Source of the DNA: Dehalococcoidia bacterium
GTDB taxonomy: Bacteria; Chloroflexota; Dehalococcoidia; Lucifugimonadales; UBA3495
Reading direction: 5' to 3'
Assembly: GCA_030740155.1 (NCBI GenBank)
Contig: JASLXV010000038.1
Span: 64,001 to 128,000, forward strand
Length of the DNA stretch: 64,000 bases
The translations under genes and the position numbers were made by a program. Below are positions 1-64,000 of this stretch, in pieces (within the stretch, counting starts at the first letter, position 1; every line of letters begins with the position of its first letter). Below the pieces are notes generated by a model. That model made no database searches. It was not told the DNA's origin and saw only the letters and a list, made by a program, of their open reading frames with translations.

Positions 1-209
1 GGGAAGACCCGGACCCAAACCTGTCCGCCCCGCCGGAGGTGCCGGGTGACAGCCACCCGGGCCGCCTCAATCTGGCGGGCCGTGATCCAGTCGGTCCCCA
101 TTGCTTTCAATCCATACTCACCGAAGTTGATGGTGCTTCCCGTACTGGCTGCGCCTTTGCGGCGGCCCCGGAAGGACTTGCGGTATTTAGTACGTTTTGG
201 CTGTAGCAT
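1..209 (-). CDS. rplP: 50S ribosomal protein L16 (5' part, runs off the window)
   Basis: Manual translation from ATG 209: [19 protein letters not shown]...[25 protein letters not shown]; follows rpsC. Confidence 0.96.
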
Positions 210-227
210 GAGCGGTTCCTCTAACCC

Positions 228-962
228 CTAGGCTTCGTCGACTACTTCCAATTCTTCTTCTGGGGCGCCCGCCTGCACGGTCACCTCGACAGATTCCAGT
301 TCCTCTTCCTGCTCCGGTGGCGGTGGCAAGATTTCCCCATGATAGACCCAGGTCTTGACGCCCACTCGCCCCATTCCGGTGTGGGCCTCGGCCAGGCCGT
401 AGTCGATGTCCGCCCGCAGGGTATGCAGGGGTACCCGGCCCAGCATCAGCTTCTCCACCCGGGCGATCTCGGAGCCGGAAATCCGGCCCTTCACGATGAT
501 TTTGATCCCCTTGGCGCCCCCTTGCATCGCCCGCTGGGCGGCCTGGCGCATGGCCCGCCGGTAGGCTACCCGCCGCTCCAGTTGGTCGGCGATGTTCCGC
601 GACACCAGGTAGGCGTCGATCTCCGGCTGGTTGATCTCGATGATGTTCAACTGGACCCGGCGTTTGGTTATCACCTCCAGCCGGCTGCGCAAACGCTTGA
701 CCCGTTCCCCATCCCTTCCGATGAGAATGCCAGGCCGGGCCGAATGGATGTTGATTACGCTGTCCTGGGCGCCGCGGTCGATTTCCACCCGGGCGATCCC
801 GGCGTCGGAAAAGGCCTTGTACTCGTTCCGAATGCAGCCCCGCAGATTCAGGTCCTCCAGCACCAGGGTTCGATAGCTCGAGGTGTTGGGGGCAAACCAA
901 TGGGCCTTCCAATCTTTGACGATGCCCAGTCTAAAACCGTACGGATGTGTCTTGTGGCCCAT
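228..962 (-). CDS. rpsC: 30S ribosomal protein S3
   Basis: MGHKTHPYGFRLG, RPGILIGRDG, GRVPLHTLRADIDY; acidic C-terminal tail. Confidence 0.99.
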   Translation of the reverse strand: MGHKTHPYGFRLGIVKDWKAHWFAPNTSSYRTLVLEDLNLRGCIRNEYKAFSDAGIARVEIDRGAQDSVINIHSARPGILIGRDGERVKRLRSRLEVITKRRVQLNIIEINQPEIDAYLVSRNIADQLERRVAYRRAMRQAAQRAMQGGAKGIKIIVKGRISGSEIARVEKLMLGRVPLHTLRADIDYGLAEAHTGMGRVGVKTWVYHGEILPPPPEQEEELESVEVTVQAGAPEEELEVVDEA

Positions 963-965
963 GAC

Positions 966-1313
966 TTAGGTCTCCTCCCCTGCCTCGTCCACCAGGACGG
1001 TGATGTGGCTGGAGCGCTTGGTGATTCGGCCGATGCGGCCCCTGGCTCGGGGCCGGAACCGCTTCAAGGAACGGGCATTATCCGCCGTGATGTGGACGAT
1101 CCGCAAGGCGTCCCGGTCCATGTACATGTTGTTTTCGGCGTTGGCCGCGGCCGACTTGACCACCTTGGCCACGGTCTTGGCCCAGGGTGACGGCAGCAGG
1201 CCCAATGTATTCAGCGCATCATCTACCCGCTGGCCCCTCACCAGGTCCAAGATGGGTCTCAAGCGCTTCTGGGACGCTCCTATTTGTTTGGCCATGGCTC
1301 GTACTGGCGGCAC
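966..1313 (-). CDS. rplV: 50S ribosomal protein L22
   Basis: KSAAANAENN, KRFRPRARGR, KRSSHITV. Confidence 0.99.
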   Translation of the reverse strand: MPPVRAMAKQIGASQKRLRPILDLVRGQRVDDALNTLGLLPSPWAKTVAKVVKSAAANAENNMYMDRDALRIVHITADNARSLKRFRPRARGRIGRITKRSSHITVLVDEAGEET

Positions 1314-1317
1314 TACC

Positions 1318-1599
1318 TTACCTCACCCTGCTGGATCGTTCGGTGCGCACGTGGCCCCGGTAGGTACGGGTAGGAGCGAATTCGCCCAGCCGGTGACCCA
1401 CCATGTTTTCGGTGACGAACACCGGTACATGACGGCGGCCGTCGTGGACGCCCATCGTCAGCCCCACCATTTCGGGCATGACCATCGAAGCTCGAGACCA
1501 GGTTCGAATAACCGTCTTGGCGCCGGACCGCTGGACGGCTTCCACCTTCTTCATCAGCTTGGGATGAACGAATGGGCCCTTTTTAACCGATCGGGACAC
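1318..1599 (-). CDS. rpsS: 30S ribosomal protein S19
   Basis: [31 protein letters not shown]. Confidence 0.99.
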
Positions 1600-1600
1600 T

Positions 1601-2434
1601 CTACCGCCTCCTGCCCCGGCGCATTATGAACCGGCTGCTGGCCTTCTTCTTCCGCCTGGTCTTATGGCCCAGAGTGGGCTTTCCCCAAGGTGACTTGGGG
1701 CCGGGCATTCCAATGGGCGAGCGGCCTTCACCGCCCCCGTGGGGATGGTCCACCGGGTTCATCGCGACGCCCCGAACCTTGGGGCGGCGGCCCAGGTGGC
1801 GGCTGGCGCCGGCCTTGCCCAAACTCTCATTCTTGTGGTCTGGATTGGATAGCTGCCCGATGCTGGCCCGGCAGTTCAACAGTATGCGGCGCATCTCCCC
1901 AGAGGGCAGGCGCACCAGCACGTATTCCCCTTCCCTCGACAGCACCTGGGCGCCGACGCCGGCGCTTCGCACCATCTGACCGCCCCGCCCGGGGGTCAAC
2001 TCTACGTTATGAACGACGGTGCCCGTGGGGATCGACCGCAGCGGCATGCAGTTGCCGGGGTGGATCTCGGAACCGACGCCAGACTGCACCCAACTGCCCA
2101 CCGTCAATCCCAGAGGAGCCAGGATGTAGCTCTTCTCCCCGTCGACATAGTAGATCAGGGCGATGCGGGTGGTGCGGTTGGGATCGTACTCGATCGAGAT
2201 TACGTGGCCGGGTACTCCATCCTTCATCCGCTTGAAATCGATGCGGCGGTACATCTGCCGCGGCCCGCCGCCCCGGCTCCGGGTGGTTATCCGGCCCCGG
2301 TTGTTGCGGCCGCCGTGCTTGGCCTGAGGAGATAATAGAGACTTCTCCGGCTTGCGCCGGGTGATCTCTTCGAAGGAGGGCCGGACCGCGTTGCGAGTCC
2401 CCGGAGTGACCGGCCTTAAGTTTTTCAGCGGCAT
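1601..2434 (-). CDS. rplB: 50S ribosomal protein L2
   Basis: [34 protein letters not shown]. Confidence 0.99.
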
Positions 2435-2461
2435 GGTTGCATTCCTGCGATACTACTGGGC

Positions 2462-2746
2462 CTAGAGCCCTTCAATCAGGTTGATCCGGTCGCCGGTTTT
2501 CAGCGTGACCACGGCCTTCTTGATGTCCGGCTGTTTGACGGCACGGGGGCCGTAGCGTTTGCGCTTGCCGTGAATCTTGGTGATGTTTACGTCCATCACC
2601 GTTACGTCGAAATTGGTCTCCACGGCCTGTTTGACTTCCACCTTGTTGGCCTTGAGCGCCACCTGGAAGGTGTACTTGCCCGATTCCTGGAGAAGAGTGC
2701 TTTTCTCCGTGATGGTTGGTTTGATCAACACCTTGTGGATGTTCAT
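2462..2746 (-). CDS. rplW: 50S ribosomal protein L23
   Basis: PTITEKS, ANKVEVKQAVE, KKAVVTL. Confidence 0.98.
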   Translation of the reverse strand: MNIHKVLIKPTITEKSTLLQESGKYTFQVALKANKVEVKQAVETNFDVTVMDVNITKIHGKRKRYGPRAVKQPDIKKAVVTLKTGDRINLIEGL

Positions 2747-3529
2747 CTAGGCCCCTGCCTCCTCTTCGGAAGCCTGGTCCAAATCCGGGGAGGCTGCGGC
2801 TTCTTCCACCGCCTCAGCCACCGCAACGGCTTCATCCGGTTCCGGAGCTTCCGCCTCGGCATCCGCCGAAGCAATCCCCGCCTTCAGGGCCCGGCGCCCC
2901 CGTGCGGCCGCGACCAGGAACTGCTCGGCCCACCGGGCCGCCTCCAACGTGATTATAACGGTGTCCCGGCGCAGGAGTTCATGAGCGTTGAGCAGGCCGA
3001 CCGGGAGTGTCCAAATCTTTTGCAGGTTATGGGCAGCGCGGACCACCTTCTGTTCAGAACCAAGGGTCACCAACAGCGCCGAGCTGGAGATGCCCAGATT
3101 GTTCAGGAGTTCGACCATCGACCTGGTCTTGCCATCCACCCGGTCCATGCTGTCCAGGCAGACGAGCCGGCGCTGCCGGGCCTTGTCGGAAAGTACGCAT
3201 TTGAGGGCCAGGTGGCGCATCCGGCGCGGCAGCGCCTTGCGGTAGTCGCGGGGATGGGGTCCGAACACGACGCCGCCGTGACGCCATTGAGGTGACCGGA
3301 TGCTGCCCTGACGGGCGCGTCCGGTATGCTTCTGAACCCAGGGTTTGCGACCTCCGCCGGACACTTGGGCCCGGGTCTTGGTGTCGTGGGTGCCCTGGCG
3401 CCTATTGAGCTGATATATGACCAACGCCTGGTGCACCAGGGAGTGGTTCATGGGCACGTTGAAGACGGCGTCGTCCAGTTCAATCGTCTGGACGGTGTCA
3501 CCGTTCTGATTTCTTACTGGGACTTCCAT
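2747..3529 (-). CDS. rplD: 50S ribosomal protein L4 with Ala/Glu-rich C-terminal extension
   Basis: RQGTHDTKTRAQVSGGGRKPWVQKHTGRARQGSIRSPQW. Confidence 0.99.
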   Translation of the reverse strand: MEVPVRNQNGDTVQTIELDDAVFNVPMNHSLVHQALVIYQLNRRQGTHDTKTRAQVSGGGRKPWVQKHTGRARQGSIRSPQWRHGGVVFGPHPRDYRKALPRRMRHLALKCVLSDKARQRRLVCLDSMDRVDGKTRSMVELLNNLGISSSALLVTLGSEQKVVRAAHNLQKIWTLPVGLLNAHELLRRDTVIITLEAARWAEQFLVAAARGRRALKAGIASADAEAEAPEPDEAVAVAEAVEEAAASPDLDQASEEEAGA

Positions 3530-3545
3530 GTCCTAGAATAACCCC

Positions 3546-4190
3546 CTAGTCGCCGGCCGGCGCCCGTTTATCGGTGCGTCGGATTTGAAGGAGTCCGTTG
3601 GGCGCCCCCGGGATGCCCCCTTTAACGAAGAGCAGGTTGCGGTCGGTGTCCACGCTGACCAGTTCCAGGCCTTTTACGGTAATTCGCCGGTTGCCCATGT
3701 GGCCGGCCATCTTCAGCCCTTTGAACACCTTACCCGGTGTGGTGCCGCCCCCGATGGAGCCCGGCGCTCGCGCCCGGTCCGACTGGCCGTGGGTTCGAGG
3801 CCCGCCGTGGAAGCCGTGCCGCTTCATCACGCCGGCAAAGCCCCGGCCTTTTGACCGTGCGATCACGTCGAGCTTTTCTCCGGGCTCGAATATTTCGACG
3901 CCGATGGTCTGCCCCACGTGAAACTCGTTAACGTCATCGGCCGAGACTTCACGCAGGTGGCGGCACTGCTGACTGCTTTTCAGGTGCCCGGCCAGAGGTT
4001 TGTTGAGCCGTTTGACCTCGCCAAACCCCAGTTGGACCGCCTGGTAGCCGTCATCTTCTTCGGTCTTGACCTGGGTCACTATGCAAGGACCGGCTTCGAT
4101 CACGGTGACCGGGACCACTCGGCCGTCTTCGCGGAAGACCTGGGTCATGCCTATTTTCTTGCCGAGAAATCCTCGGATCATGTTGAACAC
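3546..4190 (-). CDS. rplC: 50S ribosomal protein L3
   Basis: [30 protein letters not shown]; start may be ATG 4181. Confidence 0.99.
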
Positions 4191-4209
4191 CTGTGCCCTG
4201 GAGCTTGGC

Positions 4210-4275
4210 TCAAGGCTGCCTTAAAGCTTGCCTAAAGCTTGCCTAGAGTTTGCCTAATACTTGCCTAAAGCTTGA
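4210..4275. repeat. 11-bp tandem repeat (CTAAAGCTTGC consensus, about 6 copies)
   Basis: TTAAAGCTTGC CTAAAGCTTGC CTAGAGTTTGC CTAATACTTGC CTAAAGCTTGA; the last unit is the rpsJ 3' end. Confidence 0.85.
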
Positions 4276-4576
4276 TCGAAATGTCCACTCCCGCGGGCAA
4301 GTTTAGCCGCGTCAGGGAGTCAATGGTTTTTGACGTTGGCTCCAGTATGTCGATGAGCCGTTTATGAGTCCGAATCTCGAAGTGCTCCCGAGAGTCCTTA
4401 TCGACGTGAGGGCCTCGGATCACGCAAAACCGTCTGATGCGGGTGGGTAGGGGCACCGGCCCGGCGATCCTGGCCCCCGTACGCTCGGCAGTTTCCACTA
4501 TCTGCCCGGCGGACAGGTCCAACATTTTGTGGTCGAAAGCCTTCAGGATAATTCGTACTTTTTGCCGTGTAACCAT
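4265..4576 (-). CDS. rpsJ: 30S ribosomal protein S10
   Basis: [32 protein letters not shown]. Confidence 0.99.
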
Positions 4577-4603
4577 CTTTACCCTAACGCCGCCCCGTCG
4601 CGG

Positions 4604-6700
4604 CTAAACAACGTTAACGATTGACTTCAGCACGTTCTCCGAGACCGGTTCGTAGTACCGGAACTCCATGGTGTAAGAGGCGCGACCCTGGGTTATCGAG
4701 CGTAGCGCCGTGGTGTAGGAGAAGGTCTCCCCCAGGGGCAGCAACGCCCGGACCACTTGCACGCCTTCCTCGCCCTCGATGGTCTTTATCTGCGCCCGCC
4801 GGGTGCCCAGGTCTCCCAGCACGTCACTCAGGAACTCGCCGGGAGTGACTACCTCCATGTCGGCGATGGGCTCCAGGAGTACCGGGGCCCCCTTCTTGGC
4901 TCCTTCGCGGATGGCCAGTATGCCGGCGTTTCGGAAAGACATCTCCGATGAGTCCACTGTATGGTAGCTGCCATCTACCAGGGTGATTTTCAAATCCACC
5001 AACGGATAGCTGCCCAAGGGACCGTTGTTAACGGCTTGGCGCACACCCTTTTCGACCGCGGAGATATACTCCCTTGGGATGGCCCCTCCGTGGATGGCAT
5101 TCACGAAGACTATCCCGCCGCCCTGCTCCAGCGGCTCCAGCTCCAGCCACACGTGGCCGAACTGTCCGTGGCCGCCGGTCTGCCGGACGAACCGGCCCTC
5201 GCTCCGGACCGGCTTGGTTAGCGTCTCCCGGTAGGAGACCCGGGGCCTGCCCACGTTGGCTTCAACGTTGAACTCCCGGCGCATCCGGTCCACCAGCACT
5301 TCAAGGTGCAACTCGCCCATCCCGGCGATGAGGGTTTGCCCGGTCTCGTCGTTGAAGCTGACCACGAAGGTCGGGTCTTCATCCGAGAGCTTGCGCAGGG
5401 CGTCGGTGAGGCGGTCCTGGTCGGCCCGGCTCTTTGGCTCGATCGCCACCGCCACCACCGGGGCGGGGAACTTGGGCGGTTCGAGCATGACCTGGTCCGT
5501 GAGGCCGCATATGGTGTCCCCGGTAAAGGTGTTCTTCAGACCCACGGCGGCGCAGATGTTGCCCGCGGTGACCTCTTCCAACTCCTCCCGGCGGTTGGCA
5601 TGCATGAGAAGCAGCCGCCCCATCCGCTCCCGCTGGTCCTTGGTAACGTTGACCACCGAGGCGCCGGACTTGACCGTTCCCGAATACACCCGCAAGAAGA
5701 CCAGGCGGCCGACGTAGGGATCAGTCGCCACCTTGAAGGCCAGGGCTGCCAGAGGTTCGTCGACGTCGGCAGTGCGAACGGCCGCCCGTTCGGTGCGGGG
5801 GTCGATCCCTTCCACCGGCGGTATATCCGCCGGCGATGGCAAGTAGCGGAGGACCGCGTCCAGCAGGGGGTGCACCCCTTTGCCGGAGGTGGCGGTGCCG
5901 CAGAGAACGGGCACCAACTGGCCCGTGATGGTGGCCTGCCGCAGCGCACGACGCAAGGCGTCCGCCTCTATCTCCTCGCCCTCCAGATACCGAATCAGCA
6001 ACGGTTCATCGGTTTCCACGATCTTCTCGATCATGGCCTGCCGGTACTGTCGGAAGGTCTCCTCGTACTCAGCGGGCAACGGGACCTGGGTCGGGCCGTG
6101 CCCGTTGGTTCCAATGTAGCTGGGGCCGGAGTATATAGTGGCCATGCCGCCGATAAGGTCGGCCACGCCGTGAAATTCCGCTTCCGCGCCGATGGGCAAT
6201 TGAATAGGCACCGGATTGCCCTTGAGGCGGCGGCGAATGGACTCGATGGTGCGCTCGTAGCTGGCCCCAACCCGGTCCATCTTGTTGACGAAACAGATGC
6301 GGGGCACGTTATAGGTGTCGGCTTGACGCCAGACGGTCTCCGACTGGGACTGGACGCCGGCGACGGCATCCAAAACGACGACTCCGCCATCCAAAACCCG
6401 CAGGCTACGTTCCACCTCGGCGGTGAAATCCACGTGCCCGGGGGTATCGATGATGTTTATCTGGTGGTCGCGCCACGATGTGCTGGTGGCGGCGGCGGTA
6501 ATGGTTATTCCCCGCTCTCGCTCTTGGGGCATCCAGTCCATGATGGTGGTGCCCTCGTCCACTTCCCCGGCCCGGTGAATCCGGCCGGTGATATACAGCA
6601 CCCGCTCGGTCACGGTGGTCTTGCCGGCGTCGATGTGGGCAATGAACCCGATATTGCGAATCTTGGTAAGGTGGGAATTCTTATTCATAATATATGCCAC
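4604..6700 (-). CDS. fusA: Elongation factor G
   Basis: AHIDAGKTT, RGITI, DTPGHVDF, NKMD, GMGELHLE; 698 aa; follows rpsG. Confidence 0.98.
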   Translation of the reverse strand: MAYIMNKNSHLTKIRNIGFIAHIDAGKTTVTERVLYITGRIHRAGEVDEGTTIMDWMPQERERGITITAAATSTSWRDHQINIIDTPGHVDFTAEVERSLRVLDGGVVVLDAVAGVQSQSETVWRQADTYNVPRICFVNKMDRVGASYERTIESIRRRLKGNPVPIQLPIGAEAEFHGVADLIGGMATIYSGPSYIGTNGHGPTQVPLPAEYEETFRQYRQAMIEKIVETDEPLLIRYLEGEEIEADALRRALRQATITGQLVPVLCGTATSGKGVHPLLDAVLRYLPSPADIPPVEGIDPRTERAAVRTADVDEPLAALAFKVATDPYVGRLVFLRVYSGTVKSGASVVNVTKDQRERMGRLLLMHANRREELEEVTAGNICAAVGLKNTFTGDTICGLTDQVMLEPPKFPAPVVAVAIEPKSRADQDRLTDALRKLSDEDPTFVVSFNDETGQTLIAGMGELHLEVLVDRMRREFNVEANVGRPRVSYRETLTKPVRSEGRFVRQTGGHGQFGHVWLELEPLEQGGGIVFVNAIHGGAIPREYISAVEKGVRQAVNNGPLGSYPLVDLKITLVDGSYHTVDSSEMSFRNAGILAIREGAKKGAPVLLEPIADMEVVTPGEFLSDVLGDLGTRRAQIKTIEGEEGVQVVRALLPLGETFSYTTALRSITQGRASYTMEFRYYEPVSENVLKSIVNVV

Positions 6701-6721
6701 CTGGGTACGCCCCAGGGTGAT

Positions 6722-7192
6722 CTACCCTCTATAGTGGACGAAGGCCCGGTTGGCCTCGGCCATTCTGTGCAGTTCATCCTTACGGCGCACCGCCGCCCCT
6801 TCACCTTTGGAAGCCTCCAGGAGTTCTTGGGCCAGTCCGTTGCGCATTGGCATCCCTTTGCGAGCCCTGGCCCCCCGGATCAGCCATCGCATGGCTAGGG
6901 CCTCGCTGCGGCCGACGCGGAGTTCCGTTGGAACCTGGTATGTGGCCCCGCCCACGCGTTTGGGCTTCACCTCAACCAGGGGAGTGGCGTTCTTGATAGC
7001 CAACTGGAATATCTCCAGGGGCTCCCGGTTGGACTGATCCCGGATGATGTCGAAGGCCTTATAGATGATGCGTTGGGCCGTCGTCTTCTTGCCCCGCTGC
7101 ATCACCCTGTTGATGAACCGGGCCAACTCCTGGTTGTTGTATTGCGGATCCGGAGGAACTAGCCTCCGCTCTGCGCGTCTTCGCCTAGACAT
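6722..7192 (-). CDS. rpsG: 30S ribosomal protein S7
   Basis: RVGGATYQVP, HRMAEANRAFVHYR. Confidence 0.99.
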   Translation of the reverse strand: MSRRRRAERRLVPPDPQYNNQELARFINRVMQRGKKTTAQRIIYKAFDIIRDQSNREPLEIFQLAIKNATPLVEVKPKRVGGATYQVPTELRVGRSEALAMRWLIRGARARKGMPMRNGLAQELLEASKGEGAAVRRKDELHRMAEANRAFVHYRG

Positions 7193-7257
7193 AAACCATC
7201 ACATCTTAGCTCAGTCCTGGTGGGGAACCGAGGAAATTGAAGGCCTTGGAAACCCGG

Positions 7258-7680
7258 TTAGCTGCTGGCGCGGGGCTTGTCAGCTCCGTACTTGCTGCGT
7301 CCCCGGCGGCGGTTCTGCACACCTTCACAGTCAAGGGCGCTGCGGACCACGTGATAGCGGACACCCGGCAGGTCCTTCACTCGGCCACCCCGGATCAGGA
7401 CTACCGAGTGCTCTTGAAGGTTGTGGCCGACGCCACCGATGTACGCGGTAACCTCAACCCCGTTGGTCAGCCTTACCCGGGCTATCTTGCGAAGCGCCGA
7501 GTTGGGTTTCTTAGGAGTCATCGTCCGCACTTGAATGCAGACGCCCCGCCTCTGAGGACATCCGGGACCCCACTTGACGCGGTTGCGCAAGGAGTTCTGC
7601 ACCCAATGCATCGCGGGAGCCTTGGTCTTTTTACGGACCGGCTTGCGACCCTTCCTGATAAGTTGGTTAACAGTGGGCAT
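7258..7680 (-). CDS. rpsL: 30S ribosomal protein S12
   Basis: MPTVNQL from ATG 7680, [23 protein letters not shown]. Confidence 0.99.
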
Positions 7681-7717
7681 AGAACGACTCCGCTGGTCAA
7701 GTAGACAGCAATATAGA

Positions 7718-7746
7718 ATTCTAGCAACCACGCCAGATATTGTCAA
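7718..7746 (-). promoter_or_regulatory. Sigma70-type promoter of the str/S10 operon
   Basis: Minus strand TTGACA-17 nt-TAGAAT, about 40 nt upstream of the rpsL ATG. Confidence 0.85.
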
Positions 7747-7905
7747 CTTGAATTCCGGCGATCCAGAGACGAATCACGGTTACCGGGGGAATCGTCCGTT
7801 GACCTTCGATTCCCTTCCATCTACGGCTTCATTTACGGCGGCCCAAGCCGGCGCCGGCCCGGCCCGGGAAACGGCTCCCCAGAATCTGGGACAAGCCGGT
7901 GTTGC

Positions 7906-7934
7906 TTGACAACCCTGGAGTGTGAGGATACAGT
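7906..7934 (+). promoter_or_regulatory. Sigma70-type promoter of the cobalamin cluster
   Basis: TTGACA-17 nt-TACAGT just upstream of the riboswitch. Confidence 0.75.
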
Positions 7935-7997
7935 ATGTCCCAATCTGGCGGCAAGCCTTCTCGCGGGTAATTCCCGCCGCCATACATTAACAACTGA

Positions 7998-8180
7998 AAA
8001 GCCCACCCGAGGCACCGTTACGGTTTAATAGGGAAGGCGGTGAAAAGCCGCCGCGGTTGCGCCACTGTATGCGGAGGGTAGGCCGACGATGAACCACTGC
8101 TGTACCGCGAAGCGCGGATGGCGGGAAGGGGTCGGCCAACCGGGTTCCGTGAGTCAGGAGACCTGCCCGGGATGGGGGAG
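7998..8180 (+). ncRNA. Cobalamin (AdoCbl, class I) riboswitch
   Basis: AATAGGGAAGGCGGTGAAAAGCCGCC, GCCACTGTA, CCACTG...GGGAAGG, B12 box GAGTCAGGAGACCTGCC; precedes cob genes. Confidence 0.95.
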
Positions 8181-8261
8181 CTCAACTCTGCGCCAAACAG
8201 AAAGGTTCCTCTTGGGAATACTGCGCCCAGTATCACCCATGAAACTTATAGAAGTAAACTC

Positions 8262-8300
8262 GACCCCTGGCCAGAGCAGAGCCAGGGGTTTTTGATTTTG
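8262..8300 (+). terminator. Intrinsic terminator (riboswitch expression platform)
   Basis: CCCCTGGC-cagagcaga-GCCAGGGG followed by TTTTTGATTTT. Confidence 0.85.
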
Positions 8301-8359
8301 ACGGGGGCACGAAGAAGCAGCCGGTTTGGGCAGCCGGGTTAGACCAACGGAGAACCCCC

Positions 8360-9148
8360 GTGGAGCCGTGGGACTTGCCCACGGCAAGGGACGCTGATGA
8401 GCCTGTATTGCCAAGTCGAATGCCGCTGCCGGTGGCCCAGATGACCACGGGTGGCAGCGCGGTGTCGGTTACGGTGGTGGCGGTCGGCCCCGGGGACGGC
8501 CGCCTGCTGACCTTGCGGGGTCAGCAGGTCCTGCGGGAGGCCGGCCTGGTGGCGGGGTTCAACACGGTGCTGGACGTGGTCCGGCCCTGGCTGGACCATG
8601 CCGAGGTGTGCCCCATGAGCTACCGGGATCAAGAAGAGGTCCTGGAGTATGCCGTGGGCCAGGCCCGGAAGGGCCGGCGCTGTGTTGTTTGCTGCTGGGG
8701 CGATCTGAACGTGTCGGCCCGGGAGTTGCTGGAACGCGTCAAGGGCCGGGTCGACAACGTGGAACTGGTACCGGGCATCAGCTCGGTGCAGGTGGCCTGC
8801 GCCCGATCGGGCATATCCCTCGAGGACGCGCTGTTCATCACCCTCCACAAGCGCGGGGACACCGGAGGCGACCTGGACGAGCTGGAGCACTACCTCCGCG
8901 AGGGACGCCGCCACGTGATCCTGATTCCCCGGCCCTGGGACTTGATGCCCGCCGCCATCGCCAAGCGACTTCTGGAGTCCGGCATTTCTGGTCAGCGCTC
9001 GGTGACCGTCTACCAACGCCTCTCCCTGGACGGCGAACAGCGGTGGGACGGCGCGTTGGACGAGTGCGCCGCCGTTGCGGAGGAATTCAGCGATCTGACG
9101 ATGATGGTATTTTGGCAGGCCCAGCCGGCCGCCGACGGTCCGCGGTGA
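8360..9148 (+). CDS. Precorrin/cobalt-precorrin methyltransferase, CbiE-like (TP_methylase fold)
   Basis: VAVGPGD...LLT, WGDLNV, VPGISSVQVACARSG, FITLH; start uncertain (8360-8440). Confidence 0.8.
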   Translation: MEPWDLPTARDADEPVLPSRMPLPVAQMTTGGSAVSVTVVAVGPGDGRLLTLRGQQVLREAGLVAGFNTVLDVVRPWLDHAEVCPMSYRDQEEVLEYAVGQARKGRRCVVCCWGDLNVSARELLERVKGRVDNVELVPGISSVQVACARSGISLEDALFITLHKRGDTGGDLDELEHYLREGRRHVILIPRPWDLMPAAIAKRLLESGISGQRSVTVYQRLSLDGEQRWDGALDECAAVAEEFSDLTMMVFWQAQPAADGPR

Positions 9149-9157
9149 GAGTGACCC

Positions 9158-12100
9158 GTGGCTGATCTGAAGACCATACTGTTCGTCACCACCGCCGACA
9201 CGGACCTGCTAACCGCCGACCGCGCGCTGGCCGGTATCTCTCTCCCCGGCTTCCCCCAGGTGCGGGCCTTCAACCCCGCCGCGCTCAGCACCCCGGAGGC
9301 CCGAGACGAGCTGCTCCGCGCCGCGGGCCAGGCCAGCGTGGTGCTGCTGCGCTTGCTGGGCGGGAAACGGGCCATGCCCGAAACCTTCGAGCCGCTGGTC
9401 CAGGTCTGCCGTTCCCGGAAGGTGCCCCTGATCGCCTGCCCCGGACACGAGGAGTGGGATGAGGACCTGGTGGCCGCCTGCTCGGCGCCGGCGGCAGAGG
9501 TGGAGACTGTTTTTTCCTACCTGATGCGCGGCGGCGTCCGCAACATCAGGCACCTCTTTCTTTTCCTCAGCGATACCTACCTGGGGACCGGCTTCGGCGC
9601 AGAGGCCCCGGCGCCCCTGCCCTGGGAGGGCATCTATCATCCCGACGTAATCGGGGAAATCGATGTTGAGGCCTTCGAGCGGCAACGCTTTCAGCCGGGG
9701 CGGCCTGGCGTCGCCGTTCTCTTCTACCGGGCCCACTGGATGAGCGGAAACCTGCAGGGCGTGGACGCCCTGATCCGCCGGCTGGAGACCCTTGGCGCCA
9801 ACGTGTTGCCGGTGTTTTCCTACAGCCTGAAACACAGTCCCGAGGGCGACGGACAGGCGCTCCGGACTTTCTCCGAGTTCCTTTCCCGCCCCGACGGCTC
9901 GCCTCGGGTCGACTGCGTGATCAACACCATGGGCATGGCGATGGGGGAGTTGAGCAAAGAGGGGCCCACCATCGCCTCCGGATGGGCGGCAGCCCATCTG
10001 GAGCGGCTGAACGTGCCCATCATCCAGGGCATCGTCAGCACCGGGACCGAGGAAGCTTGGCAGGAAAGCTCCCTGGGGTTGGGCCCCATCGACACGGCGA
10101 TGAGCGTGGCCCTGCCGGAGTTCGACGGGCGCATCATCTCGGTCCCCATATCGTTTAAAGAAGAGAGCGGCGCCCCGCAGTCCAGCCGGATGGACGCACG
10201 GTTGCAGCGGTACATGCCCCGGGAAGACCGGGTGGACCATGTGGCTCGGCTGGCCATCAAGTGGGCCGGCCTTCGCTCGAAACCCAACTCCGAGAAACGC
10301 GTCGCCATCATGTTGAGCAACTACCCCACCAAAGACGCCCGGATCGGCAACGCCGTGGGCCTCGATACCCCGGCCTCAGTGGTTCGCCTTCTCCACGCGC
10401 TCAAATGGGCCGGGTACCACGTGACCGGTATTCCCGAAAGCGGCGACGCCCTGGTGCATAGCATCGTAGAGCGATGCAGCAACGACCAGGACTCCCTGAC
10501 CGAAGAGCAGCTCCGGCTGGCCGTGGGCCACGTGGAGGCCCGTCAATATGGGCAGTGGTTCCAGGGCTTCCCGGATACGGTCAAAGAGGAACTCCTGGAG
10601 GCCTGGGGCGAGCCGCCGGGACAGGTATACCGCACCAACGGCCGCCTGGCCGTGGCCGGCATCGAGTTGGGCAACGTTTTCGTCGGCCTCCAGCCGCCAC
10701 GGGGGTTCGGGCAAAACCCGATAGCCATCTACCACAGCCCCGATCTACCGCCCACCCACCACTATATTGCCTACTACCGGTGGATCCGGGACGTGTTTCG
10801 GGCCGACGCCATGGTCCATGTGGGCAAGCATGGCACCCTGGAATGGCTGCCCGGCAAAGGCATCGGCCTGTCCGCCGCCTGCTACCCCGAGCTAGCCCTT
10901 CAGGACCTGCCCCTATTCTATCCATTCATCATCAACGACCCCGGTGAGGGCGCCCAGGCCAAACGGCGCGCCCACGCCACCATCATCGACCACCTAATTC
11001 CCGCTATGACCACCGCCGACAGCTACGGCGACATCGCCCGGCTGGAGCAACTGCTGGACGAGCACTACCAGTGCCAGACCCTGGACCCGGCCAAGCTTCC
11101 CCTCTTGGAAGCCCAGATATGGGAGCTGATCGAGCAGGCGGAGCTGCACCGGGACCTGGGGGTGAACTCCCAACCCGATGACTTCGCCCAGTTCATTCTG
11201 GAGATCGACGGCTACATCTGCGAGCTGAAGGATGCCCAGATCAAAGACGGCCTCCATACCCTAGGCGAGGTGCCCCAAGGCGAGCAGCTCGTCGGGCTGC
11301 TCAGCTCCTTGAGCCGCCTGGATAGCAGCGTAGTGCCCAGTCTGAGAAGGTCGTTGGCCGAGGCGCTGGGGCTGGACTACGACGGTCTCCTGTCCGACCC
11401 GGGCCTTCCCTTGGAAGGTGAAGTATCCCCGGTCCTGGCCCGCTTGGAGCAAGACGGTCCGGTGCGGACTCGCGGCGACGTGGTGGAGCGTTTGGAGCTG
11501 CTGGGCCGGCGGGCTTACAGCGAGCTGTTAGACCGGGACTTTGCGCCGGAACAGGTACCGCAAGTGGTCGCCGGGCTTCTGGATAAACCCGATCCCCAGA
11601 CGGAGATGGTGTTGACCTACGCGGCGCAGACCGTCTATCCGGCTCTGCTGCGGACCACCGATGAGATAGATAACCTGCTCCGGGGGCTGGAGGGTCAATT
11701 CGTTCCGGCCGGCCCCAGCGGGGCGCCCACCCGTGGCATGGCCAACATCCTGCCCACGGGCCGAAACTTCTACTCGGTGGACCCGAGAACGATCCCCTCT
11801 CCCGCCGCCTGGGAGACGGGGAAGAGGCTGGCCGAGGCGCTGCTGGAAAAGTATCTGAAGGAGGAAGGCTCTTACCCGGAGATGGTCGGGCTGGTGGTCT
11901 GGGGGACGTCGGCAATGCGAACCCATGGGGACGACATCGCCCAGATCCTTCACCTTCTCGGAGTCCGGCCCATTTGGCAACCGGAGAGCCGCCGGGTCAT
12001 GGGTTTGGAGCCCATCCCGTTGGCCGAGTTGGGGCATCCGCGTATCGACGTTACCGTGCGGATCAGCGGCTTCTTCCGGGACGCCTTCCCCAACTTGATC

Positions 12101-13024
12101 AACCTGCTGGACCAGGCGGTGGAGATGGTGGCCGCCCTGGACGAGTCGCCTGAAGAGAACCTGGTGGTCAAACACCTCCGTGAAGACCTGGCAAAGGATG
12201 GAGCCAAAAGTGGGGATGAAGGACCATCGGGCACGTCCCAGGAGGGCGAAACCGGCCCCTCCGGCCGGGCTGCCTCCCTCTACCGGATTTTTGGCAGCAA
12301 GCCGGGGACCTACGGGGCGGGCATCTTGCCCCTCCTGGACGAGCGAAACTGGGAGACGACCCAGGACCTGGCCGAGGTGTACACCGCGTGGGGTGGGTAC
12401 GCCTATACCCAGCAGGAGCATGGGGTGAACGCCCGGCAGGAGTTCCGGCGCCGGTTCAGCCAGATAGTGGTCGCGGCCAAGAACCAGGACAACCGGGAGC
12501 ATGATATCTTCGACAGCGACGACTACATGCAGTACCACGGCGGCATGATCGCCACGGTCCGCGCCCTGACCGGCCGCAACCCCCGGCAGTACTTCGGCGA
12601 CAACTCCGACCCGTCCCGCGCCCAGGTCAGAGACCTGGAGGATGAGGCCCGGCGGGTGTTTCGGAGCCGCGTGGTGAACCCCAAGTGGATCGACTCCATG
12701 AAGCGCCACGGCTACAAGGGCGCCTTCGAGCTGGCCGCCACCGTTGACTACATGTTCGGCTACGACGCCACCGCCCAGATGGTGGACGATTGGATGTACG
12801 AGGACCTTACTGAAAGCTACGTCCTGGACCCGGAGACGCGTCAGTTCTTCCAGGAAAGCAACCCCTGGGCGCTGAAAGGAATCGTGGAGAGGCTCCTGGA
12901 AGCCATCGAGCGGGGCCTCTGGGAGGAGCCGCCGCCGGACATGCGGAAGAAACTGGAGGATATGTACCTGCAACTGGAGGCCGACCTGGAAGCCCGGCAG
13001 GAGAGACCGCCCGGCCCAGGATGA
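9158..13024 (+). CDS. cobN: Cobaltochelatase large subunit CobN
   Basis: 1288 aa; LPEFDGRI, HVGKHGTLEWLPGK, PTGRNFYSVDP, DNREHDIFDSDDY, RVVNPKWI...HGYKGA. Confidence 0.96.
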   Translation: MADLKTILFVTTADTDLLTADRALAGISLPGFPQVRAFNPAALSTPEARDELLRAAGQASVVLLRLLGGKRAMPETFEPLVQVCRSRKVPLIACPGHEEWDEDLVAACSAPAAEVETVFSYLMRGGVRNIRHLFLFLSDTYLGTGFGAEAPAPLPWEGIYHPDVIGEIDVEAFERQRFQPGRPGVAVLFYRAHWMSGNLQGVDALIRRLETLGANVLPVFSYSLKHSPEGDGQALRTFSEFLSRPDGSPRVDCVINTMGMAMGELSKEGPTIASGWAAAHLERLNVPIIQGIVSTGTEEAWQESSLGLGPIDTAMSVALPEFDGRIISVPISFKEESGAPQSSRMDARLQRYMPREDRVDHVARLAIKWAGLRSKPNSEKRVAIMLSNYPTKDARIGNAVGLDTPASVVRLLHALKWAGYHVTGIPESGDALVHSIVERCSNDQDSLTEEQLRLAVGHVEARQYGQWFQGFPDTVKEELLEAWGEPPGQVYRTNGRLAVAGIELGNVFVGLQPPRGFGQNPIAIYHSPDLPPTHHYIAYYRWIRDVFRADAMVHVGKHGTLEWLPGKGIGLSAACYPELALQDLPLFYPFIINDPGEGAQAKRRAHATIIDHLIPAMTTADSYGDIARLEQLLDEHYQCQTLDPAKLPLLEAQIWELIEQAELHRDLGVNSQPDDFAQFILEIDGYICELKDAQIKDGLHTLGEVPQGEQLVGLLSSLSRLDSSVVPSLRRSLAEALGLDYDGLLSDPGLPLEGEVSPVLARLEQDGPVRTRGDVVERLELLGRRAYSELLDRDFAPEQVPQVVAGLLDKPDPQTEMVLTYAAQTVYPALLRTTDEIDNLLRGLEGQFVPAGPSGAPTRGMANILPTGRNFYSVDPRTIPSPAAWETGKRLAEALLEKYLKEEGSYPEMVGLVVWGTSAMRTHGDDIAQILHLLGVRPIWQPESRRVMGLEPIPLAELGHPRIDVTVRISGFFRDAFPNLINLLDQAVEMVAALDESPEENLVVKHLREDLAKDGAKSGDEGPSGTSQEGETGPSGRAASLYRIFGSKPGTYGAGILPLLDERNWETTQDLAEVYTAWGGYAYTQQEHGVNARQEFRRRFSQIVVAAKNQDNREHDIFDSDDYMQYHGGMIATVRALTGRNPRQYFGDNSDPSRAQVRDLEDEARRVFRSRVVNPKWIDSMKRHGYKGAFELAATVDYMFGYDATAQMVDDWMYEDLTESYVLDPETRQFFQESNPWALKGIVERLLEAIERGLWEEPPPDMRKKLEDMYLQLEADLEARQERPPGPG

Positions 13025-13218
13025 AGATGACGCGGGCCGCCCGTCGAGCCGGCCTGCCGGACCGCCCTTTTGTCAAAACCAGCGCAGTCCACGCAATAAG
13101 GGGGGTGATGCCTACGCGAATGGTTCGGCCCACGACGATTGGAAGGCCCGTCGTCGCCCTGCCGGTCTTCAGCAGGGGAGTCTCAGGACTGAATGACCCT
13201 GTGGAAAAGGAGAGAGAT

Positions 13219-13425
13219 ATGCTGGATGCACTACGGGGTGGCCTAGGCGAAAGAGATGTTTCCAGATGGCTGCCGTGGGTTCTCGGAGCAGTGGTGCTGC
13301 TCTACATCATCGGCTACGTGGACGGCACCGTTCACGGAGCAGTGCTGGGCAGTACCGGCGCTAATCTGGGCTACGTGCACGAGTTCTTCCATCATGCACG
13401 CCACGTAGCCATGATGTGCCACTAG
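13219..13425 (+). CDS. cbtB: CbtB-like small cobalt transporter subunit
   Basis: ATG 13219 after SD AAGGAG; one TM helix; His-rich end HEFFHHARH...CH; upstream of cbtA. Confidence 0.8.
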   Translation: MLDALRGGLGERDVSRWLPWVLGAVVLLYIIGYVDGTVHGAVLGSTGANLGYVHEFFHHARHVAMMCH

Positions 13426-13547
13426 AGAGCCATCGGGCTTGGTCGCACGGTTAGGAAGTTTCTCGGAAGTCACCGGGAAGTGGGCCCCCTGCCGTTCAAG
13501 ATAGACGGCGGGGGCGCCCATGAACCGATCCGATAGCTTGCCGCGGT

Positions 13548-13607
13548 GGGTTCGACAAGATCACCACAAGCAGGCACTATTAGCGTGCCCTGAGCCTGTC
13601 GGGGGCA
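13548..13607. repeat. Palindromic repeat, TTCGACAAGCTCA / TGAGCTTGTCGAA family (degenerate copy)
   Basis: GGTTCGACAAGATCACC...CCCTGAGCCTGTCGGGGG; relatives at ~38330-38430 and 62181-62362. Confidence 0.6.
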
Positions 13608-13630
13608 GAGCCTGAGCCCCGGTAAGGATT

Positions 13631-13764
13631 CTAGTACTCAGTCAGCTTAAATCTGCGAATTGTCATTCTGAGCGAAGCGAAGAATCTCAGCGCAACAATG
13701 AGATTCTTCGTCGCTCTGCTCCTCAGAATGACATCCTGCCAAAGCCAAGTTGACTGAGTACTAG
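13631..13764. mobile_element. MITE-like element, 134 bp, with 18-bp terminal inverted repeats
   Basis: CTAGTACTCAGTCAGCTT ... AAGTTGACTGAGTACTAG (17/18 match); internal palindrome TGTCATTCTGAG..GAAGAATCTC / GAGATTCTTC..CTCAGAATGACA. Confidence 0.8.
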
Positions 13765-13806
13765 GCACTTGTTCAATGACTTGTAGACGGATTCTTGCCG
13801 CCCGGT

Positions 13807-13889
13807 CCGTCATCCAGGCGAAGCCTGGGATACAGCCAACGTTTCACTGGATCCTAGTCACTGGATTACGGCCTTCGCCGGAATGATGG
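13807..13889. repeat. GTCATCCCGGCGAAGGCCGGGATCCAG-family palindromic repeat
   Basis: CCGTCATCCAGGCGAAGCCTGGGATACAG...CTGGATTACGGCCTTCGCCGGAATGATGG; same core as the MITE copies at 27694, 31860, 58515 and 63481. Confidence 0.75.
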
Positions 13890-14061
13890 TCGCGGGGAGG
13901 GGATGTCGCATCATTTGTCGAGATTGGGCTATTCTCAAGAAAATCCGCCGGCAATGCTCCGCTCTCCCTCCCGCCCGGGTCCGGGCACTCCTCAGGCGAG
14001 ATGGGTTTTGGGGAGAAGGGGTTGACGGGATGTTCATACGCGCTGGGGTTGAGGTATCATC

Positions 14062-14871
14062 GTGCCAAGGCTGATGTTCATAGCAATGGTGGCGGGGCTC
14101 GTTGCCGGCCTTCTGGTTGGTGGGTTCCACAACCTGTTTACCGTGCCCGTAATGGAGCGGGCCATGGTCCTCGAGGAAGAAAGGGCGGCGGCCGAGACTG
14201 TTCTAGCAGAGGCCGGTAATGACGAGGGACCCCAGGTTTCCCTGGGAGTCCAGCGTGTCGGCTTGGTCGTAGGCACCGGCCTGTACGGCCTGATTCTGGG
14301 ACTCCTCTTTGCCGGGGGGTATTCCCTGCTGCACCGCATCGCTCCCGGCTGGCAGCCGTTGGCGGTGGCCGTGGTGATCGGCGCGCTGGGTTTCTGGGCC
14401 CTATCGCTACTCCCGTTCATAAAATTCCCGCTCAATCCGCCCGGGGTAGGAGATGAGAGCACCCTCATTCAGCGGCAGGGATACCAGACCCTTTTTATGG
14501 CCCTGTCCGTCGTCGGCGCGACGGGGCTACTCCTTGCTTTGCACCAGGTGAGTTCGCAGGTGGCCCTGGCGGCCCAACGTATTTGGCTCTACCTGGCGGT
14601 GCTGTTGGGGTATGCCGCGTTCGTCCTGATAATCGCGTTTGCCACGCCGGGCAACCCTGATCCGGTACCGGTACCGATCGACCTGCTGGAGCTGTTCCGG
14701 ACGCTGACCATGATCGGGCAATTCCTCCTTTGGGCGTTGCTCGCGGCGGGGGTGGTCCTAGCGTTGATGTGGTTCCAATGGCGAGCGCAGCCCGCGCGGT
14801 TTGACGCGGCCTCCGATGAATCCGGGAGACCGGCGGTCCACCCAGAATCCAATAGAAGGACGAGCAGTTAG
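14062..14871 (+). CDS. cbtA: CbtA-family cobalt transporter subunit
   Basis: AGLVAGLL, PVMERAMVLEE, LPFIKFPLNPPGVG, RQ..Q, PIDLLELFR; multiple TM segments. Confidence 0.88.
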   Translation: MPRLMFIAMVAGLVAGLLVGGFHNLFTVPVMERAMVLEEERAAAETVLAEAGNDEGPQVSLGVQRVGLVVGTGLYGLILGLLFAGGYSLLHRIAPGWQPLAVAVVIGALGFWALSLLPFIKFPLNPPGVGDESTLIQRQGYQTLFMALSVVGATGLLLALHQVSSQVALAAQRIWLYLAVLLGYAAFVLIIAFATPGNPDPVPVPIDLLELFRTLTMIGQFLLWALLAAGVVLALMWFQWRAQPARFDAASDESGRPAVHPESNRRTSS

Positions 14872-14874
14872 CCA

Positions 14875-17082
14875 GTGACCGAAAATAATATCCAACAGCC
14901 ATCGGAGCCCCGCTTCCCCTTCACCGCCATAGTCGGGCAGACCGCGATGAAGCGGGCCCTGTTGCTCAACGCCGTCAACCCCAAGATCGGCGGGGTGCTG
15001 ATCCGCGGCAAGAAGGGGACCGCCAAGTCCACGGCGGTACGCTCCCTGGCCGCCCTGCTGCCAGAGGTAGCCGTCCTCCAGGGCTGTCCGTACAGTTGCG
15101 CCCCCGACGCCCGGCAGGGCCTTTGCCAGTGGTGCCAATCGGGGAGCAACGATAATCCGGCGGTGATCCGGCAGGTGCGGATTGTGGAGTTGCCGGTGGG
15201 CGCCACCGAGGACCGGCTGGTCGGCTCCCTGGACATCGAGCAGGCCATCAAGACCGGGACCCGCAGCTTTGAACCCGGCCTCATCGCCGCCACCCACCGG
15301 GGTATCCTGTACATTGACGAGGTCAACCTCCTGAACGACCACCTGGTGGACGTGCTGCTGGACGCGGCGGCCATGGGCCGGAATTACGTCGAGCGGGAAG
15401 GCGTTTCGGTCAGCCACGCCGCCGACTTCATCCTGGTCGGGACCATGAACCCGGAGGAGGGCGACCTGCGCCCCCAGCTTCTGGACCGTTTCGGTCTGGC
15501 CGTGGAGGTGGATGGGGCCTTGCCCGCCGAGGAGAGGCGCGAGGTGGTCCTGCGGCGCATCGCCTACGAGGCCGACCCCTTCCGGTTCATGGGCGAGTGG
15601 CGGAAGGCGGAGGAGCGGGAGAGGGCGCGGTTGCTTCGGAGCCGGCAGCGCTTGGCCCAGGTCGAGGTTGGCAGTGACATCCTGGAGCTGATAACGGATA
15701 TCTGTGCCGAGTACCAGGTCGATGGGCTGCGGGGCGATATCGTGATGTACAAAACCGCCGGCACCATCGCGGCCTACGAGGGCAGGATCAATGTTACCGC
15801 GGAGGACGTCAAGGAAGCCGCCCGGCTGGCCCTGCTCCACCGGCAACGCCGCCAGCCTTTCCAGCAGCCCAACCTGGTCACCGAACAGCTGGATACCATG
15901 ATTGATGAGTTTCAGCAGCAGCAACGCCAGCGAGAGCCGGCGGACTCGCCGGCCGATTTTTCCCAGGACCAGGCCGACGGTGACTCGGACCCCTCTGACT
16001 TAGATAGCCCGGACCTCTCTCCACCCGAGGAACCTGATCCCGAGGGGCCCGGCCCCGAGGGTCCCGGAAATCAGGAACAGCAGTTCGAGGTGGGAAACCC
16101 CTTCTCCGTTCGTGCCCTAGAGGTGCAGCCGCCGGATGAGCGCGCCCGGCAGTCGGCCGGGAGGAGGAGCAAAACGGTCAGCGGCACCTCCGCCGGGCGC
16201 TACGTGGGCGCCAGGGTCCCCCAGGGCGCGGTATCCGACCTGGCCTTGGACGCCACCCTGCGGGCGGCCGCTCCCAATCAAAGACGCCGCCGCGAAGACC
16301 AATCCTCCCCCCATGGCGTCGCCCCTTCTCCTCTCCGTTTCGAAGGAGGGACCAAGGGGAGTCCGGACCCCCCCCGGTCCGGCCCGGCCCTTCTGCTTGA
16401 ACCCTGGGACGTGCGGGAAAAAGTGCGGGAGACCAAAACCGGAAGCCTGATACTCTTCGTCGTCGACGCCAGCGGCTCCATGGGCGCCCAACGGCGGATG
16501 GTGGCGGTCAAGGGGGCCGTCCTCTCCCTGCTCCTGGACGCCTACCAGCGCCGGGACCGGGTGGGATTGATTGCCTTCCGGGGTACCACGGCGGAGCTGC
16601 TGCTGCCCCCCACCAACAGCGTGGAGCTGGCCCAGACGCATCTGTCGGAGATGCCCACCGGCGGGAGGACCCCGTTGAGCTGGGGGCTTCACCTGGCGCT
16701 ACAGGTGATTGAGGCGGAGAAGATGAAGGACCGGGACGTCGTGCCCCTGGTGGTGCTGCTGTCCGACGGGCGGGCCAACGTCACCCTGGCGCAACAGGCC
16801 GGCCCGGCTGACGTTGGAGAGGATAGCCCAACGGCCACCGAAGTCAAAGATGTTGCCTCTCTGTTCAAGGAGAATCGCATCACGTCGGTGGTCATCGATA
16901 CCGAGGACGGCTTCATCAAGATGGGGCTGGCCCGGCCCATCGCCGAGGCCATGGGCGCGAGGTGCCTGCGGCTGGAAGAGCTGCGGGCGGAAGGCCTGGC
17001 CCAAGCGGTCCGCCTCCAGCTACCTACCGCCGGCCCACCGGACCCGATGCCAGAGGAAGAGCCCGAAACGGGATTGACCTGA
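14875..17082 (+). CDS. ChlI/ChlD-type chelatase subunit (AAA+ / acidic-Pro linker / vWA), probable ATPase partner of CobN
   Basis: FPFTAIVGQ, GKKGTAKST, LYIDEVNLL, GTMNPEEGDLRPQLLDRFG; vWA DASGSM, GGRTPL, LSDGRAN. Confidence 0.92.
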   Translation: MTENNIQQPSEPRFPFTAIVGQTAMKRALLLNAVNPKIGGVLIRGKKGTAKSTAVRSLAALLPEVAVLQGCPYSCAPDARQGLCQWCQSGSNDNPAVIRQVRIVELPVGATEDRLVGSLDIEQAIKTGTRSFEPGLIAATHRGILYIDEVNLLNDHLVDVLLDAAAMGRNYVEREGVSVSHAADFILVGTMNPEEGDLRPQLLDRFGLAVEVDGALPAEERREVVLRRIAYEADPFRFMGEWRKAEERERARLLRSRQRLAQVEVGSDILELITDICAEYQVDGLRGDIVMYKTAGTIAAYEGRINVTAEDVKEAARLALLHRQRRQPFQQPNLVTEQLDTMIDEFQQQQRQREPADSPADFSQDQADGDSDPSDLDSPDLSPPEEPDPEGPGPEGPGNQEQQFEVGNPFSVRALEVQPPDERARQSAGRRSKTVSGTSAGRYVGARVPQGAVSDLALDATLRAAAPNQRRRREDQSSPHGVAPSPLRFEGGTKGSPDPPRSGPALLLEPWDVREKVRETKTGSLILFVVDASGSMGAQRRMVAVKGAVLSLLLDAYQRRDRVGLIAFRGTTAELLLPPTNSVELAQTHLSEMPTGGRTPLSWGLHLALQVIEAEKMKDRDVVPLVVLLSDGRANVTLAQQAGPADVGEDSPTATEVKDVASLFKENRITSVVIDTEDGFIKMGLARPIAEAMGARCLRLEELRAEGLAQAVRLQLPTAGPPDPMPEEEPETGLT

Positions 17083-17149
17083 CCCTCACCCAGCCCAAGC
17101 TTCGCTAGGGCATCCCTCTCCCAATGGGAGAGGGAACGAGGGTGAGGGT
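17083..17149. repeat. CCCTCACCC/CCCTCTCCC...GGGAGAGGG/GGGTGAGGG palindromic repeat
   Basis: Related copies at ~31727-31759, 35586-35652 and 41058-41112. Confidence 0.7.
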
Positions 17150-17213
17150 ATCGCCGGCAACCAAATACCCCCGCCCGAAGCGTTGATCCGTGCAACCAGC
17201 AAGCTTTCCTCCG

Positions 17214-17246
17214 TCCCCCTTTGGTAAAGGGGGATTAGGGGGATTT
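17214..17246. repeat. CCCCCTTTGGTAAAGGGGGATTAGGGGGATTT repeat
   Basis: Near-identical copy at 29473-29506 and a variant at 49724-49762. Confidence 0.8.
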
Positions 17247-17385
17247 CCTCCACCCACCAGCAGTAAACGGCCGCCCCCCAGTCCACCAATGTTTACATCG
17301 GCAAAGGGACTTGGTACCCTCTAAGTCGAGATCAGCCTGCGGCCTTCGAAGCTGATCGCTGAAAGCTGATAGCTAGGAGGATCTC

Positions 17386-18765
17386 TTGCCACGATTCCTA
17401 CCATACGCCGACATGGACAAAGTCCTCTCTCTGTCCAAGCGGCGGGGCTTTGTTTTCCAGAGCAGCGAAATCTACGGGGGCCTGGGTTCCACCTGGGACT
17501 ACGGCCCCTTAGGCGTGGAGCTGAAGCGCAACGTCAAAGAGGCCTGGTGGCGCTCGGTCATCCTGGAACGGGACGACATGGTGGGGCTGGACGCCGCCAT
17601 CCTGATGCACCCCCAGGTGTGGGTGGCCAGCGGCCACGTGGAGAACTTCTCCGACCCCCTGGTTGAGTGCAAGGACTGCAATCGCCGGTACCGCAGTGAA
17701 GACCTGGAAGGGGACCGTTGCCCCGAGTGCAATGGCGAGTTCACCGACCCCCGCCAGTTCAACCTGATGTTCAAGACCTTCATGGGCCCTGTCGAGGAGA
17801 CCGCCAACCAGGTCCACCTGCGGCCCGAGACCGCCCAGGGAATCTTCGTCAACTTCGCCAACGTTCTAAACTCAACCCGCAAGAAGCTCCCCTTCGGCAT
17901 CGGCCAGATCGGCAAGGCCTTCCGCAACGAGATTACGCCGGGCAACTTCACCTTCCGAACCCGGGAGTTCGAGCAGATGGAGGTGGAGTTCTTCGTCAAA
18001 CCCGGCACCGACGAAGAGTGGCTGAACACTTGGGTGCAGACCCGGTTCGACTGGTACCTGTCCTACGGGATCCGCCCGGAGAACCTGCGCCTGCGCCGGC
18101 ACGCTCCGGACGAGCTGGCCCACTACGCCAAGGACTGCTACGACATCGAGTACCGGTTCCCCTGGGGTTGGGCCGAGCTGGAGGGTATCGCCAACCGCAC
18201 CGACTTTGACCTGCGCCGGCACTCCGAGGCCAGCGGCCAGGACCTGACCTACTTCGACGAGTCGGTTGAAGACGGGGAGAAGAGGTACTTCCCCTACGTT
18301 ATCGAGCCCTCCGGCGGCGTCGACCGGGCCACGCTGGCCTTCTGGCTGGACTCCTACGACGAGGAGCCGGACCCCGGGCAGAAACAGGGAGACGCGGTCC
18401 GGGTGGTGCTGCACCTGCACACGAAGCTGGCCCCAGTCACGGTGGCGCTGCTGCCCCTGAGCCGCAACGCCCGGCTGGCGCCGGCGGCCCGGGAGGTCTA
18501 CGCCCTGCTGCGCAAGAACTTCAACACCCAGTACGACGATGCTCAGAGTATCGGGCGGCGCTACCGGCGGCAGGACGAGATCGGTACCCCCTACTGCGTC
18601 ACGGTGGACTTCGACAGCCTGGAAGACCAGCAGGTCACGATTCGAGACCGGGATACCATGGAGCAGTCCAGGATACCCATAGCCGACCTGGTGGACGCGC
18701 TCCGCGACAAGATTGACAACGGGGGGGGTAGGGAACGGGCAGCCATCGGCTGCCCCTCCGGCTGA
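17386..18765 (+). CDS. glyS: Glycine--tRNA ligase (homodimeric alpha2 type)
   Basis: KRRGFVF...[52 protein letters not shown]. Confidence 0.97.
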
Positions 18766-18815
18766 TAGCTGACAGCTGATAGCCCACACAACAAAATCCA
18801 GAACCGGGGGAGCCT

Positions 18816-19241
18816 ATGACCAGCGCACAGAGCGGCCAGGCATACCGGATCATCAGGACCATCGAGCGGAACCTGCGGCGGCTGGAAGAGTTGGTCCGCG
18901 ACATGGAAGCCCGGACCCCTGAAATGCGGCCCCAGGACGCCCGCAGCGAGCTGTTGGAGCACGTCCACGTTGCCGGGGCGATGGAGCAGCGGCGGTTATT
19001 CGAGCTGCTGGACCAGCGGGGTATTACCCACGCCTGGATCGGCGCTCAGGTCGGAGCGGAGTACCTGGATCTGTGGCAGGCGGCCGATGGCCAGGCCTGG
19101 TACCGGGTAACCCAGAGAGCCATCCGGGAACTCCACCTGGGCCAGCTAGCTCTCTCCGCTGCCACCTTTGCCCCTCCCTCCGAGTCAGCCTTCAGCGACG
19201 ATTGGGACAGCGAACAGGACTCCGTCTATGACCAGCTATGA
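18816..19241 (+). CDS. Putative antitoxin / hypothetical protein
   Basis: 141 aa; acidic tail SESAFSDDWDSEQDSVYDQL; overlaps the start of the downstream toxin gene. Confidence 0.6.
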   Translation: MTSAQSGQAYRIIRTIERNLRRLEELVRDMEARTPEMRPQDARSELLEHVHVAGAMEQRRLFELLDQRGITHAWIGAQVGAEYLDLWQAADGQAWYRVTQRAIRELHLGQLALSAATFAPPSESAFSDDWDSEQDSVYDQL

Positions 19242-19569
19242 AGCGGGCGACATCGTCCTGGTTCCCCACCCCTTGGGCGATAGCGCCGGGGGTAGGAAGC
19301 GTCCCGTCCTGGTGCTGAGCCCCTCGGAATTCAACCAGGCCGCCGGCGAGATGGTCATCGCCCAGATAACCAGCCGGCCGCCGGCCACCGCCCGGCCCGG
19401 AGACTACCGCATCGAGGGCTGGGAGGAGGCCAACCTGCCCAGTCCCGCCATTGTTCGCGCCCGCCTGGCGACCGTAAAGACCTCCCAGGTCTTGCTCCGG
19501 CTGGGAAGCCTGAGCGAAGCCGAGTTCCAGGGCGCCCGGAACGCGCTGAGCGCGGCGATTTCGGGCTAA
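19228..19569 (+). CDS. PemK/MazF-family endoribonuclease toxin
   Basis: ATG 19228: GDIVLVPHP...RKRPVLVLS...AQITS...L..PAIVR. Confidence 0.88.
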   Translation: MTSYEAGDIVLVPHPLGDSAGGRKRPVLVLSPSEFNQAAGEMVIAQITSRPPATARPGDYRIEGWEEANLPSPAIVRARLATVKTSQVLLRLGSLSEAEFQGARNALSAAISG

Positions 19570-19738
19570 CGAGTTTGTGGCCTCCGCCAACTGATCCGCC
19601 TTACGATGCGCGGGTTGGAAACGGTCGCTGTCATAGTGCTTGCTCCATCCTCACCATGACGTTGTGGGCGCTCGCGGCCCTGCTCCTGGGCCACATTGAC
19701 CTCATTCGCTGCACTGTCTGACGGGGACTACGGTGGCA

Positions 19739-20296
19739 CTAGGAGCCAATTGCCTTTAGCAAGAACCCTAGCACGAATCCAATTAAAGCTGTTGCCAACG
19801 GCACAACTAACCTCACGACCGTTCCACTTGCTTCTTTGACCTCAAACATGTACGCCGCCTGGTACGGTGGCCCGATTTGCAATTGTGCTCTGCCGGGCCG
19901 CTCTAGATAGAACGGCTTAGTCAGGTAGACTTGAGGCTTTTGGTCGAATGCCGTCCCCTCGATATCTAGCTTCAAATCGTCCCCGCTCCCTATTGGCTCA
20001 CTCTCGAGTTCCAGCACAATATCTTCGGTCCAATCTAACCGAACAGGCTTGGCGCCCACATCACAGTCTCCCGCCCATTTCTCCAACCCCAGGTAGCGCA
20101 CGGCTAAACGGAACCTTACCGGCTTTCCTAGATCGTATGTGAGATGTGGGCCAAAATACGGAATGCGTGTTAATATCCTTGCTGGCCGAGTCTTCACAAG
20201 GAAACAGTGACCAGAGGCCGTTCTTATTACAACATCGTGTGAGCCAGCCATATATCTATCCTCCAAGATGATGCCGCTCATACTAACGCACCACAC
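19739..20296 (-). CDS. Hypothetical protein with C-terminal TM anchor
   Basis: 185-aa ORF in a lower-GC segment; hydrophobic end LVVPLATALIGFVLGFLL. Confidence 0.5.
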   Translation of the reverse strand: MWCVSMSGIILEDRYMAGSHDVVIRTASGHCFLVKTRPARILTRIPYFGPHLTYDLGKPVRFRLAVRYLGLEKWAGDCDVGAKPVRLDWTEDIVLELESEPIGSGDDLKLDIEGTAFDQKPQVYLTKPFYLERPGRAQLQIGPPYQAAYMFEVKEASGTVVRLVVPLATALIGFVLGFLLKAIGS

Positions 20297-20575
20297 TTGA
20301 AAGTTGAAGCAAAGAGAGAGGCAACTCTATGCGACCAGTTCGGCGTGTCCTGGCAGGCATGGCGGCCCTCGCGATCATCCCCGCGACGCTATGCCTTGTA
20401 TTGGGTACGCGGGTTCTTTTTCGGCTTAGGTCCTTTTGGTTGGCCCCTTGGCATTGCGTTTTCTCTCTTGCTGGCTGTTGCTGGGTTGGCTACCATGTTT
20501 CTCATACTATGGACTCCAATTGTGTTGCTGGGTAACGGGATGGAGTGGTGGAGTCGCTTTCGGGGGCACCGGTAG
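20297..20575 (+). CDS. Hypothetical membrane protein or fragment
   Basis: Hydrophobic 92-aa ORF in a lower-GC segment; no family recognised. Confidence 0.3.
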   Translation: MKVEAKREATLCDQFGVSWQAWRPSRSSPRRYALYWVRGFFFGLGPFGWPLGIAFSLLLAVAGLATMFLILWTPIVLLGNGMEWWSRFRGHR

Positions 20576-20717
20576 TTTCGCAACAAACTCCTGCAAGAAA
20601 GGGTCCCCCCGCCCGTTCCCCTAGCACCCCGCCACCGGGCGTGGCCTTCGCCCCTAGGCCGTGGTAAACTCCCCTAAGCTATCGGCGGCAGGAACGCCGC
20701 AGGCGTGGGAGCGAGCG

Positions 20718-21503
20718 ATGCCTGGAAACCTGGTCTCGGCCACCTTGCGCGGCGGGCTGTTCACCCGAGTGGTAGGCAAGCGGCTCTTGTTTTTCCAAGA
20801 AATAGGCTCCACCATGGACGAGGCTGGCCGCGAGGCGGAAGCGGGGGCCGATGAAGGCACGGTGGTGGTGGCGGAGAGCCAGACGGCGGGGCGAGGCCGG
20901 TTGGGACGAAACTGGGTGTCCCGCGAAGGCAACCTGTACCTGTCGGTTGTGTTCCGGCCCACCATGCAGGCCCTGCCGCTGCTGAGCATCCTGGCCGGGG
21001 TGGCCGTGACACGGGCCATCCGGAAGACGACAGGCCTGGACCCGCGTATAAAATGGCCCAACGACGTGCTGATTGATGGAAAGAAGGTCGCTGGCATCCT
21101 GGCGGAGAGCGTCGTGACCGGCAACACCGTCTCCCACGCCGTGGTGGGCATCGGGATCAACGTCGGGCTGGATACCGATGCCGTGGAGGACATCGCCAGT
21201 TTCGCCACCGGCCTGAACGTCGTGGCCGAGCGGCCGGTCCCCCGCGAGGACGTTCTGCGGCAGCTGTTGCACGACCTGGACGCCCTGTACCTCGGTGTGG
21301 GTCAGGGCGGTTCGCCGATGGGGGAATGGCGGGCCCTGCTGGAGACCTTGGGCCAACGGGTGCAGGCTCACTGGCGAGGGGACTCCTGCGTAGGCCTTGC
21401 GGAGGACGTGGATGAGTTGGGTAACCTTCAGCTTCGCCTGGAAGACGGCCGGCTGGTTACCCTGAGCGCCGGGGATGTCACCCTGCGCGGCCCTGAGCCT
21501 TAA
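20718..21503 (+). CDS. birA: Biotin--[acetyl-CoA-carboxylase] ligase (no HTH domain)
   Basis: STMD, QTAGRGRLGRNW, IKWPNDV, KKVAGILAE, GIGINV. Confidence 0.95.
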   Translation: MPGNLVSATLRGGLFTRVVGKRLLFFQEIGSTMDEAGREAEAGADEGTVVVAESQTAGRGRLGRNWVSREGNLYLSVVFRPTMQALPLLSILAGVAVTRAIRKTTGLDPRIKWPNDVLIDGKKVAGILAESVVTGNTVSHAVVGIGINVGLDTDAVEDIASFATGLNVVAERPVPREDVLRQLLHDLDALYLGVGQGGSPMGEWRALLETLGQRVQAHWRGDSCVGLAEDVDELGNLQLRLEDGRLVTLSAGDVTLRGPEP

Positions 21504-21623
21504 AGGGTCCGGCACCAAGAAGATTGAATAACCTTACCGCATTGGCAGTTCTCCCCGGCAACTGGGCCGCAGAGGCTGCGATCGCTTCGCGGGCAACCCG
21601 CGGGCCGTGGCAACGGGGGTCGT

Positions 21624-22433
21624 ATGCTGGAAAAACTTAGCATGGATGACAAGGTCGTGGTGGTCACCGGCGGCGGGACCGGTATCGGGCTGGCCATGGT
21701 GCGCCACCTGGCCCGGGCGGGTGCCCACGTGTCTATCGGCGGGCGCAGGTCCGGCCCGATAGAAGACGCGGCCGCCGAAGTGAAGGCCCTGGGCCGGGAC
21801 GCCCTGGCCATCTCCACGGACGTCTCCGACTCCAGCCAGGTGGACCGGTTGATCAATACCACCCTGGAACACTTCGGCCACATCGATGTGATGATCAACA
21901 ATGCGGGCGCGGTCCAGGACAACGTGCGCAAAGCTATCTGGGACCACCGCGACAAAGACTGGCATCGCGTCATGGACGTGAACCTGAGCGGCGCCTTCTA
22001 CTGCTCGCGGGCCGTGTCCCGCCCCATGGCGGACCGGGGGAAAGGCAAGATCATCAACATCGCTTCTTCCTACGGCATGCGGGGCGGGCGAGACATCTAC
22101 ATGTATTGCTGCAGCAAGGGTGGCATGGTCCAGCTTACCCGGGTGCTGGCGTTCAACCTGGCCCGCTACGGCATAACCGCCAACAGCATATCTCCCGGAT
22201 ATATCCCTACCGTGATCGAGTACACCGATATGCGGTCGACCGCGCCCCCATCCGCGGATTGGCTGCCCACCGGCAAGATGTCCCGGCCGGAGGATATCGG
22301 GCCCATAGCGGTGTTCTTGGCGTCCGAGGCCTCCGACTACATGACGGGTGAAATGATCATCGTCGACGGCGGCTGCATGACCGCCGGCGTGATCCCCACC
22401 GGCCATGCGCCGCTAGTTCCCCTGGAAGACTGA
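21624..22433 (+). CDS. Short-chain dehydrogenase/reductase (SDR)
   Basis: TGGGTGIG, NNAG, YCCSKGG. Confidence 0.93.
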   Translation: MLEKLSMDDKVVVVTGGGTGIGLAMVRHLARAGAHVSIGGRRSGPIEDAAAEVKALGRDALAISTDVSDSSQVDRLINTTLEHFGHIDVMINNAGAVQDNVRKAIWDHRDKDWHRVMDVNLSGAFYCSRAVSRPMADRGKGKIINIASSYGMRGGRDIYMYCCSKGGMVQLTRVLAFNLARYGITANSISPGYIPTVIEYTDMRSTAPPSADWLPTGKMSRPEDIGPIAVFLASEASDYMTGEMIIVDGGCMTAGVIPTGHAPLVPLED

Positions 22434-22491
22434 CGGCTGATTGCTGATTGCTATTTGAGACACGTCCCCAAGTCAAAACTACGAGGAATGA

Positions 22492-23301
22492 ATGCTAGAG
22501 GCTCTTAGCTTGGAAGGCAAGGTGGTGGCCATCACCGGGGGAGGAACCGGTTTAGGCCGGGCGATGGTTCGCGCCCTGGCCCGGGCGGGCGCCTCCCTTT
22601 GTGTCGCCGGGCGCCGCCTCGCTCCCATCGAGGACGCGGCCACCGAGGTGACCAAGCTGGGCGGAGCAGCCATCGCCGTGTCCACGGACGTTACCGACCC
22701 GGGCCAGGTGGATCAGCTGATCTCCACCGCCGTGGACCACTTCGGCCACATCGACGTCATGATCAACAATGCCGGCGCGGTTCAAGACAATGTGCGCAAA
22801 CCCATCTGGGACCACACCGATGAAGACTGGCACCGGGTGATGGACGTGAACCTGACCGGGGCCTTCTTCGGCGCAAGGGCCGCGTCCCGGCCCATGGCAG
22901 ACCAGGGTTGGGGCAAGATCATCAATGTCGCCTCCGGGTTTGGGTTGCGGGGTGGTCGAGAGATCTACATGTATTGCTGCAGCAAGGGCGGCATGATCCA
23001 GCTTACCCGGGTGCTGGCCTTCAGCCTGGCCCGCCACGGCGTCACGGCCAACAGCATCGTGCCCGGCTTTATTCCCACCACGGGCACCGATTCGGACATA
23101 CGGGCGTCCATGCCCCGGTCCGGGGACTATCTGCCCATCGGCAAGTTGGGCCTGCCGGAAGAACTGGGACCTATAGCGGTGTTCCTGGCGTCCGCCGCTT
23201 CCGACTACATGACGGGTGAGATGATCATTTCCGACGGCGGCGGTCTGGCGGCGGGGATTATTCCCGCCGGCCATGCACCGGCCGTCCCGTTGGAACCATA
23301 A
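22492..23301 (+). CDS. SDR, tandem paralog of 21624-22433
   Basis: TGGGTGLG, NNAG, YCCSKGG; long stretches identical to the upstream gene. Confidence 0.93.
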   Translation: MLEALSLEGKVVAITGGGTGLGRAMVRALARAGASLCVAGRRLAPIEDAATEVTKLGGAAIAVSTDVTDPGQVDQLISTAVDHFGHIDVMINNAGAVQDNVRKPIWDHTDEDWHRVMDVNLTGAFFGARAASRPMADQGWGKIINVASGFGLRGGREIYMYCCSKGGMIQLTRVLAFSLARHGVTANSIVPGFIPTTGTDSDIRASMPRSGDYLPIGKLGLPEELGPIAVFLASAASDYMTGEMIISDGGGLAAGIIPAGHAPAVPLEP

Positions 23302-23401
23302 TTCGAGCAATCAGCATTCAGCGATCGGCAGTCAGCCAGAAAACCGGGGGGTTGAGCGCTGATGGCTGAATCCTGACGGCTGACCGCTGCTGGAGGTAGC
23401 C

Positions 23402-24169
23402 ATGCCAATACTTGAAGAATATAGCCTCTCCGGCCGAGTGGCGATCCTTTCCACCGCCGGGGGCGACCAGGCTCCCATCTTGGCCCAGGCTCTGGCGGAG
23501 GCCGGGGCGTCGGTCTTTACCGTGGCCCGTCGTCAGCACCTGCTGGACCCGGTGCTGGCGGCTCTGGCAGGCTCGCCGGGAGACCACGGCGGGGTGGCAG
23601 CCGACATCGGCGCTGGAGACCCGGCGGAACTCGCCCGCGTCATGGAGGCCTTCGACGGCCGCCACGGCCAGGTGGACATACTGGTTAACGATGGCCGGAG
23701 CATGTTCGCCAAGCCGTTCAACGAGATTTCCCTGGAGGAATGGGACGCTGTGCAATCGCGCAACCTCCGGGCCGCATTTCTCCTCTGCCAGGCAGTGGGA
23801 CAGCGGATGCGGGACCGGAAGTACGGACGGATCGTGAATCTGGTGTCCGTGCTGGCCGAGAGGGGCATGATCAACGGGTCCGCTTTCTCTGTGAGCCAGG
23901 CCTCCCTCCTCGCGCTGACCCGCTCCCTTGCGATCGAATGGGGCAAGGACAATATCCGGTGCAACGCCCTTGGCTCCGGCTGGTTCATCACGGAGGACAT
24001 CCCACTCGAGGAGCAGCAGAAAGAGTTGCTGGTCCGCTACACTCCCTTGCGCCGCAAGGGCCATCCACGGGACATCGCTCCCCTGTTGGTCTACATGTGC
24101 TCGGAATCCTGTGACTACGCCACCGGCCAGCCCGTCTACGTCGACGGCGGCCTCAACGCCCATCCGTAG
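23402..24169 (+). CDS. Atypical SDR-fold protein with degenerate catalytic motifs
   Basis: SDR fold (LTRSLAIEWG..IRCNAL, YATGQPVYVDGG), but STAGGDQAP and AFSVSQ replace TGxxxGxG and YxxxK. Confidence 0.85.
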   Translation: MPILEEYSLSGRVAILSTAGGDQAPILAQALAEAGASVFTVARRQHLLDPVLAALAGSPGDHGGVAADIGAGDPAELARVMEAFDGRHGQVDILVNDGRSMFAKPFNEISLEEWDAVQSRNLRAAFLLCQAVGQRMRDRKYGRIVNLVSVLAERGMINGSAFSVSQASLLALTRSLAIEWGKDNIRCNALGSGWFITEDIPLEEQQKELLVRYTPLRRKGHPRDIAPLLVYMCSESCDYATGQPVYVDGGLNAHP

Positions 24170-24335
24170 TCTACCGGCCGGGGAACTGCCAGGCGCTCCA
24201 TTCACTAACTGACCGGGCTTCGACGTGCCCGCAGTTTCACCGGTCCGTTTGTTAATCTCTGTGCCTCCGTGGCAAACCCGATCCCCACTCTGAGTTTCCG
24301 CCCGTCGAAACTGGCCCCGGCCGAGGGCGTTTCTG

Positions 24336-24364
24336 TTGAACCTGCAAAGGGGCTGATGTACAAT
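24336..24364 (+). promoter_or_regulatory. Putative his operon promoter
   Basis: TTGAAC-17 nt-TACAAT upstream of hisZ. Confidence 0.55.
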
Positions 24365-24407
24365 ATCCGCCTATTAAATCGATATGTTTGGTAAATCCGG
24401 CGGACCG

Positions 24408-25838
24408 ATGAGAACCGTATCCCGGCTCCAAGGCATGCGTGACCTCGCTCAGGAGTCGTGGCACCTCAGGCGAGACCTCCAGGACCGGTTGATGGCGCTG
24501 TTCAGCAGCTTCGGATACGGCTGCCTGGAGACGCCCGTTTTGGAAGCCACCGAGCTGTTCCTGCGCAAATCTGGCGGCGAGCTGGCTTCGCGCCTCTACA
24601 GCTTCACCGACTCGGGCGGCGCTCAGGTGAGCCTCCGACCCGAGTTCACCTCATCCATCCTGCGCCACTATCTTGAGAACTCCGGCGATATCGAGCTGCC
24701 GGCCCGCTGGCAATACGCCGGGCCGGTGTTCCGCTACGAGGTCTCCCACCCGGAGACCAGCGGCCAGTTCACCCAGGTCGGGGCCGAGCTGGTTGGCGCG
24801 CCAAGCATGATGGCCGATGTCGAGGTGTTGGGCCTGGCGGCCCTGGTGCCGGAGAAGCTGGGGATATCGGGCTGGCGGCTGGAGCTGGCGGACCTGGATG
24901 TGCTCAACAGCGTGCTCGACGCGGTCGGTGTTTCAGAGCGGGCTAAAACCTTTATCGTTGCCAGCGTGCCCCGCCTCAAGGAGGGCGGAGACGCGACGGC
25001 GCGGGTGCTGGAAGAGGCGCACCGGCTGCGCTTGACCGGCCGGGGCGGGCCGGACGATTACCTGGGGCAAGCCATCGACGGTCTGGATGACGGCCGGGCA
25101 ACGGTGGTCCTCCATGGCCTGTTGCAGTGGAGCGCCGCCGGTCAGTTGGGGCAGCGGAACGCCGGCGAGGTGGTGGACCGGCTGCTGCGCAAGCTTCGGG
25201 GCGGAGACGACGAGAACAGCCTGCGACGCGGCCTGGAGCTGGCTCGCGATCTGGCGATGGTGGGGGGTGAGCCCAGGGCTGTCCTGGAGGCCGCCGGCGC
25301 CGTGGTCCGGGCGGCCGGGGCCGACAGCACCGCGTTTGGCCGGCTGTCCGACTATCTGGACCTGCTCCTGGCTGAGGAAGGAATCGCCAGCCACCTGGTC
25401 CTGGATTTCGGGCTGGTGCGCGGCTTGGCGTACTATAATGGAATTGTGTTCGAGGTGAAGCACCCGGATTGGCCCGGCGCCCTTGGGGGTGGCGGCCGGT
25501 ACGACGGTCTGGCCCGTGCCCTGGGAAGCGAGGGACCCCTCCCGGCGTTGGGCTTCGCCTACAACCTCGACGCTTTGCTGGCCCTGACCCGCGAGACCGG
25601 CGGCGGTTCAAGTTGGTCGCCGGAGATCCCCGATGCCCTGGTTTTGGCCGCCGGCCCGGGCAGCTACCCGGAGGCCCTCCGGGCGACCGTGGACCTTCGG
25701 CGGCAAGGGCTCCGGGTCGAGCTGGAGGTTACCCGGCGGGAGCTGGAGCAGGCCATCTCCTACGCCGCCAAGAAGGGGATCAAGCAGGTGGTGGTGGTAC
25801 ACCAGGATGGACGGCGAACGACCCATGCCGCGAAGTAA
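24408..25838 (+). CDS. hisZ: ATP phosphoribosyltransferase regulatory subunit (HisRS paralog)
   Basis: LRPEFTS, GPVFRYE, RGLAYYNG, GGGRYD; lacks HisRS GRYRQ and motif-3 Arg (NLDAL); overlaps hisG. Confidence 0.85.
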   Translation: MRTVSRLQGMRDLAQESWHLRRDLQDRLMALFSSFGYGCLETPVLEATELFLRKSGGELASRLYSFTDSGGAQVSLRPEFTSSILRHYLENSGDIELPARWQYAGPVFRYEVSHPETSGQFTQVGAELVGAPSMMADVEVLGLAALVPEKLGISGWRLELADLDVLNSVLDAVGVSERAKTFIVASVPRLKEGGDATARVLEEAHRLRLTGRGGPDDYLGQAIDGLDDGRATVVLHGLLQWSAAGQLGQRNAGEVVDRLLRKLRGGDDENSLRRGLELARDLAMVGGEPRAVLEAAGAVVRAAGADSTAFGRLSDYLDLLLAEEGIASHLVLDFGLVRGLAYYNGIVFEVKHPDWPGALGGGGRYDGLARALGSEGPLPALGFAYNLDALLALTRETGGGSSWSPEIPDALVLAAGPGSYPEALRATVDLRRQGLRVELEVTRRELEQAISYAAKKGIKQVVVVHQDGRRTTHAAK

Positions 25839-26850
25839 CGGCGGAGGCCCCAAACCAGCCCTGCGGCTGGCCCTGGCCAGCGACGGCGAGCTGCATAAAG
25901 GCACGCTGGATTTTCTGGGGGCTTGCGGCCTGCCGGTGCACCGCCCCAGCTCTCGCCGTTATACCGCCTTGGTTCCGGCCGTTCCCGGAGTAGAGGTGCT
26001 GCTGCAGCGGGCCGCGGACATCACCCAAAAGGTCGAAGAAGGTAGCGCGGAGCTGGGAATTACCGGCATGGACCGGTTCCTGGAGGGACGGGCCGACGAT
26101 GGGCAAGTGATCTCGCTGATCGATGACCTGCACTTCGGGCGCTGCGATCTGGTCCTGGCCGTACCCGACTCCTGGCTGGACGTTACCTCGGTGGCCGACC
26201 TGGCCGATCTGGCCCTGGAGTTTCGCCAGGAAGGGAAGCAGCTTCGCATCACCACCAAGTACCCTCGTATGTTGCGCCGGTACTTGTTCGAGAGGGGCAT
26301 CAACCACTTCACCCTGGTGCCCGCCAGCGGGACGCTCGAGGCTGCTCCTGCCGCGGGATACGCCGACCTGATCGCGGACCTGACCTCCACCGGCACCACC
26401 CTCCGGGAAAACCGGCTGAAAACCTTGGAAGAGGGCACCGTACTGGTTTCTCAGGCCTGCCTTATCGGCAACCCGGCACTGCTCGCCGCGAACCCGGCTG
26501 AACTGGATTTGGCCAGGGCCCTCGTCGAGCCCATGGAGGCGCACCTTCGGGCCAAGTCCTATTACCGTCTGACGGCCAACGTCCGGGGCCAATCCGCCGT
26601 TGAGGTCAGCGCTACAGTTCTGGCCCGGCCCGATCTGGCCGGGCTGCGCGGCCCCACTGTCGCCAGGGTTTATAATGTGGAAGAGCAGGACTGGCACAGT
26701 CTCAGCTTGCTGGTCAAGAAGGAGCTGCTGCTGGATGCCGTGGACCACCTGCGTGACTGCGGGGCCGTGGACATCGCCGCTTCCCAGGTTAACTACCTGT
26801 TTGAAGGGCACTCGGAAGCGTACCGGCTCCTCCTCGATCGCGGCCCTTGA
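25825..26850 (+). CDS. hisG: ATP phosphoribosyltransferase, long form
   Basis: QRAADI, LGITGMD, TKYP, GTLEAAP..GYADLIADLTSTGTTLRENRLK; C-terminal domain GLRGPTV. Confidence 0.93.
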   Translation: MPRSNGGGPKPALRLALASDGELHKGTLDFLGACGLPVHRPSSRRYTALVPAVPGVEVLLQRAADITQKVEEGSAELGITGMDRFLEGRADDGQVISLIDDLHFGRCDLVLAVPDSWLDVTSVADLADLALEFRQEGKQLRITTKYPRMLRRYLFERGINHFTLVPASGTLEAAPAAGYADLIADLTSTGTTLRENRLKTLEEGTVLVSQACLIGNPALLAANPAELDLARALVEPMEAHLRAKSYYRLTANVRGQSAVEVSATVLARPDLAGLRGPTVARVYNVEEQDWHSLSLLVKKELLLDAVDHLRDCGAVDIAASQVNYLFEGHSEAYRLLLDRGP

Positions 26851-26920
26851 CGCCATACCGAGCGGTCAGCGGTAGGTTCGAGCCGGCGCTGACCGCGGAT
26901 AGCTGACTGCTCGAGGTACC

Positions 26921-27697
26921 ATGCCGAACTTACCGACACACCTGTACATGGTCAATCGGCTTGTGGAGCGGCTGGACTGGGGGTGCCTTTCCGGCAACCT
27001 CGGCAGCCTCTACCTGGGGTCCACCGCGCCGGATATGCGGGCAATGACCAAGTGGCCCAGGGAGCGCACCCACTTCGCACCGCTGTCCGTCCGCGAGGTC
27101 GGCACCGGCCCGCGGGAGATGTTCCGGCTTCACCCGGAGTTGGCCGATTACCGGACGCTGTCCAACGCTACCCGGGCCTTCATCCTGGGCTACATCAGCC
27201 ACCTGGTGGCCGACGAAACCTGGATTACTACCATCTACCGCCCAAGCTTCGATCCCCCCGAGGGGAGCGCCATGGCCGCAGGCAACAAGGTGGAGGCTCA
27301 TATCTGGGACCGGGCGTTGCAGCTCGACATGGACCGCCGGGCGCTGCCCCATGTGGGAGGCCATCTCCAGCCCATAGCGGAAATGCCCGCCGATGCGGTG
27401 GGCCGTGACGTGAGCTTCCTCGGTGCGGAGGCGCTGGAGGAATGGAAGGAATGGGTGGGCCGGTTCGTCGTCCGGGAGTTCACCTGGGAACGGTTGAGGC
27501 GGTCGTTGAACCGGATGTACCGGGGTGACGATGAGGTGCAACAGGCGGTGGACGGCTTCCTGGATGAGATGCCCGGCAGCTTGGAACAGGTCTACCAACG
27601 GATACCTCGCGAGAGGATCGACGCCTACCAGCAAAGGGTCCTCGAAGAGACCGTGGTCCAGGTGCAAGAGCATTGGGGCCCGGCCTATCCTGACTAG
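26921..27697 (+). CDS. Zinc-dependent phospholipase C-like family protein
   Basis: MPNLPTH, GSTAPD, THF, GYISHLVADE. Confidence 0.7.
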   Translation: MPNLPTHLYMVNRLVERLDWGCLSGNLGSLYLGSTAPDMRAMTKWPRERTHFAPLSVREVGTGPREMFRLHPELADYRTLSNATRAFILGYISHLVADETWITTIYRPSFDPPEGSAMAAGNKVEAHIWDRALQLDMDRRALPHVGGHLQPIAEMPADAVGRDVSFLGAEALEEWKEWVGRFVVREFTWERLRRSLNRMYRGDDEVQQAVDGFLDEMPGSLEQVYQRIPRERIDAYQQRVLEETVVQVQEHWGPAYPD

Positions 27698-27859
27698 TCT
27701 GCTGTCTCATAAATGGTTTGATACCCTGCCCGTCATCCCGGCGAAGGCCGGGATCCAGCAAAAGCTTCTCTGGATTTCGGCCTTCGCCGGAAAGACGCCG
27801 GTGGTGGGTGTGCCGCATGGTTTCGCAGGTGTAAAGCTGTTTACGAGACTGTACACTAG
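27694..27859. mobile_element. MITE family A copy (166 bp)
   Basis: Ends CTAGTCTGCTGTCTCATAAA / TTTACGAGACTGTACACTAG; internal GTCATCCCGGCGAAGGCCGGGATCCAG palindrome. Confidence 0.8.
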
Positions 27860-28034
27860 AAGCGCGAAATACCTGCACCGGTCACTGGGAGTCATCCGGA
27901 GACGGATGGCGGACCGGTGACGGGCACCTTATTGAGACCCTTGACCCAGCCAGAGTAGTGAGATCGAATCCGGTCTCACTCGGGGCGGCTCGCCGCCTCC
28001 GGACCGGCAATTTGCCAGCCAAAGGATAGAACCA

Positions 28035-29366
28035 GTGAAGCTCAGAACGATTCAGGGCATCGAAAGCGCGGAGGAAGTCCTGGTCCGGGTTGACCCCCTG
28101 GACCTGAGCACTCTGCCCGAATCCGTTTTGGCCCGGACCCGCCAGGCCTTCGGGGACGGGGTTACCCCGGAGCAGTCGATAGTGCGCATCCTCCGTGAGG
28201 TGCGCGCCGAGGGGGACCCGGCGGTCCGGCGCTACACCCTGCTGCTCGACGGCCTGGATCTGGACGAGATAAGAGTCACCGAAGCGGAGATGGCGGAGGC
28301 GCGGGCCCAGGTGTCAGCCGAGTTGCGCCAGTCCCTAGAGCTGGCCGCCGCCCGGATCAGAGAGTTCCATCAGGCCGTCCTGCCTCGGGACTGGCTGGAC
28401 GATGAGAAAGGCCTGGGAGAGTTGATTCGCCCCCTGGACCGGGTGGGCCTGTACGCGCCCGGCGGCACCGCCGCCTATCCTTCGACCGTGTTGATGACCG
28501 CCATCCCGGCCCGGGTCGCCGGGGTGGGCGAGGTGATTCTGAGCACACCGCGCCGGGGAGGCGAACCGCTCAACCCGGCGGTGCTGGTGGCGGCCGAGAT
28601 CGCCGGGGTCGACGCCGTGTACCAGATCGGCGGCGTGCAGGCCATCGGGGCCATGGCCTACGGCACCGAGTCGGTCCCCAAGGTGGACAAGATCTGCGGT
28701 CCCGGCAACATCTTCGTAGCCTACGCCAAGAGGATGGTGCAAGGCCAGGTGGACATCGACGGCGTCTACGGCCCCACGGAGACCATCCTGGTCGCCGACG
28801 AGACCGCCAACGCCGGGTTCTGCGCCGCCGACCTCATCGGTCAGGCGGAGCACGACCCGCTGGCGACCGCCATCCTCATCACCACCTCCGGCAGCCTGGT
28901 GAAGGCCGTGGAAGGGGAGCTTGACCGCCAGTTGGCATCCCAGTCCAGGGGGGAGATGGCCCGGGGAGCGCTGGAGCGCCAGGGCCGGGTGGTGCTGGTG
29001 GACACGGTGGACCAGGCGGTGGACCTGGCCAACCGCATCGCCCCGGAGCACCTTTGCCTCATGGTTCGGGACCCTTGGGCCTGGGTGGGCCGGGTGAAAC
29101 ACGCGGGAGGCCTCTTCCTGGGAGAGTTTTCGCCGGAGGTCATGGGAGATTACATCGCCGGTCCGAGCCACGTAATGCCCACGGGGGGCACCGCGCGTTT
29201 CAGCTCAGCCCTCAGCGTCCACCAGTTCCTGCGCACTATGCCGGTGGTGGGCTTGAGCCCCGAAGACTTTCGCCGGTTGGGTCCGGCGGCGATCAAGATA
29301 GCCGAGGCCGAAGGCCTGGCCGGCCACGCCAGCGCCATCACCGTGCGGTTGGCCAGCCTGGGATGA
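28035..29366 (+). CDS. hisD: Histidinol dehydrogenase
   Basis: GLYAPGG, GPGN, QAEHD, APEHL, GDYIAGPSHVMPT. Confidence 0.97.
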   Translation: MKLRTIQGIESAEEVLVRVDPLDLSTLPESVLARTRQAFGDGVTPEQSIVRILREVRAEGDPAVRRYTLLLDGLDLDEIRVTEAEMAEARAQVSAELRQSLELAAARIREFHQAVLPRDWLDDEKGLGELIRPLDRVGLYAPGGTAAYPSTVLMTAIPARVAGVGEVILSTPRRGGEPLNPAVLVAAEIAGVDAVYQIGGVQAIGAMAYGTESVPKVDKICGPGNIFVAYAKRMVQGQVDIDGVYGPTETILVADETANAGFCAADLIGQAEHDPLATAILITTSGSLVKAVEGELDRQLASQSRGEMARGALERQGRVVLVDTVDQAVDLANRIAPEHLCLMVRDPWAWVGRVKHAGGLFLGEFSPEVMGDYIAGPSHVMPTGGTARFSSALSVHQFLRTMPVVGLSPEDFRRLGPAAIKIAEAEGLAGHASAITVRLASLG

Positions 29367-29662
29367 GAAGCCGGGCCCGTGAAAATGTGACCTTTCCCAG
29401 CGGCAGCTTCAAGCCCAGCTACTGAACCATGAATCAGCCGCCAATAAGAGCAAGGAGCACAATCCGTGATGCTCCCCCTTTGGTAAAGGGGGATACAGGG
29501 GGATTTCCCCCTCAACCAAACCGTCGATCCAAGAGTCAGCAATCTTCAGGCAGGCTGGTGGACTCGGGTTTACCAGGCCCCTGAATTTCGGACAGAAGCG
29601 GATCCTTACGTCCTGCCCGGTCACCTACGCCGGCAGGTAACTTCCCGGGAGGTGGACAACAG

Positions 29663-30763
29663 GTGGGAAAGATGAACGACGTTAGCGGCCTCATGTTGCC
29701 TCACATACGCCGTCTGGAAACCTACGAGGGCGTGCAACCGATGGAGGTCATGGCCCAAAGGGCCGGCATACCCGCGGACCAGGTGATCCGTCTCAACGGG
29801 AACGAGAACCCCTACGGGCCGTCTCCCGGAGTGGTGGAGGCGCTGGGCAGCTTCCCGAACTTCAACCACTACCCCGACCCGGACCAGAGAAAGCTTCGCG
29901 AGGTCCTTGCCGGTTATCTTAGGGTGCCGGCGGAGCAGATCGTGGCCGGGAACGGTAGCGACGAGATCATCGACCTGCTGATGCGGATGTTCGTCGGCCC
30001 CGGCGAGAACATCGTCATCCCGTCCCCCACCTTCGGCATGTACGCCTTCTCGGCGGACATCTGCGGCGGAAAGACCGTCGAGGTGGACCGGGACGAAAGC
30101 TTCGAGATCGACGTGGAGGCGATGAAGCGGGCCGTCACTCCGAAGACCAAGGCGTTCTTCCTCGCCTCGCCCAACAATCCCACGGGAAATATCGCCACCG
30201 AGGCCCAGATTCTAGGCCTGCTGGAGACCGGTCTCCTGGTAGTGGTGGATGAGACCTACTACGAGTTTTGCGGCCACACGGTGCTGCCCCTGCTGCGGGA
30301 GCATCCCAACCTGGTGGTCCTCCGCACCTTCAGCAAGTGGGCCGGGCTCGCCGGGTTGCGCATCGGCCTGGGGGTGATGAATCCGGACCTGGCCAGGGCC
30401 ATGATGAGCATGAAACCCCCGTACAACGTGAACCTGGCCGCCGAGGTGGCCCTGCTGGCCTCGCTCCAAGACATTCCAGGCCTGCTGGGCCGGGTGCGGA
30501 GCATCGTGGCCGAGCGGGACCGGGAGATGGGCCTGCTCCGGGAAATCGAGGGACTGAAGGTTTGGCCCTCCCAGGCCAACTTCATTCTGTGCGGGCTGCC
30601 CGAAGGGAAAGGAAAAGAAATTTTCGATGGTCTTTGCAGCCGGGGCATCTTCCTGCGCTATTTCAGTACCTCGAGGCTGAAGGACCACATCCGGGCCAGC
30701 GTTGGGCTGCCCCACGAGACCGATGCCGTGGTCCGGGCCTTCGCCGAGCTGATCGGCGGGTGA
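29663..30763 (+). CDS. hisC: Histidinol-phosphate aminotransferase
   Basis: LNGNENP, YPD, GNGSDE, SPNNPTG, DETYYEF, RTFSK..GLAGLRIG. Confidence 0.96.
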   Translation: MGKMNDVSGLMLPHIRRLETYEGVQPMEVMAQRAGIPADQVIRLNGNENPYGPSPGVVEALGSFPNFNHYPDPDQRKLREVLAGYLRVPAEQIVAGNGSDEIIDLLMRMFVGPGENIVIPSPTFGMYAFSADICGGKTVEVDRDESFEIDVEAMKRAVTPKTKAFFLASPNNPTGNIATEAQILGLLETGLLVVVDETYYEFCGHTVLPLLREHPNLVVLRTFSKWAGLAGLRIGLGVMNPDLARAMMSMKPPYNVNLAAEVALLASLQDIPGLLGRVRSIVAERDREMGLLREIEGLKVWPSQANFILCGLPEGKGKEIFDGLCSRGIFLRYFSTSRLKDHIRASVGLPHETDAVVRAFAELIGG

Positions 30764-30824
30764 CGGAAATGGGACCAATTGGAACCAACAGGGAGTCTGT
30801 TCTGCAGAGGAGAAACGGTCAAGG

Positions 30825-31658
30825 ATGACCAATAAGGATATTGTCCTGGCAACACTCGGCCAGGCTGAGAAACCCAACTGCGACGATTGCGTCTCAAAGC
30901 GATCCCAAGTCCGGCCCCGTCAGACGGTCAACCAGATTTGTTCATCGCTGGGGCGGCAGGGCATCCTTCGCCGCGAGAAGGTACCCTGCGGCGATTGCGG
31001 GAAGCGGAAGCTGACCAGCATCATCGTTCAGTGCCCGCCGGCAAGCCTGCCTCCCGTCCGGGAGCCGAGGTTGGCGTCCCTGATCCGAGAGACCGGGGAG
31101 ACCAGCGTCAACATCTCCATCAACCTGGATGGAACGGGACGATACAAGGTGGACACCGGCAACGGCTTCCTCGACCACATGATCAGCCAGGTGGCCCGCC
31201 ACGGATTGATTGACATAACGCTGAAGGCCCGGGGCGACGTTCACACCGGGTGGCATCACCTGGTCGAGGATGTGGCGATCATGCTGGGGCGGGCCTTTCG
31301 CGAGGCCCTGGGTGAGGCCCGGGGCATCCGGCGCATGGGCCACGCCATCGTGCCCCTGGACGAGGCGCTGGCGTTGGTGGCCGTGGATTGTAGCGGCCGG
31401 CCCCACGCGGCGGTGGAGACCACCCTGGACGATACCATGGTGGAGACGCTGCCCGGCGACCTGATCCGGCACTTCCTGGAGTCATTCGCCGTCGAGGGCA
31501 GAATCAGCCTGCACGCCAAGGTGCTGGCCGGAGTCAGTCCCCACCACAAGGCTGAGGCCCTGTGCAAAGCCCTGGCCCGGGCCCTGCGGGACGCGCTGGA
31601 GCCGGACCCCAGGGCCCCCGGGCAGGTCCCCAGCACCAAGGGGACCATCGACAGCTAG
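30825..31658 (+). CDS. hisB: Imidazoleglycerol-phosphate dehydratase with N-terminal Cys4/HTH-like extension
   Basis: RETGET, GFLDHM, HHLVED, PLDEAL, HHKAEA, PSTKG; about 78 extra N-terminal residues with CDDC...CGDC. Confidence 0.93.
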   Translation: MTNKDIVLATLGQAEKPNCDDCVSKRSQVRPRQTVNQICSSLGRQGILRREKVPCGDCGKRKLTSIIVQCPPASLPPVREPRLASLIRETGETSVNISINLDGTGRYKVDTGNGFLDHMISQVARHGLIDITLKARGDVHTGWHHLVEDVAIMLGRAFREALGEARGIRRMGHAIVPLDEALALVAVDCSGRPHAAVETTLDDTMVETLPGDLIRHFLESFAVEGRISLHAKVLAGVSPHHKAEALCKALARALRDALEPDPRAPGQVPSTKGTIDS

Positions 31659-31661
31659 GAG

Positions 31662-31961
31662 CCAGGCCGGTCTCCGCGAAATGGGCTTACAATACCCGAG
31701 CACGCGACTTGGTCCTTGGCACGGCCTCCTCTCCCTTTGGGAGAGGATTGAGGTGAGGGCGGTGCCGAGGCTCGTGGGCCAAGCCCTTCGCGGCTGGCGT
31801 ACCGTCCCGATAATAGCCTTAGAAGGGCGGAACCAGGCGACAACCCTTCTCCGCCCCTGTCTTTCCGGCGCAAGCCGGAACCCAGAAAAGGGCAAGCTGG
31901 ATCCCGGCCTTCGCCGGGATGGCGGGCCGGGTATCAAGCCATTTGCGGGACACTACACAAG
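31662..31961. mobile_element. Degenerate/composite MITE family A copy carrying extra repeats
   Basis: Right end CTGGATCCCGGCCTTCGCCGGGATGGCGGGCCGGGTATCAAGCCATTTGCGGGACAC matches the reverse complement of the 27694 left end. Confidence 0.6.
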
Positions 31962-32006
31962 GGCCTTGTGCGGGTGAACGGCTGCCCTGCGTCGTCACCC
32001 CAGCCC

Positions 32007-32777
32007 CTACCGGCCCTTTCTGGACAGGAAGTCGGGGAAGGCCTCTTCGACCCCGTAGCCCTTCACCTTCTCGGTGGTGAAGATGCGCTCGTTGTCCCAC
32101 TGCCGGTGAAGATCGCAGCCCATATCCTGGAGGAGCAGCTCCTTGACCCCCATGACCGACTCGTGGCGGTTGGCGGCGATGGTGGTGGCTATCTCCATGG
32201 TCTTGGCCCGTAGCTGGTCCGCCGGCACCAGGTGGTTGAGCAATCCGATGCGGTAAGCCTCGTCGGCCCCCACGACGCGTCCGGTGAACAGCAGCTCCTT
32301 GGCCATGGGCCAGCCCACCTGGTTGGGGAGGGTCCAGGTGCAGTTGATCCGGCCATAGGCGGCGGCCAGGAAGCGGAATATAGTGTTCTCGCAGCCGATG
32401 CGGAAATCCAAAGACGACGCCAGCACCGAGCCGCCTCCGTAGGCCAGGCCGTTCATCATGCCGATGACCGGCTTCGGGCAAGCGGAGATTTCATAGGAAA
32501 ACTGGGATCGCTGGGCGGAGTTCCGGTCCCGCTCTTCCTCGCTCAGTTCTTTGGCATCGGTGCGCTGTTGATGAATGTCAGCGCCGGCGGAAAAAGCGCG
32601 GTTACCCGATCCGGTGATGACAATGCAGCCGATGTCGTCGTTTGTACTCGCTTTGACTACCGCATCATGTAGCTCAAAGCTAAGCTGGCGGGACAAAGCG
32701 TTGAGGACTTCTGGGCGGTTCAACGTGATGATGGTCACACCGCTGTCTTGTTCCACCAGGATGTGCTCGTAAGGCAT
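32007..32777 (-). CDS. Enoyl-CoA hydratase/isomerase (crotonase) family protein
   Basis: ITLNRPEVLNAL, AFSAGADI, PKPVIG..NGLAYGGG, ELLFTGR; ATG 32777 after SD GGAGG. Confidence 0.9.
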   Translation of the reverse strand: MPYEHILVEQDSGVTIITLNRPEVLNALSRQLSFELHDAVVKASTNDDIGCIVITGSGNRAFSAGADIHQQRTDAKELSEEERDRNSAQRSQFSYEISACPKPVIGMMNGLAYGGGSVLASSLDFRIGCENTIFRFLAAAYGRINCTWTLPNQVGWPMAKELLFTGRVVGADEAYRIGLLNHLVPADQLRAKTMEIATTIAANRHESVMGVKELLLQDMGCDLHRQWDNERIFTTEKVKGYGVEEAFPDFLSRKGR

Positions 32778-33183
32778 GCTTTCCTCCTGAATAATGGGCA
32801 GCGATTTTTCCGGCCTGCCGGCGGAGCTTGGTCGGCGATTCGCCGAGCTTGCGCCTCGCGGGCCGGGCAAATCTCATTGTACGGAGTGAAGCCGGGACAG
32901 TCAATTTGCCCTAAAAGTTTGCCCTAATTTCGCCCCAGAGGGTTATGGTACACTGCTAGCAGGCGCGGCCCGGGCCACTCTTCCTCCCGTTTTGCCGCGG
33001 CCCTGGTAGATGATTGATCTTGCTTCGACGGGTGATGCCGATTACCCCATCCTAACCTTCCCCTTCGTAAGGTTAGGGAACTATCCTCTCCCCTTTGCTA
33101 AAAGGAAGATAAAAGAGGGGGTCAGTTCGAGTACCGGCCGGCTGTCGTGGCCCCATGTTTCGAGAACTCAGGAGGTGGTCACC

Positions 33184-34878
33184 GTGGCCGAGAAACTGAA
33201 GGCCGGTGAGGCAGTAATCGAACTGTTGCGCCGGGAAGGCGTATCCCACATCTTCGGCATCGTGGGGTCTTCCTTCCTGGACATACTCGACCCTCTGTAC
33301 GACCGGGATGACATCCAGTTCATCGGGGTCCGTCACGAGCAGGGGGCGGCGCTGATGGCCGACGGCTACAGCCGGGTCACCGGTGCGCCCAGCGTCTGTC
33401 TGGTCACCAACGGCCCCGGCGTCTTGAACCTGTCCTTCGGCGTTGCTTCGGCTTACGTGGCCCACTCGCCGATGGTGATACTGGCCCCCTCGTCGTCCCG
33501 GGAGCACCAGTACCGGGACTCAACTCAAGAGTTCGACCAGGTTGCCCTGTTCAAGCCAATCACCAAGGCTGCCTTTCCCGTCAACAAGATTGAGCGGTTG
33601 CCCGAGGCCATCCGGCACGCCTTCCGAGTGGCGACGTCGGGCAAGATGGGGCCGGTGTTGCTGGACATCCCCCGTGACCTGATGCCCGGCGCTGACTTGG
33701 AGATCGACATGCTGCCCCCCGATACCTACCGCTCCGGCCAGACCAGGGCTCGCGGGGACCGCAACCTGATCGAGAAAGCGACGAATCTGCTGCTGTCTGC
33801 CAAGCGGCCGGTCATCCTGGCCGGGGGTGGTGTCGTGTGGAGCGCCGCCGCCGCCGAGGTTACCCGCATGGCTGAGCTGGTGGGCGCGCCCATCGTGACC
33901 TCCTACGGCCGGGCCGACGCCGTGCCCAACGACCATCCCCACTATCTGGGACATCTGGGCCGGCTGGGCGCCGTCGAGGGCATCGAGGCCGCCCGGCAGG
34001 CCGACGTGATCCTGGCCGTGGGCACCCGCCTGGGCCAGTCCACCACCTTTTACGACAACCGCTATATCCCGGCCGACGCCCAAATCATCCAGATCGAGAT
34101 CGACCCCCAGGAGATCGGACGCAACTACCCGGTCGCGGTGGGCATCGAAGGCGATGCCAAAGCGGTGATGCAAGGGCTGCTGGAGGTGGCCCAGCAAGGG
34201 GAACCGCGTCCCAATCCAGCGTGGGTTTCGGAGATAGGCGACTGGTTCGCCCGAAGGAAGCAGCGGCTCGATGATGAGGGAAAGCTGAACTCCACGCCCA
34301 TGAAACAGCAACGGGCCTACGCCGAAATTCGCAAGGTGTTGCCCCGGAACACCATCGTGGCTCTGGACGCCGGGCTGTCCCCGAACATGGGGCAGGACCG
34401 CCTGAACTACTACGAGCCCCGCAGCTTGCTGACCTCACTGGACCTGGGCGGACTGGGGTTCAGCTTCCCCGCGTCCTTGGGGGCCAAGTTCGGCGCTCCC
34501 GACCGGCCGGTGGTGAACTTCAACGGCGACGGTGGCTTCATGTTCAACGCCCAGGAGTTCGAGACCGCCGTCCGCTACGGATTGCGGGTGGTCACGGTGG
34601 TGATGAACAACGGCTGCTGGGGTTCGGAGAAGGCTTACCAACGGTACGCATTCAACGAGCGATACGTGGGAGCGGATACCAGCAACCCCCGGTTCGACAA
34701 ATTCGCCGAGCTGTTCGGCGGCGCCGGTTTCTACGTGGAGCGCCCCGAGGACATCGGAGACGCCTTCCTGGAAGCGCTGAAAGCCGACGGGCCCAGCATC
34801 ATCGAGATTCCAGTGGACCCGGACGAGCTGCCGCGCCCGGCACGCCTGGCTGACGTCCAGGCTCCCAAGGACCGCTAG
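33184..34878 (+). CDS. TPP-dependent enzyme, sulfoacetaldehyde acetyltransferase-like / acetolactate synthase superfamily
   Basis: FGIVGS, RHEQGAALMADGY, GDGGF...NNGCWGSEK. Confidence 0.85.
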   Translation: MAEKLKAGEAVIELLRREGVSHIFGIVGSSFLDILDPLYDRDDIQFIGVRHEQGAALMADGYSRVTGAPSVCLVTNGPGVLNLSFGVASAYVAHSPMVILAPSSSREHQYRDSTQEFDQVALFKPITKAAFPVNKIERLPEAIRHAFRVATSGKMGPVLLDIPRDLMPGADLEIDMLPPDTYRSGQTRARGDRNLIEKATNLLLSAKRPVILAGGGVVWSAAAAEVTRMAELVGAPIVTSYGRADAVPNDHPHYLGHLGRLGAVEGIEAARQADVILAVGTRLGQSTTFYDNRYIPADAQIIQIEIDPQEIGRNYPVAVGIEGDAKAVMQGLLEVAQQGEPRPNPAWVSEIGDWFARRKQRLDDEGKLNSTPMKQQRAYAEIRKVLPRNTIVALDAGLSPNMGQDRLNYYEPRSLLTSLDLGGLGFSFPASLGAKFGAPDRPVVNFNGDGGFMFNAQEFETAVRYGLRVVTVVMNNGCWGSEKAYQRYAFNERYVGADTSNPRFDKFAELFGGAGFYVERPEDIGDAFLEALKADGPSIIEIPVDPDELPRPARLADVQAPKDR

Positions 34879-35001
34879 GGCAAATTCAATCACCGCGGAG
34901 TCGCGGGGCGCGCGGGGCAGGCACGGAAGATCATCTTCACCCTTGTTCTCCCGGAATCCTCCGCGACTCGGTGGTGTACTTTTTCAGTGGAGCCTGGGGC
35001 G

Positions 35002-35346
35002 ATGCAAAAAGCTGTTATTCCAGAGGAAATCGATATAGACGGGAACGCCATCATTATCCGGTGGTATGATGGCCATCGAAGCCCGTACCCGCATCGATAC
35101 TTGCGGCTGCGGTGCCCGTGCGCCGGCTGCGTGGACGAGATGACCGGCCGGCCTACCCTCGACCCGGATACGGTCCCCCAGGACGTGCGGGCCGTGGACC
35201 AGATACCGGTGGGCAACTACGCGGTCCAGTTCCTGTGGAGCGACGCCCACTACACCGGCCTCTACACCTACCAGATGCTCCGCGCCGCCTGCACCTGCAT
35301 CGCGTGCAACGCGGCCCGCGCTGAAGCGGAAACTGCCGGAAGCTGA
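35002..35346 (+). CDS. DUF971 (GBBH N-terminal-like) protein
   Basis: W.DGH.S.Y..YLR..CPCAGC, VGNYAV...WSD.H.TG.Y. Confidence 0.85.
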   Translation: MQKAVIPEEIDIDGNAIIIRWYDGHRSPYPHRYLRLRCPCAGCVDEMTGRPTLDPDTVPQDVRAVDQIPVGNYAVQFLWSDAHYTGLYTYQMLRAACTCIACNAARAEAETAGS

Positions 35347-35739
35347 CAGTTGGAGTTCAACCGCCATCGAACCGCTGATGGCCCGCGGCGCTGTCACCAG
35401 AAGCGGCCGGCTGTTTGCGGATCGTAGCTGAGCCGGCCGGGTTTTGCCGGCCGCCGTTCTCCCAGCGGCGGTGAGCCCTGGGAACGAAGTACGCCAGGTT
35501 GCAAATTTGTGAATGGTCGGTCAAAATCCCCCCAGATTATTTTGAATTTCCTAGGTGACTCCGGCATCTGGGTGCTATGCACGCGCCCTCACCCTCGTTC
35601 CCTCTCCCAACAGGAAAGGGATGCCCTGGCGCAGCCTGGGCTGGGTGAGGGCCGCGGCCCCTTGCCCCTGTGACATTGGGGGTCCAATGCAAGGCGTTCG
35701 AGCTATCTGGAAACGAGCCCAAGACTTATGAGGTGCGCT

Positions 35740-36867
35740 ATGAAGAGAGTTACTGAGGTCGCCATCGTGGGCGGTGGAGCCGCGGGGTGCTCCGTCGCTT
35801 ATCACCTGGCCAAAGCCGGCATCAAGTCGACCATCATCGAGCGGGAGGGCATTGCCTCCCAGGCCTCCGGGTTCTCGGCGGGCGGGCTGAATCCATTGCA
35901 GGGCGCCGGCATTCCGGGGCCCCTCGGTCCCTTCGCCATGGAGTCTTTCCTGATGCATCTCGAGATGTTTGGGGAGCTTCAGTCCGGGACCGGCATCAGC
36001 TACGACGGGCGGATAATATCTCTGGTGAAGGTGGCCTTCGACGAAGCCGGACTCCCTGAGCTTCAGGATACCTTCGACATCTTCACCGGCGCCGACGACG
36101 CGTTCGAGGCCCAGCTTCTGGAGCCCAAAGATGTCATGGAGTGGGACCTTCGGGTTGCCCCGGACGTCATTCGTGGAGTCCACGCCCGGGGCAACGCCGC
36201 CTTGGACAGTTACAAGTACACGCTGGCCCTGGTCCAGGCCGGTGAGAAGCTGGGGGTCACCGTTCGTTCCGGGACGGTGCGCGGGTTGGAGCGCACCAAC
36301 GGAAGGGTGACCGGGGTGCTGCTGGGAGAGGGAGTGCTTTCTTGCGACGCGGTGGTCGTCGCCATGGGACCCTGGTCCCGGGAAGCGGAGGCGTGGCTGG
36401 ACACCACTATTCCGGTGGACCCCTTGAAAGGTGAGATTCTCCGCGTCGAGCTACCCGATCGGCGTCTTTCTCCCGACCTCTCCGGCGCCGCGGGCTCCTT
36501 CCACCCGAAGCCCGACGGCCAGGTGTTCTGCGGCAGCACCGAGGCGTGGCAGGGCTTCGACCGGGAACCCAGCGACGCGGCGCGCCAGAACATCACCACC
36601 GACTCGGTCAGGCTGATGCCGGACATGGCTCAGGCGCGGTTGGTTCTGCACACCGCCTGTCTCCGGCCGGTGACCGCCGACTGGCTGCCCATTATCGGGC
36701 TGGCTCCTGGTCACGAGAACGTGTACCTGGCGACGGGCGCGGGCAAGAAGGGAGTCTTGTTGAGTCCCGGGATTGGGAAGGCAGTAGCCGATCTAATCTC
36801 CCACGGCGAGACGCCGCTTTCCATCGGTCCCTTCGACCCGCAGCGATTCGTCGGGACCGGAGACTAG
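35740..36867 (+). CDS. FAD-dependent oxidoreductase (glycine oxidase/DAO family)
   Basis: IVGGGAAG, ASGFSAG, PLKGEI, LRPVTADWLPIIG, ATG...GVLLSP. Confidence 0.88.
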   Translation: MKRVTEVAIVGGGAAGCSVAYHLAKAGIKSTIIEREGIASQASGFSAGGLNPLQGAGIPGPLGPFAMESFLMHLEMFGELQSGTGISYDGRIISLVKVAFDEAGLPELQDTFDIFTGADDAFEAQLLEPKDVMEWDLRVAPDVIRGVHARGNAALDSYKYTLALVQAGEKLGVTVRSGTVRGLERTNGRVTGVLLGEGVLSCDAVVVAMGPWSREAEAWLDTTIPVDPLKGEILRVELPDRRLSPDLSGAAGSFHPKPDGQVFCGSTEAWQGFDREPSDAARQNITTDSVRLMPDMAQARLVLHTACLRPVTADWLPIIGLAPGHENVYLATGAGKKGVLLSPGIGKAVADLISHGETPLSIGPFDPQRFVGTGD

Positions 36868-36878
36868 CAGAAATACTC

Positions 36879-37856
36879 ATGATCGGCGCCAAGCAAATGA
36901 AAGCAACGATCGCCGTGACGGACACAACGGTTGAGTGCCCGGTAGAAGAGTGCTCCACAATAGTGAAACGGCAACGCAAGCAATTTAGGCGAACGCAGGA
37001 TTTTCTGTGTCCTGCTCATGAAATCTGTATTTCGCCAACGACGTTCGTGTATGGGAACGAGACGGACAATCTCCTGTGGACCGACCCTGAGGACCTGGAT
37101 CTTCTTCGCCGGCTTAATGTAGTCAAACGCGAGAGCCGCATGGAGCATGACAACAGCGAAGACGCTGTGACCTGGAACGTGTTCCGCTACCTGGAGAAGA
37201 CGGAGCAACTCTCTGACTTCCTGTCGTCCATGATCAAACGCCGAGTAGGCAACGCGGAGCTAATATACTGGTCCTACGGTCAAGAAGTAGATAGGGTGTG
37301 GCCGGAACTGAAGAAAGCCAGGAAGGAATTTGGTGAACACTCGGGACGAGGCACTGAGCCCGATTTGATCATCGTCACCGACAATGCGTTGTTCTGGGTT
37401 GAAGCAAAGCTGACCGCCTCGAACGATACTTGCCCCAGTAATCCTCAAGACAGAAAAAAGTACGAGTCAGGTGGCGACAAATGGTATGAGCAGGTATTTA
37501 GCTCCGAGTTTGAAGTGCTGGCGATCAGAGAGAAGAAATACGAGTTGATGCGCATGTGGCTCACGGGAAGCTGGGCTGCGGTGCCGTTGAATCGTCGCTT
37601 CTACTTGGTCAATCTGGTCCGGGCAGAGAGCGAGAAAGACATCGAGCCCCGCTTTGGGCCGCACCTCAAGATGGACGCAGAGAAACGCTTCCTGCGCTGG
37701 ACCTGGGAGGACGTCTACTACTTCGTCTCGAAGAATGCCCCACCAAGCCCCGAGAAGCAAAAGTTCATGACATATTTTGAAAACAAGACGATCGGATACA
37801 AGCAAGTCCGTGGTTCGGAAAGCTGGGAGCTGCAACTGGCCTTCCACCTAACTTGA
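36879..37856 (+). CDS. Hypothetical protein, PD-(D/E)XK nuclease-like with N-terminal Cys/His motif
   Basis: SEDAVTWNVF, TEPD...VEAKL; CPVEEC...CPAH; lower GC than neighbours. Confidence 0.6.
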   Translation: MIGAKQMKATIAVTDTTVECPVEECSTIVKRQRKQFRRTQDFLCPAHEICISPTTFVYGNETDNLLWTDPEDLDLLRRLNVVKRESRMEHDNSEDAVTWNVFRYLEKTEQLSDFLSSMIKRRVGNAELIYWSYGQEVDRVWPELKKARKEFGEHSGRGTEPDLIIVTDNALFWVEAKLTASNDTCPSNPQDRKKYESGGDKWYEQVFSSEFEVLAIREKKYELMRMWLTGSWAAVPLNRRFYLVNLVRAESEKDIEPRFGPHLKMDAEKRFLRWTWEDVYYFVSKNAPPSPEKQKFMTYFENKTIGYKQVRGSESWELQLAFHLT

Positions 37857-37866
37857 GAATTAGGAG

Positions 37867-38247
37867 ATGAGAATGCCTCGAGGAATCCGCATCACGGCCG
37901 GCCCTGTCCAATTGAATGCCCAGCTTAACGGCACCGAAACGGCGGGGGCCGTCTGGGATGCGTTACCCATAGAGGAGCCGGCGGGCACCTGGGGTGACGA
38001 AATCTACTTCGGTATCCCGGTGGAGGCAGACCTGGAGGCGGGCCAGGAGGTGGTGGAGATGGGAGACCTGGGCTACTGGCCGCCGGGCAATGCTTTCTGC
38101 ATCTTCTTCGGGCGCACGCCGGCCAGCCGGGGCGACGAGATACGCCCGGCCAGCGCCGTGACCGTGATCGGGAAGGTTGAGGGAGACGCCACCGCGTTCA
38201 AGCAGGTGAAACCGGGCACCCCGGTGGCCATCGAACGGGCCGTCTAA
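37867..38247 (+). CDS. Cyclophilin-like fold protein (DUF369 type)
   Basis: WGDEIYF, GDLGYWPPGNAFCIFFG.TP, PASAV. Confidence 0.85.
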   Translation: MRMPRGIRITAGPVQLNAQLNGTETAGAVWDALPIEEPAGTWGDEIYFGIPVEADLEAGQEVVEMGDLGYWPPGNAFCIFFGRTPASRGDEIRPASAVTVIGKVEGDATAFKQVKPGTPVAIERAV

Positions 38248-38329
38248 CGCGTCCTTGACGCAGGTGAACCGTCTACAATCTCATCCAATAACCAGCCGCC
38301 GAAGGTCGATAGGTCCGACTTCGTCGAGA

Positions 38330-38430
38330 CTCTCGATGGAATCGGAACTCACCACGAACGGGGCGAAATCCCTGAACGGAGGAATCCACGGGCGAGAGGA
38401 ATCCGTTCGTCCTGAGCTTGTCGAAGGGGC
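38330..38430. repeat. TTCGACAAGCTCA-family palindromic repeat
   Basis: CTCACCACGAACGG...CCGTTCGTCCTGAGCTTGTCGAAGG. Confidence 0.7.
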
Positions 38431-38481
38431 GTGAGCGGCCTCCTTTGGAATAGTTGGATAGGCCCTAGTAAGGAGCAACGG

Positions 38482-40845
38482 ATGGTGAGCAAGGTAGAAA
38501 CTGAGCAAACGGCGGCGGGAGCGCTGCGGGGAGTCCGGGTGTTAGATTTCGGCCATTACATTCCCGGCCCCTTGCTGGGCATGCTGTTGTCCGACCAAGG
38601 GGCCGACGTCATCAAGGTGGAGCGGCCCGAAGGAGACCCGGCGCGGCGTCACGCGGCGTTCTCCACCTGGAACCGGGGGAAGCGCTCCGTAGTCCTCGAC
38701 CTGAAGTCCGAGGAGGGCCGGCGCCACGCCCAGGCCCTGGCCGGGAACGCCGATGTCTTGATCGAGAATTTTCGGCCCGGAGTGGCCGACCGCCTGGGCA
38801 TCGGCTACGGCACGTTGTCGCAGGCGAATCCGGCTCTGATCTACTGTTCCTTGCCGGGCTTCGGCGAGGAGAGTCCCTATCGTGATCAGCGAGGCTGGGA
38901 GTCCATTGTGGGCGCGGCGACCGGGATTCACCGGGCCGCCCGTGGCCTGGACGAGCCGTTGTTCGTACCCCTCCCCTTCACCAGCACCTTCGCCGCCATC
39001 ATCGGCGCGGTTTCCGTGGGAATGGCCCTCTGTGCCCGGCAGCGTACCGGCGAGGGCCAGCGGATCGAGGTCCCGCTTCACAGCGCCATGTTCACGGGGA
39101 TCGGCCGGTATATGGTCAAGATGCACGACATGGACGTCGAGTACCCCTTCGAGTTGCCCCGGCGGACCATGGTCAAGCAGTACCGGTGCTCCGACGGCCG
39201 GTTCATCCAGCTTCAGGGAATGTACGAGCGGTTCCCCAGGCGGTTTTTGACCGCCGCCGGACACCCAGAGTGGGTCGAGGAATTCGTGGCCGGCTTCGGC
39301 GAGCAGGTGGACAACCAGACTGTAAACATGTGGCGGGAGCGGTTCAGGAACATCTTCCTGCAGCGGACGGCTGAAGAGTGGGAGACCGCCCTCGCCGATG
39401 CTGGGGGCGCTGGCTCGCTTTGCCGGTCCGTTGACGAGTGGCTGGTCCACGAGCAGGCCATTGCCGCCGGCATGGTGGCCGAGGTTGACGACAGCCGGTT
39501 TGGCCTCATGAAACAGCCGGGGATACCCATGAAACTCCGGGGCACCCCCGGGGCGATTCAAGGCCGGGCGCCGCGGCTGGGGGAGCACACCGAACAGGTT
39601 TTGGGGCAGTTGGACGCTGCCGCCAGTTCGGCGTCCACTCCCGCGAGAGCCGGCGGACCCCAATCCGCGGCGCCGGTGGAAGACGTGATGGGCGCCCTAC
39701 AGGGGGTGCGCGTCCTGGACCTGTGTATCGTCCTGGCCGGGCCGGCTTGCGGCCGCACCCTAGGAGAGTTTGGCGCCGACGTGATCAAGATCAACGACGC
39801 CTCCCGGCCCGTCGACATGGAGGGCTCGCTGGACGTAAACCGGTGCAAACGCTCCATTCTGCTGAACTTGAAGACGGAGGAAGGCCAGGAGGTGTTCTGG
39901 CGGCTGGTGGAAAAAACCGACGTCATCGTGGAGAACAACCGGAAGGGCAGCTTGGCCCGGCTGGGGCTGGGCTATGAGGACGTCAAAAAGAGGAAGCCTG
40001 ACATCATCTACGCCTCGTTGAACACCTACGGTTACGACGGTCCCTGGAGCGAGCGGCCCGGCTGGGAGCAGATGGCCCAGGCGGTCACCGGGATCGAGGT
40101 CCGCCGGGGCGGCCGGGACGGGATGCCGCTGATGTTCCACTACCCGGTGAACGACTACGGCACCGGGCTGCTGGGAGCCTACGCGGTGGCCCTGGCTCTC
40201 CTCGAACGGAACCGCACCGGCGAAGGGCAGTCGGTCGACTGCGGACTGGCGCTGACCGCCTGCCTGCTCCAGTCACCCTACTTCCTGGACTACGCCGGCT
40301 TCCAACGCGACGAACCGGAAGGCCTGGGAGTCCGAGGGTATTCGGCGCTATCCAGACTGTACCCCGCCGCTGATGCCTGGCTATATTTGCATTGCCCCGA
40401 GGAGGCCGGCTGGCGAAATTTGACCGCCCTGCCCGAGTTCGCGGCGCTGGCCGCGGACCCTCGCTACGGCGCCGCCGCTTCTCGCGAGGAAAGCGATGGA
40501 GAGCTGGTGGCGGAGTTGGTCCGAATCTTTGCGCTCAAGAACCGGCGGCAGTGGGTCGGCCAGCTGAACGCGGCGGGAATCAGCGCCATCGAAAACGTGG
40601 ACATGCTTGAGCTTCGGGACGACCCTTACGTGCGGCGGGCCGGTTTGGTCCTCACGCGAGAGCATCCGGGCCGCGGCCGGGCGGACCAGGTAGGCACCAC
40701 GGCCCGCTTGTCCGGTACACCGGTACGGCTGGGGCGGGCGGCCCCCATCCTTGGCGCCGAAACCAACGAGATACTCTGGCAAGCCGGCTACACCGATGGT
40801 GAGATCGAGGCCTTGAAGTCGGCCGGGGTGGTGTCTGGGCCCTAG
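38482..40845 (+). CDS. Family III CoA-transferase (CaiB/BaiF) with two tandem domains
   Basis: Two L.GVRVLD...GP...GADVIK...NR.KRS units. Confidence 0.92.
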   Translation: MVSKVETEQTAAGALRGVRVLDFGHYIPGPLLGMLLSDQGADVIKVERPEGDPARRHAAFSTWNRGKRSVVLDLKSEEGRRHAQALAGNADVLIENFRPGVADRLGIGYGTLSQANPALIYCSLPGFGEESPYRDQRGWESIVGAATGIHRAARGLDEPLFVPLPFTSTFAAIIGAVSVGMALCARQRTGEGQRIEVPLHSAMFTGIGRYMVKMHDMDVEYPFELPRRTMVKQYRCSDGRFIQLQGMYERFPRRFLTAAGHPEWVEEFVAGFGEQVDNQTVNMWRERFRNIFLQRTAEEWETALADAGGAGSLCRSVDEWLVHEQAIAAGMVAEVDDSRFGLMKQPGIPMKLRGTPGAIQGRAPRLGEHTEQVLGQLDAAASSASTPARAGGPQSAAPVEDVMGALQGVRVLDLCIVLAGPACGRTLGEFGADVIKINDASRPVDMEGSLDVNRCKRSILLNLKTEEGQEVFWRLVEKTDVIVENNRKGSLARLGLGYEDVKKRKPDIIYASLNTYGYDGPWSERPGWEQMAQAVTGIEVRRGGRDGMPLMFHYPVNDYGTGLLGAYAVALALLERNRTGEGQSVDCGLALTACLLQSPYFLDYAGFQRDEPEGLGVRGYSALSRLYPAADAWLYLHCPEEAGWRNLTALPEFAALAADPRYGAAASREESDGELVAELVRIFALKNRRQWVGQLNAAGISAIENVDMLELRDDPYVRRAGLVLTREHPGRGRADQVGTTARLSGTPVRLGRAAPILGAETNEILWQAGYTDGEIEALKSAGVVSGP

Positions 40846-41138
40846 GCCGGACTAGAGTACTTCTCGGGCCATAGAGACCTCCCGGCGGCCGGCCTGCTGG
40901 GCCAGCGCCGGCGCCACTGGATTTGCCGCTGGCGAAATCGCGGCGCTGCTGGGGAGAGGGGCACGGTGCGTAGCCGGAGGCCCCGGCAATTGGCGATGCG
41001 TTCCCCCGCGTGCTAAACTGCTATTATCGGTTCCAAATAGACTTCGGATTGCCTAAGACCCCCATCCTCGCCTTCTCCCCCCTCACGAATGAGGAGAGTT
41101 AGAATGGGGGTTCACTCGTATATACCCGTCGGATAAGG

Positions 41139-43349
41139 GTGAGCCGGTTGCTTCGCATCTACAACACCCTGACCAAACAGGTCGAAGAGGTCCGGTCGAT
41201 TGAACCGGGCCTTGTCCGCATGTACACCTGCGGTCCGACCGTCTACCGTGACGCTCACATCGGCAACCTTCGCACCTACATGATGGCTGACTGGGTCCGC
41301 CGCGTCATCGAGGCCGGGGGCCGGGAAGTGTTCCACATCAAGAACATTACCGACGTGGGCCACATGCGTCAGGAGTTGGTGGAGACAGGCGGCGACAAGA
41401 TGATCTTGGCCGCCCTGAGCGAAGGCAAGACGGTTCAGGACATAGCTCAGTTCTACGCCGGCCGCTTCTTCCGCGACGAGGCCCGGATCAACATCCTCCC
41501 CGCCCACGTATTCCCCTGGGCGACCCAGCACATCCCGGAGATGGTGTCCATCGTGGGCCGGCTCCTGGCGAGCGGCCATGCCTACCATGCGGGCGGCAAC
41601 ATCTACTTCGACGTGGGACGTTTCAATGGCTACGGCAAGCTCTCCCGCAACACTGGGGCCGACCTGTTGGAAGGGGTGAGGGCGGAAGCGGACCCATTGA
41701 AACACGACCCCCGGGATTTCACTCTGTGGAAGGCCGCTGAGCCGGGCCGGGACTTGAAGTGGGCCAGCCCTTGGGGTGAAGGGTTCCCCGGCTGGCACAT
41801 CGAATGCTCCGCCATGGCTTCCAAGTACCTGGGGGAAACCTTCGACATCCACACCGGCGGCGTGGACAACATCTTTCCCCACCACGAAGACGAGATTGCC
41901 CAGAGCGAGGCCGCCTTCGGGCGGCAGCACGTGCGATATTGGATCCACGCCCAGCACCTCTTGGCCGACGGCGCCAAGATGGCCAAATCCTCGGGCAACG
42001 TCTTCTTGCTGGAGGATCTGATAGCCCGCGGTTTCGACCCGCTTGCTTTCCGCTACCTCTGCATGACCGTCCGCTATCGCCACCGGATGAACTTCACTTT
42101 CACCTCTCTCAAGGCCGCCGAAAGAGCCCTCACCAACCTGCGACACCGGGTCTGGGTATGGAATGACCTGCCCCCCCTGGCTGAGCTGCCCGCTGAGGCC
42201 GGAGAGTGGCGGAGCCGGTTCTGGACCAGGGTGGAAGACGACCTGGATCTGCCGGGAGCGTTGGCCCTGACCTGGGACATGATGCGTTCCGGCCTGCCCG
42301 ATCCAGTCAAACTGGCCTTGCTTCTCGAATTTGACCGCATCTTTTGCCTGGACCTGGACAAAGTGCCGGCGGCCTATCCGCTTCCCGAGTCGATCTCGGC
42401 CGCCGCCGGGAAACGCGCGGCACTCCGAGAGCACGCCGACTATGGCTCCGCGGACACCGTCCGCACCCAAATGGCCTCCGAGGGTTACTCGGTCGAAGAT
42501 ACCCGGGAAACCGTCCGCATCCGGCCGAAGACGGCAATGGAACGGCAACGGGAACGGTGGCAGTCCTTCTCCTCCTCGCGGGAGGTGGAGTCCTTCCTGG
42601 GGCGCTCCCCGGAATACGACTTCACCTTCGTTCTCAACGCCTATGGTTACCGTGATGACATCGAGCGGTGCGTCCGCAGCATGACCCGGTTCGGCGAAGG
42701 CTTCTCCACGGAGATTGTCCTCATCGACAACGGTTCTATTGACGGGACCGGTGAATGGCTGGAGGAGTATCAGGCCGGCCGGCCGTCGGTGCGGGTGGTC
42801 CATTGCGACCACCCCCTCGGCGACGCCGCCGGCAAGAACATCGGGTTGAAGCAGAGCCTGGGGGCAAATGTCATCATCCTGGACCCTTCAGCGGAGATCT
42901 TGGGCAACATCCTGGGGCCCATCGCACGGCAGCTGGCGGATGGCTCGGTGGGCATAGTTGGCCCCTACGGGCTGAGCACCAACGATCTGCGGCACTTCCA
43001 TGAGGATGCGGAGAACGGAGAGGCGGATGCCATGCAGGCCTATTGCATGGCGTTCCGGCGGGAGACGGTGAACACCGTCGGGCTGATGCGGGAATGCTTC
43101 CGTTTCTATCGCAATCTGGATATCGACTACTGCTTCCAGTTCAAGGATAAAGGGTACCGTATCCTCGCCGACAGCACGTTGCCAATGGTCCGCCACGAGC
43201 ACCGGCAATGGACCGAGCTGGAAGAAAACCAGAGGGACGAGCTGAGCCGCAAGAATTTCGGACGCTTCCTCAAGCGTTGGGGCAACCGGCCGGACCTCCT
43301 CGTCAGCCCCGGCGGCCAAGGCGTGGGCGACACCTTTTCCCATCACTGA
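41139..43349 (+). CDS. cysS: Cysteine--tRNA ligase fused to a C-terminal GT2 (GT-A) glycosyltransferase-like domain
   Basis: CGPTVY..AHIGN, PGWHIECSAM, HTGGVD..FPHHEDE, KMAKS, anticodon-type helix; then IDNGSIDGT, N.GL, ILD, FRFYRNLDID. Confidence 0.9.
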   Translation: MSRLLRIYNTLTKQVEEVRSIEPGLVRMYTCGPTVYRDAHIGNLRTYMMADWVRRVIEAGGREVFHIKNITDVGHMRQELVETGGDKMILAALSEGKTVQDIAQFYAGRFFRDEARINILPAHVFPWATQHIPEMVSIVGRLLASGHAYHAGGNIYFDVGRFNGYGKLSRNTGADLLEGVRAEADPLKHDPRDFTLWKAAEPGRDLKWASPWGEGFPGWHIECSAMASKYLGETFDIHTGGVDNIFPHHEDEIAQSEAAFGRQHVRYWIHAQHLLADGAKMAKSSGNVFLLEDLIARGFDPLAFRYLCMTVRYRHRMNFTFTSLKAAERALTNLRHRVWVWNDLPPLAELPAEAGEWRSRFWTRVEDDLDLPGALALTWDMMRSGLPDPVKLALLLEFDRIFCLDLDKVPAAYPLPESISAAAGKRAALREHADYGSADTVRTQMASEGYSVEDTRETVRIRPKTAMERQRERWQSFSSSREVESFLGRSPEYDFTFVLNAYGYRDDIERCVRSMTRFGEGFSTEIVLIDNGSIDGTGEWLEEYQAGRPSVRVVHCDHPLGDAAGKNIGLKQSLGANVIILDPSAEILGNILGPIARQLADGSVGIVGPYGLSTNDLRHFHEDAENGEADAMQAYCMAFRRETVNTVGLMRECFRFYRNLDIDYCFQFKDKGYRILADSTLPMVRHEHRQWTELEENQRDELSRKNFGRFLKRWGNRPDLLVSPGGQGVGDTFSHH

Positions 43350-43717
43350 AGGCGGCTCGGCGACGGATTTTTTCGGCGCCGGGGTAGGGGCCAGGCACAG
43401 GAATGTGATCCTCCGGTTATCCGATTTGCCCTCTCCCGCTTCGGCGCCCAACTGTTTTTACCGGACATAACGAGTTTTCAGTGAATCATCGTTCGGCGAA
43501 GTGCCAATATATCCCGCTGAAGAATAGCTCGAATCCCGCACGCCCGGTGCAGATTGGCGCAACACTGCATATTGCCTTCACAAACTGTTCACGTAGTTTT
43601 TACAAAGTGGGGCACCGGCCGGGTCTCTTGACGGGCCTGACCGGGGATGCTAGAGTCCAAAAGGCCCGGTCGGTTGCTCTTTTCAGACCGCATCCCCTGA
43701 CCTGGAGTCCCTACCAG

Positions 43718-44698
43718 ATGGAGGAAGCTGCCCAGCGGTTGTTGGCGGGGGACCAGCGCATCCTCTCCCGGCTGATCTCTCTCCTCGAACGGGGCGATCC
43801 GCGAGCCGCCGACGTATTGAAGGCCATAGATTCTCGCACTGGCCGAGCCTATACCGTCGGCATTACCGGACCGCCCGGCGCCGGAAAGAGCACCATCGTA
43901 GACCGGCTTACCGAACTGTTGCGCGGTCAAGGACTGACCGTAGGCATCGTTGGGGTCGACCCCAGCAGCCCATTTAGTGGCGGCGCCTTGCTCGGAGACC
44001 GGGTTCGGATGCAGCGTCACTATCTGGACTCGGGGGTTTTCATCCGTAGTGTGGCGACTCGCGGACACTCTGGGGGGCTGTCCCGGATCGTCAAAGGCAT
44101 TGTCCGGCTTCTGGATGCCGCCGGCACGGACATTATCCTGGTGGAAACCGTGGGCGTCGGCCAGACCGAATTGGGTATCGTCGGAGTCGCGGATACGATC
44201 TTGCTGACCTTGATGCCCGAATCAGGAGACGCCATTCAGGCCCTTAAAGCGGGAGTCATGGAAGTGGCGGACGTCTTTCTGGTCAACAAGGCGGACCGGG
44301 AGGGTGCGGACCATATGGCGGCGGCCATTAATGGGATGGTCCAGATGGTCGATACCCACTCCGGCTGGACTCCTCCAGTGGTGTTGACCACCGCCCGGTC
44401 GGGCCAGGGCATCGAAGAGTTGTGGAACAAGATCCAGGCCCATCGAGAGGTACTTACGGCTACGTCCGAGTTGGCCAGGCGCCGCGGGGCTCACCGGCGA
44501 CGGGAATTCCTGGAGACAGTGCAAGAAGAGTTGGAACGGCGGCTTAAGGCACTTGTTGAAAACGATCCGGTTATGGAGGCCACTTTGGAGAAGGTGGCGA
44601 ACCGGGAAGCAGAGCCGTACTCGTCGGCCATGGAATTCCTGAACTCTTCGCAACTGCCGCCGGAGTGGCTCGCCACTCTGCCGGTCAAGCAGGATTAG
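43718..44698 (+). CDS. meaB: Methylmalonyl-CoA mutase-associated GTPase MeaB
   Basis: GITGPPGAGKST, VDPSSPFSGGALLGDRVRM, ETVGVGQ, VNKAD. Confidence 0.94.
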   Translation: MEEAAQRLLAGDQRILSRLISLLERGDPRAADVLKAIDSRTGRAYTVGITGPPGAGKSTIVDRLTELLRGQGLTVGIVGVDPSSPFSGGALLGDRVRMQRHYLDSGVFIRSVATRGHSGGLSRIVKGIVRLLDAAGTDIILVETVGVGQTELGIVGVADTILLTLMPESGDAIQALKAGVMEVADVFLVNKADREGADHMAAAINGMVQMVDTHSGWTPPVVLTTARSGQGIEELWNKIQAHREVLTATSELARRRGAHRRREFLETVQEELERRLKALVENDPVMEATLEKVANREAEPYSSAMEFLNSSQLPPEWLATLPVKQD

Positions 44699-44805
44699 TC
44701 TTTTCCGAGCCTTATCCCCGTATTGCGGAACCGCTTGTGATGAGGATGACCGTCGGCCAATAGCAGACGGTTTTTGACCACCTTTTTCTATATCGGAGTA
44801 TCAGA

Positions 44806-45444
44806 ATGGTTATTCTTGGAGTTGATCTCCGGGCCTCGTCCAAACGTGCCAGCACAGTGGTTGGATTGGATGGGAAATCCTGTGTAAAGTTCATCGATAG
44901 TTTTCACGACGACAGCGAGCTGGTTCAAATTGCTGAGAGCCACAAACCTGAGCTTATTGCGATAGGCGCTCCCCTGGGACTGCCGGCCGGCCTGTGCTGT
45001 TTGGAGACCACCTGCGATTGCTGTTTCTCGGTTCCGCTACGGAAGGGCCGCCAGTCGGAACTGGAGCTATCTCGGATGGGAATCAGCTGCTTCTTCACCA
45101 ACAAGGGCTCCATCATCCGCAACCTGATATACCGGAGCATGGCGTTGAGCCGCCTGCTGAGCGGGCTGGGATTAGAAGTCATTGAGGCCTATCCCCACGC
45201 GACCAAGGTGATCCTCTTCGGTGACAAGGTACCGCCGAAAAACAACGCCGAGAGCCTGGTATTCATGAAAGAGCGGCTCGCCCTTCTGATAGCCGGCTTG
45301 AGCCCCCACTTGGACGGGCTGGACCGCAACACCTGCGACGCGGTGCTGAACGCGTATACGGGCCTGCTCTACACTCAAGACGCCACCGACACCCTCGGCG
45401 CTCCCGAAGAGGGCACGGTGGTCCTGCCGAAGCTTCCCCGTTAA
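44806..45444 (+). CDS. DUF429 family predicted RNase H-fold nuclease
   Basis: ILGVDL, APL..P, R..E.EL, IEAYPHA, DA..NA. Confidence 0.75.
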   Translation: MVILGVDLRASSKRASTVVGLDGKSCVKFIDSFHDDSELVQIAESHKPELIAIGAPLGLPAGLCCLETTCDCCFSVPLRKGRQSELELSRMGISCFFTNKGSIIRNLIYRSMALSRLLSGLGLEVIEAYPHATKVILFGDKVPPKNNAESLVFMKERLALLIAGLSPHLDGLDRNTCDAVLNAYTGLLYTQDATDTLGAPEEGTVVLPKLPR

Positions 45445-45847
45445 GGCTCATTCCGGCTGAGGGACCTCTCGTAATGGGAGGCCCCGGCTCCTCATTGACT
45501 TGGGCCATGAGCCCCGACGCCACCTGCCTGCGCCTTTCCCCATCGGTGGCTGAACTTCCAGCTTTATCCCTCCACGATGGCCCTGGTTCGGTAGAGGCGG
45601 GTCCCTTGATTCGCCTCCGGGCGCGCCGAGTTCCGGATTGAGCCTCTGTGGCGGGTGATGCCTGGCACCCGTCACTCTGGCGAAACAAGCGATACCGCCA
45701 TTTCGAGGAGCGTATCTATCCTGTTCCCGAAACGCTGGGCCGGCAGGATTCCGGCGCGGCGCGTCCTTGATTCAGCTGCTGGGTACGTTACACTATTAGT
45801 AGAGGAATTGCGGGTTGAGAGCCGATCAGGGCAAGGAGGTAGGGACA

Positions 45848-46420
45848 TTGGATCTGAAGATAAATGGCAGAAACGTTGAGATCAGTGACCAAGTCCGCAA
45901 GCACGTCACCGAAAAGCTGGGCCGGATCGGCCGGCACCTTCCCGGGATCACCAAGGCCGCGGTCGAGCTTGCATCGGAGCCTACCCGCTCGCAGCGAGAC
46001 CGGGTGGTGGCCCAGGTGACCCTCGATGTGAGCGGTTCCATTCTTCGCGCCGAGCAGCAGGCGTCCAACACCGAGGCGGCCATCAACTCGGTGGCCGAGG
46101 TGCTGGCCCGGAGGATAGAACGGTATAAGAGCCGGACCTATCGCAGCGAACGGGCCCGGCAGACCACTTCTCTCAGGGTCCAAGAAGCCGAAGAGGCGGT
46201 CCCCTCGGCAAGTCCGTTCGAAGGTAAGGAGCTGGGCGACGGCAACCTGGTGCGGATCAAGCGGTTCAATATGAAGCCCATGTCAGTGGACGACGCGGCC
46301 TTCCAGATGAGGCTGCTCGGCCATCACTTCTTCATGTTCCTGAATGACGAATCGGACCAGTACAACCTGTTGTACCAGCGAGACGACAACAATCTTGGCC
46401 TCATCCAACCCAAGGGCTAG
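45848..46420 (+). CDS. hpf: Ribosome hibernation promoting factor, long form (HPF/RaiA)
   Basis: I.GRNVEI, RIERYK, VRIKRF.MKPMS.DDA..QM.LLGH.FF.F; TTG start after SD GGAGG. Confidence 0.92.
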   Translation: MDLKINGRNVEISDQVRKHVTEKLGRIGRHLPGITKAAVELASEPTRSQRDRVVAQVTLDVSGSILRAEQQASNTEAAINSVAEVLARRIERYKSRTYRSERARQTTSLRVQEAEEAVPSASPFEGKELGDGNLVRIKRFNMKPMSVDDAAFQMRLLGHHFFMFLNDESDQYNLLYQRDDNNLGLIQPKG

Positions 46421-46489
46421 CCGCCCGCCCGGTCGGCACGCATAAGCGGGCTACTCGCCCAGGTTCATCAGAAAAGACCGGAGAAGCAT

Positions 46490-46523
46490 GAAGGGCCTCA
46501 TTCTTGCAAGAATGAGGCCCTTC
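46490..46523. terminator. Perfect 34-bp palindrome between convergent genes
   Basis: GAAGGGCCTCATTCTTG|CAAGAATGAGGCCCTTC. Confidence 0.6.
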
Positions 46524-46563
46524 GGTCGCTACAGGGAACGTAGGGGCGGCCCCGTGGCGGACT

Positions 46564-47433
46564 CTAGGTCCCGCTGCCGCCTCCCTGCTGCTCGTTGCCC
46601 TGGCCCATGCCCAGGAAGGGCGACAGCATGGAGGTGAACTCCATGGGGAAGATCCACTTGGTGGAAGGGCTGGAGCCAAGCGCCTTCAGGGTTTCGAAGT
46701 ACTGGAGGCTCATGGTCTTGCCATCCACCGTGTTGGCCACCTGGTAGATCTTGTCCAGCGCGTTGCTGAACCCCTCGGCCCGCAGGATGGCCGCCTCCCG
46801 GTCTCCCTCAGCCTCCAGGATAGCCGCTTGGCGGCTCCCCTCGGCCTCCAGGATGGCCGCCTGCTTCTCACCCTCGGCCCGGTTGATCTGGGCCTGGCGC
46901 GCGCCCTCGGACTCTGTTATCTCGGCGGTCTTGATGGCGGCGGCGGATTTTTCCCGCTCCATCGCCTGTTTCACCCCCGCCGGCGGGTCGATCTCGTTGA
47001 TCTCCACCTGCTTGACCTTGACTCCCCAGCGGTCGGTGACCTCGTCCATTCGTACCTGCATCTGGTCACGGATCCTTTCCCTTTCGGCCAAAGCCGAGGA
47101 CAGAGTGGTGGAGCCGATGACCGCCCGCAGTGTGGCGTAAGCCAGGTTAACCACGGCCATCTCGAAGTTCTGCACATCGAGGACCGCCTTCTCGGCAATC
47201 TCTTCCAGGACCTGGTAGTAGATCACGAAGTCCATGTCTACCACCACGTTGTCCGAGGTAATGTACTTTTGGGTTGGAACCCGCGCAACCCTCTCTCGCG
47301 TGTCCACCTTGGTGCCGTGGTACAGAATGGGTATCAGAAAGTGCAAACCGGGTCCCCGGGTCCCAACGAAAGTCCCGAGCTTTTGGGCTACCAGCCTTTG
47401 ATATTGCTGCACGATTACCAGTCCGGACGCCAT
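46564..47433 (-). CDS. SPFH/Band 7 (stomatin-like) protein
   Basis: GPGLHFLIP, ITSDNV, LRAVIG, WGVKV..VEI, AEG repeats. Confidence 0.93.
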   Translation of the reverse strand: MASGLVIVQQYQRLVAQKLGTFVGTRGPGLHFLIPILYHGTKVDTRERVARVPTQKYITSDNVVVDMDFVIYYQVLEEIAEKAVLDVQNFEMAVVNLAYATLRAVIGSTTLSSALAERERIRDQMQVRMDEVTDRWGVKVKQVEINEIDPPAGVKQAMEREKSAAAIKTAEITESEGARQAQINRAEGEKQAAILEAEGSRQAAILEAEGDREAAILRAEGFSNALDKIYQVANTVDGKTMSLQYFETLKALGSSPSTKWIFPMEFTSMLSPFLGMGQGNEQQGGGSGT

Positions 47434-47464
47434 CGCTACCTCCTGAAGGAGTTATCAGATTCCA

Positions 47465-48871
47465 TCATATAGATTCGATATCTTGCCGGTAAACCGTTAG
47501 AATTAGGCCATCTTTCCTGGATACCATAACTGATTCGCCCACCTCTATCACGCTACCATCTTCACTCTCCGCTGTCCAGGTTTCGCTCTCTACCCGGACC
47601 AAACCTCGGGGGGACAGTTCATCGATAACAGTGCCCATCATCCCTTCCAACGACGGCTTGACGGGCGGGCGTCCCTCTTTTCGAGATTGGTAGATCACTC
47701 GGAGCACGGACAGGAGGGTCAGGCCCAGCGCCCCCGCGGTGCCGCCCACCAGCCACCGGTTGACCGACACTGGCGGTAGAGTGGGTGACCCGCCGCCAAA
47801 CTGGGTAAACAGCAGCAGTCCGCCGACGGTAAAGCTGATTATGGAGCCGACGCCCAGGATACCGAAGCCGGCCACCTGGGTTTCCAGGACCGCCAGCAAG
47901 ATGGCCACGGCGATGAAGGCCACCCCGGCCCAGTTGATCGGCAGGTTGCCGAAAGCCAAAAAGGCCAGCATCAGGGATATGACGCCGACCACGCCGGGGG
48001 CGATCAGGCCGGGATTGAACACCTCGACGACGATGCCCAAGCTGCCCACGGTGAGCAGGATGAAGGAGATATTGGGGTCGGAGATGAACTCCAGGAAGTG
48101 TTCCAGCACGTTCTTTTCGAGCCGGCGCTGGGATAGGTCGCGGGTGTCCATGGTGTGGGAACCGGTGGCGGTCTGTACCGTCCGGCCGTGTAGCTGGGCC
48201 AGCAAGTCGTCCAGGTCGTCCGCGATGAAGTCCACCACATTGAACCCCACCGCCTCCCTGGCGCTGAAGGATGCAGCCTCCCGGACCGTCTCCTCCAGCT
48301 TGTCCTGGTTCCGTCCCCGCTCCTGGGCGATGCTGCGGATCAGCGCGGCCGCATCGTTGGTGACCTTGTTGGCCAGGGTCTCACCCAGGTCCTCACCGGT
48401 ACCGGAGATTGGCGTGGCCGCCCCGATGTTCGTGCCGGGAGCCATGACCGCGAAATGGCCCGCCGCGGTGATGAAGGTGCCCGCCGAGCCGGCCCGGGCT
48501 CCCCGGGGAGAGACGAAGACCGCCACCGGCACCGGGGATTCCAGCAACTCCTCTACTATCTTTCTAGTGGAGCTGAGCAGGCCTCCCGGGGTATCGAGTT
48601 CGATGATCAGGAGAGTGGCCCCGTCCTCTTGGGCCTGCTCGATGGCCCGGGCAATGAACCTCTCTTTGACCGGGTTGATAATGCCGTCCACCTCGGCCAC
48701 CAGGGCGTGAGGCGTCTGCGCAAGGGCCAGAGTAGAGCCTAGCAGTCCACTCAGCCCTACGGCCGCGAAGACGATAACCAGAGCTATCCGGGGCCAGCCG
48801 GACGAAAACACGGTCACGTACCTGTGGCCCGGTAGTTTCGGCGATGCGTCCGCTGTCGGGCCTACTTTCAT
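47465..48871 (-). CDS. NfeD-family membrane-bound serine protease
   Basis: LDTPGGL, AGSAGTFI, MAPGTNIGAA, TM block, C-terminal OB-fold (G.VRV..E.W.A). Confidence 0.92.
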   Translation of the reverse strand: MKVGPTADASPKLPGHRYVTVFSSGWPRIALVIVFAAVGLSGLLGSTLALAQTPHALVAEVDGIINPVKERFIARAIEQAQEDGATLLIIELDTPGGLLSSTRKIVEELLESPVPVAVFVSPRGARAGSAGTFITAAGHFAVMAPGTNIGAATPISGTGEDLGETLANKVTNDAAALIRSIAQERGRNQDKLEETVREAASFSAREAVGFNVVDFIADDLDDLLAQLHGRTVQTATGSHTMDTRDLSQRRLEKNVLEHFLEFISDPNISFILLTVGSLGIVVEVFNPGLIAPGVVGVISLMLAFLAFGNLPINWAGVAFIAVAILLAVLETQVAGFGILGVGSIISFTVGGLLLFTQFGGGSPTLPPVSVNRWLVGGTAGALGLTLLSVLRVIYQSRKEGRPPVKPSLEGMMGTVIDELSPRGLVRVESETWTAESEDGSVIEVGESVMVSRKDGLILTVYRQDIESI

Positions 48872-48953
48872 GATCCTTCACCGCTTGGGGGATGTCAATT
48901 GGGCTAGCTATCGGGGGAGGTTGACGACGGCATACGGAAGACCGCCGGAGTTC

Positions 48954-48981
48954 TTGACACCCAAGGCCATGGCTGTATAAT
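48954..48981 (+). promoter_or_regulatory. Sigma70-type promoter
   Basis: TTGACA-16 nt-TATAAT. Confidence 0.8.
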
Positions 48982-48996
48982 GAGACACAATCGGGA

Positions 48997-49013
48997 AATT
49001 GGTCTGACCACTT
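48997..49013. promoter_or_regulatory. FadR/GntR-type operator
   Basis: AATTGGTCTGACCACTT, a palindrome like PdhR/LldR boxes, between the promoter and the regulator start codon. Confidence 0.8.
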
Positions 49014-49713
49014 GGCAGTGACACGAGCAGAGCTTGACAAAGTCCGGCAGCGAAGGCTGTACGAGGATATCGTGCAGCAACTCCACTTGCTGATTCACCA
49101 GGGCACCCTGAGGCACGGGGCCCGCTTGCCCGCGGAGCGGGTGCTGGCGGAGCAGTTCAAGGTGAGCCGAAGCTCAATTCGGGAGGCCATCCGGTCGCTG
49201 GAACTGCAAGGCCTGATAGTGAGCAGGCGTGGCTCGGGCACCTTCATCAACACCGAGAACCTGGACTCGGTCGTGGCCTTGATCGCGTCGACACTAAGTT
49301 CCGGCACCGAGACCCTGAGGGAGATATTCGAGGTGCGCCACCTGCTGGAGCCGCAGATCGCGGCGGTGGCGGCTCAGCGGGCCAGCGAAGAAGAAGTACG
49401 GCGGCTGGGACAAATCCTGGAGGATCAGCAGCGGCAGATAACGGAAGGGAAGACGGGGATTGACGCCGACACCGCTTTCCACTTCACCCTCGCCTCCGCC
49501 ACCCACAACTCGGCGTTGGTAAAGGTGGTCAGCGCGGTGGAAGACATTCTCCGCCGCTCCCGCGATCAATCGTTTCAAGAGGCGGGGAGGCCCCAACGGT
49601 CTCTGGCCTCCCACCGCCTGATCCTGGAGATGGTGCGGGCCCGCGACGTAGAGGGGGCGCGAAGGGCGATGGAGCACCACCTGACATCGGTGGAACCGAG
49701 CGTTCAGCCCTGA
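49012..49713 (+). CDS. FadR/GntR-family transcriptional regulator
   Basis: RLPAERVLAEQFKVSRSSIREA, GSGTF, D.AFH, HN, MEHHL. Confidence 0.95.
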   Translation: MAVTRAELDKVRQRRLYEDIVQQLHLLIHQGTLRHGARLPAERVLAEQFKVSRSSIREAIRSLELQGLIVSRRGSGTFINTENLDSVVALIASTLSSGTETLREIFEVRHLLEPQIAAVAAQRASEEEVRRLGQILEDQQRQITEGKTGIDADTAFHFTLASATHNSALVKVVSAVEDILRRSRDQSFQEAGRPQRSLASHRLILEMVRARDVEGARRAMEHHLTSVEPSVQP

Positions 49714-49798
49714 ACTGTGTGCACCCCCCCCCTTTGTTAAAGGGGGGACAAAGGGGGGATTTGGAACTCTGATAGCTGAATCAAATGGAGGCCAGTAT

Positions 49799-50950
49799 AT
49801 GACCACAGTAGCTGTGGAGGTGGTGTACCGGGGTATCTATCAGAGGACCCTGGCCCGGAACATCGTTCGAGCCATCGTCTTCGCCGCGCGGAAGGAGGGC
49901 AAGATCGGCACCGCCTTCGGCCGGTATGGCGACTCCCCGGAACGCAACGGCATTCCAGCGAAACAGTTCGCCATCGTCGCCGACGGCCCGGAAGAGCTGG
50001 AGGAGAGCCTCGCCGTCTACGAGGCATCGGAAGTAGACGTCACCATCACCCTCGACGACACCTTGTGCAAGGGGATTGAGTCCTGGGCCTGGTACGGGTT
50101 TCAGCCCATTAACGAGCTGACCAAGTCCAACGGCACGTTGATAGTTACCTCCCGCCAAGATGTCGCCTCCTTGATAGAGGACATCCACCGGAAGGACCTT
50201 CCCTACAACTTGGCCGTCGTAACCGGTACGCCAAGCTATTCCGGCCTTTGGGTTTTCAAAGACGACCACACGGACGTGAGAGTCTTAGGCGCTTTGAGCC
50301 GGGTGTGTCCCCAGTTGGTGAGTCAGGAGTCGATGCTGGAGGCCATCCGGGAGCAGTACGGCAACGAGACCAAAGTGGCCTCGGCTACGAAGGCCCACGA
50401 CCGGGTGGCCCTCCGGCCGGTTGAGCCCGGCGAGGGCAAAGCGGAAGCGGGCGTTAAGTTTAACCTTCCCGGCTGGAAGGACATGGAAGAGGCCGTGGTG
50501 ATCCGGGCCATCGGGCCGGGCGGCGGCTTCCGGGGCGGCAGCGAGGGCTTCCAACCGGCGCGCAGCACCGTTTTCAACAAGTTCAGCACCCGCTCCATGC
50601 GCCCGGTAATAAACTTCGAGACCTGCACCAAGTGCACCCTGTGCTGGCTTCAGTGTCCGGACACCTGCTTCGACGCGACCCCGGACGGGCTCTATGACGC
50701 CGACATGGGGTCCTGCTGCGGCTGCGGCGTGTGCGAGGCCGTCTGCCCCGTTACTGACTGCATCACCATGGTGGGCGAGGCCCATTTCAGCGACAACGAT
50801 AGCCAATGGGAGTCCTGGCAAAAGGACAAGGGTGGCTACGGCCGTTGGCTGGCCGGCCTAATAGAAAAGGCGAAAGCGGAGAGCCGCACCCACGGCTTCC
50901 ACCACAAGGGACAATACGCCGAAGAGATCGCGGCGATGGGGGAGGTCTAA
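49799..50950 (+). CDS. 2-oxoacid:ferredoxin oxidoreductase gamma/delta fusion subunit (oxalate oxidoreductase-like)
   Basis: Gamma-like N-terminus (YGDSPER.GIP); two 4Fe-4S motifs CTKCTLCWLQCP and CCGCGVCEAVCP. Confidence 0.85.
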   Translation: MTTVAVEVVYRGIYQRTLARNIVRAIVFAARKEGKIGTAFGRYGDSPERNGIPAKQFAIVADGPEELEESLAVYEASEVDVTITLDDTLCKGIESWAWYGFQPINELTKSNGTLIVTSRQDVASLIEDIHRKDLPYNLAVVTGTPSYSGLWVFKDDHTDVRVLGALSRVCPQLVSQESMLEAIREQYGNETKVASATKAHDRVALRPVEPGEGKAEAGVKFNLPGWKDMEEAVVIRAIGPGGGFRGGSEGFQPARSTVFNKFSTRSMRPVINFETCTKCTLCWLQCPDTCFDATPDGLYDADMGSCCGCGVCEAVCPVTDCITMVGEAHFSDNDSQWESWQKDKGGYGRWLAGLIEKAKAESRTHGFHHKGQYAEEIAAMGEV

Positions 50951-52170
50951 TGACCACGACAACCCAGCTTTACCAGACCGAGCGGGAGGAGCTTATCAGC
51001 GGCAGTGAGGCGGTGGCCATCGCATGCGCCCTGGCCGACGTGGACGTGATAACCGCCTACCCGATCCGGCCATACGATACGGTGATGCAATACGTTTCGA
51101 AGCTGAAGGCCGACGGCGCCTTCGACTGTGACTTCATCGTCGCCGAGAGCGAGCACTCCCAGTTCGAGATCGTCAAGCACGCCTCGGCGGTGGGAGCCAG
51201 GACCTTTAGCGGCTCCAGCGGCGTGGGCTGGTTCTACGCCTTCGAGGCCATCACGGTCACCGCCGGGCTGCGCCTGCCAGTGGTGGCGATGGTGGGGAAC
51301 CGGGCGCTTGACGACCCCGGCGCCTTCGGCGTGGAGCATAACGACGCCCTGGCGGTCCGCGACCTGGGCTGGATGCTCTACTGGGTCGCCACGGCCCAAG
51401 AGGCGCTGGACATGGCGTTGCTGGCCTGGCGGGTGGCCGAGGACCCTCGGGTCTTGCTGCCATTCGCCCTGAGCTGCGACGGCTCGTTCCTGACCCACTC
51501 TCAGGCCATCGTCCAGGTGCCGGCCCGCGAGCAGGTGGACCGGTTCCTGCCTCCATACGACCGGGGCCGGCTTCAACTTCACCCAGACAACCCCATCACC
51601 GTGGCGCCCCAGGTGAACGAGGACTGGCTCATGGAGATTCGCCGCCAATCGGATGACGCAATGCGCCGGTCCGTCGCGGTGATCGAGGAAGCCTACGCTG
51701 AGTTCAAAGCCCTCTTCGGCCGGGGCGACCCGAGTCCCTTCATCGAAGAGTTCATGACCGAGGATGCGGAAATAATCATCGTGGGCATGGGCACCCTGGC
51801 GATGCCTACTCGGGTCGCCGTTCGCAAAATGAGGGAACAGGGCAAGAAGGTCGGGTTCTTGCGGCTCAAGTTCTTCCGGCCCTTCGCCACCGAGGAAGTG
51901 CGCCGGGCCCTCGGCGACTGCAAAGCCGTCTGCATCATCGACCGCGACTACTCCTACGGCTCGCCGTCCTTCGGCGGCGTCCTATTCAACGAGGTGCGGT
52001 CGGCGCTGTACTCGCTGGAGAAGCGCCCCATGACGTTGAACTTCATCGCCGGATTGGGCGGCCGGGAGATCAGGGTGCGGGACCTGGACCGAATGGTCGA
52101 AATCACCCAGCAGGCCGTCGATACCGGTAAAGTCGAGCAGGAAACAACCTGGATCGGAGTGAGGGAGTAA
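50950..52170 (+). CDS. 2-oxoacid:ferredoxin oxidoreductase alpha subunit (oxalate oxidoreductase-like)
   Basis: AYPIRPY, ESEHS, NRALDDPG, GLGGR; ATG overlaps the upstream TAA. Confidence 0.9.
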   Translation: MTTTTQLYQTEREELISGSEAVAIACALADVDVITAYPIRPYDTVMQYVSKLKADGAFDCDFIVAESEHSQFEIVKHASAVGARTFSGSSGVGWFYAFEAITVTAGLRLPVVAMVGNRALDDPGAFGVEHNDALAVRDLGWMLYWVATAQEALDMALLAWRVAEDPRVLLPFALSCDGSFLTHSQAIVQVPAREQVDRFLPPYDRGRLQLHPDNPITVAPQVNEDWLMEIRRQSDDAMRRSVAVIEEAYAEFKALFGRGDPSPFIEEFMTEDAEIIIVGMGTLAMPTRVAVRKMREQGKKVGFLRLKFFRPFATEEVRRALGDCKAVCIIDRDYSYGSPSFGGVLFNEVRSALYSLEKRPMTLNFIAGLGGREIRVRDLDRMVEITQQAVDTGKVEQETTWIGVRE

Positions 52171-52172
52171 GA

Positions 52173-53165
52173 ATGGCCACCGTGCAAGACCTACCCCAGA
52201 TCAGGGGTGTCAAGAACATACCCTTGCTAGAGGGTTATACTTCAGGCCACCGCACCTGTCAGGGTTGCGAGTCGGCCCTGGTGATGCGGCTGATGATCAA
52301 AGCGGCGGGACCGCGGAGCATCGTGCTGGGCAGCACCGGGTGCATGTACGTGGCCAACACCACCTACTACAGCACCCCCTGGGTGGTGCCCTGGATGCAC
52401 ACTCAGCTGGGGTCGTCAGGCTCTGCCGCCACCGGAACCGCGGCAGCCTTGTCTTCCATGATGCGCAAGGGCAAGATGAAGCAGGAACCCATCAACGTCA
52501 TCGCCTTCTGCGGCGACGGCGGCGGCGTGGACATGGGCCTCTCCGCCATCTCGGCCGCCCTCCAGCATGAGGAGTACAACCTGCTGATCCTCTGCTACGA
52601 CAACGAGTCCTACGCCAACACCGACATCCAGGCCTCGGGCAGCACCCCCTGGGGGGCCAATACCACCTTCAGCCCGCCGGGGAAGGTTCACCGCATCATG
52701 AACAACCGGTGGAAGAAGAACACCGCGCCGATGCTGGCCACCGGGCACCCCAACGTCCGCTACGTGGCCACGGCCTGCGGTTCCTACGGGCTGGACTTCA
52801 CCAACAAGGTGCGGCGGGCCCTCACCATCGGCGGCCCCACTTTCATCCACAGCATCAATCCCTGTCCCAAGGGTTGGGACTTCGACCCCAAGTACTCCCA
52901 CGAGTTGGGGATGCTGGCGGTGGAGACCGGCCTCTGGGTCCAGTACGAGATCATCGACGGGGAGCTGACCCTCAACGGGGCGTCCCGGGCCATCGCCCGG
53001 GGCATGCGGAAGCGGAAGCCGGTTGAAGAGTACCTGATCCGCCAGGGGCGCTTCGCCCACCTCATCCCGGAGGACATCGCGCTATTCCAGAGCAAGGTGG
53101 ACGAGACCTGGGAGAAGTGGTGGATACCGGGGCTGATCCCCTTCCGGGTGAAGGACGAGGAGTAG
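52173..53165 (+). CDS. 2-oxoacid:ferredoxin oxidoreductase beta (TPP-binding) subunit
   Basis: GHRTCQGC, TGCMYVAN, GDGG..D.G, YDNESYANT, PCPKGW. Confidence 0.92.
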   Translation: MATVQDLPQIRGVKNIPLLEGYTSGHRTCQGCESALVMRLMIKAAGPRSIVLGSTGCMYVANTTYYSTPWVVPWMHTQLGSSGSAATGTAAALSSMMRKGKMKQEPINVIAFCGDGGGVDMGLSAISAALQHEEYNLLILCYDNESYANTDIQASGSTPWGANTTFSPPGKVHRIMNNRWKKNTAPMLATGHPNVRYVATACGSYGLDFTNKVRRALTIGGPTFIHSINPCPKGWDFDPKYSHELGMLAVETGLWVQYEIIDGELTLNGASRAIARGMRKRKPVEEYLIRQGRFAHLIPEDIALFQSKVDETWEKWWIPGLIPFRVKDEE

Positions 53166-53169
53166 GTTC

Positions 53170-53538
53170 AACCCTCCGGAGTATCCGGGCCAACCCAGCG
53201 GAATAGGTAGGGGCAGGGTGTAGGGGCGCAGCATGCTGCGCCCCTACGGCGGGGCCGGCGTAATCCGGTGAAAGAATCCAGATGATGCCGTGGACATGAT
53301 TGGGCATAACCACGAAGGCATCAATCGCTGCGTTGGGAAAATGGCGTGGCAACGACCTCCAGCACTCGTCGACAATCTTGCCGAGCCTGCTGAGCCCCAT
53401 TTGGCCATCCTCTACTCCGCCAAGGATGCACTCCTTGTTCCGCACGCAGATTGTCACGAAGTAGGCCCCGGGTTGGGCGTAGTCGTAGCTTGGAAGCCGA
53501 ATGGACCGGCGGTGATGGCGTTCCGGGTCATAGGACAT
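53170..53538 (-). pseudogene. Truncated REP-associated tyrosine transposase (RAYT / IS200-like)
   Basis: HHRRSIRL..YDY...GAYFVTIC, FVVMPNHVHGII (HUH); catalytic-Tyr half absent; runs into a REP. Confidence 0.85.
53220..53247. repeat. GTAG-type REP palindrome
   Basis: GTAGGGGCGCAGCATGCTGCGCCCCTAC, a perfect palindrome. Confidence 0.85.
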
Positions 53539-54023
53539 CAAAGCACCGCCTTTCGCGCCGCATTGTCGGGGAAGGTATCGAACCAGCCCCTACTGCTCTT
53601 ATTGCCGACATCTCCGCAACTAGCTTCCGGACCCGTTCTGGGCTGTTGCTGGAATCCTCCTCCCGTCAACCCGCTGAGAACTTTCATCTCTTCCTGTGAG
53701 ACCTTCTCGCGAGGGCCCCGATATGAATGGTCGCCGCTTCGGCTAGATGATTCTCATCTACCCGAATGAATACGACCATAGCACATGAGTTTTGCGGTCC
53801 TCAACACTCATGTGTCACCAGCCATCACCCACCGGCGCGTCCTGCTTACCCCCAGGCCCCGGACTTATAAGCCGCGGTTCCCAGCGCGACGGTCATGTCG
53901 TAATCCGTCGCATTGACCCGGATTGGGAGACCGGATAAGATCCCTGTGTTCTCAGCGATGGTCCCGGCAGGCCTACGGGCCCGCGACACGGCCATCGGAT
54001 CTTGCGGGAAAGGAGTAACGGTT

Positions 54024-54317
54024 ATGCCGATGTACATAACGTTTCTGAACTACACCCAGCAGGGAATCAAGGACATCAAGAATGCCCCCAAGCGGGTGGC
54101 GGTGGCCCGCCGGGCCGTCGAGGCCTTCGGAGGGAAGATACATGCTTTCTACCTGACCATGGGGCAGTACGATGCGGTAACGATTATCGAGGCGCCCAGC
54201 GACGAGGCCGCCGCCGCCAACGCCCTGGCCGTAGGCGCCCAGGGCAACGTGAAGACAACGACGATGAGGGCGTTCACCGAGGAGGAGATGGCCGTGATCG
54301 TTGCCGGCCTGCCCTAG
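54024..54317 (+). CDS. GYD domain protein
   Basis: Y....NYTQQG, GG.....Y.TMGQYD, GNVKTTTMRAF. Confidence 0.9.
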   Translation: MPMYITFLNYTQQGIKDIKNAPKRVAVARRAVEAFGGKIHAFYLTMGQYDAVTIIEAPSDEAAAANALAVGAQGNVKTTTMRAFTEEEMAVIVAGLP

Positions 54318-54324
54318 CGTCCCC

Positions 54325-55263
54325 CTACGGTCCGCTGCCGGTGGCCCAAGCTCGGATCAGGTGGTGGGCGATGGCGATCGGTCCGGGAACCGCCAGGTTC
54401 TTGCTCTTGCCCTCCAGGGCCAGGAGAACCTCGTCTCGCTGGAACCACCTCACGTCCGCCATCTCTTCATCGTCCATCGAGATCTCCGTCGTCACTGCGT
54501 CGGCGTGACAACCTATCATCAGTGACGACGGGAAAGGCCAAGGCTGAGAAGAGTGGTAGCGGATGTCTGCTATCTTGATGCCCGCCTCCTCCATGACTTC
54601 TCTGGCCACGGCCTCCTCAATCGTTTCCCCCTGGTCCACGAATCCGGCCAGAGCGGAGTACCGGTTCGTACGCGAGAGGCGGCCACGAGATTGACCCAGC
54701 AGACAGCGGTCTTTATCTGCCACCACTGCTATGACCACGGGATCGGTGCGAGGGTAGTGCTCGGTATCGCAGTTCGAGCATAGCCGCACGTGCCCGCCAC
54801 GCTTCATAATTGTGTCGTGACCGCATATCGAGCAGAATCCGTTGCGGTTATGCCAGTTGATCTGGGCCCGTGCCTGGGCAACTATCCCAGAGTCCGGCCC
54901 ATTGAGATATTCGGTAACCGCCCGGGCGTCCTCAAATTTCCAGGCCCCGTTCTCCTGCAGCTCTCGTGCCGCATCGCCGTTCTTGGATATATCGATGGCG
55001 AAATGGGCCGTCTGGCCGCGCAAGCCTAGAAAGATTGCGGTTGCCTCGATTTCCAATCGATCCAGTCCATCGAAACCCAACCAACCAAGGCTGTCGTCCG
55101 AACCGTTGGAAATAAGCACCTTCAGGTCCCACAGCGGTAGGAACTTACTCCCGGGGTCCTTGGCTCTACCGGCTAACCACTTTTCATCACGGCGCTCCCG
55201 ATCTCCCCGGTCCAGTGGATTGCCCGCGAAAATATGTGAGATGTTCTGTTGCTTGTCGCTCAT
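54325..55263 (-). CDS. nudC: NAD(+)/NADH diphosphatase NudC
   Basis: C..CG, YPRTDP, AGFVDQGETIEEAVAREVMEEAG, SQPWPFPSSLM. Confidence 0.95.
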   Translation of the reverse strand: MSDKQQNISHIFAGNPLDRGDRERRDEKWLAGRAKDPGSKFLPLWDLKVLISNGSDDSLGWLGFDGLDRLEIEATAIFLGLRGQTAHFAIDISKNGDAARELQENGAWKFEDARAVTEYLNGPDSGIVAQARAQINWHNRNGFCSICGHDTIMKRGGHVRLCSNCDTEHYPRTDPVVIAVVADKDRCLLGQSRGRLSRTNRYSALAGFVDQGETIEEAVAREVMEEAGIKIADIRYHSSQPWPFPSSLMIGCHADAVTTEISMDDEEMADVRWFQRDEVLLALEGKSKNLAVPGPIAIAHHLIRAWATGSGP

Positions 55264-55651
55264 AACCTCATCCGCCCAGAGACATTACGCGGCGGTATCC
55301 TCTGGGGTAACCACGCTCCGGAAGCCGATTCAGAGAACCTCAGCGCCCCGATGTGTGCGGCACGACTTCGGGTCACGAAGCCGGCCGCCGATTTTATGGC
55401 CGCAGAGAGGATGAAGTAGCTAAATGATCTGGTTCCGCAGCGCATTAAATGAGCCTAACATGGGCCAACCACTCATAGCAAACAAAACCTTTGCCCAGGC
55501 CTCCTCCGCGGGATTCCGACGGAAGGGCGTCTCCCGGTCACCAGAAGTGCCGTTGAAGTTGACAGCCACTCAGAGGGATGCGTATTCTTGCGTCGGGGGA
55601 GGCACCGGCTCCCCACAATGAACGGGCATCGGCCCAACTGGGAGGTCCGAT

Positions 55652-57031
55652 ATGACCATCGTTGCTCAGGGAGTCACCGAACAACTGGTAGAGCATGCCA
55701 TCGCCCTGCCGGAAGAACGCATCCCAGCAGAGGCTCGCGAGGCTGCCAAGCGGCTATTCTTGGACTTTCTGGCTGTCGCCGTGGGAGGGAGATGGCTGGC
55801 CGAGTCGTCCTCCGTCATTCTCCAAGGGACCAAGCTCCTCGCGGGGTCCGGTTCCGGCCCCAGCACCATAATTGGGGAGGAGGGTGGCTACACGGCCCAG
55901 TACGCCGCGCTGGCTAACGGCGCCCTGGTGCACTCCATGGACTTCGACGACACCTACCAGGCGGCCTACCTCCACCCTGGAGCACCGGTCTTCGCCACCC
56001 TCCTGGCCCTGGCCGAGGCGGAAGGGAAAGGGGGGCCGGAGTTCCTCACGGCGGCCGTGGTGGGCTACGACGTAGCTTGCCGGATCGGGCGGGTGCCCGG
56101 CCCAAACATTATCCAGAGGGGCTTCCATCCCACGGGGATTGTGGGGATATTCGGGGCCACCGCCGCCGGGGCCCGGCTTCTCGGCCTCTCTCAAGCGCAA
56201 GCCGCCAACGCGCTGGGCATCAACATCAGCCAGGCGGCGGGGACCCAGCAGTTCCTGGTTAACGGCGCTTGGACCAAGCGGCTGCACGTGGGGCTGGCGG
56301 CTCACAACGCCATCTACGCTCTCACGTTTGCCGGCTTGGGGTTCCTGGGCTCAGCGAGCCCCCTGGAAGGGCGCGCCGGGCTGTATCACTGCTTCGCCGG
56401 TGAGGATCGGCCCGCCTTGGAGCTGGCGGTGGATGGGCTGGGAGACCAGTTCGAGGTGCAGAACACGGCCATCAAACCCTACCCCTGCTGCCGGATGATC
56501 CACGGCCCCCTGGACGCCGTGACGGAAATCCGGAAGGCCCATCGCCTCTCGCCTGAGGACGTGGCGGAGGTGGAGGTGGCCCTCTCACCGGAGGCCTACG
56601 GGGTTGTGGGGGAACCGGTGGACTTCAAGCGTGCCGCCACTACCGAAGTGGAGGGCCAGTTCAGCGTGTATTTCGGCAGCGCCGCCGCCTTGGTGGGCGG
56701 CGATTATTCCTGGCAGTCCTACCGGTTGCTCCAGGACCCGGCGGTGCGGGCCCTGATGCAGCAGGTCACGGCCCGGCCCGACGACTCCCTGCGGGGCTTC
56801 CAAAGCAGCGTGACGATCCGCACCAAGAGGGGCGACCGGCTCACCCTCGATGTTCCCTACCCCAAGGGAGAGCCGGAGAATCCCGTTTCTTGGGAGGACT
56901 TGGAGTCCAAAGTGAGGAGCCTGGCTGCGGAGCCCCTCGGCGCCCAACGCGTGGAGCAGTTGATCAGCTTGGTGCGTAACTTGGAATCGGTGGGCGACCT
57001 GCGGGAGGTGACCGCACTGTTGCGCCCGTAG
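55652..57031 (+). CDS. MmgE/PrpD family protein
   Basis: HSMDFDDT, HPG, RGFHPTG, LEG..G, KPYPCC, PKGEPENP. Confidence 0.93.
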   Translation: MTIVAQGVTEQLVEHAIALPEERIPAEAREAAKRLFLDFLAVAVGGRWLAESSSVILQGTKLLAGSGSGPSTIIGEEGGYTAQYAALANGALVHSMDFDDTYQAAYLHPGAPVFATLLALAEAEGKGGPEFLTAAVVGYDVACRIGRVPGPNIIQRGFHPTGIVGIFGATAAGARLLGLSQAQAANALGINISQAAGTQQFLVNGAWTKRLHVGLAAHNAIYALTFAGLGFLGSASPLEGRAGLYHCFAGEDRPALELAVDGLGDQFEVQNTAIKPYPCCRMIHGPLDAVTEIRKAHRLSPEDVAEVEVALSPEAYGVVGEPVDFKRAATTEVEGQFSVYFGSAAALVGGDYSWQSYRLLQDPAVRALMQQVTARPDDSLRGFQSSVTIRTKRGDRLTLDVPYPKGEPENPVSWEDLESKVRSLAAEPLGAQRVEQLISLVRNLESVGDLREVTALLRP

Positions 57032-57138
57032 AACCCGTCGCTCTCGAGCCGAGGGCCCGGATTAATTCTCTTGCCGGCGGCCCAGACCATCCCCGGGGGG
57101 GTGCGTCGAGCCCGGCATAGGTAGCAGAAGGAGGAGCC

Positions 57139-58518
57139 TTGCTGTACGAGGCGGAGAGTAACGATATTCAGATAGCCATCTCTGGGGACTCGATCATCAG
57201 CCGGAGCATGTCGGTGTTCAAGGAAAAGCGCTTCTTGAACTTGGTGGAGTTACTCAACGGCGCCGATGTCGCGATCACCAACGCTGAGATGCTATTTCAC
57301 AACTATGAAGATCCCCCTACCGGCAGACCGGGGGGGACGTACATGCGCGCCGATCCCAAGATTATCAAGGAGCTGCAGTGGCTCGGCATCAAGATGGTGT
57401 CCTGTTCCAACAATCATGCCTACGACTTTGGCGAGAACGGCATCCTCACCAATATCCGCAACCTGGATGAGTATGGCATGCCCCACGCGGGTACGGGCCG
57501 CAACCTGTCGGAAGCCCGCTCGCCGGCCTATCTGGACACGCCAAAGGGTCGAATCGCCCTCATCTCAGTCACCTCCTCCGGGCCCCAGGCGATGCGGGCG
57601 GGAGAGCAGTGGCGCGATGGGGCCGGGCGCCCCGGAGCCAACGTCCTCCGCTATATGACCCAGTACACCGTGGACAAGCCTGTTTTCGACGGGCTACGCC
57701 GCCTCAGCGAGGGGTTGGGCTTCGAGAGGTTCAAAGCCCATCGCAGGGCCAACCCCTGGCAGGGCAATTTTGCTGAAGACGACGACAACCAGCTTTTCTT
57801 GCCGAGCCTGAATAATGAGTGGCAGTACCCGGAACCCAACGGTACTCTATTCACCCTGGGGGAGAATTTCGAAACGCAACATATCCTTGATCGTGAAGAC
57901 GTTGAAGGGAACCTCCAGCGTATCCGTGACGCCCGGCGCCAGGCGGACTGGGTCATCGTCAGCATGCACACCCACGAGCAAGGCAACACCTCGGATGATC
58001 CCGCGGACCTGGTCGTCGCCTTCGCCCATGCCGCGATCGACGCCGGCGCCGACGTCTTTTCGGGCCACGGCCCCCACGTGGACCGGGGCATCGAAATCTA
58101 CAACGGAAAGCCGATCTTCTACGCCCTGGGTCACCTTACGCTCCAGAACGACACGGTCGCCCAGATGCCATGGGATAACATGACCCGGGTTGGGTTGGGA
58201 TGGGAGGCAACCCCCGCCGACTTCTTCGATTTCAGGTCGGGCAGGGAGCACCTGGACGAGTGGGCAGGGTTCGCCGTCGAGCCCTTCCGGTGGCGCAACG
58301 CCGTGGCCACCATCACCTTCAAAGCCAAACAGCTCTTGGAGATACGGCTCTACCCGATAGATCTGGGATTCAAACGGCCGCGCTCCCAACGGGGACGGCC
58401 CGCCCTGGCCGATGGCAAAGTGGCCGAGGAGGTCCTGAGCCTCTTCCAGCGGCTCTCCGCGCCCTATGGGACCAGGGTGGATGTGGAAGATGGGGTGGGG
58501 GTGATCAAGGTCGGCTAA
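57139..58518 (+). CDS. CapA/PGA_cap family metallophosphoesterase-fold protein (no signal peptide)
   Basis: GD, N.E, NNHAYDFG, H.HE, IDAGAD...GHGPH, GIEIY.GKPIFY.LG. Confidence 0.88.
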   Translation: MLYEAESNDIQIAISGDSIISRSMSVFKEKRFLNLVELLNGADVAITNAEMLFHNYEDPPTGRPGGTYMRADPKIIKELQWLGIKMVSCSNNHAYDFGENGILTNIRNLDEYGMPHAGTGRNLSEARSPAYLDTPKGRIALISVTSSGPQAMRAGEQWRDGAGRPGANVLRYMTQYTVDKPVFDGLRRLSEGLGFERFKAHRRANPWQGNFAEDDDNQLFLPSLNNEWQYPEPNGTLFTLGENFETQHILDREDVEGNLQRIRDARRQADWVIVSMHTHEQGNTSDDPADLVVAFAHAAIDAGADVFSGHGPHVDRGIEIYNGKPIFYALGHLTLQNDTVAQMPWDNMTRVGLGWEATPADFFDFRSGREHLDEWAGFAVEPFRWRNAVATITFKAKQLLEIRLYPIDLGFKRPRSQRGRPALADGKVAEEVLSLFQRLSAPYGTRVDVEDGVGVIKVG

Positions 58519-58684
58519 TCTGCTGACTCGTAAATGGTTTGATATCCCGCCCGTCATCCCGGCGAAGGCCGGGATCCAGCTAACGCTTCTCTGGATTCCG
58601 GCCCCGATGCAATCGGGGACGATCGCTGGTGGGTATGCCGCATGACTTTGCCGGTGTAGAGCTATTTAATGGACAGTGCAGTAG
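58515..58684. mobile_element. MITE family A copy
   Basis: Colinear with 27694-27859 over about 170 bp. Confidence 0.78.
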
Positions 58685-58805
58685 AGGACGGGTGCAGACC
58701 GCCGGCGACGGCGACAATCGGACCGCGATATTGAGCCAGGGCCAACCCGGCGGGTTTGACTCCTGGCCGACTATCGCGGTCCCGTTTTATTCGGGAGGCC
58801 CTCCG

Positions 58806-60179
58806 CTACGGCCGGAGGGCGGTGGCCAACTCGTGCAAATCCTCGAGACCCTCGAGGGCCCGGACTCGTACGATGACGTCGGCAGCCCGCTCCTTCCCCA
58901 GTGCCGGGTGAGCCAGGGTGGCGAACTTCGCCTCGATCTCGTCTCGGGTCAGGGGATTCTCCGGCTCTCCCTTAGCTAGGGGGACATCCTTACTGAGCTT
59001 CCGGCCGTTCCCGGTGGTGATGGTCACCCGGCAACCCATCCCCTTCATCTCCTGAGAGGGGTGGCAGGTGGTCAGCTCCATAAGGTTCTTCACCATGGGG
59101 TCCTGAAGCTTGTCGTAGCTCTGCCAAGTGTACTCCCCGTCTACCGCAGCCACTGCGGTGGCGAAATAGACGCTGAACTGCCCGGCTACCTCGCTGGTGG
59201 GATTCCGTTTCGACTCCTCCGGTTGCCCCACCAGATCGCAGCCCAGGGGGCTGCAGTACACGTCCATGGCGGCGATGTCCTGGGGAGAAAGCCGGTTCTC
59301 CCGGCTCAGATCCAGCACGGCATCGATGGGCCCATGGTTGTAACGGCAGCACGGATAGGGCTTGATGGCCGTGTACATCACCTCGAAGTCGGTACCCAGA
59401 CCGGTGATCTTGTCGGGGTCCCACCCATCGGCGGAGTAGTTATAGAAGTAGCCGAAGCGCCCCTCCAGGGGATGGGAAGCGCCTTTGAAGCCATGCCGGG
59501 CCATGACCAGCGCGTAGATGGCGTTGTGGGCGGCCAGACCCACGTGGAGCCGCTTATTCCAGGCCCCATTCTCCAGGAACTGCTGGGAGCCGGCCGCTTG
59601 GCTGCCGTTCAAGCCCACGGCGTTGAGGACCTGCTCCCGGCTCAAGCCTAGTAGCCGGGCGCCCGCCATGGTGGCCGCAAAGATTCCCGTGGTCGCCGTG
59701 GGGTGGAATCCTCGCTTGTGGACACCCTCCCCGATGGCCCGGTTGATCTTGTTGGCCACGTCGTAGGCCGCAACCGCCGCTGTCAGGAACTCCCTCCCGG
59801 ATAACCCGCGCTCCTCGGCCAGGGCCATTAGGGTGGAGAAGATTGGCGCCCCGGGGTGCATGATGGCTGCCCGGTGGGTATCGTCGAAGTCCATGCTGTG
59901 GGCGAAGGCGGCATTCAGCAGCGCGGCGAAGTGAGCGGGGTACCGATCCACCTCCCCCACGACGGTGCAGGAGCCCCGCTGCCCGTTCAGTAGGTCTCCC
60001 ACACCCTGTACTATGGGGCCGCTGGAATCGGCAAAGGCCCGCCCGCCCAGGGCAACCCCCAGAAAATCCAGGAAGAACTGCTTGGTCCGGTCCACCACCT
60101 CCGGAGGAATGCTCTCGTAGGTGAGGCCCAGAGTATAGTCAACCAGTTGCTCGGTCAAACCATCATTCTCAACGACCAC
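58806..60179 (-). CDS. MmgE/PrpD family protein, paralog of 55652-57031
   Basis: HSMDFDDTH, RGFHPT, KPYPCC, KGEPENP. Confidence 0.93.
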   Translation of the reverse strand: MVVENDGLTEQLVDYTLGLTYESIPPEVVDRTKQFFLDFLGVALGGRAFADSSGPIVQGVGDLLNGQRGSCTVVGEVDRYPAHFAALLNAAFAHSMDFDDTHRAAIMHPGAPIFSTLMALAEERGLSGREFLTAAVAAYDVANKINRAIGEGVHKRGFHPTATTGIFAATMAGARLLGLSREQVLNAVGLNGSQAAGSQQFLENGAWNKRLHVGLAAHNAIYALVMARHGFKGASHPLEGRFGYFYNYSADGWDPDKITGLGTDFEVMYTAIKPYPCCRYNHGPIDAVLDLSRENRLSPQDIAAMDVYCSPLGCDLVGQPEESKRNPTSEVAGQFSVYFATAVAAVDGEYTWQSYDKLQDPMVKNLMELTTCHPSQEMKGMGCRVTITTGNGRKLSKDVPLAKGEPENPLTRDEIEAKFATLAHPALGKERAADVIVRVRALEGLEDLHELATALRP

Positions 60180-60739
60180 TACATGCCTCCATCACAGGTT
60201 CTGCCCGGTATCTCATCGGGCCTCAGCTTACCCCGCCGTCGCTCGGCCGCGCGCTGGAACTTGTCATTCAAGTAAGAACCGGGTTGACTGATTACTAGCC
60301 GCCGGCGTCGTGACGTCGCGATCTCCGCACGTCCCGCACCCCTAAAGCGGACCAAGCGGGTTGTCGGGCTTGGATCGCGAAGACGGCTCTTTTGGCGAAG
60401 AGCGGGCGAAGGCCGGGCTCGCCAGAAGGTGTTTCTGACAGGCCGGATTATGCGCTTTCCGTGGCTGGGGCGCAAGGAGCTGCCGTCGGGAGCGGGCTTC
60501 GACATTAGTCTGATGGCAACCGCAAAAGCGAGATCGGGGGAAAAAGCCGGATTTCTCCGAACGGCTGGGTCCCACCCATGGTGATTGGGCTGCCAAGCTG
60601 GCCAGGGCGGCCTGGAAGCAATCGAATAACCGAAAGCCCATTCGATGCCGCGGAACAGAGATACGGTCTCACCCACGGCCCCCGTTCATGGAGTAGAATA
60701 GTTTCCCTGAATCAAACTTTAACCGCCAGGTGACTGCAA

Positions 60740-62116
60740 ATGGATAACAACAAGCCGACAAGCCGGGCCGCAAGCTCTCACGGGACCACGGAGTTGTCCC
60801 CAGCAATTCTGGAGGAGTTTCGCCAGGAATTCGCGGCCGATGCCTCCAGAAAGCTGCTGCAGAACGTTGTAGCCCAGCACGATGTCAATGACGTGGCGTT
60901 AAACCGGTCCGTGGTAGCCGAATCGCCCCACTCTTTCTCGATCATGCTGGACGATTGGTCGGTAACCAACCAGGCCAGGTCGGGCCGTTGCTGGATGTTC
61001 GCCGGACTGAACGTGTGCCGTTCCGATACCAGGACATTGCTGAAGGTCAAGGACTTTGAATTCAGCCAAAACTATCTGATGTTCTGGGACAAGTTGGAGC
61101 GGGCCAATTTCGTCCTGGAGGCAATCATCGAGACGGCCGACAAACCCCTGGATGACCGCACGGTCTCCTGGCTCTTGCAGGCCCCGATCTCCGACGGGGG
61201 ACAATGGGACATGTTCACCGCCCTGGTGACCAAGCATGGGGTGGTTCCCAAAACCGCCATGCCGGAGACCGAGAGTTCCGGGAACTCGGCGCGCCTGAAC
61301 TCGAGCCTGAACTACCAGATGCGTCAAGGGGCAAAGAGTATCCGGGAAGCTTATGCGGGGGAAGCCGGTATCGACGAGCTACGCCGAATCAAGACCGGCG
61401 TGCTTAAAGTCGTTCACGACATCTTGTGCATCCACCTGGGCACCCCGCCCACGATTATTGACTGGCAATGGAAAGACAAAGACGGCGAATTCACCCGGGT
61501 GGGGAAACTAACGCCACTGGAGTTTGCCGAGAAGTTCTTGCCGACGCCCATCGGAGACTACGTTAGCCTGGTCCACGATCCCAGGGAGTCGAGCCCGGTG
61601 GGGGCCACCTTCACCGTAGCCTATCTGGGGAACGTGGTCGATGCCCCGCCCGTGAAATATCTGAATGTCGACATCCAGCTCATGAAAGACATCGCCCAAC
61701 GCATGTTGCAAGACGGTAAACCCGTGTGGATGGGCTGCGACACCGGGAAGCAGATGCACCGCGACCTGGGCCTGTGGGACTCGGAGTTGTTCGACTACGC
61801 CGGTGTGTACGGCGCCGATTTCTCATTGGAGAAAGCGGCACGGTTGGAGTATCACCAGACCAGCATGACCCACGCCATGATGTTCACCGGCGTGGACGTG
61901 GTGGACGGGGTCCCCCGGCGCTGGCGGGTGGAGAACAGCTGGGACGACAAGGTGGGTAACAAGGGCTTCTTCCTCATGAACGACTCCTGGTTTGCCGAGT
62001 ACATGTTTGAAATCGCCGTACCCAAGGAATACCTTCCCCCCGAGTTGCAGGCTGCCATGGAGCTTGATCCCATAGTCTTGCCCGCCTGGGACCCCATGGG
62101 GTCATTGGCCCGATAA
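60740..62116 (+). CDS. pepC: Aminopeptidase C / bleomycin hydrolase (C1B)
   Basis: QARSGRCWMFA, DGGQWDM, MTHAM, VENSW, C-terminal WDPMGSLA. Confidence 0.95.
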   Translation: MDNNKPTSRAASSHGTTELSPAILEEFRQEFAADASRKLLQNVVAQHDVNDVALNRSVVAESPHSFSIMLDDWSVTNQARSGRCWMFAGLNVCRSDTRTLLKVKDFEFSQNYLMFWDKLERANFVLEAIIETADKPLDDRTVSWLLQAPISDGGQWDMFTALVTKHGVVPKTAMPETESSGNSARLNSSLNYQMRQGAKSIREAYAGEAGIDELRRIKTGVLKVVHDILCIHLGTPPTIIDWQWKDKDGEFTRVGKLTPLEFAEKFLPTPIGDYVSLVHDPRESSPVGATFTVAYLGNVVDAPPVKYLNVDIQLMKDIAQRMLQDGKPVWMGCDTGKQMHRDLGLWDSELFDYAGVYGADFSLEKAARLEYHQTSMTHAMMFTGVDVVDGVPRRWRVENSWDDKVGNKGFFLMNDSWFAEYMFEIAVPKEYLPPELQAAMELDPIVLPAWDPMGSLAR

Positions 62117-62180
62117 GGTTCACTGTCCCGGGCTATCTACCGAGAGCCTATCCAACATCTCCCAAGAAGGCCACTGCGCT

Positions 62181-62362
62181 CCTTCGACAAGCTCAGGACG
62201 AACGGATTTAGGCTTAGAATGAACGGATGTAGGCTCAGAATGAACGGATTTAGACTCAGGACGAACGGATATGAGTTTGGTATGAAGGGATATGAGTTTG
62301 GCATGAAGGCATGAACTCGGGATGAAGGGATTTTCCCCCGTTCGTGGTGAGCTTGTCGAACC
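62181..62362. repeat. Palindromic repeat enclosing about 7 degenerate 21-bp tandem units
   Basis: CCTTCGACAAGCTCAGGACGAACGG...CCGTTCGTGGTGAGCTTGTCGAACC; unit GCTCAGRAYGAACGGATWTAG. Confidence 0.85.
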
Positions 62363-62417
62363 ACAGCGCCTGGTTACTGGATAGGCTCCAGAACCGAACA
62401 ACCATTTCGGAGAGTCC

Positions 62418-63395
62418 ATGCGCGTCGACGTCCATAGCCACCTGATTTTTCTTGACTACCTGAAATACCTGGCGGGGCGCAGTTCGCTGCCCCAGGCCGT
62501 CCTCGAAGGCGGAACGTATTTCGTGAGTTGCGCCGGCGGGTACCGGCATCCCTCGGCGGTGGCCACCATCGACGAGGATGCCAAGCTCCGGGCCATGGAG
62601 GACCTGGGCATCGGGACGTCGGTCCTCAGCCATGGGGTACCCGGCCCCGAACTCTTGGGCGGGGATGAGGCCGACGACTGGGCCTCCCGCATCAACGACT
62701 ATCTGGCCGAGGTCGTCGCCCGGCATCCCGGCAAGTTCGCCGCTTGGGCCAGCCTGGGATGGGGCAGTGCCCAACGCACCATTGCCGAGATCGACCGGTG
62801 CGTGAACCAACTGGGGTTCAAGGGAGCATATCTGTTTTCCAACATCAAGCAGAAGACGCTGGACAGCCCGGAGTTCTGGCCGGTCTACAAACACGTGGCG
62901 GAAATGGGGGTGCCCATGAACATGCACCCGACGGCCCCCTTGAACATGAACGGCATCGACCAACGGCCCCTGGGGCCGGGTATGGCCTTCATGTTCGATA
63001 CCTCGCTGGCCACGGTGCGAATGATGATGAGCGGTCTGTTCCAGGAAGTGCCGGACCTGAAGCTGATTGTGCCCCACACGGGCGGGTTCGTGCCCTACAT
63101 CAGTGGCCGCGTGGGGCGGATGATCGACGCCTGGACACCGCCGGATCAGTGGGAGAAGCTTTCCCAACCGGTCCGCAACTACTTCGACAAGATTTACGTG
63201 GACACGGTGGCCCACAGCCCCGAGGCATTGGACTACTGCTACAGAAGCTATGGAGCGGTAAAGCTGCTGTACGGAACCGATCACCCATTCGCCCATTACG
63301 ATGAATTCAACGTAATGATAGACGGCTTGGCTTGCACCGAAGCCGAGCGGGAGTTGATCAACGGGGGAAACGCCCGGCGGCTGCTGGGGTTATGA
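62418..63395 (+). CDS. Amidohydrolase_2 family protein (ACMSD-like decarboxylase/hydrolase)
   Basis: DVHSH, ND, MHP, PHTGG, YVD, LYGTDHPF, NARRLL. Confidence 0.88.
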   Translation: MRVDVHSHLIFLDYLKYLAGRSSLPQAVLEGGTYFVSCAGGYRHPSAVATIDEDAKLRAMEDLGIGTSVLSHGVPGPELLGGDEADDWASRINDYLAEVVARHPGKFAAWASLGWGSAQRTIAEIDRCVNQLGFKGAYLFSNIKQKTLDSPEFWPVYKHVAEMGVPMNMHPTAPLNMNGIDQRPLGPGMAFMFDTSLATVRMMMSGLFQEVPDLKLIVPHTGGFVPYISGRVGRMIDAWTPPDQWEKLSQPVRNYFDKIYVDTVAHSPEALDYCYRSYGAVKLLYGTDHPFAHYDEFNVMIDGLACTEAERELINGGNARRLLGL

Positions 63396-63480
63396 GGGAA
63401 ATGCCGGTCTCCATCGGAAATGACGTTTCAACCGGCATGGATGCTACTTGCTTCCAGCCCCGTTCCTGGGAGCCTCGTAG

Positions 63481-63651
63481 CTAGTGTATTGCCTCGTAAG
63501 TAGCTTCACATCGGCGAATTTGTGCGGCATTCCCTCCCCACAATCGTCCCCGATTGCATCGGGGCCGGAATCCAGGGAAGCGCTAACTGGATCCCGGCCT
63601 TCGCCGGGATGACGAACTGGGTATCAAGCTATTTACGAGGCACCAGACCAA
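63481..63651. mobile_element. MITE family A copy, inverted
   Basis: Reverse complement matches 58515-58684, including the CCCCGATTGCATCGGGG sub-hairpin. Confidence 0.78.
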
Positions 63652-63959
63652 GGCCGGTTCAAGGCAGGCCGGACCGCAGGGGCTTTTCCCCGCCACCGTC
63701 GCCGGTTGGAGGTCGTAGGGTTATCGAGGTATACTGCCAGGGGTTTGCCGCGGGTTCGCGCGCCCGCTCCTCGAGGCCACCGTCCACCACGGAACCTCCC
63801 ATGAGGGAGCTTCCCATGGTCCGTGCGCCGGCCCACGCGGTCCGGAGGTGAGCCCAACCCGAGCCCACCGTGACCGCTGCCGGCGGCAAGGACCGGTCGC
63901 GGCGTCAACCGGGCCAGAGCGATTCGCATTCGAGACTATCAAAAGCAAGAGGGGGAACT

Positions 63960-64000
63960 ATGGCATCCAACGTTCTTTTCGAGAGCAGCGTAAACTACGA
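63960..64000 (+). CDS. Start of an unidentified CDS (runs off the window)
   Basis: SD GAGGGGG then ATG, giving MASNVLFESSVNY. Confidence 0.45.
   Translation, partial: MASNVLFESSVNY

Follow-up and report, generated by a model that had tools for sequence, protein, structure and literature searches.

A cysteinyl-tRNA synthetase fused to a GT-A glycosyltransferase domain in Chloroflexota: a candidate tRNA-Cys-directed glycosyltransferase

Introduction

Why would a cysteinyl-tRNA synthetase (CysRS) be continuous with a glycosyltransferase (GT)? One gene in the window, the whole 64,000-nucleotide stretch of DNA analysed here, which comes from a marine Chloroflexota bacterium of the SAR202 group, raises this question. 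A preliminary description had read the gene as a complete CysRS followed by a GT-A domain and had proposed either that the protein makes a new low-molecular-weight thiol or cysteinylated glycan, or that its GT domain acts on tRNA or Cys-tRNA. We found no paper describing the architecture in which a CysS_C anticodon-binding domain is joined to a GT2 domain (PF23493 + PF00535). Full-text searches for CysRS-GT fusions or CysS_C-GT2 proteins returned none, and the matched passages of PMC8762117 hold nothing on a CysRS-GT architecture.

Results

An intact fused gene

The gene and the parts of its product are as follows (window coordinates; residues are numbered from the GTG codon of the maximal frame).

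41139..43349, + strand: longest open frame for the CysRS-GT2 fusion (736 aa when begun at GTG; the coordinates include the stop)
41148..43349, + strand: coding sequence as probably translated, 733 aa from TTG
41193..42122, + strand: CysRS catalytic Rossmann domain, residues 19-328 (Pfam PF01406 tRNA-synt_1e, E 1.3e-94)
42123..42386, + strand: helical stem-contact or DALR-like region, residues 329-416 (TIGR00435 coverage, model helices 321-402, Foldseek)
42387..42533, + strand: CysS_C anticodon-binding domain, residues 417-465, with R426, R430, Y435 and D439 (alignment to E. coli CysRS)
42534..42614, + strand: structured linker, residues 466-492, a helix at 466-473 followed by a conserved SSSREVES (alignment, predicted models)
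42615..43313, + strand: GT2/GT-A glycosyltransferase domain, residues 493-725 (Pfam PF00535, predicted fold)

Translation probably starts at the TTG at 41148, because a Shine-Dalgarno-like AAGGG (41135-41139) lies 8 nt upstream of this codon, the consensus N-terminus of 61 fused homologues is MLRIYNTLTK, and homologues among the database matches are typically 733 aa long. The uninterrupted 736-aa frame of the preliminary description is indeed open, but its product is probably the 733-aa protein.

An assembly or gene-calling artefact joining two separate genes might be suspected, as the source genome is a metagenome-assembled genome of 108 contigs with an estimated contamination of 7.65%, and no contig from the RNA libraries of three studies was found over positions 42416-42717. 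Short contigs from these libraries match both halves of the gene with 0-1 differences (one piece with 5); strand and level cannot be read from such contigs, and DNA is possibly present in them. Against an artefact, the fused frame is kept in 33 of 41 relatives, including single-contig genomes, and the matched GT part is free of stops. It also stands at 79 of 80 named Dehalococcoidia/SAR202 loci, and 112 of the 120 best database matches are 657-754 aa long with both Pfam domains, the shorter matches at high identity being mostly contig-end fragments. GC content is even over the CysRS/GT junction (0.62-0.64). The comparative data and the even GC rule out the misassembly or one-off fusion that the preliminary description had named as a possible refutation, and we give an artefact a negligible probability.

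The CysRS and GT-A parts

The Rossmann domain contains the motifs CGPT (C31), HIGN (residues 40-43), WHIEC (C223), HHEDE (248-252) and KMAKS (280-284), all five of which are kept across 17 aligned fused homologues. Among the 61 fused homologues, C31, C223, H248, H249, E250, K280 and M281 are invariant, and E252, like S478 of the linker, is kept in at least 90%. The protein scores 387.3 bits with the NCBIfam cysS model TIGR00435, whose cut-off is 340; the match spans positions 1-459 of the 466 in the model, and the genome-wide search gave 387.8 bits. The AlphaFold2 model of the full-length protein (pLDDT 88.9, pTM 0.83) matches solved CysRS structures with VIA Z scores of 46-48, and its best fold match by Foldseek is the E. 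coli CysRS-tRNA-Cys complex (1u0b_B), to which the whole chain aligns (TM on target 0.85). The window protein shares its HIGN variant (HIGN/HLGN) and a GH-containing insertion with two CysRS of known structure, from Borrelia (3sp1) and Elizabethkingia (6ujd). The window protein's own CysS_C stays below Pfam reporting (E 0.1 not reached) and aligns by motif and fold instead. As judged from these matches, the CysRS part keeps what would be needed for cysteine activation and tRNA-Cys binding.

Residues 498-609 match the Pfam model Glycos_transf_2 (PF00535) with 51.4 bits (E 1.5e-13), above its cut-off of 23.3. Residues 492-736 of the AlphaFold2 model adopt a GT-A fold, with VIA Z scores of 20.5 to PcManGT (6yv7), 19.9 to K4CP and 18.2 to SpsA. 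When CysS_C and GT2 are modelled by themselves, they form a single, confidently predicted unit (pLDDT 95.1, pTM 0.90) that matches PcManGT (6yv7) with Z 20.6, GalNAc-T1 (8v9q) with 20.2 and SpsA (1h7l) with 18.5. The window protein shares the GT-A fold with PcManGT, GalNAc-T1, K4CP and SpsA (Z 18-21 over about 205-235 residues), at a sequence identity of only 14-18%. Unlike these four enzymes, its family has D-x-S-x-E in place of DxD, a basic C-terminal helix of its own and an N-terminal CysS_C domain.

The marks of the GT domain are DNGS (530-533), D582-P-S584-x-E586 replacing DxD, HFHE, D661 within RNLDID, H686-E-H688 and the conserved basic C-terminal helix with R699, R704, K705, R709, R713 and R717. 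D661 and N706 are invariant in the family alignment, with E586 conserved at 93% and H686 at 97%. By position in the sequence, we tentatively take D582-P-S584, E586, D661 and H686 to correspond to the GT-A motifs (DxD, the xED acid and the C-terminal His). The domain looks catalytic from its predicted fold and its conserved residues.

These results bear out most of the preliminary description of the protein. A complete N-terminal CysRS is confirmed by the tRNA-synt_1e and TIGR00435 matches, the motifs and the fold match, and a GT-A domain after it by the PF00535 match and the fold. Both domains score above cut-off in the HMM scans that it had proposed (tRNA-synt_1e, Glycos_transf_2), and both folds appear in the AlphaFold2 model, structure prediction having been proposed as well. 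The IDNGSIDGT, DPS and FYRNLDID that it had picked out are all present in the sequence. The GT domain, whose conservation it had left to be established, is strongly conserved in the fused homologues.

An old extra copy beside canonical cysS

The plain cysS that the preliminary description had suggested looking for is present in the window's genome, on another contig (C32), where it scores 502 bits and adjoins ispF/ispD; the fusion is thus not the only cysS. Closed chromosomes are among the related genomes that carry the fusion, which is also found in other Chloroflexota classes. Canonical cysS accompanies it in 31 of the 33 fusion-bearing relatives, the two exceptions being genomes that are 85% and 89% complete. 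Both genes lie on one closed chromosome in five relatives (G002, G006, G010, G018 and G024), and five further genomes (G151, G205, G327, G265 and G313) each hold canonical, fused and MshC-like copies. The fusion is always an extra paralog and not the housekeeping or sole CysRS. In the tree, the CysRS domains of the fusions group together in one clade (support 95/97), an old one that spans several families of the phylum.

Gene order across the 80 Dehalococcoidia/SAR202 loci is DAO (45 loci), CoA-transferase III (46, with 70 matches by blastp), fusion (79), MeaB-like (70), DUF429 (49) and HPF (23), followed on the opposite strand by SPFH (59) and NfeD (62). Between the fusion and the MeaB-like frame the gap has a median of 418 bp. 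The gene order is absent from the other classes in which it was sought, and we therefore read it as inherited synteny and set aside a conserved functional neighbour. An Rfam search of positions 40700-41300 (E <= 1) gave no T-box or other riboswitch upstream of the gene, only two sub-threshold sRNA matches. The scan for promoters and terminators gave one promoter-like site (43628-43656, before the MeaB-like gene), no more than chance.

CysS_C and GT2 as the conserved unit

Across genomes, the conserved unit is CysS_C plus GT2 rather than CysRS plus GT. This module, counted as a module-profile match at E <= 3.3e-39, is found in 104 of 401 sampled Chloroflexota genomes (about a quarter), either fused, in open frames of 720-926 aa, or as a stand-alone protein of typically ~310 aa, in open frames of about 296-460 aa. 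Nearly all matches begin at profile positions 2-8, that is, within CysS_C, and the window protein matches from position 4. Stand-alone proteins pass the Pfam CysS_C cut-off of 23 bits (L108 with 28.2, L111 with 26.7 and L118 with 34.5). In ESM Atlas clusters of ~300-aa proteins, PF00535 and PF23493 (CysS_C) occur in 60-84% of members, which come from Chloroflexota and Actinomycetota. The survey of the architecture that the preliminary description had called for thus finds it common in Chloroflexota and present in some Actinomycetota.

Among the 22 genomes of family f69 that have the module, CysRS-family matches (E <= 1e-50) number one in 13, none in 3 and two in 6. The stand-alone module is distant from any cysS-like gene in two genomes (G178 and G273). 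Independent fission products retain CysS_C on the GT half, and one genome (G325) has it on both halves. The gene content suggests that the module works without a CysRS of its own.

What CysS_C would recognise is suggested by its contact residues. PMC12684709 gives R423, R427, W432 and D436 of E. coli CysRS as contacts to G34 of tRNA-Cys. Their equivalents in the window protein are R426, R430, Y435 and D439, and residues 9-54 of the stand-alone protein L118 align without a gap to E. coli CysRS 414-459. In the fused proteins (n=61, non-gap rows), the two arginines are each found in 59 of 60, an aromatic residue in 59 of 60 and the aspartate in 60 of 60. The module alignment (59 rows, non-gap) has the arginines in 48 of 49 and 46 of 47, an aromatic residue in 44 of 47 and the aspartate in 46 of 46. 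The four G34-contact positions are therefore kept in 94-100% of members, fused and stand-alone.

Discussion

We put at about one half the probability that the fusion is a dedicated second CysRS joined to a tRNA-Cys-directed GT-A glycosyltransferase. CysS_C would dock the enzyme on the tRNA-Cys anticodon, and the GT domain would use a nucleotide-sugar as donor to glycosylate an acceptor on the same tRNA-Cys. The role of the fused CysRS would be to provide the tRNA and keep it in place, much as LysX relates to stand-alone MprF. In that system, a Lys-tRNA-dependent transferase is either fused to LysRS (an extra synthetase) or stands alone, fed by the housekeeping synthetase. The likeness is one of logic only, in that a tRNA-specific enzyme stands alone or is welded to a dedicated synthetase. 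The LysX/MprF transferase has a membrane domain and belongs to the GNAT/DUF2156-type aminoacyl transferases, whereas the window protein has a soluble GT-A domain; no DUF2156/GNAT-type domain was found in it, Pfam giving only tRNA-synt_1e and GT2 families.

Of the two readings in the preliminary description, a GT acting on tRNA or Cys-tRNA is favoured, because the stand-alone GT relatives retain the anticodon-binding domain with its G34-contact residues and because many of their genomes have one CysRS-family gene; the thiol or cysteinylated glycan fares less well. Counted against the tRNA reading are the replacement of the canonical DxD by D-x-S and the net acidic charge of the module (K+R 40 and D+E 49 in the window protein), such a charge being unusual for RNA-binding proteins. 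CysS_C might also be kept for structural or sensing reasons, which is likewise counted against it. So are the genes suggestive of thiol metabolism (DinB_2/MST, gamma-glutamyltranspeptidase) that adjoin stand-alone modules of other lineages.

The most likely acceptor is a nucleoside or ribose of the tRNA-Cys anticodon arm, a tentative choice made because a GT mounted on the anticodon domain, as in the ~310-aa form, would hardly reach the CCA end. The two lie about 70 Å apart, going by general tRNA and domain sizes, and an oligomer could void the argument. The cysteinyl moiety of Cys-tRNA, for example through S-glycosylation, is an improbable alternative acceptor; the fused protein, or an oligomer, could bring the GT within reach of it.

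The eukaryotic enzymes QTGAL/B3GNTL1 and QTMAN/GTDC1, which glycosylate the anticodon-loop nucleoside queuosine of specific GUN-anticodon tRNAs, are a precedent for a GT acting on the tRNA anticodon loop. Unlike the fusion, they lack a synthetase-derived anticodon-binding domain, and tRNA-Cys (GCA) is not a queuosine tRNA. GluQRS/YadB, the glutamyl-queuosine tRNA-Asp synthetase, is a paralog among the class I synthetases that modifies a tRNA instead of feeding translation, and a fold neighbour at the class I level only (4a91, Z 17.4). Whereas the fusion has a complete synthetase and, as predicted, a glycosyltransferase activity in addition, GluQRS no longer has an anticodon-binding domain and attaches an amino acid to a base. 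We know of no GT-A enzyme that acts on bacterial tRNA, which weighs against the tRNA reading.

Among the 49 tRNAs that aragorn identified in the window's genome there is a single tRNA-Cys(GCA), plus one tRNA-SeC, and on this count we reject a dedicated second tRNA-Cys. No tRNA-Cys feature tracks the fusion over 37 relatives with and without it (92-100% identity); the tRNA-Cys of G019, a genome without a GT match, is 100% identical. Both the single tRNA-Cys gene and this uniformity weigh against the tRNA reading. MiaA is present and MiaE was not found in the window's genome (93.7% complete), so that a sugar on hydroxylated i6A37 has no support.

A tRNA-independent function is modelled by MshC, the L-cysteine:GlcN-Ins ligase of mycothiol synthesis. 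Here the CysRS domain would form Cys-AMP and ligate cysteine to an amino sugar built by the GT (with a deacetylase), CysS_C being a structural leftover. We consider this doubtful. Like the fusion, MshC is an extra paralog derived from CysRS and retained in addition to the housekeeping synthetase; in it, cysteine activation is tied to sugar chemistry, and our model aligns to its catalytic fold (3c8z, Z 44.2). Yet the window protein fails the MshC model TIGR03447 (214.8 bits against a cut-off of 485.1). MshC has no fused GT and has shed the anticodon-binding domain that the CysS_C-GT2 family retains with its G34-contact residues, even when stand-alone. Genes near stand-alone modules offer some encouragement: in L114 and L115 the gene directly upstream encodes a DinB_2/MST-type S-transferase, L114 has two GT4 genes nearby, and G6PD is near the module in L108, L109 and L120. 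The cluster ManC-like, GGT (gamma-glutamyltranspeptidase), module, PepF occurs in L119 and L120, with GGT, module, PepF in L127 and ManC-like, module, PepF, without GGT, in L108 and L109. No deacetylase or thiol gene, however, is linked to the fusion in the 80 SAR202/Dehalococcoidia loci. Many module genomes have one CysRS-family gene and therefore no spare ligase. True MshC-like truncated ligases form a separate Chloroflexota lineage that co-occurs with the fusion (in G151 and others), and the window's genome carries the fusion but no MshC-like gene. The thiol-pathway genes of that genome, in which glutathione synthetase (gshB) was not found, BshA stays below cut-off (115.8 against 273.7 bits) and five PIG-L/LmbE deacetylase genes are present, might be taken to favour a new thiol; they neither support one nor count against one. 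The product of an MshC-like enzyme would be a new low-molecular-weight thiol or a cysteinylated glycan. We know of no thiol of Chloroflexota, and this function, if true, would point to a novel low-molecular-weight thiol in the phylum.

About equally doubtful is an ordinary second CysRS whose GT glycosylates a protein, a small molecule or itself, with CysS_C as a tRNA-Cys sensor or a leftover of fission. As a sensor, CysS_C would tune GT activity to cysteine or charging status. The cysS equivalog cut-off is passed, so that plain tRNA charging would be expected. Neighbourhoods vary by lineage without a partner common to them, acidic residues outnumber basic ones in the module, and tRNA-Cys is alike in genomes with and without the gene; more speculatively, the conserved Ser-rich linker SSSREVES could be a self-glycosylation site. 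A passive leftover, however, would not keep four G34-reading surface residues at 94-100% in fused and stand-alone proteins, nor form a single confidently predicted unit with the GT (pTM 0.90), and where the gene has split independently, CysS_C stays with the GT half.

The results have consequences for annotation and, if the tRNA reading holds, for tRNA biology. The fusion genes are unfit as evidence of a housekeeping cysS, and the stand-alone modules, which one source names "cysteinyl-tRNA synthetase", are not synthetases. The fusion protein is self-contained as well as soluble, and purified components would allow the hypotheses to be tested. If the tRNA reading is true, glycosylation would be a new chemical class in bacterial tRNA or aminoacyl-tRNA biology, and, to our knowledge, a GT-A enzyme would for the first time be seen to add sugar to a bacterial tRNA or to an aminoacyl-tRNA. 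It would also reveal a new route to substrate specificity, in which the anticodon-binding domain of a synthetase is borrowed by an unrelated enzyme. The module is common, occurring in 104 of the 401 Chloroflexota genomes, in almost every genome of the family to which the window belongs and, by Atlas clusters, in some Actinomycetota; the deep ocean harbours SAR202 bacteria in abundance. We tentatively suggest that CysS_C-GT2 proteins may together be bacterial tRNA glycosyltransferases of a widespread kind not described before, which dock on the GCA anticodon of tRNA-Cys and glycosylate an anticodon-arm nucleoside or ribose, or the carried cysteine, with charging and glycosylation coupled in the SAR202 fusion.

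The fused reading frame and its recurrence

The preliminary description had read one frame of the window as a complete cysteinyl-tRNA synthetase (CysRS) followed by a GT2 glycosyltransferase (GT) domain. The motifs that it quoted (HIGN, KMAKS, IDNGSIDGT and the others) are all found in this frame, and HMM scans match both domains in its product (residues counted from GTG):

41139..43349, + strand: fusion ORF, open over 736 codons
residues 19-328: tRNA-synt_1e (Pfam, E 1.3e-94)
residues 498-609: Glycos_transf_2 (Pfam, E 1.5e-13)

The protein scores 387.3 bits against TIGR00435, the NCBIfam cysS equivalog (cut-off 340; model positions 1-459 of 466), and 214.8 bits against the model of MshC, the CysRS paralog of mycothiol synthesis, which is under the cut-off of 485.1. 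Translation probably begins from the TTG at 41148, because AAGGG is located 8 nt ahead of it and homologues of the fusion begin with MLRIYNTLTK and are mostly 733 aa long. A search for a leader RNA ahead of the fusion found none.

Directly 5' of the fusion, window 38431-40845 encodes an 804-aa protein that matches CoA-transferase family III over two stretches (E 1.3e-185); the cluster matching it occurs at 46 of 80 related loci, and blastp with the window protein gives 70 matches. A 436-aa ORF at 36546-37856, which overlaps the end of the DAO gene and has no Pfam match, may not be a gene. The MeaB-like GTPase ORF at 43481-44698 was probably called too long. Its Pfam match begins at residue 95, and 43628-43656 resembles a promoter. 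The gap from the fusion to this ORF has a median of 418 bp in relatives, so the two genes are probably not co-translated.

The concern that the fusion is a misassembly or a one-off can be dismissed, as the same architecture recurs in databases and related genomes. Searched on its own against databases, the GT part picked out 948 proteins from 3228 candidates; among the best 120 of these 948, 112 are 657-754 aa long with both PF01406 and PF00535, and their GT domains share 69-88% identity with that of the window. A strong GT match (E <= 1.5e-57) is present in 33 of 41 related genomes, several of them single-contig, in open frames of 734-801 aa with zero stops within the matched GT part. GC content does not shift at the domain junction. 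Among contigs representing one genome per species, 404 stretches encode a relative, the named records being Dehalococcoidia/SAR202-cluster MAGs. RNA libraries of three studies contain short contigs that match the two halves of the fusion almost perfectly, and none among these matches spans 42416-42717.

The CysRS part and other CysRS genes

Residues C31, C223, H248, H249, E250, K280 and M281 are invariant among 61 fused homologues, at least 90% of which keep HIGN. The AlphaFold2 model of the fusion (mean pLDDT 88.9, pTM 0.83) aligns best with E. coli CysRS as bound to tRNA-Cys (1u0b_B; TM on target 0.85, 492 columns). HIGN, together with an 11-residue GH-containing insertion after NITD, is common to the fusion and the solved CysRS of Borrelia and Elizabethkingia, and occurs also in full-length unfused CysRS of the Chloroflexota families f58 and f47. 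Because these enzymes share it, the Asn of HIGN is no defect. Judged from alignment and model, the CysRS part looks fully competent. Of 29 CysRS-family domains placed in a tree (one duplicate locus and two pieces of a frameshifted gene being left out), the 17 fused ones form one clade (support 95/97) adjoining the f58/f47 unfused enzymes; the canonical cysS of the window genome falls in the other half, alongside MshC-like genes.

This plain cysS, whose presence the preliminary description had left to be checked, is the higher-scoring of the two (502 bits) and lies on contig C32, directly adjoining ispF and ispD. Canonical cysS is also present in 31 of 33 fusion-bearing relatives, the two exceptions being 85% and 89% complete. 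In closed genomes the fusion and canonical cysS are on one chromosome, and MAG contamination therefore does not account for the pair.

Five genomes from other families (G151, G205, G327, G265 and G313) have three members each: canonical, fused and truncated to ~410 aa. Truncated paralogs of ~370-420 aa without the anticodon-binding domain were seen at loci L133 (G381), L134 (G178), L135 (G273), L147 (G313) and L148 (G151). They occur across several Chloroflexota families; the window genome has none of that kind. The MshC-model scan covered L133-L135, which score 351-368 bits, under the cut-off (485), and have their own branch in the tree. By sequence, such paralogs may represent a mycothiol-like cysteine ligase outside Actinomycetota.

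A conserved CysS_C and GT2 module

Our key finding is that the unit under conservation, as judged from sequence comparisons, is the CysS_C anticodon-binding domain plus GT2, a module found fused or as a stand-alone protein of ~310 aa. The GT part, searched against 1.84 billion representative proteins, gave 93 at E <= 1e-30, some of ~300-345 aa, and several of the latter open with the CysRS C-terminal motif. Three stand-alone proteins match Pfam CysS_C (PF23493) above cut-off, the module profile matches the C-termini of solved CysRS structures, and the N-terminus of one stand-alone protein aligns gap-free to E. coli CysRS 414-459. Among 401 sampled Chloroflexota genomes (including the unpublished G078, G267 and G384), the profile matches 192 at E <= 1e-15 and 104 at E <= 3.3e-39 (count from table), the next genome being at 1.3e-32. 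The open frames are of either fused or stand-alone size, nearly all matches begin at profile positions 2-8, within CysS_C, and some genomes (e.g. G265, G377, G369) hold both forms. The survey of the architecture that had been proposed thus covered Chloroflexota genomes, and Actinomycetota were seen through ESM Atlas clusters of ~300 aa, sourced from both phyla and automatically named for both domains. The module is modelled as one confident unit (pLDDT 95.1, pTM 0.90).

The Atlas also holds tiny proteins of 53-83 aa that are CysS_C alone, some clusters being commonest in tailed phages (scores 0.87, a lead only).

In E. coli CysRS, Arg427 and Asp436 hydrogen-bond G34 of tRNA-Cys, Trp432 stacks on it and Arg423 takes part in a water network, according to PMC12684709, which cites Hauenstein et al. 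2004. For the window protein, a gap-free alignment puts R426, R430, Y435 and D439 at Arg423, Arg427, Trp432 and Asp436.

Conservation of the G34-contact positions. The 59-row module alignment is mostly stand-alone proteins, with non-gap rows counted.
Residue; 61 fused homologues; 59-row module alignment
R426; R 59/60; R 48/49
R430; R 59/60; R 46/47
Y435; aromatic 59/60; aromatic 44/47
D439; D 60/60; D 46/46

The alignments show the anticodon-binding domain travelling with the GT and keeping the predicted G34-contact residues.

Structural alignment of the module model gives the GT domain a GT-A fold, nearest to PcManGT (Z 20.6), GalNAc-T1 (20.2), K4CP (19.6), WrtF (19.3) and SpsA (18.5), at 14-18% identity to these five. 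Two residues, D661 (in RNLD-x-D) and N706, never vary, E586 and H686 are conserved at 93% and 97%, the DxD position reads D582-x-S584, and conservation extends to a basic helix at the C-terminus (R699, R704, K705, R709, R713, R717). The aligned residues show this domain to be under strong constraint, and we infer that the transferase is active and that its metal site is unusual.

The module needs no CysRS of its own. G178 and G273 each have three mutually unlinked genes: the stand-alone module, an MshC-like gene and a CysRS of full length. Among 22 module genomes of family f69 (including the unpublished G185, G213 and G312; no single claim depends on these or on the other unpublished genomes), CysRS-family matches number one in 13, none in 3 and two in 6 (E <= 1e-50; three candidates scored per genome). 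Where a second copy exists it is convergent to the module; it is truncated in G421 and carries its own CysS_C in G325. Fusion, fission and neighbourhood link the CysRS paralog to the module, which is the constant part. A 726-aa protein of G389 (L125, 6777-8954) has the module at residues 409-725; its N-terminal ~400 aa have no Pfam match, and no resemblance to the CysRS domain could be detected in them.

Proposed function and alternatives

Our main reading, about as likely as not, is that the module would dock on the anticodon of tRNA-Cys and glycosylate something on that tRNA. The probability that this is a new class of tRNA-modifying enzyme is about 0.3. In a tRNA, ~70-75 Å separate the anticodon from the CCA end; a GT of ~250 aa lying <=~30 residues from the anticodon-binding domain spans far less, so the stand-alone enzyme, if monomeric, should reach the anticodon arm only. 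In the fused form the role of the CysRS body would be to hold that tRNA and to charge it. The second candidate for the acceptor is the cysteinyl group. LysX and MprF follow the same logic as the fused and stand-alone modules. Against tRNA modification stand the net acidic charge of the module and the tRNA-Cys gene, which is single in the window genome and alike in relatives whether or not they carry the fusion. One imaginable acceptor would require MiaE, which a search of the window genome did not find.

Partial copies of the tRNA-Cys 3' half (100% and 90% identity) sit ~400 bp from the intact gene in two relatives (G006:C1:161087-161138, G029:C5:124830-124876). The window genome has a tRNA-SeC(TCA) gene at C96:86-182, so its organism probably uses selenocysteine.

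Clearly less probable than tRNA modification is an MshC-like cysteinyl-sugar pathway, which stays in view because of thiol-type neighbours elsewhere and the gene content of the window genome, where glutathione synthetase is not detectable, BshA is not above cut-off and there are five PIG-L genes. Genes for DAO, CoA-transferase III, MeaB-like, DUF429, HPF, SPFH and NfeD proteins surround the fusion at 80 SAR202/Dehalococcoidia loci, with no glycan, thiol or tRNA gene among them; adjoining genes in other lineages are suggestive of thiol metabolism. In two f69 genera the gene immediately 5' of the stand-alone module is of DinB_2/MST type (thiol S-transferase-like; L114 7405-7911, L115 8960-9463), and L114 also has two adjacent GT4 genes and, in convergent orientation, a truncated CysRS-like gene. 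Same-strand clusters in f58 comprise a ManC-like nucleotidyltransferase, gamma-glutamyltranspeptidase (GGT), the module and oligoendopeptidase F (PepF) at L119 and L120, GGT, module and PepF at L127, and ManC-like, module and PepF without GGT at L108 and L109; glucose-6-phosphate dehydrogenase is close by in L108, L109 and L120. We consider it just as doubtful as the cysteinyl-sugar pathway that the protein is a second CysRS whose GT is unrelated or tRNA-sensing.

Databases label the family "cysteine--tRNA ligase", "cysteinyl-tRNA synthetase" or "glycosyltransferase", and a full-text literature search found no study of a CysRS-GT fusion or of the module. We place the fusion with the synthetase paralogs and fusions that have non-translational roles, a known kind.
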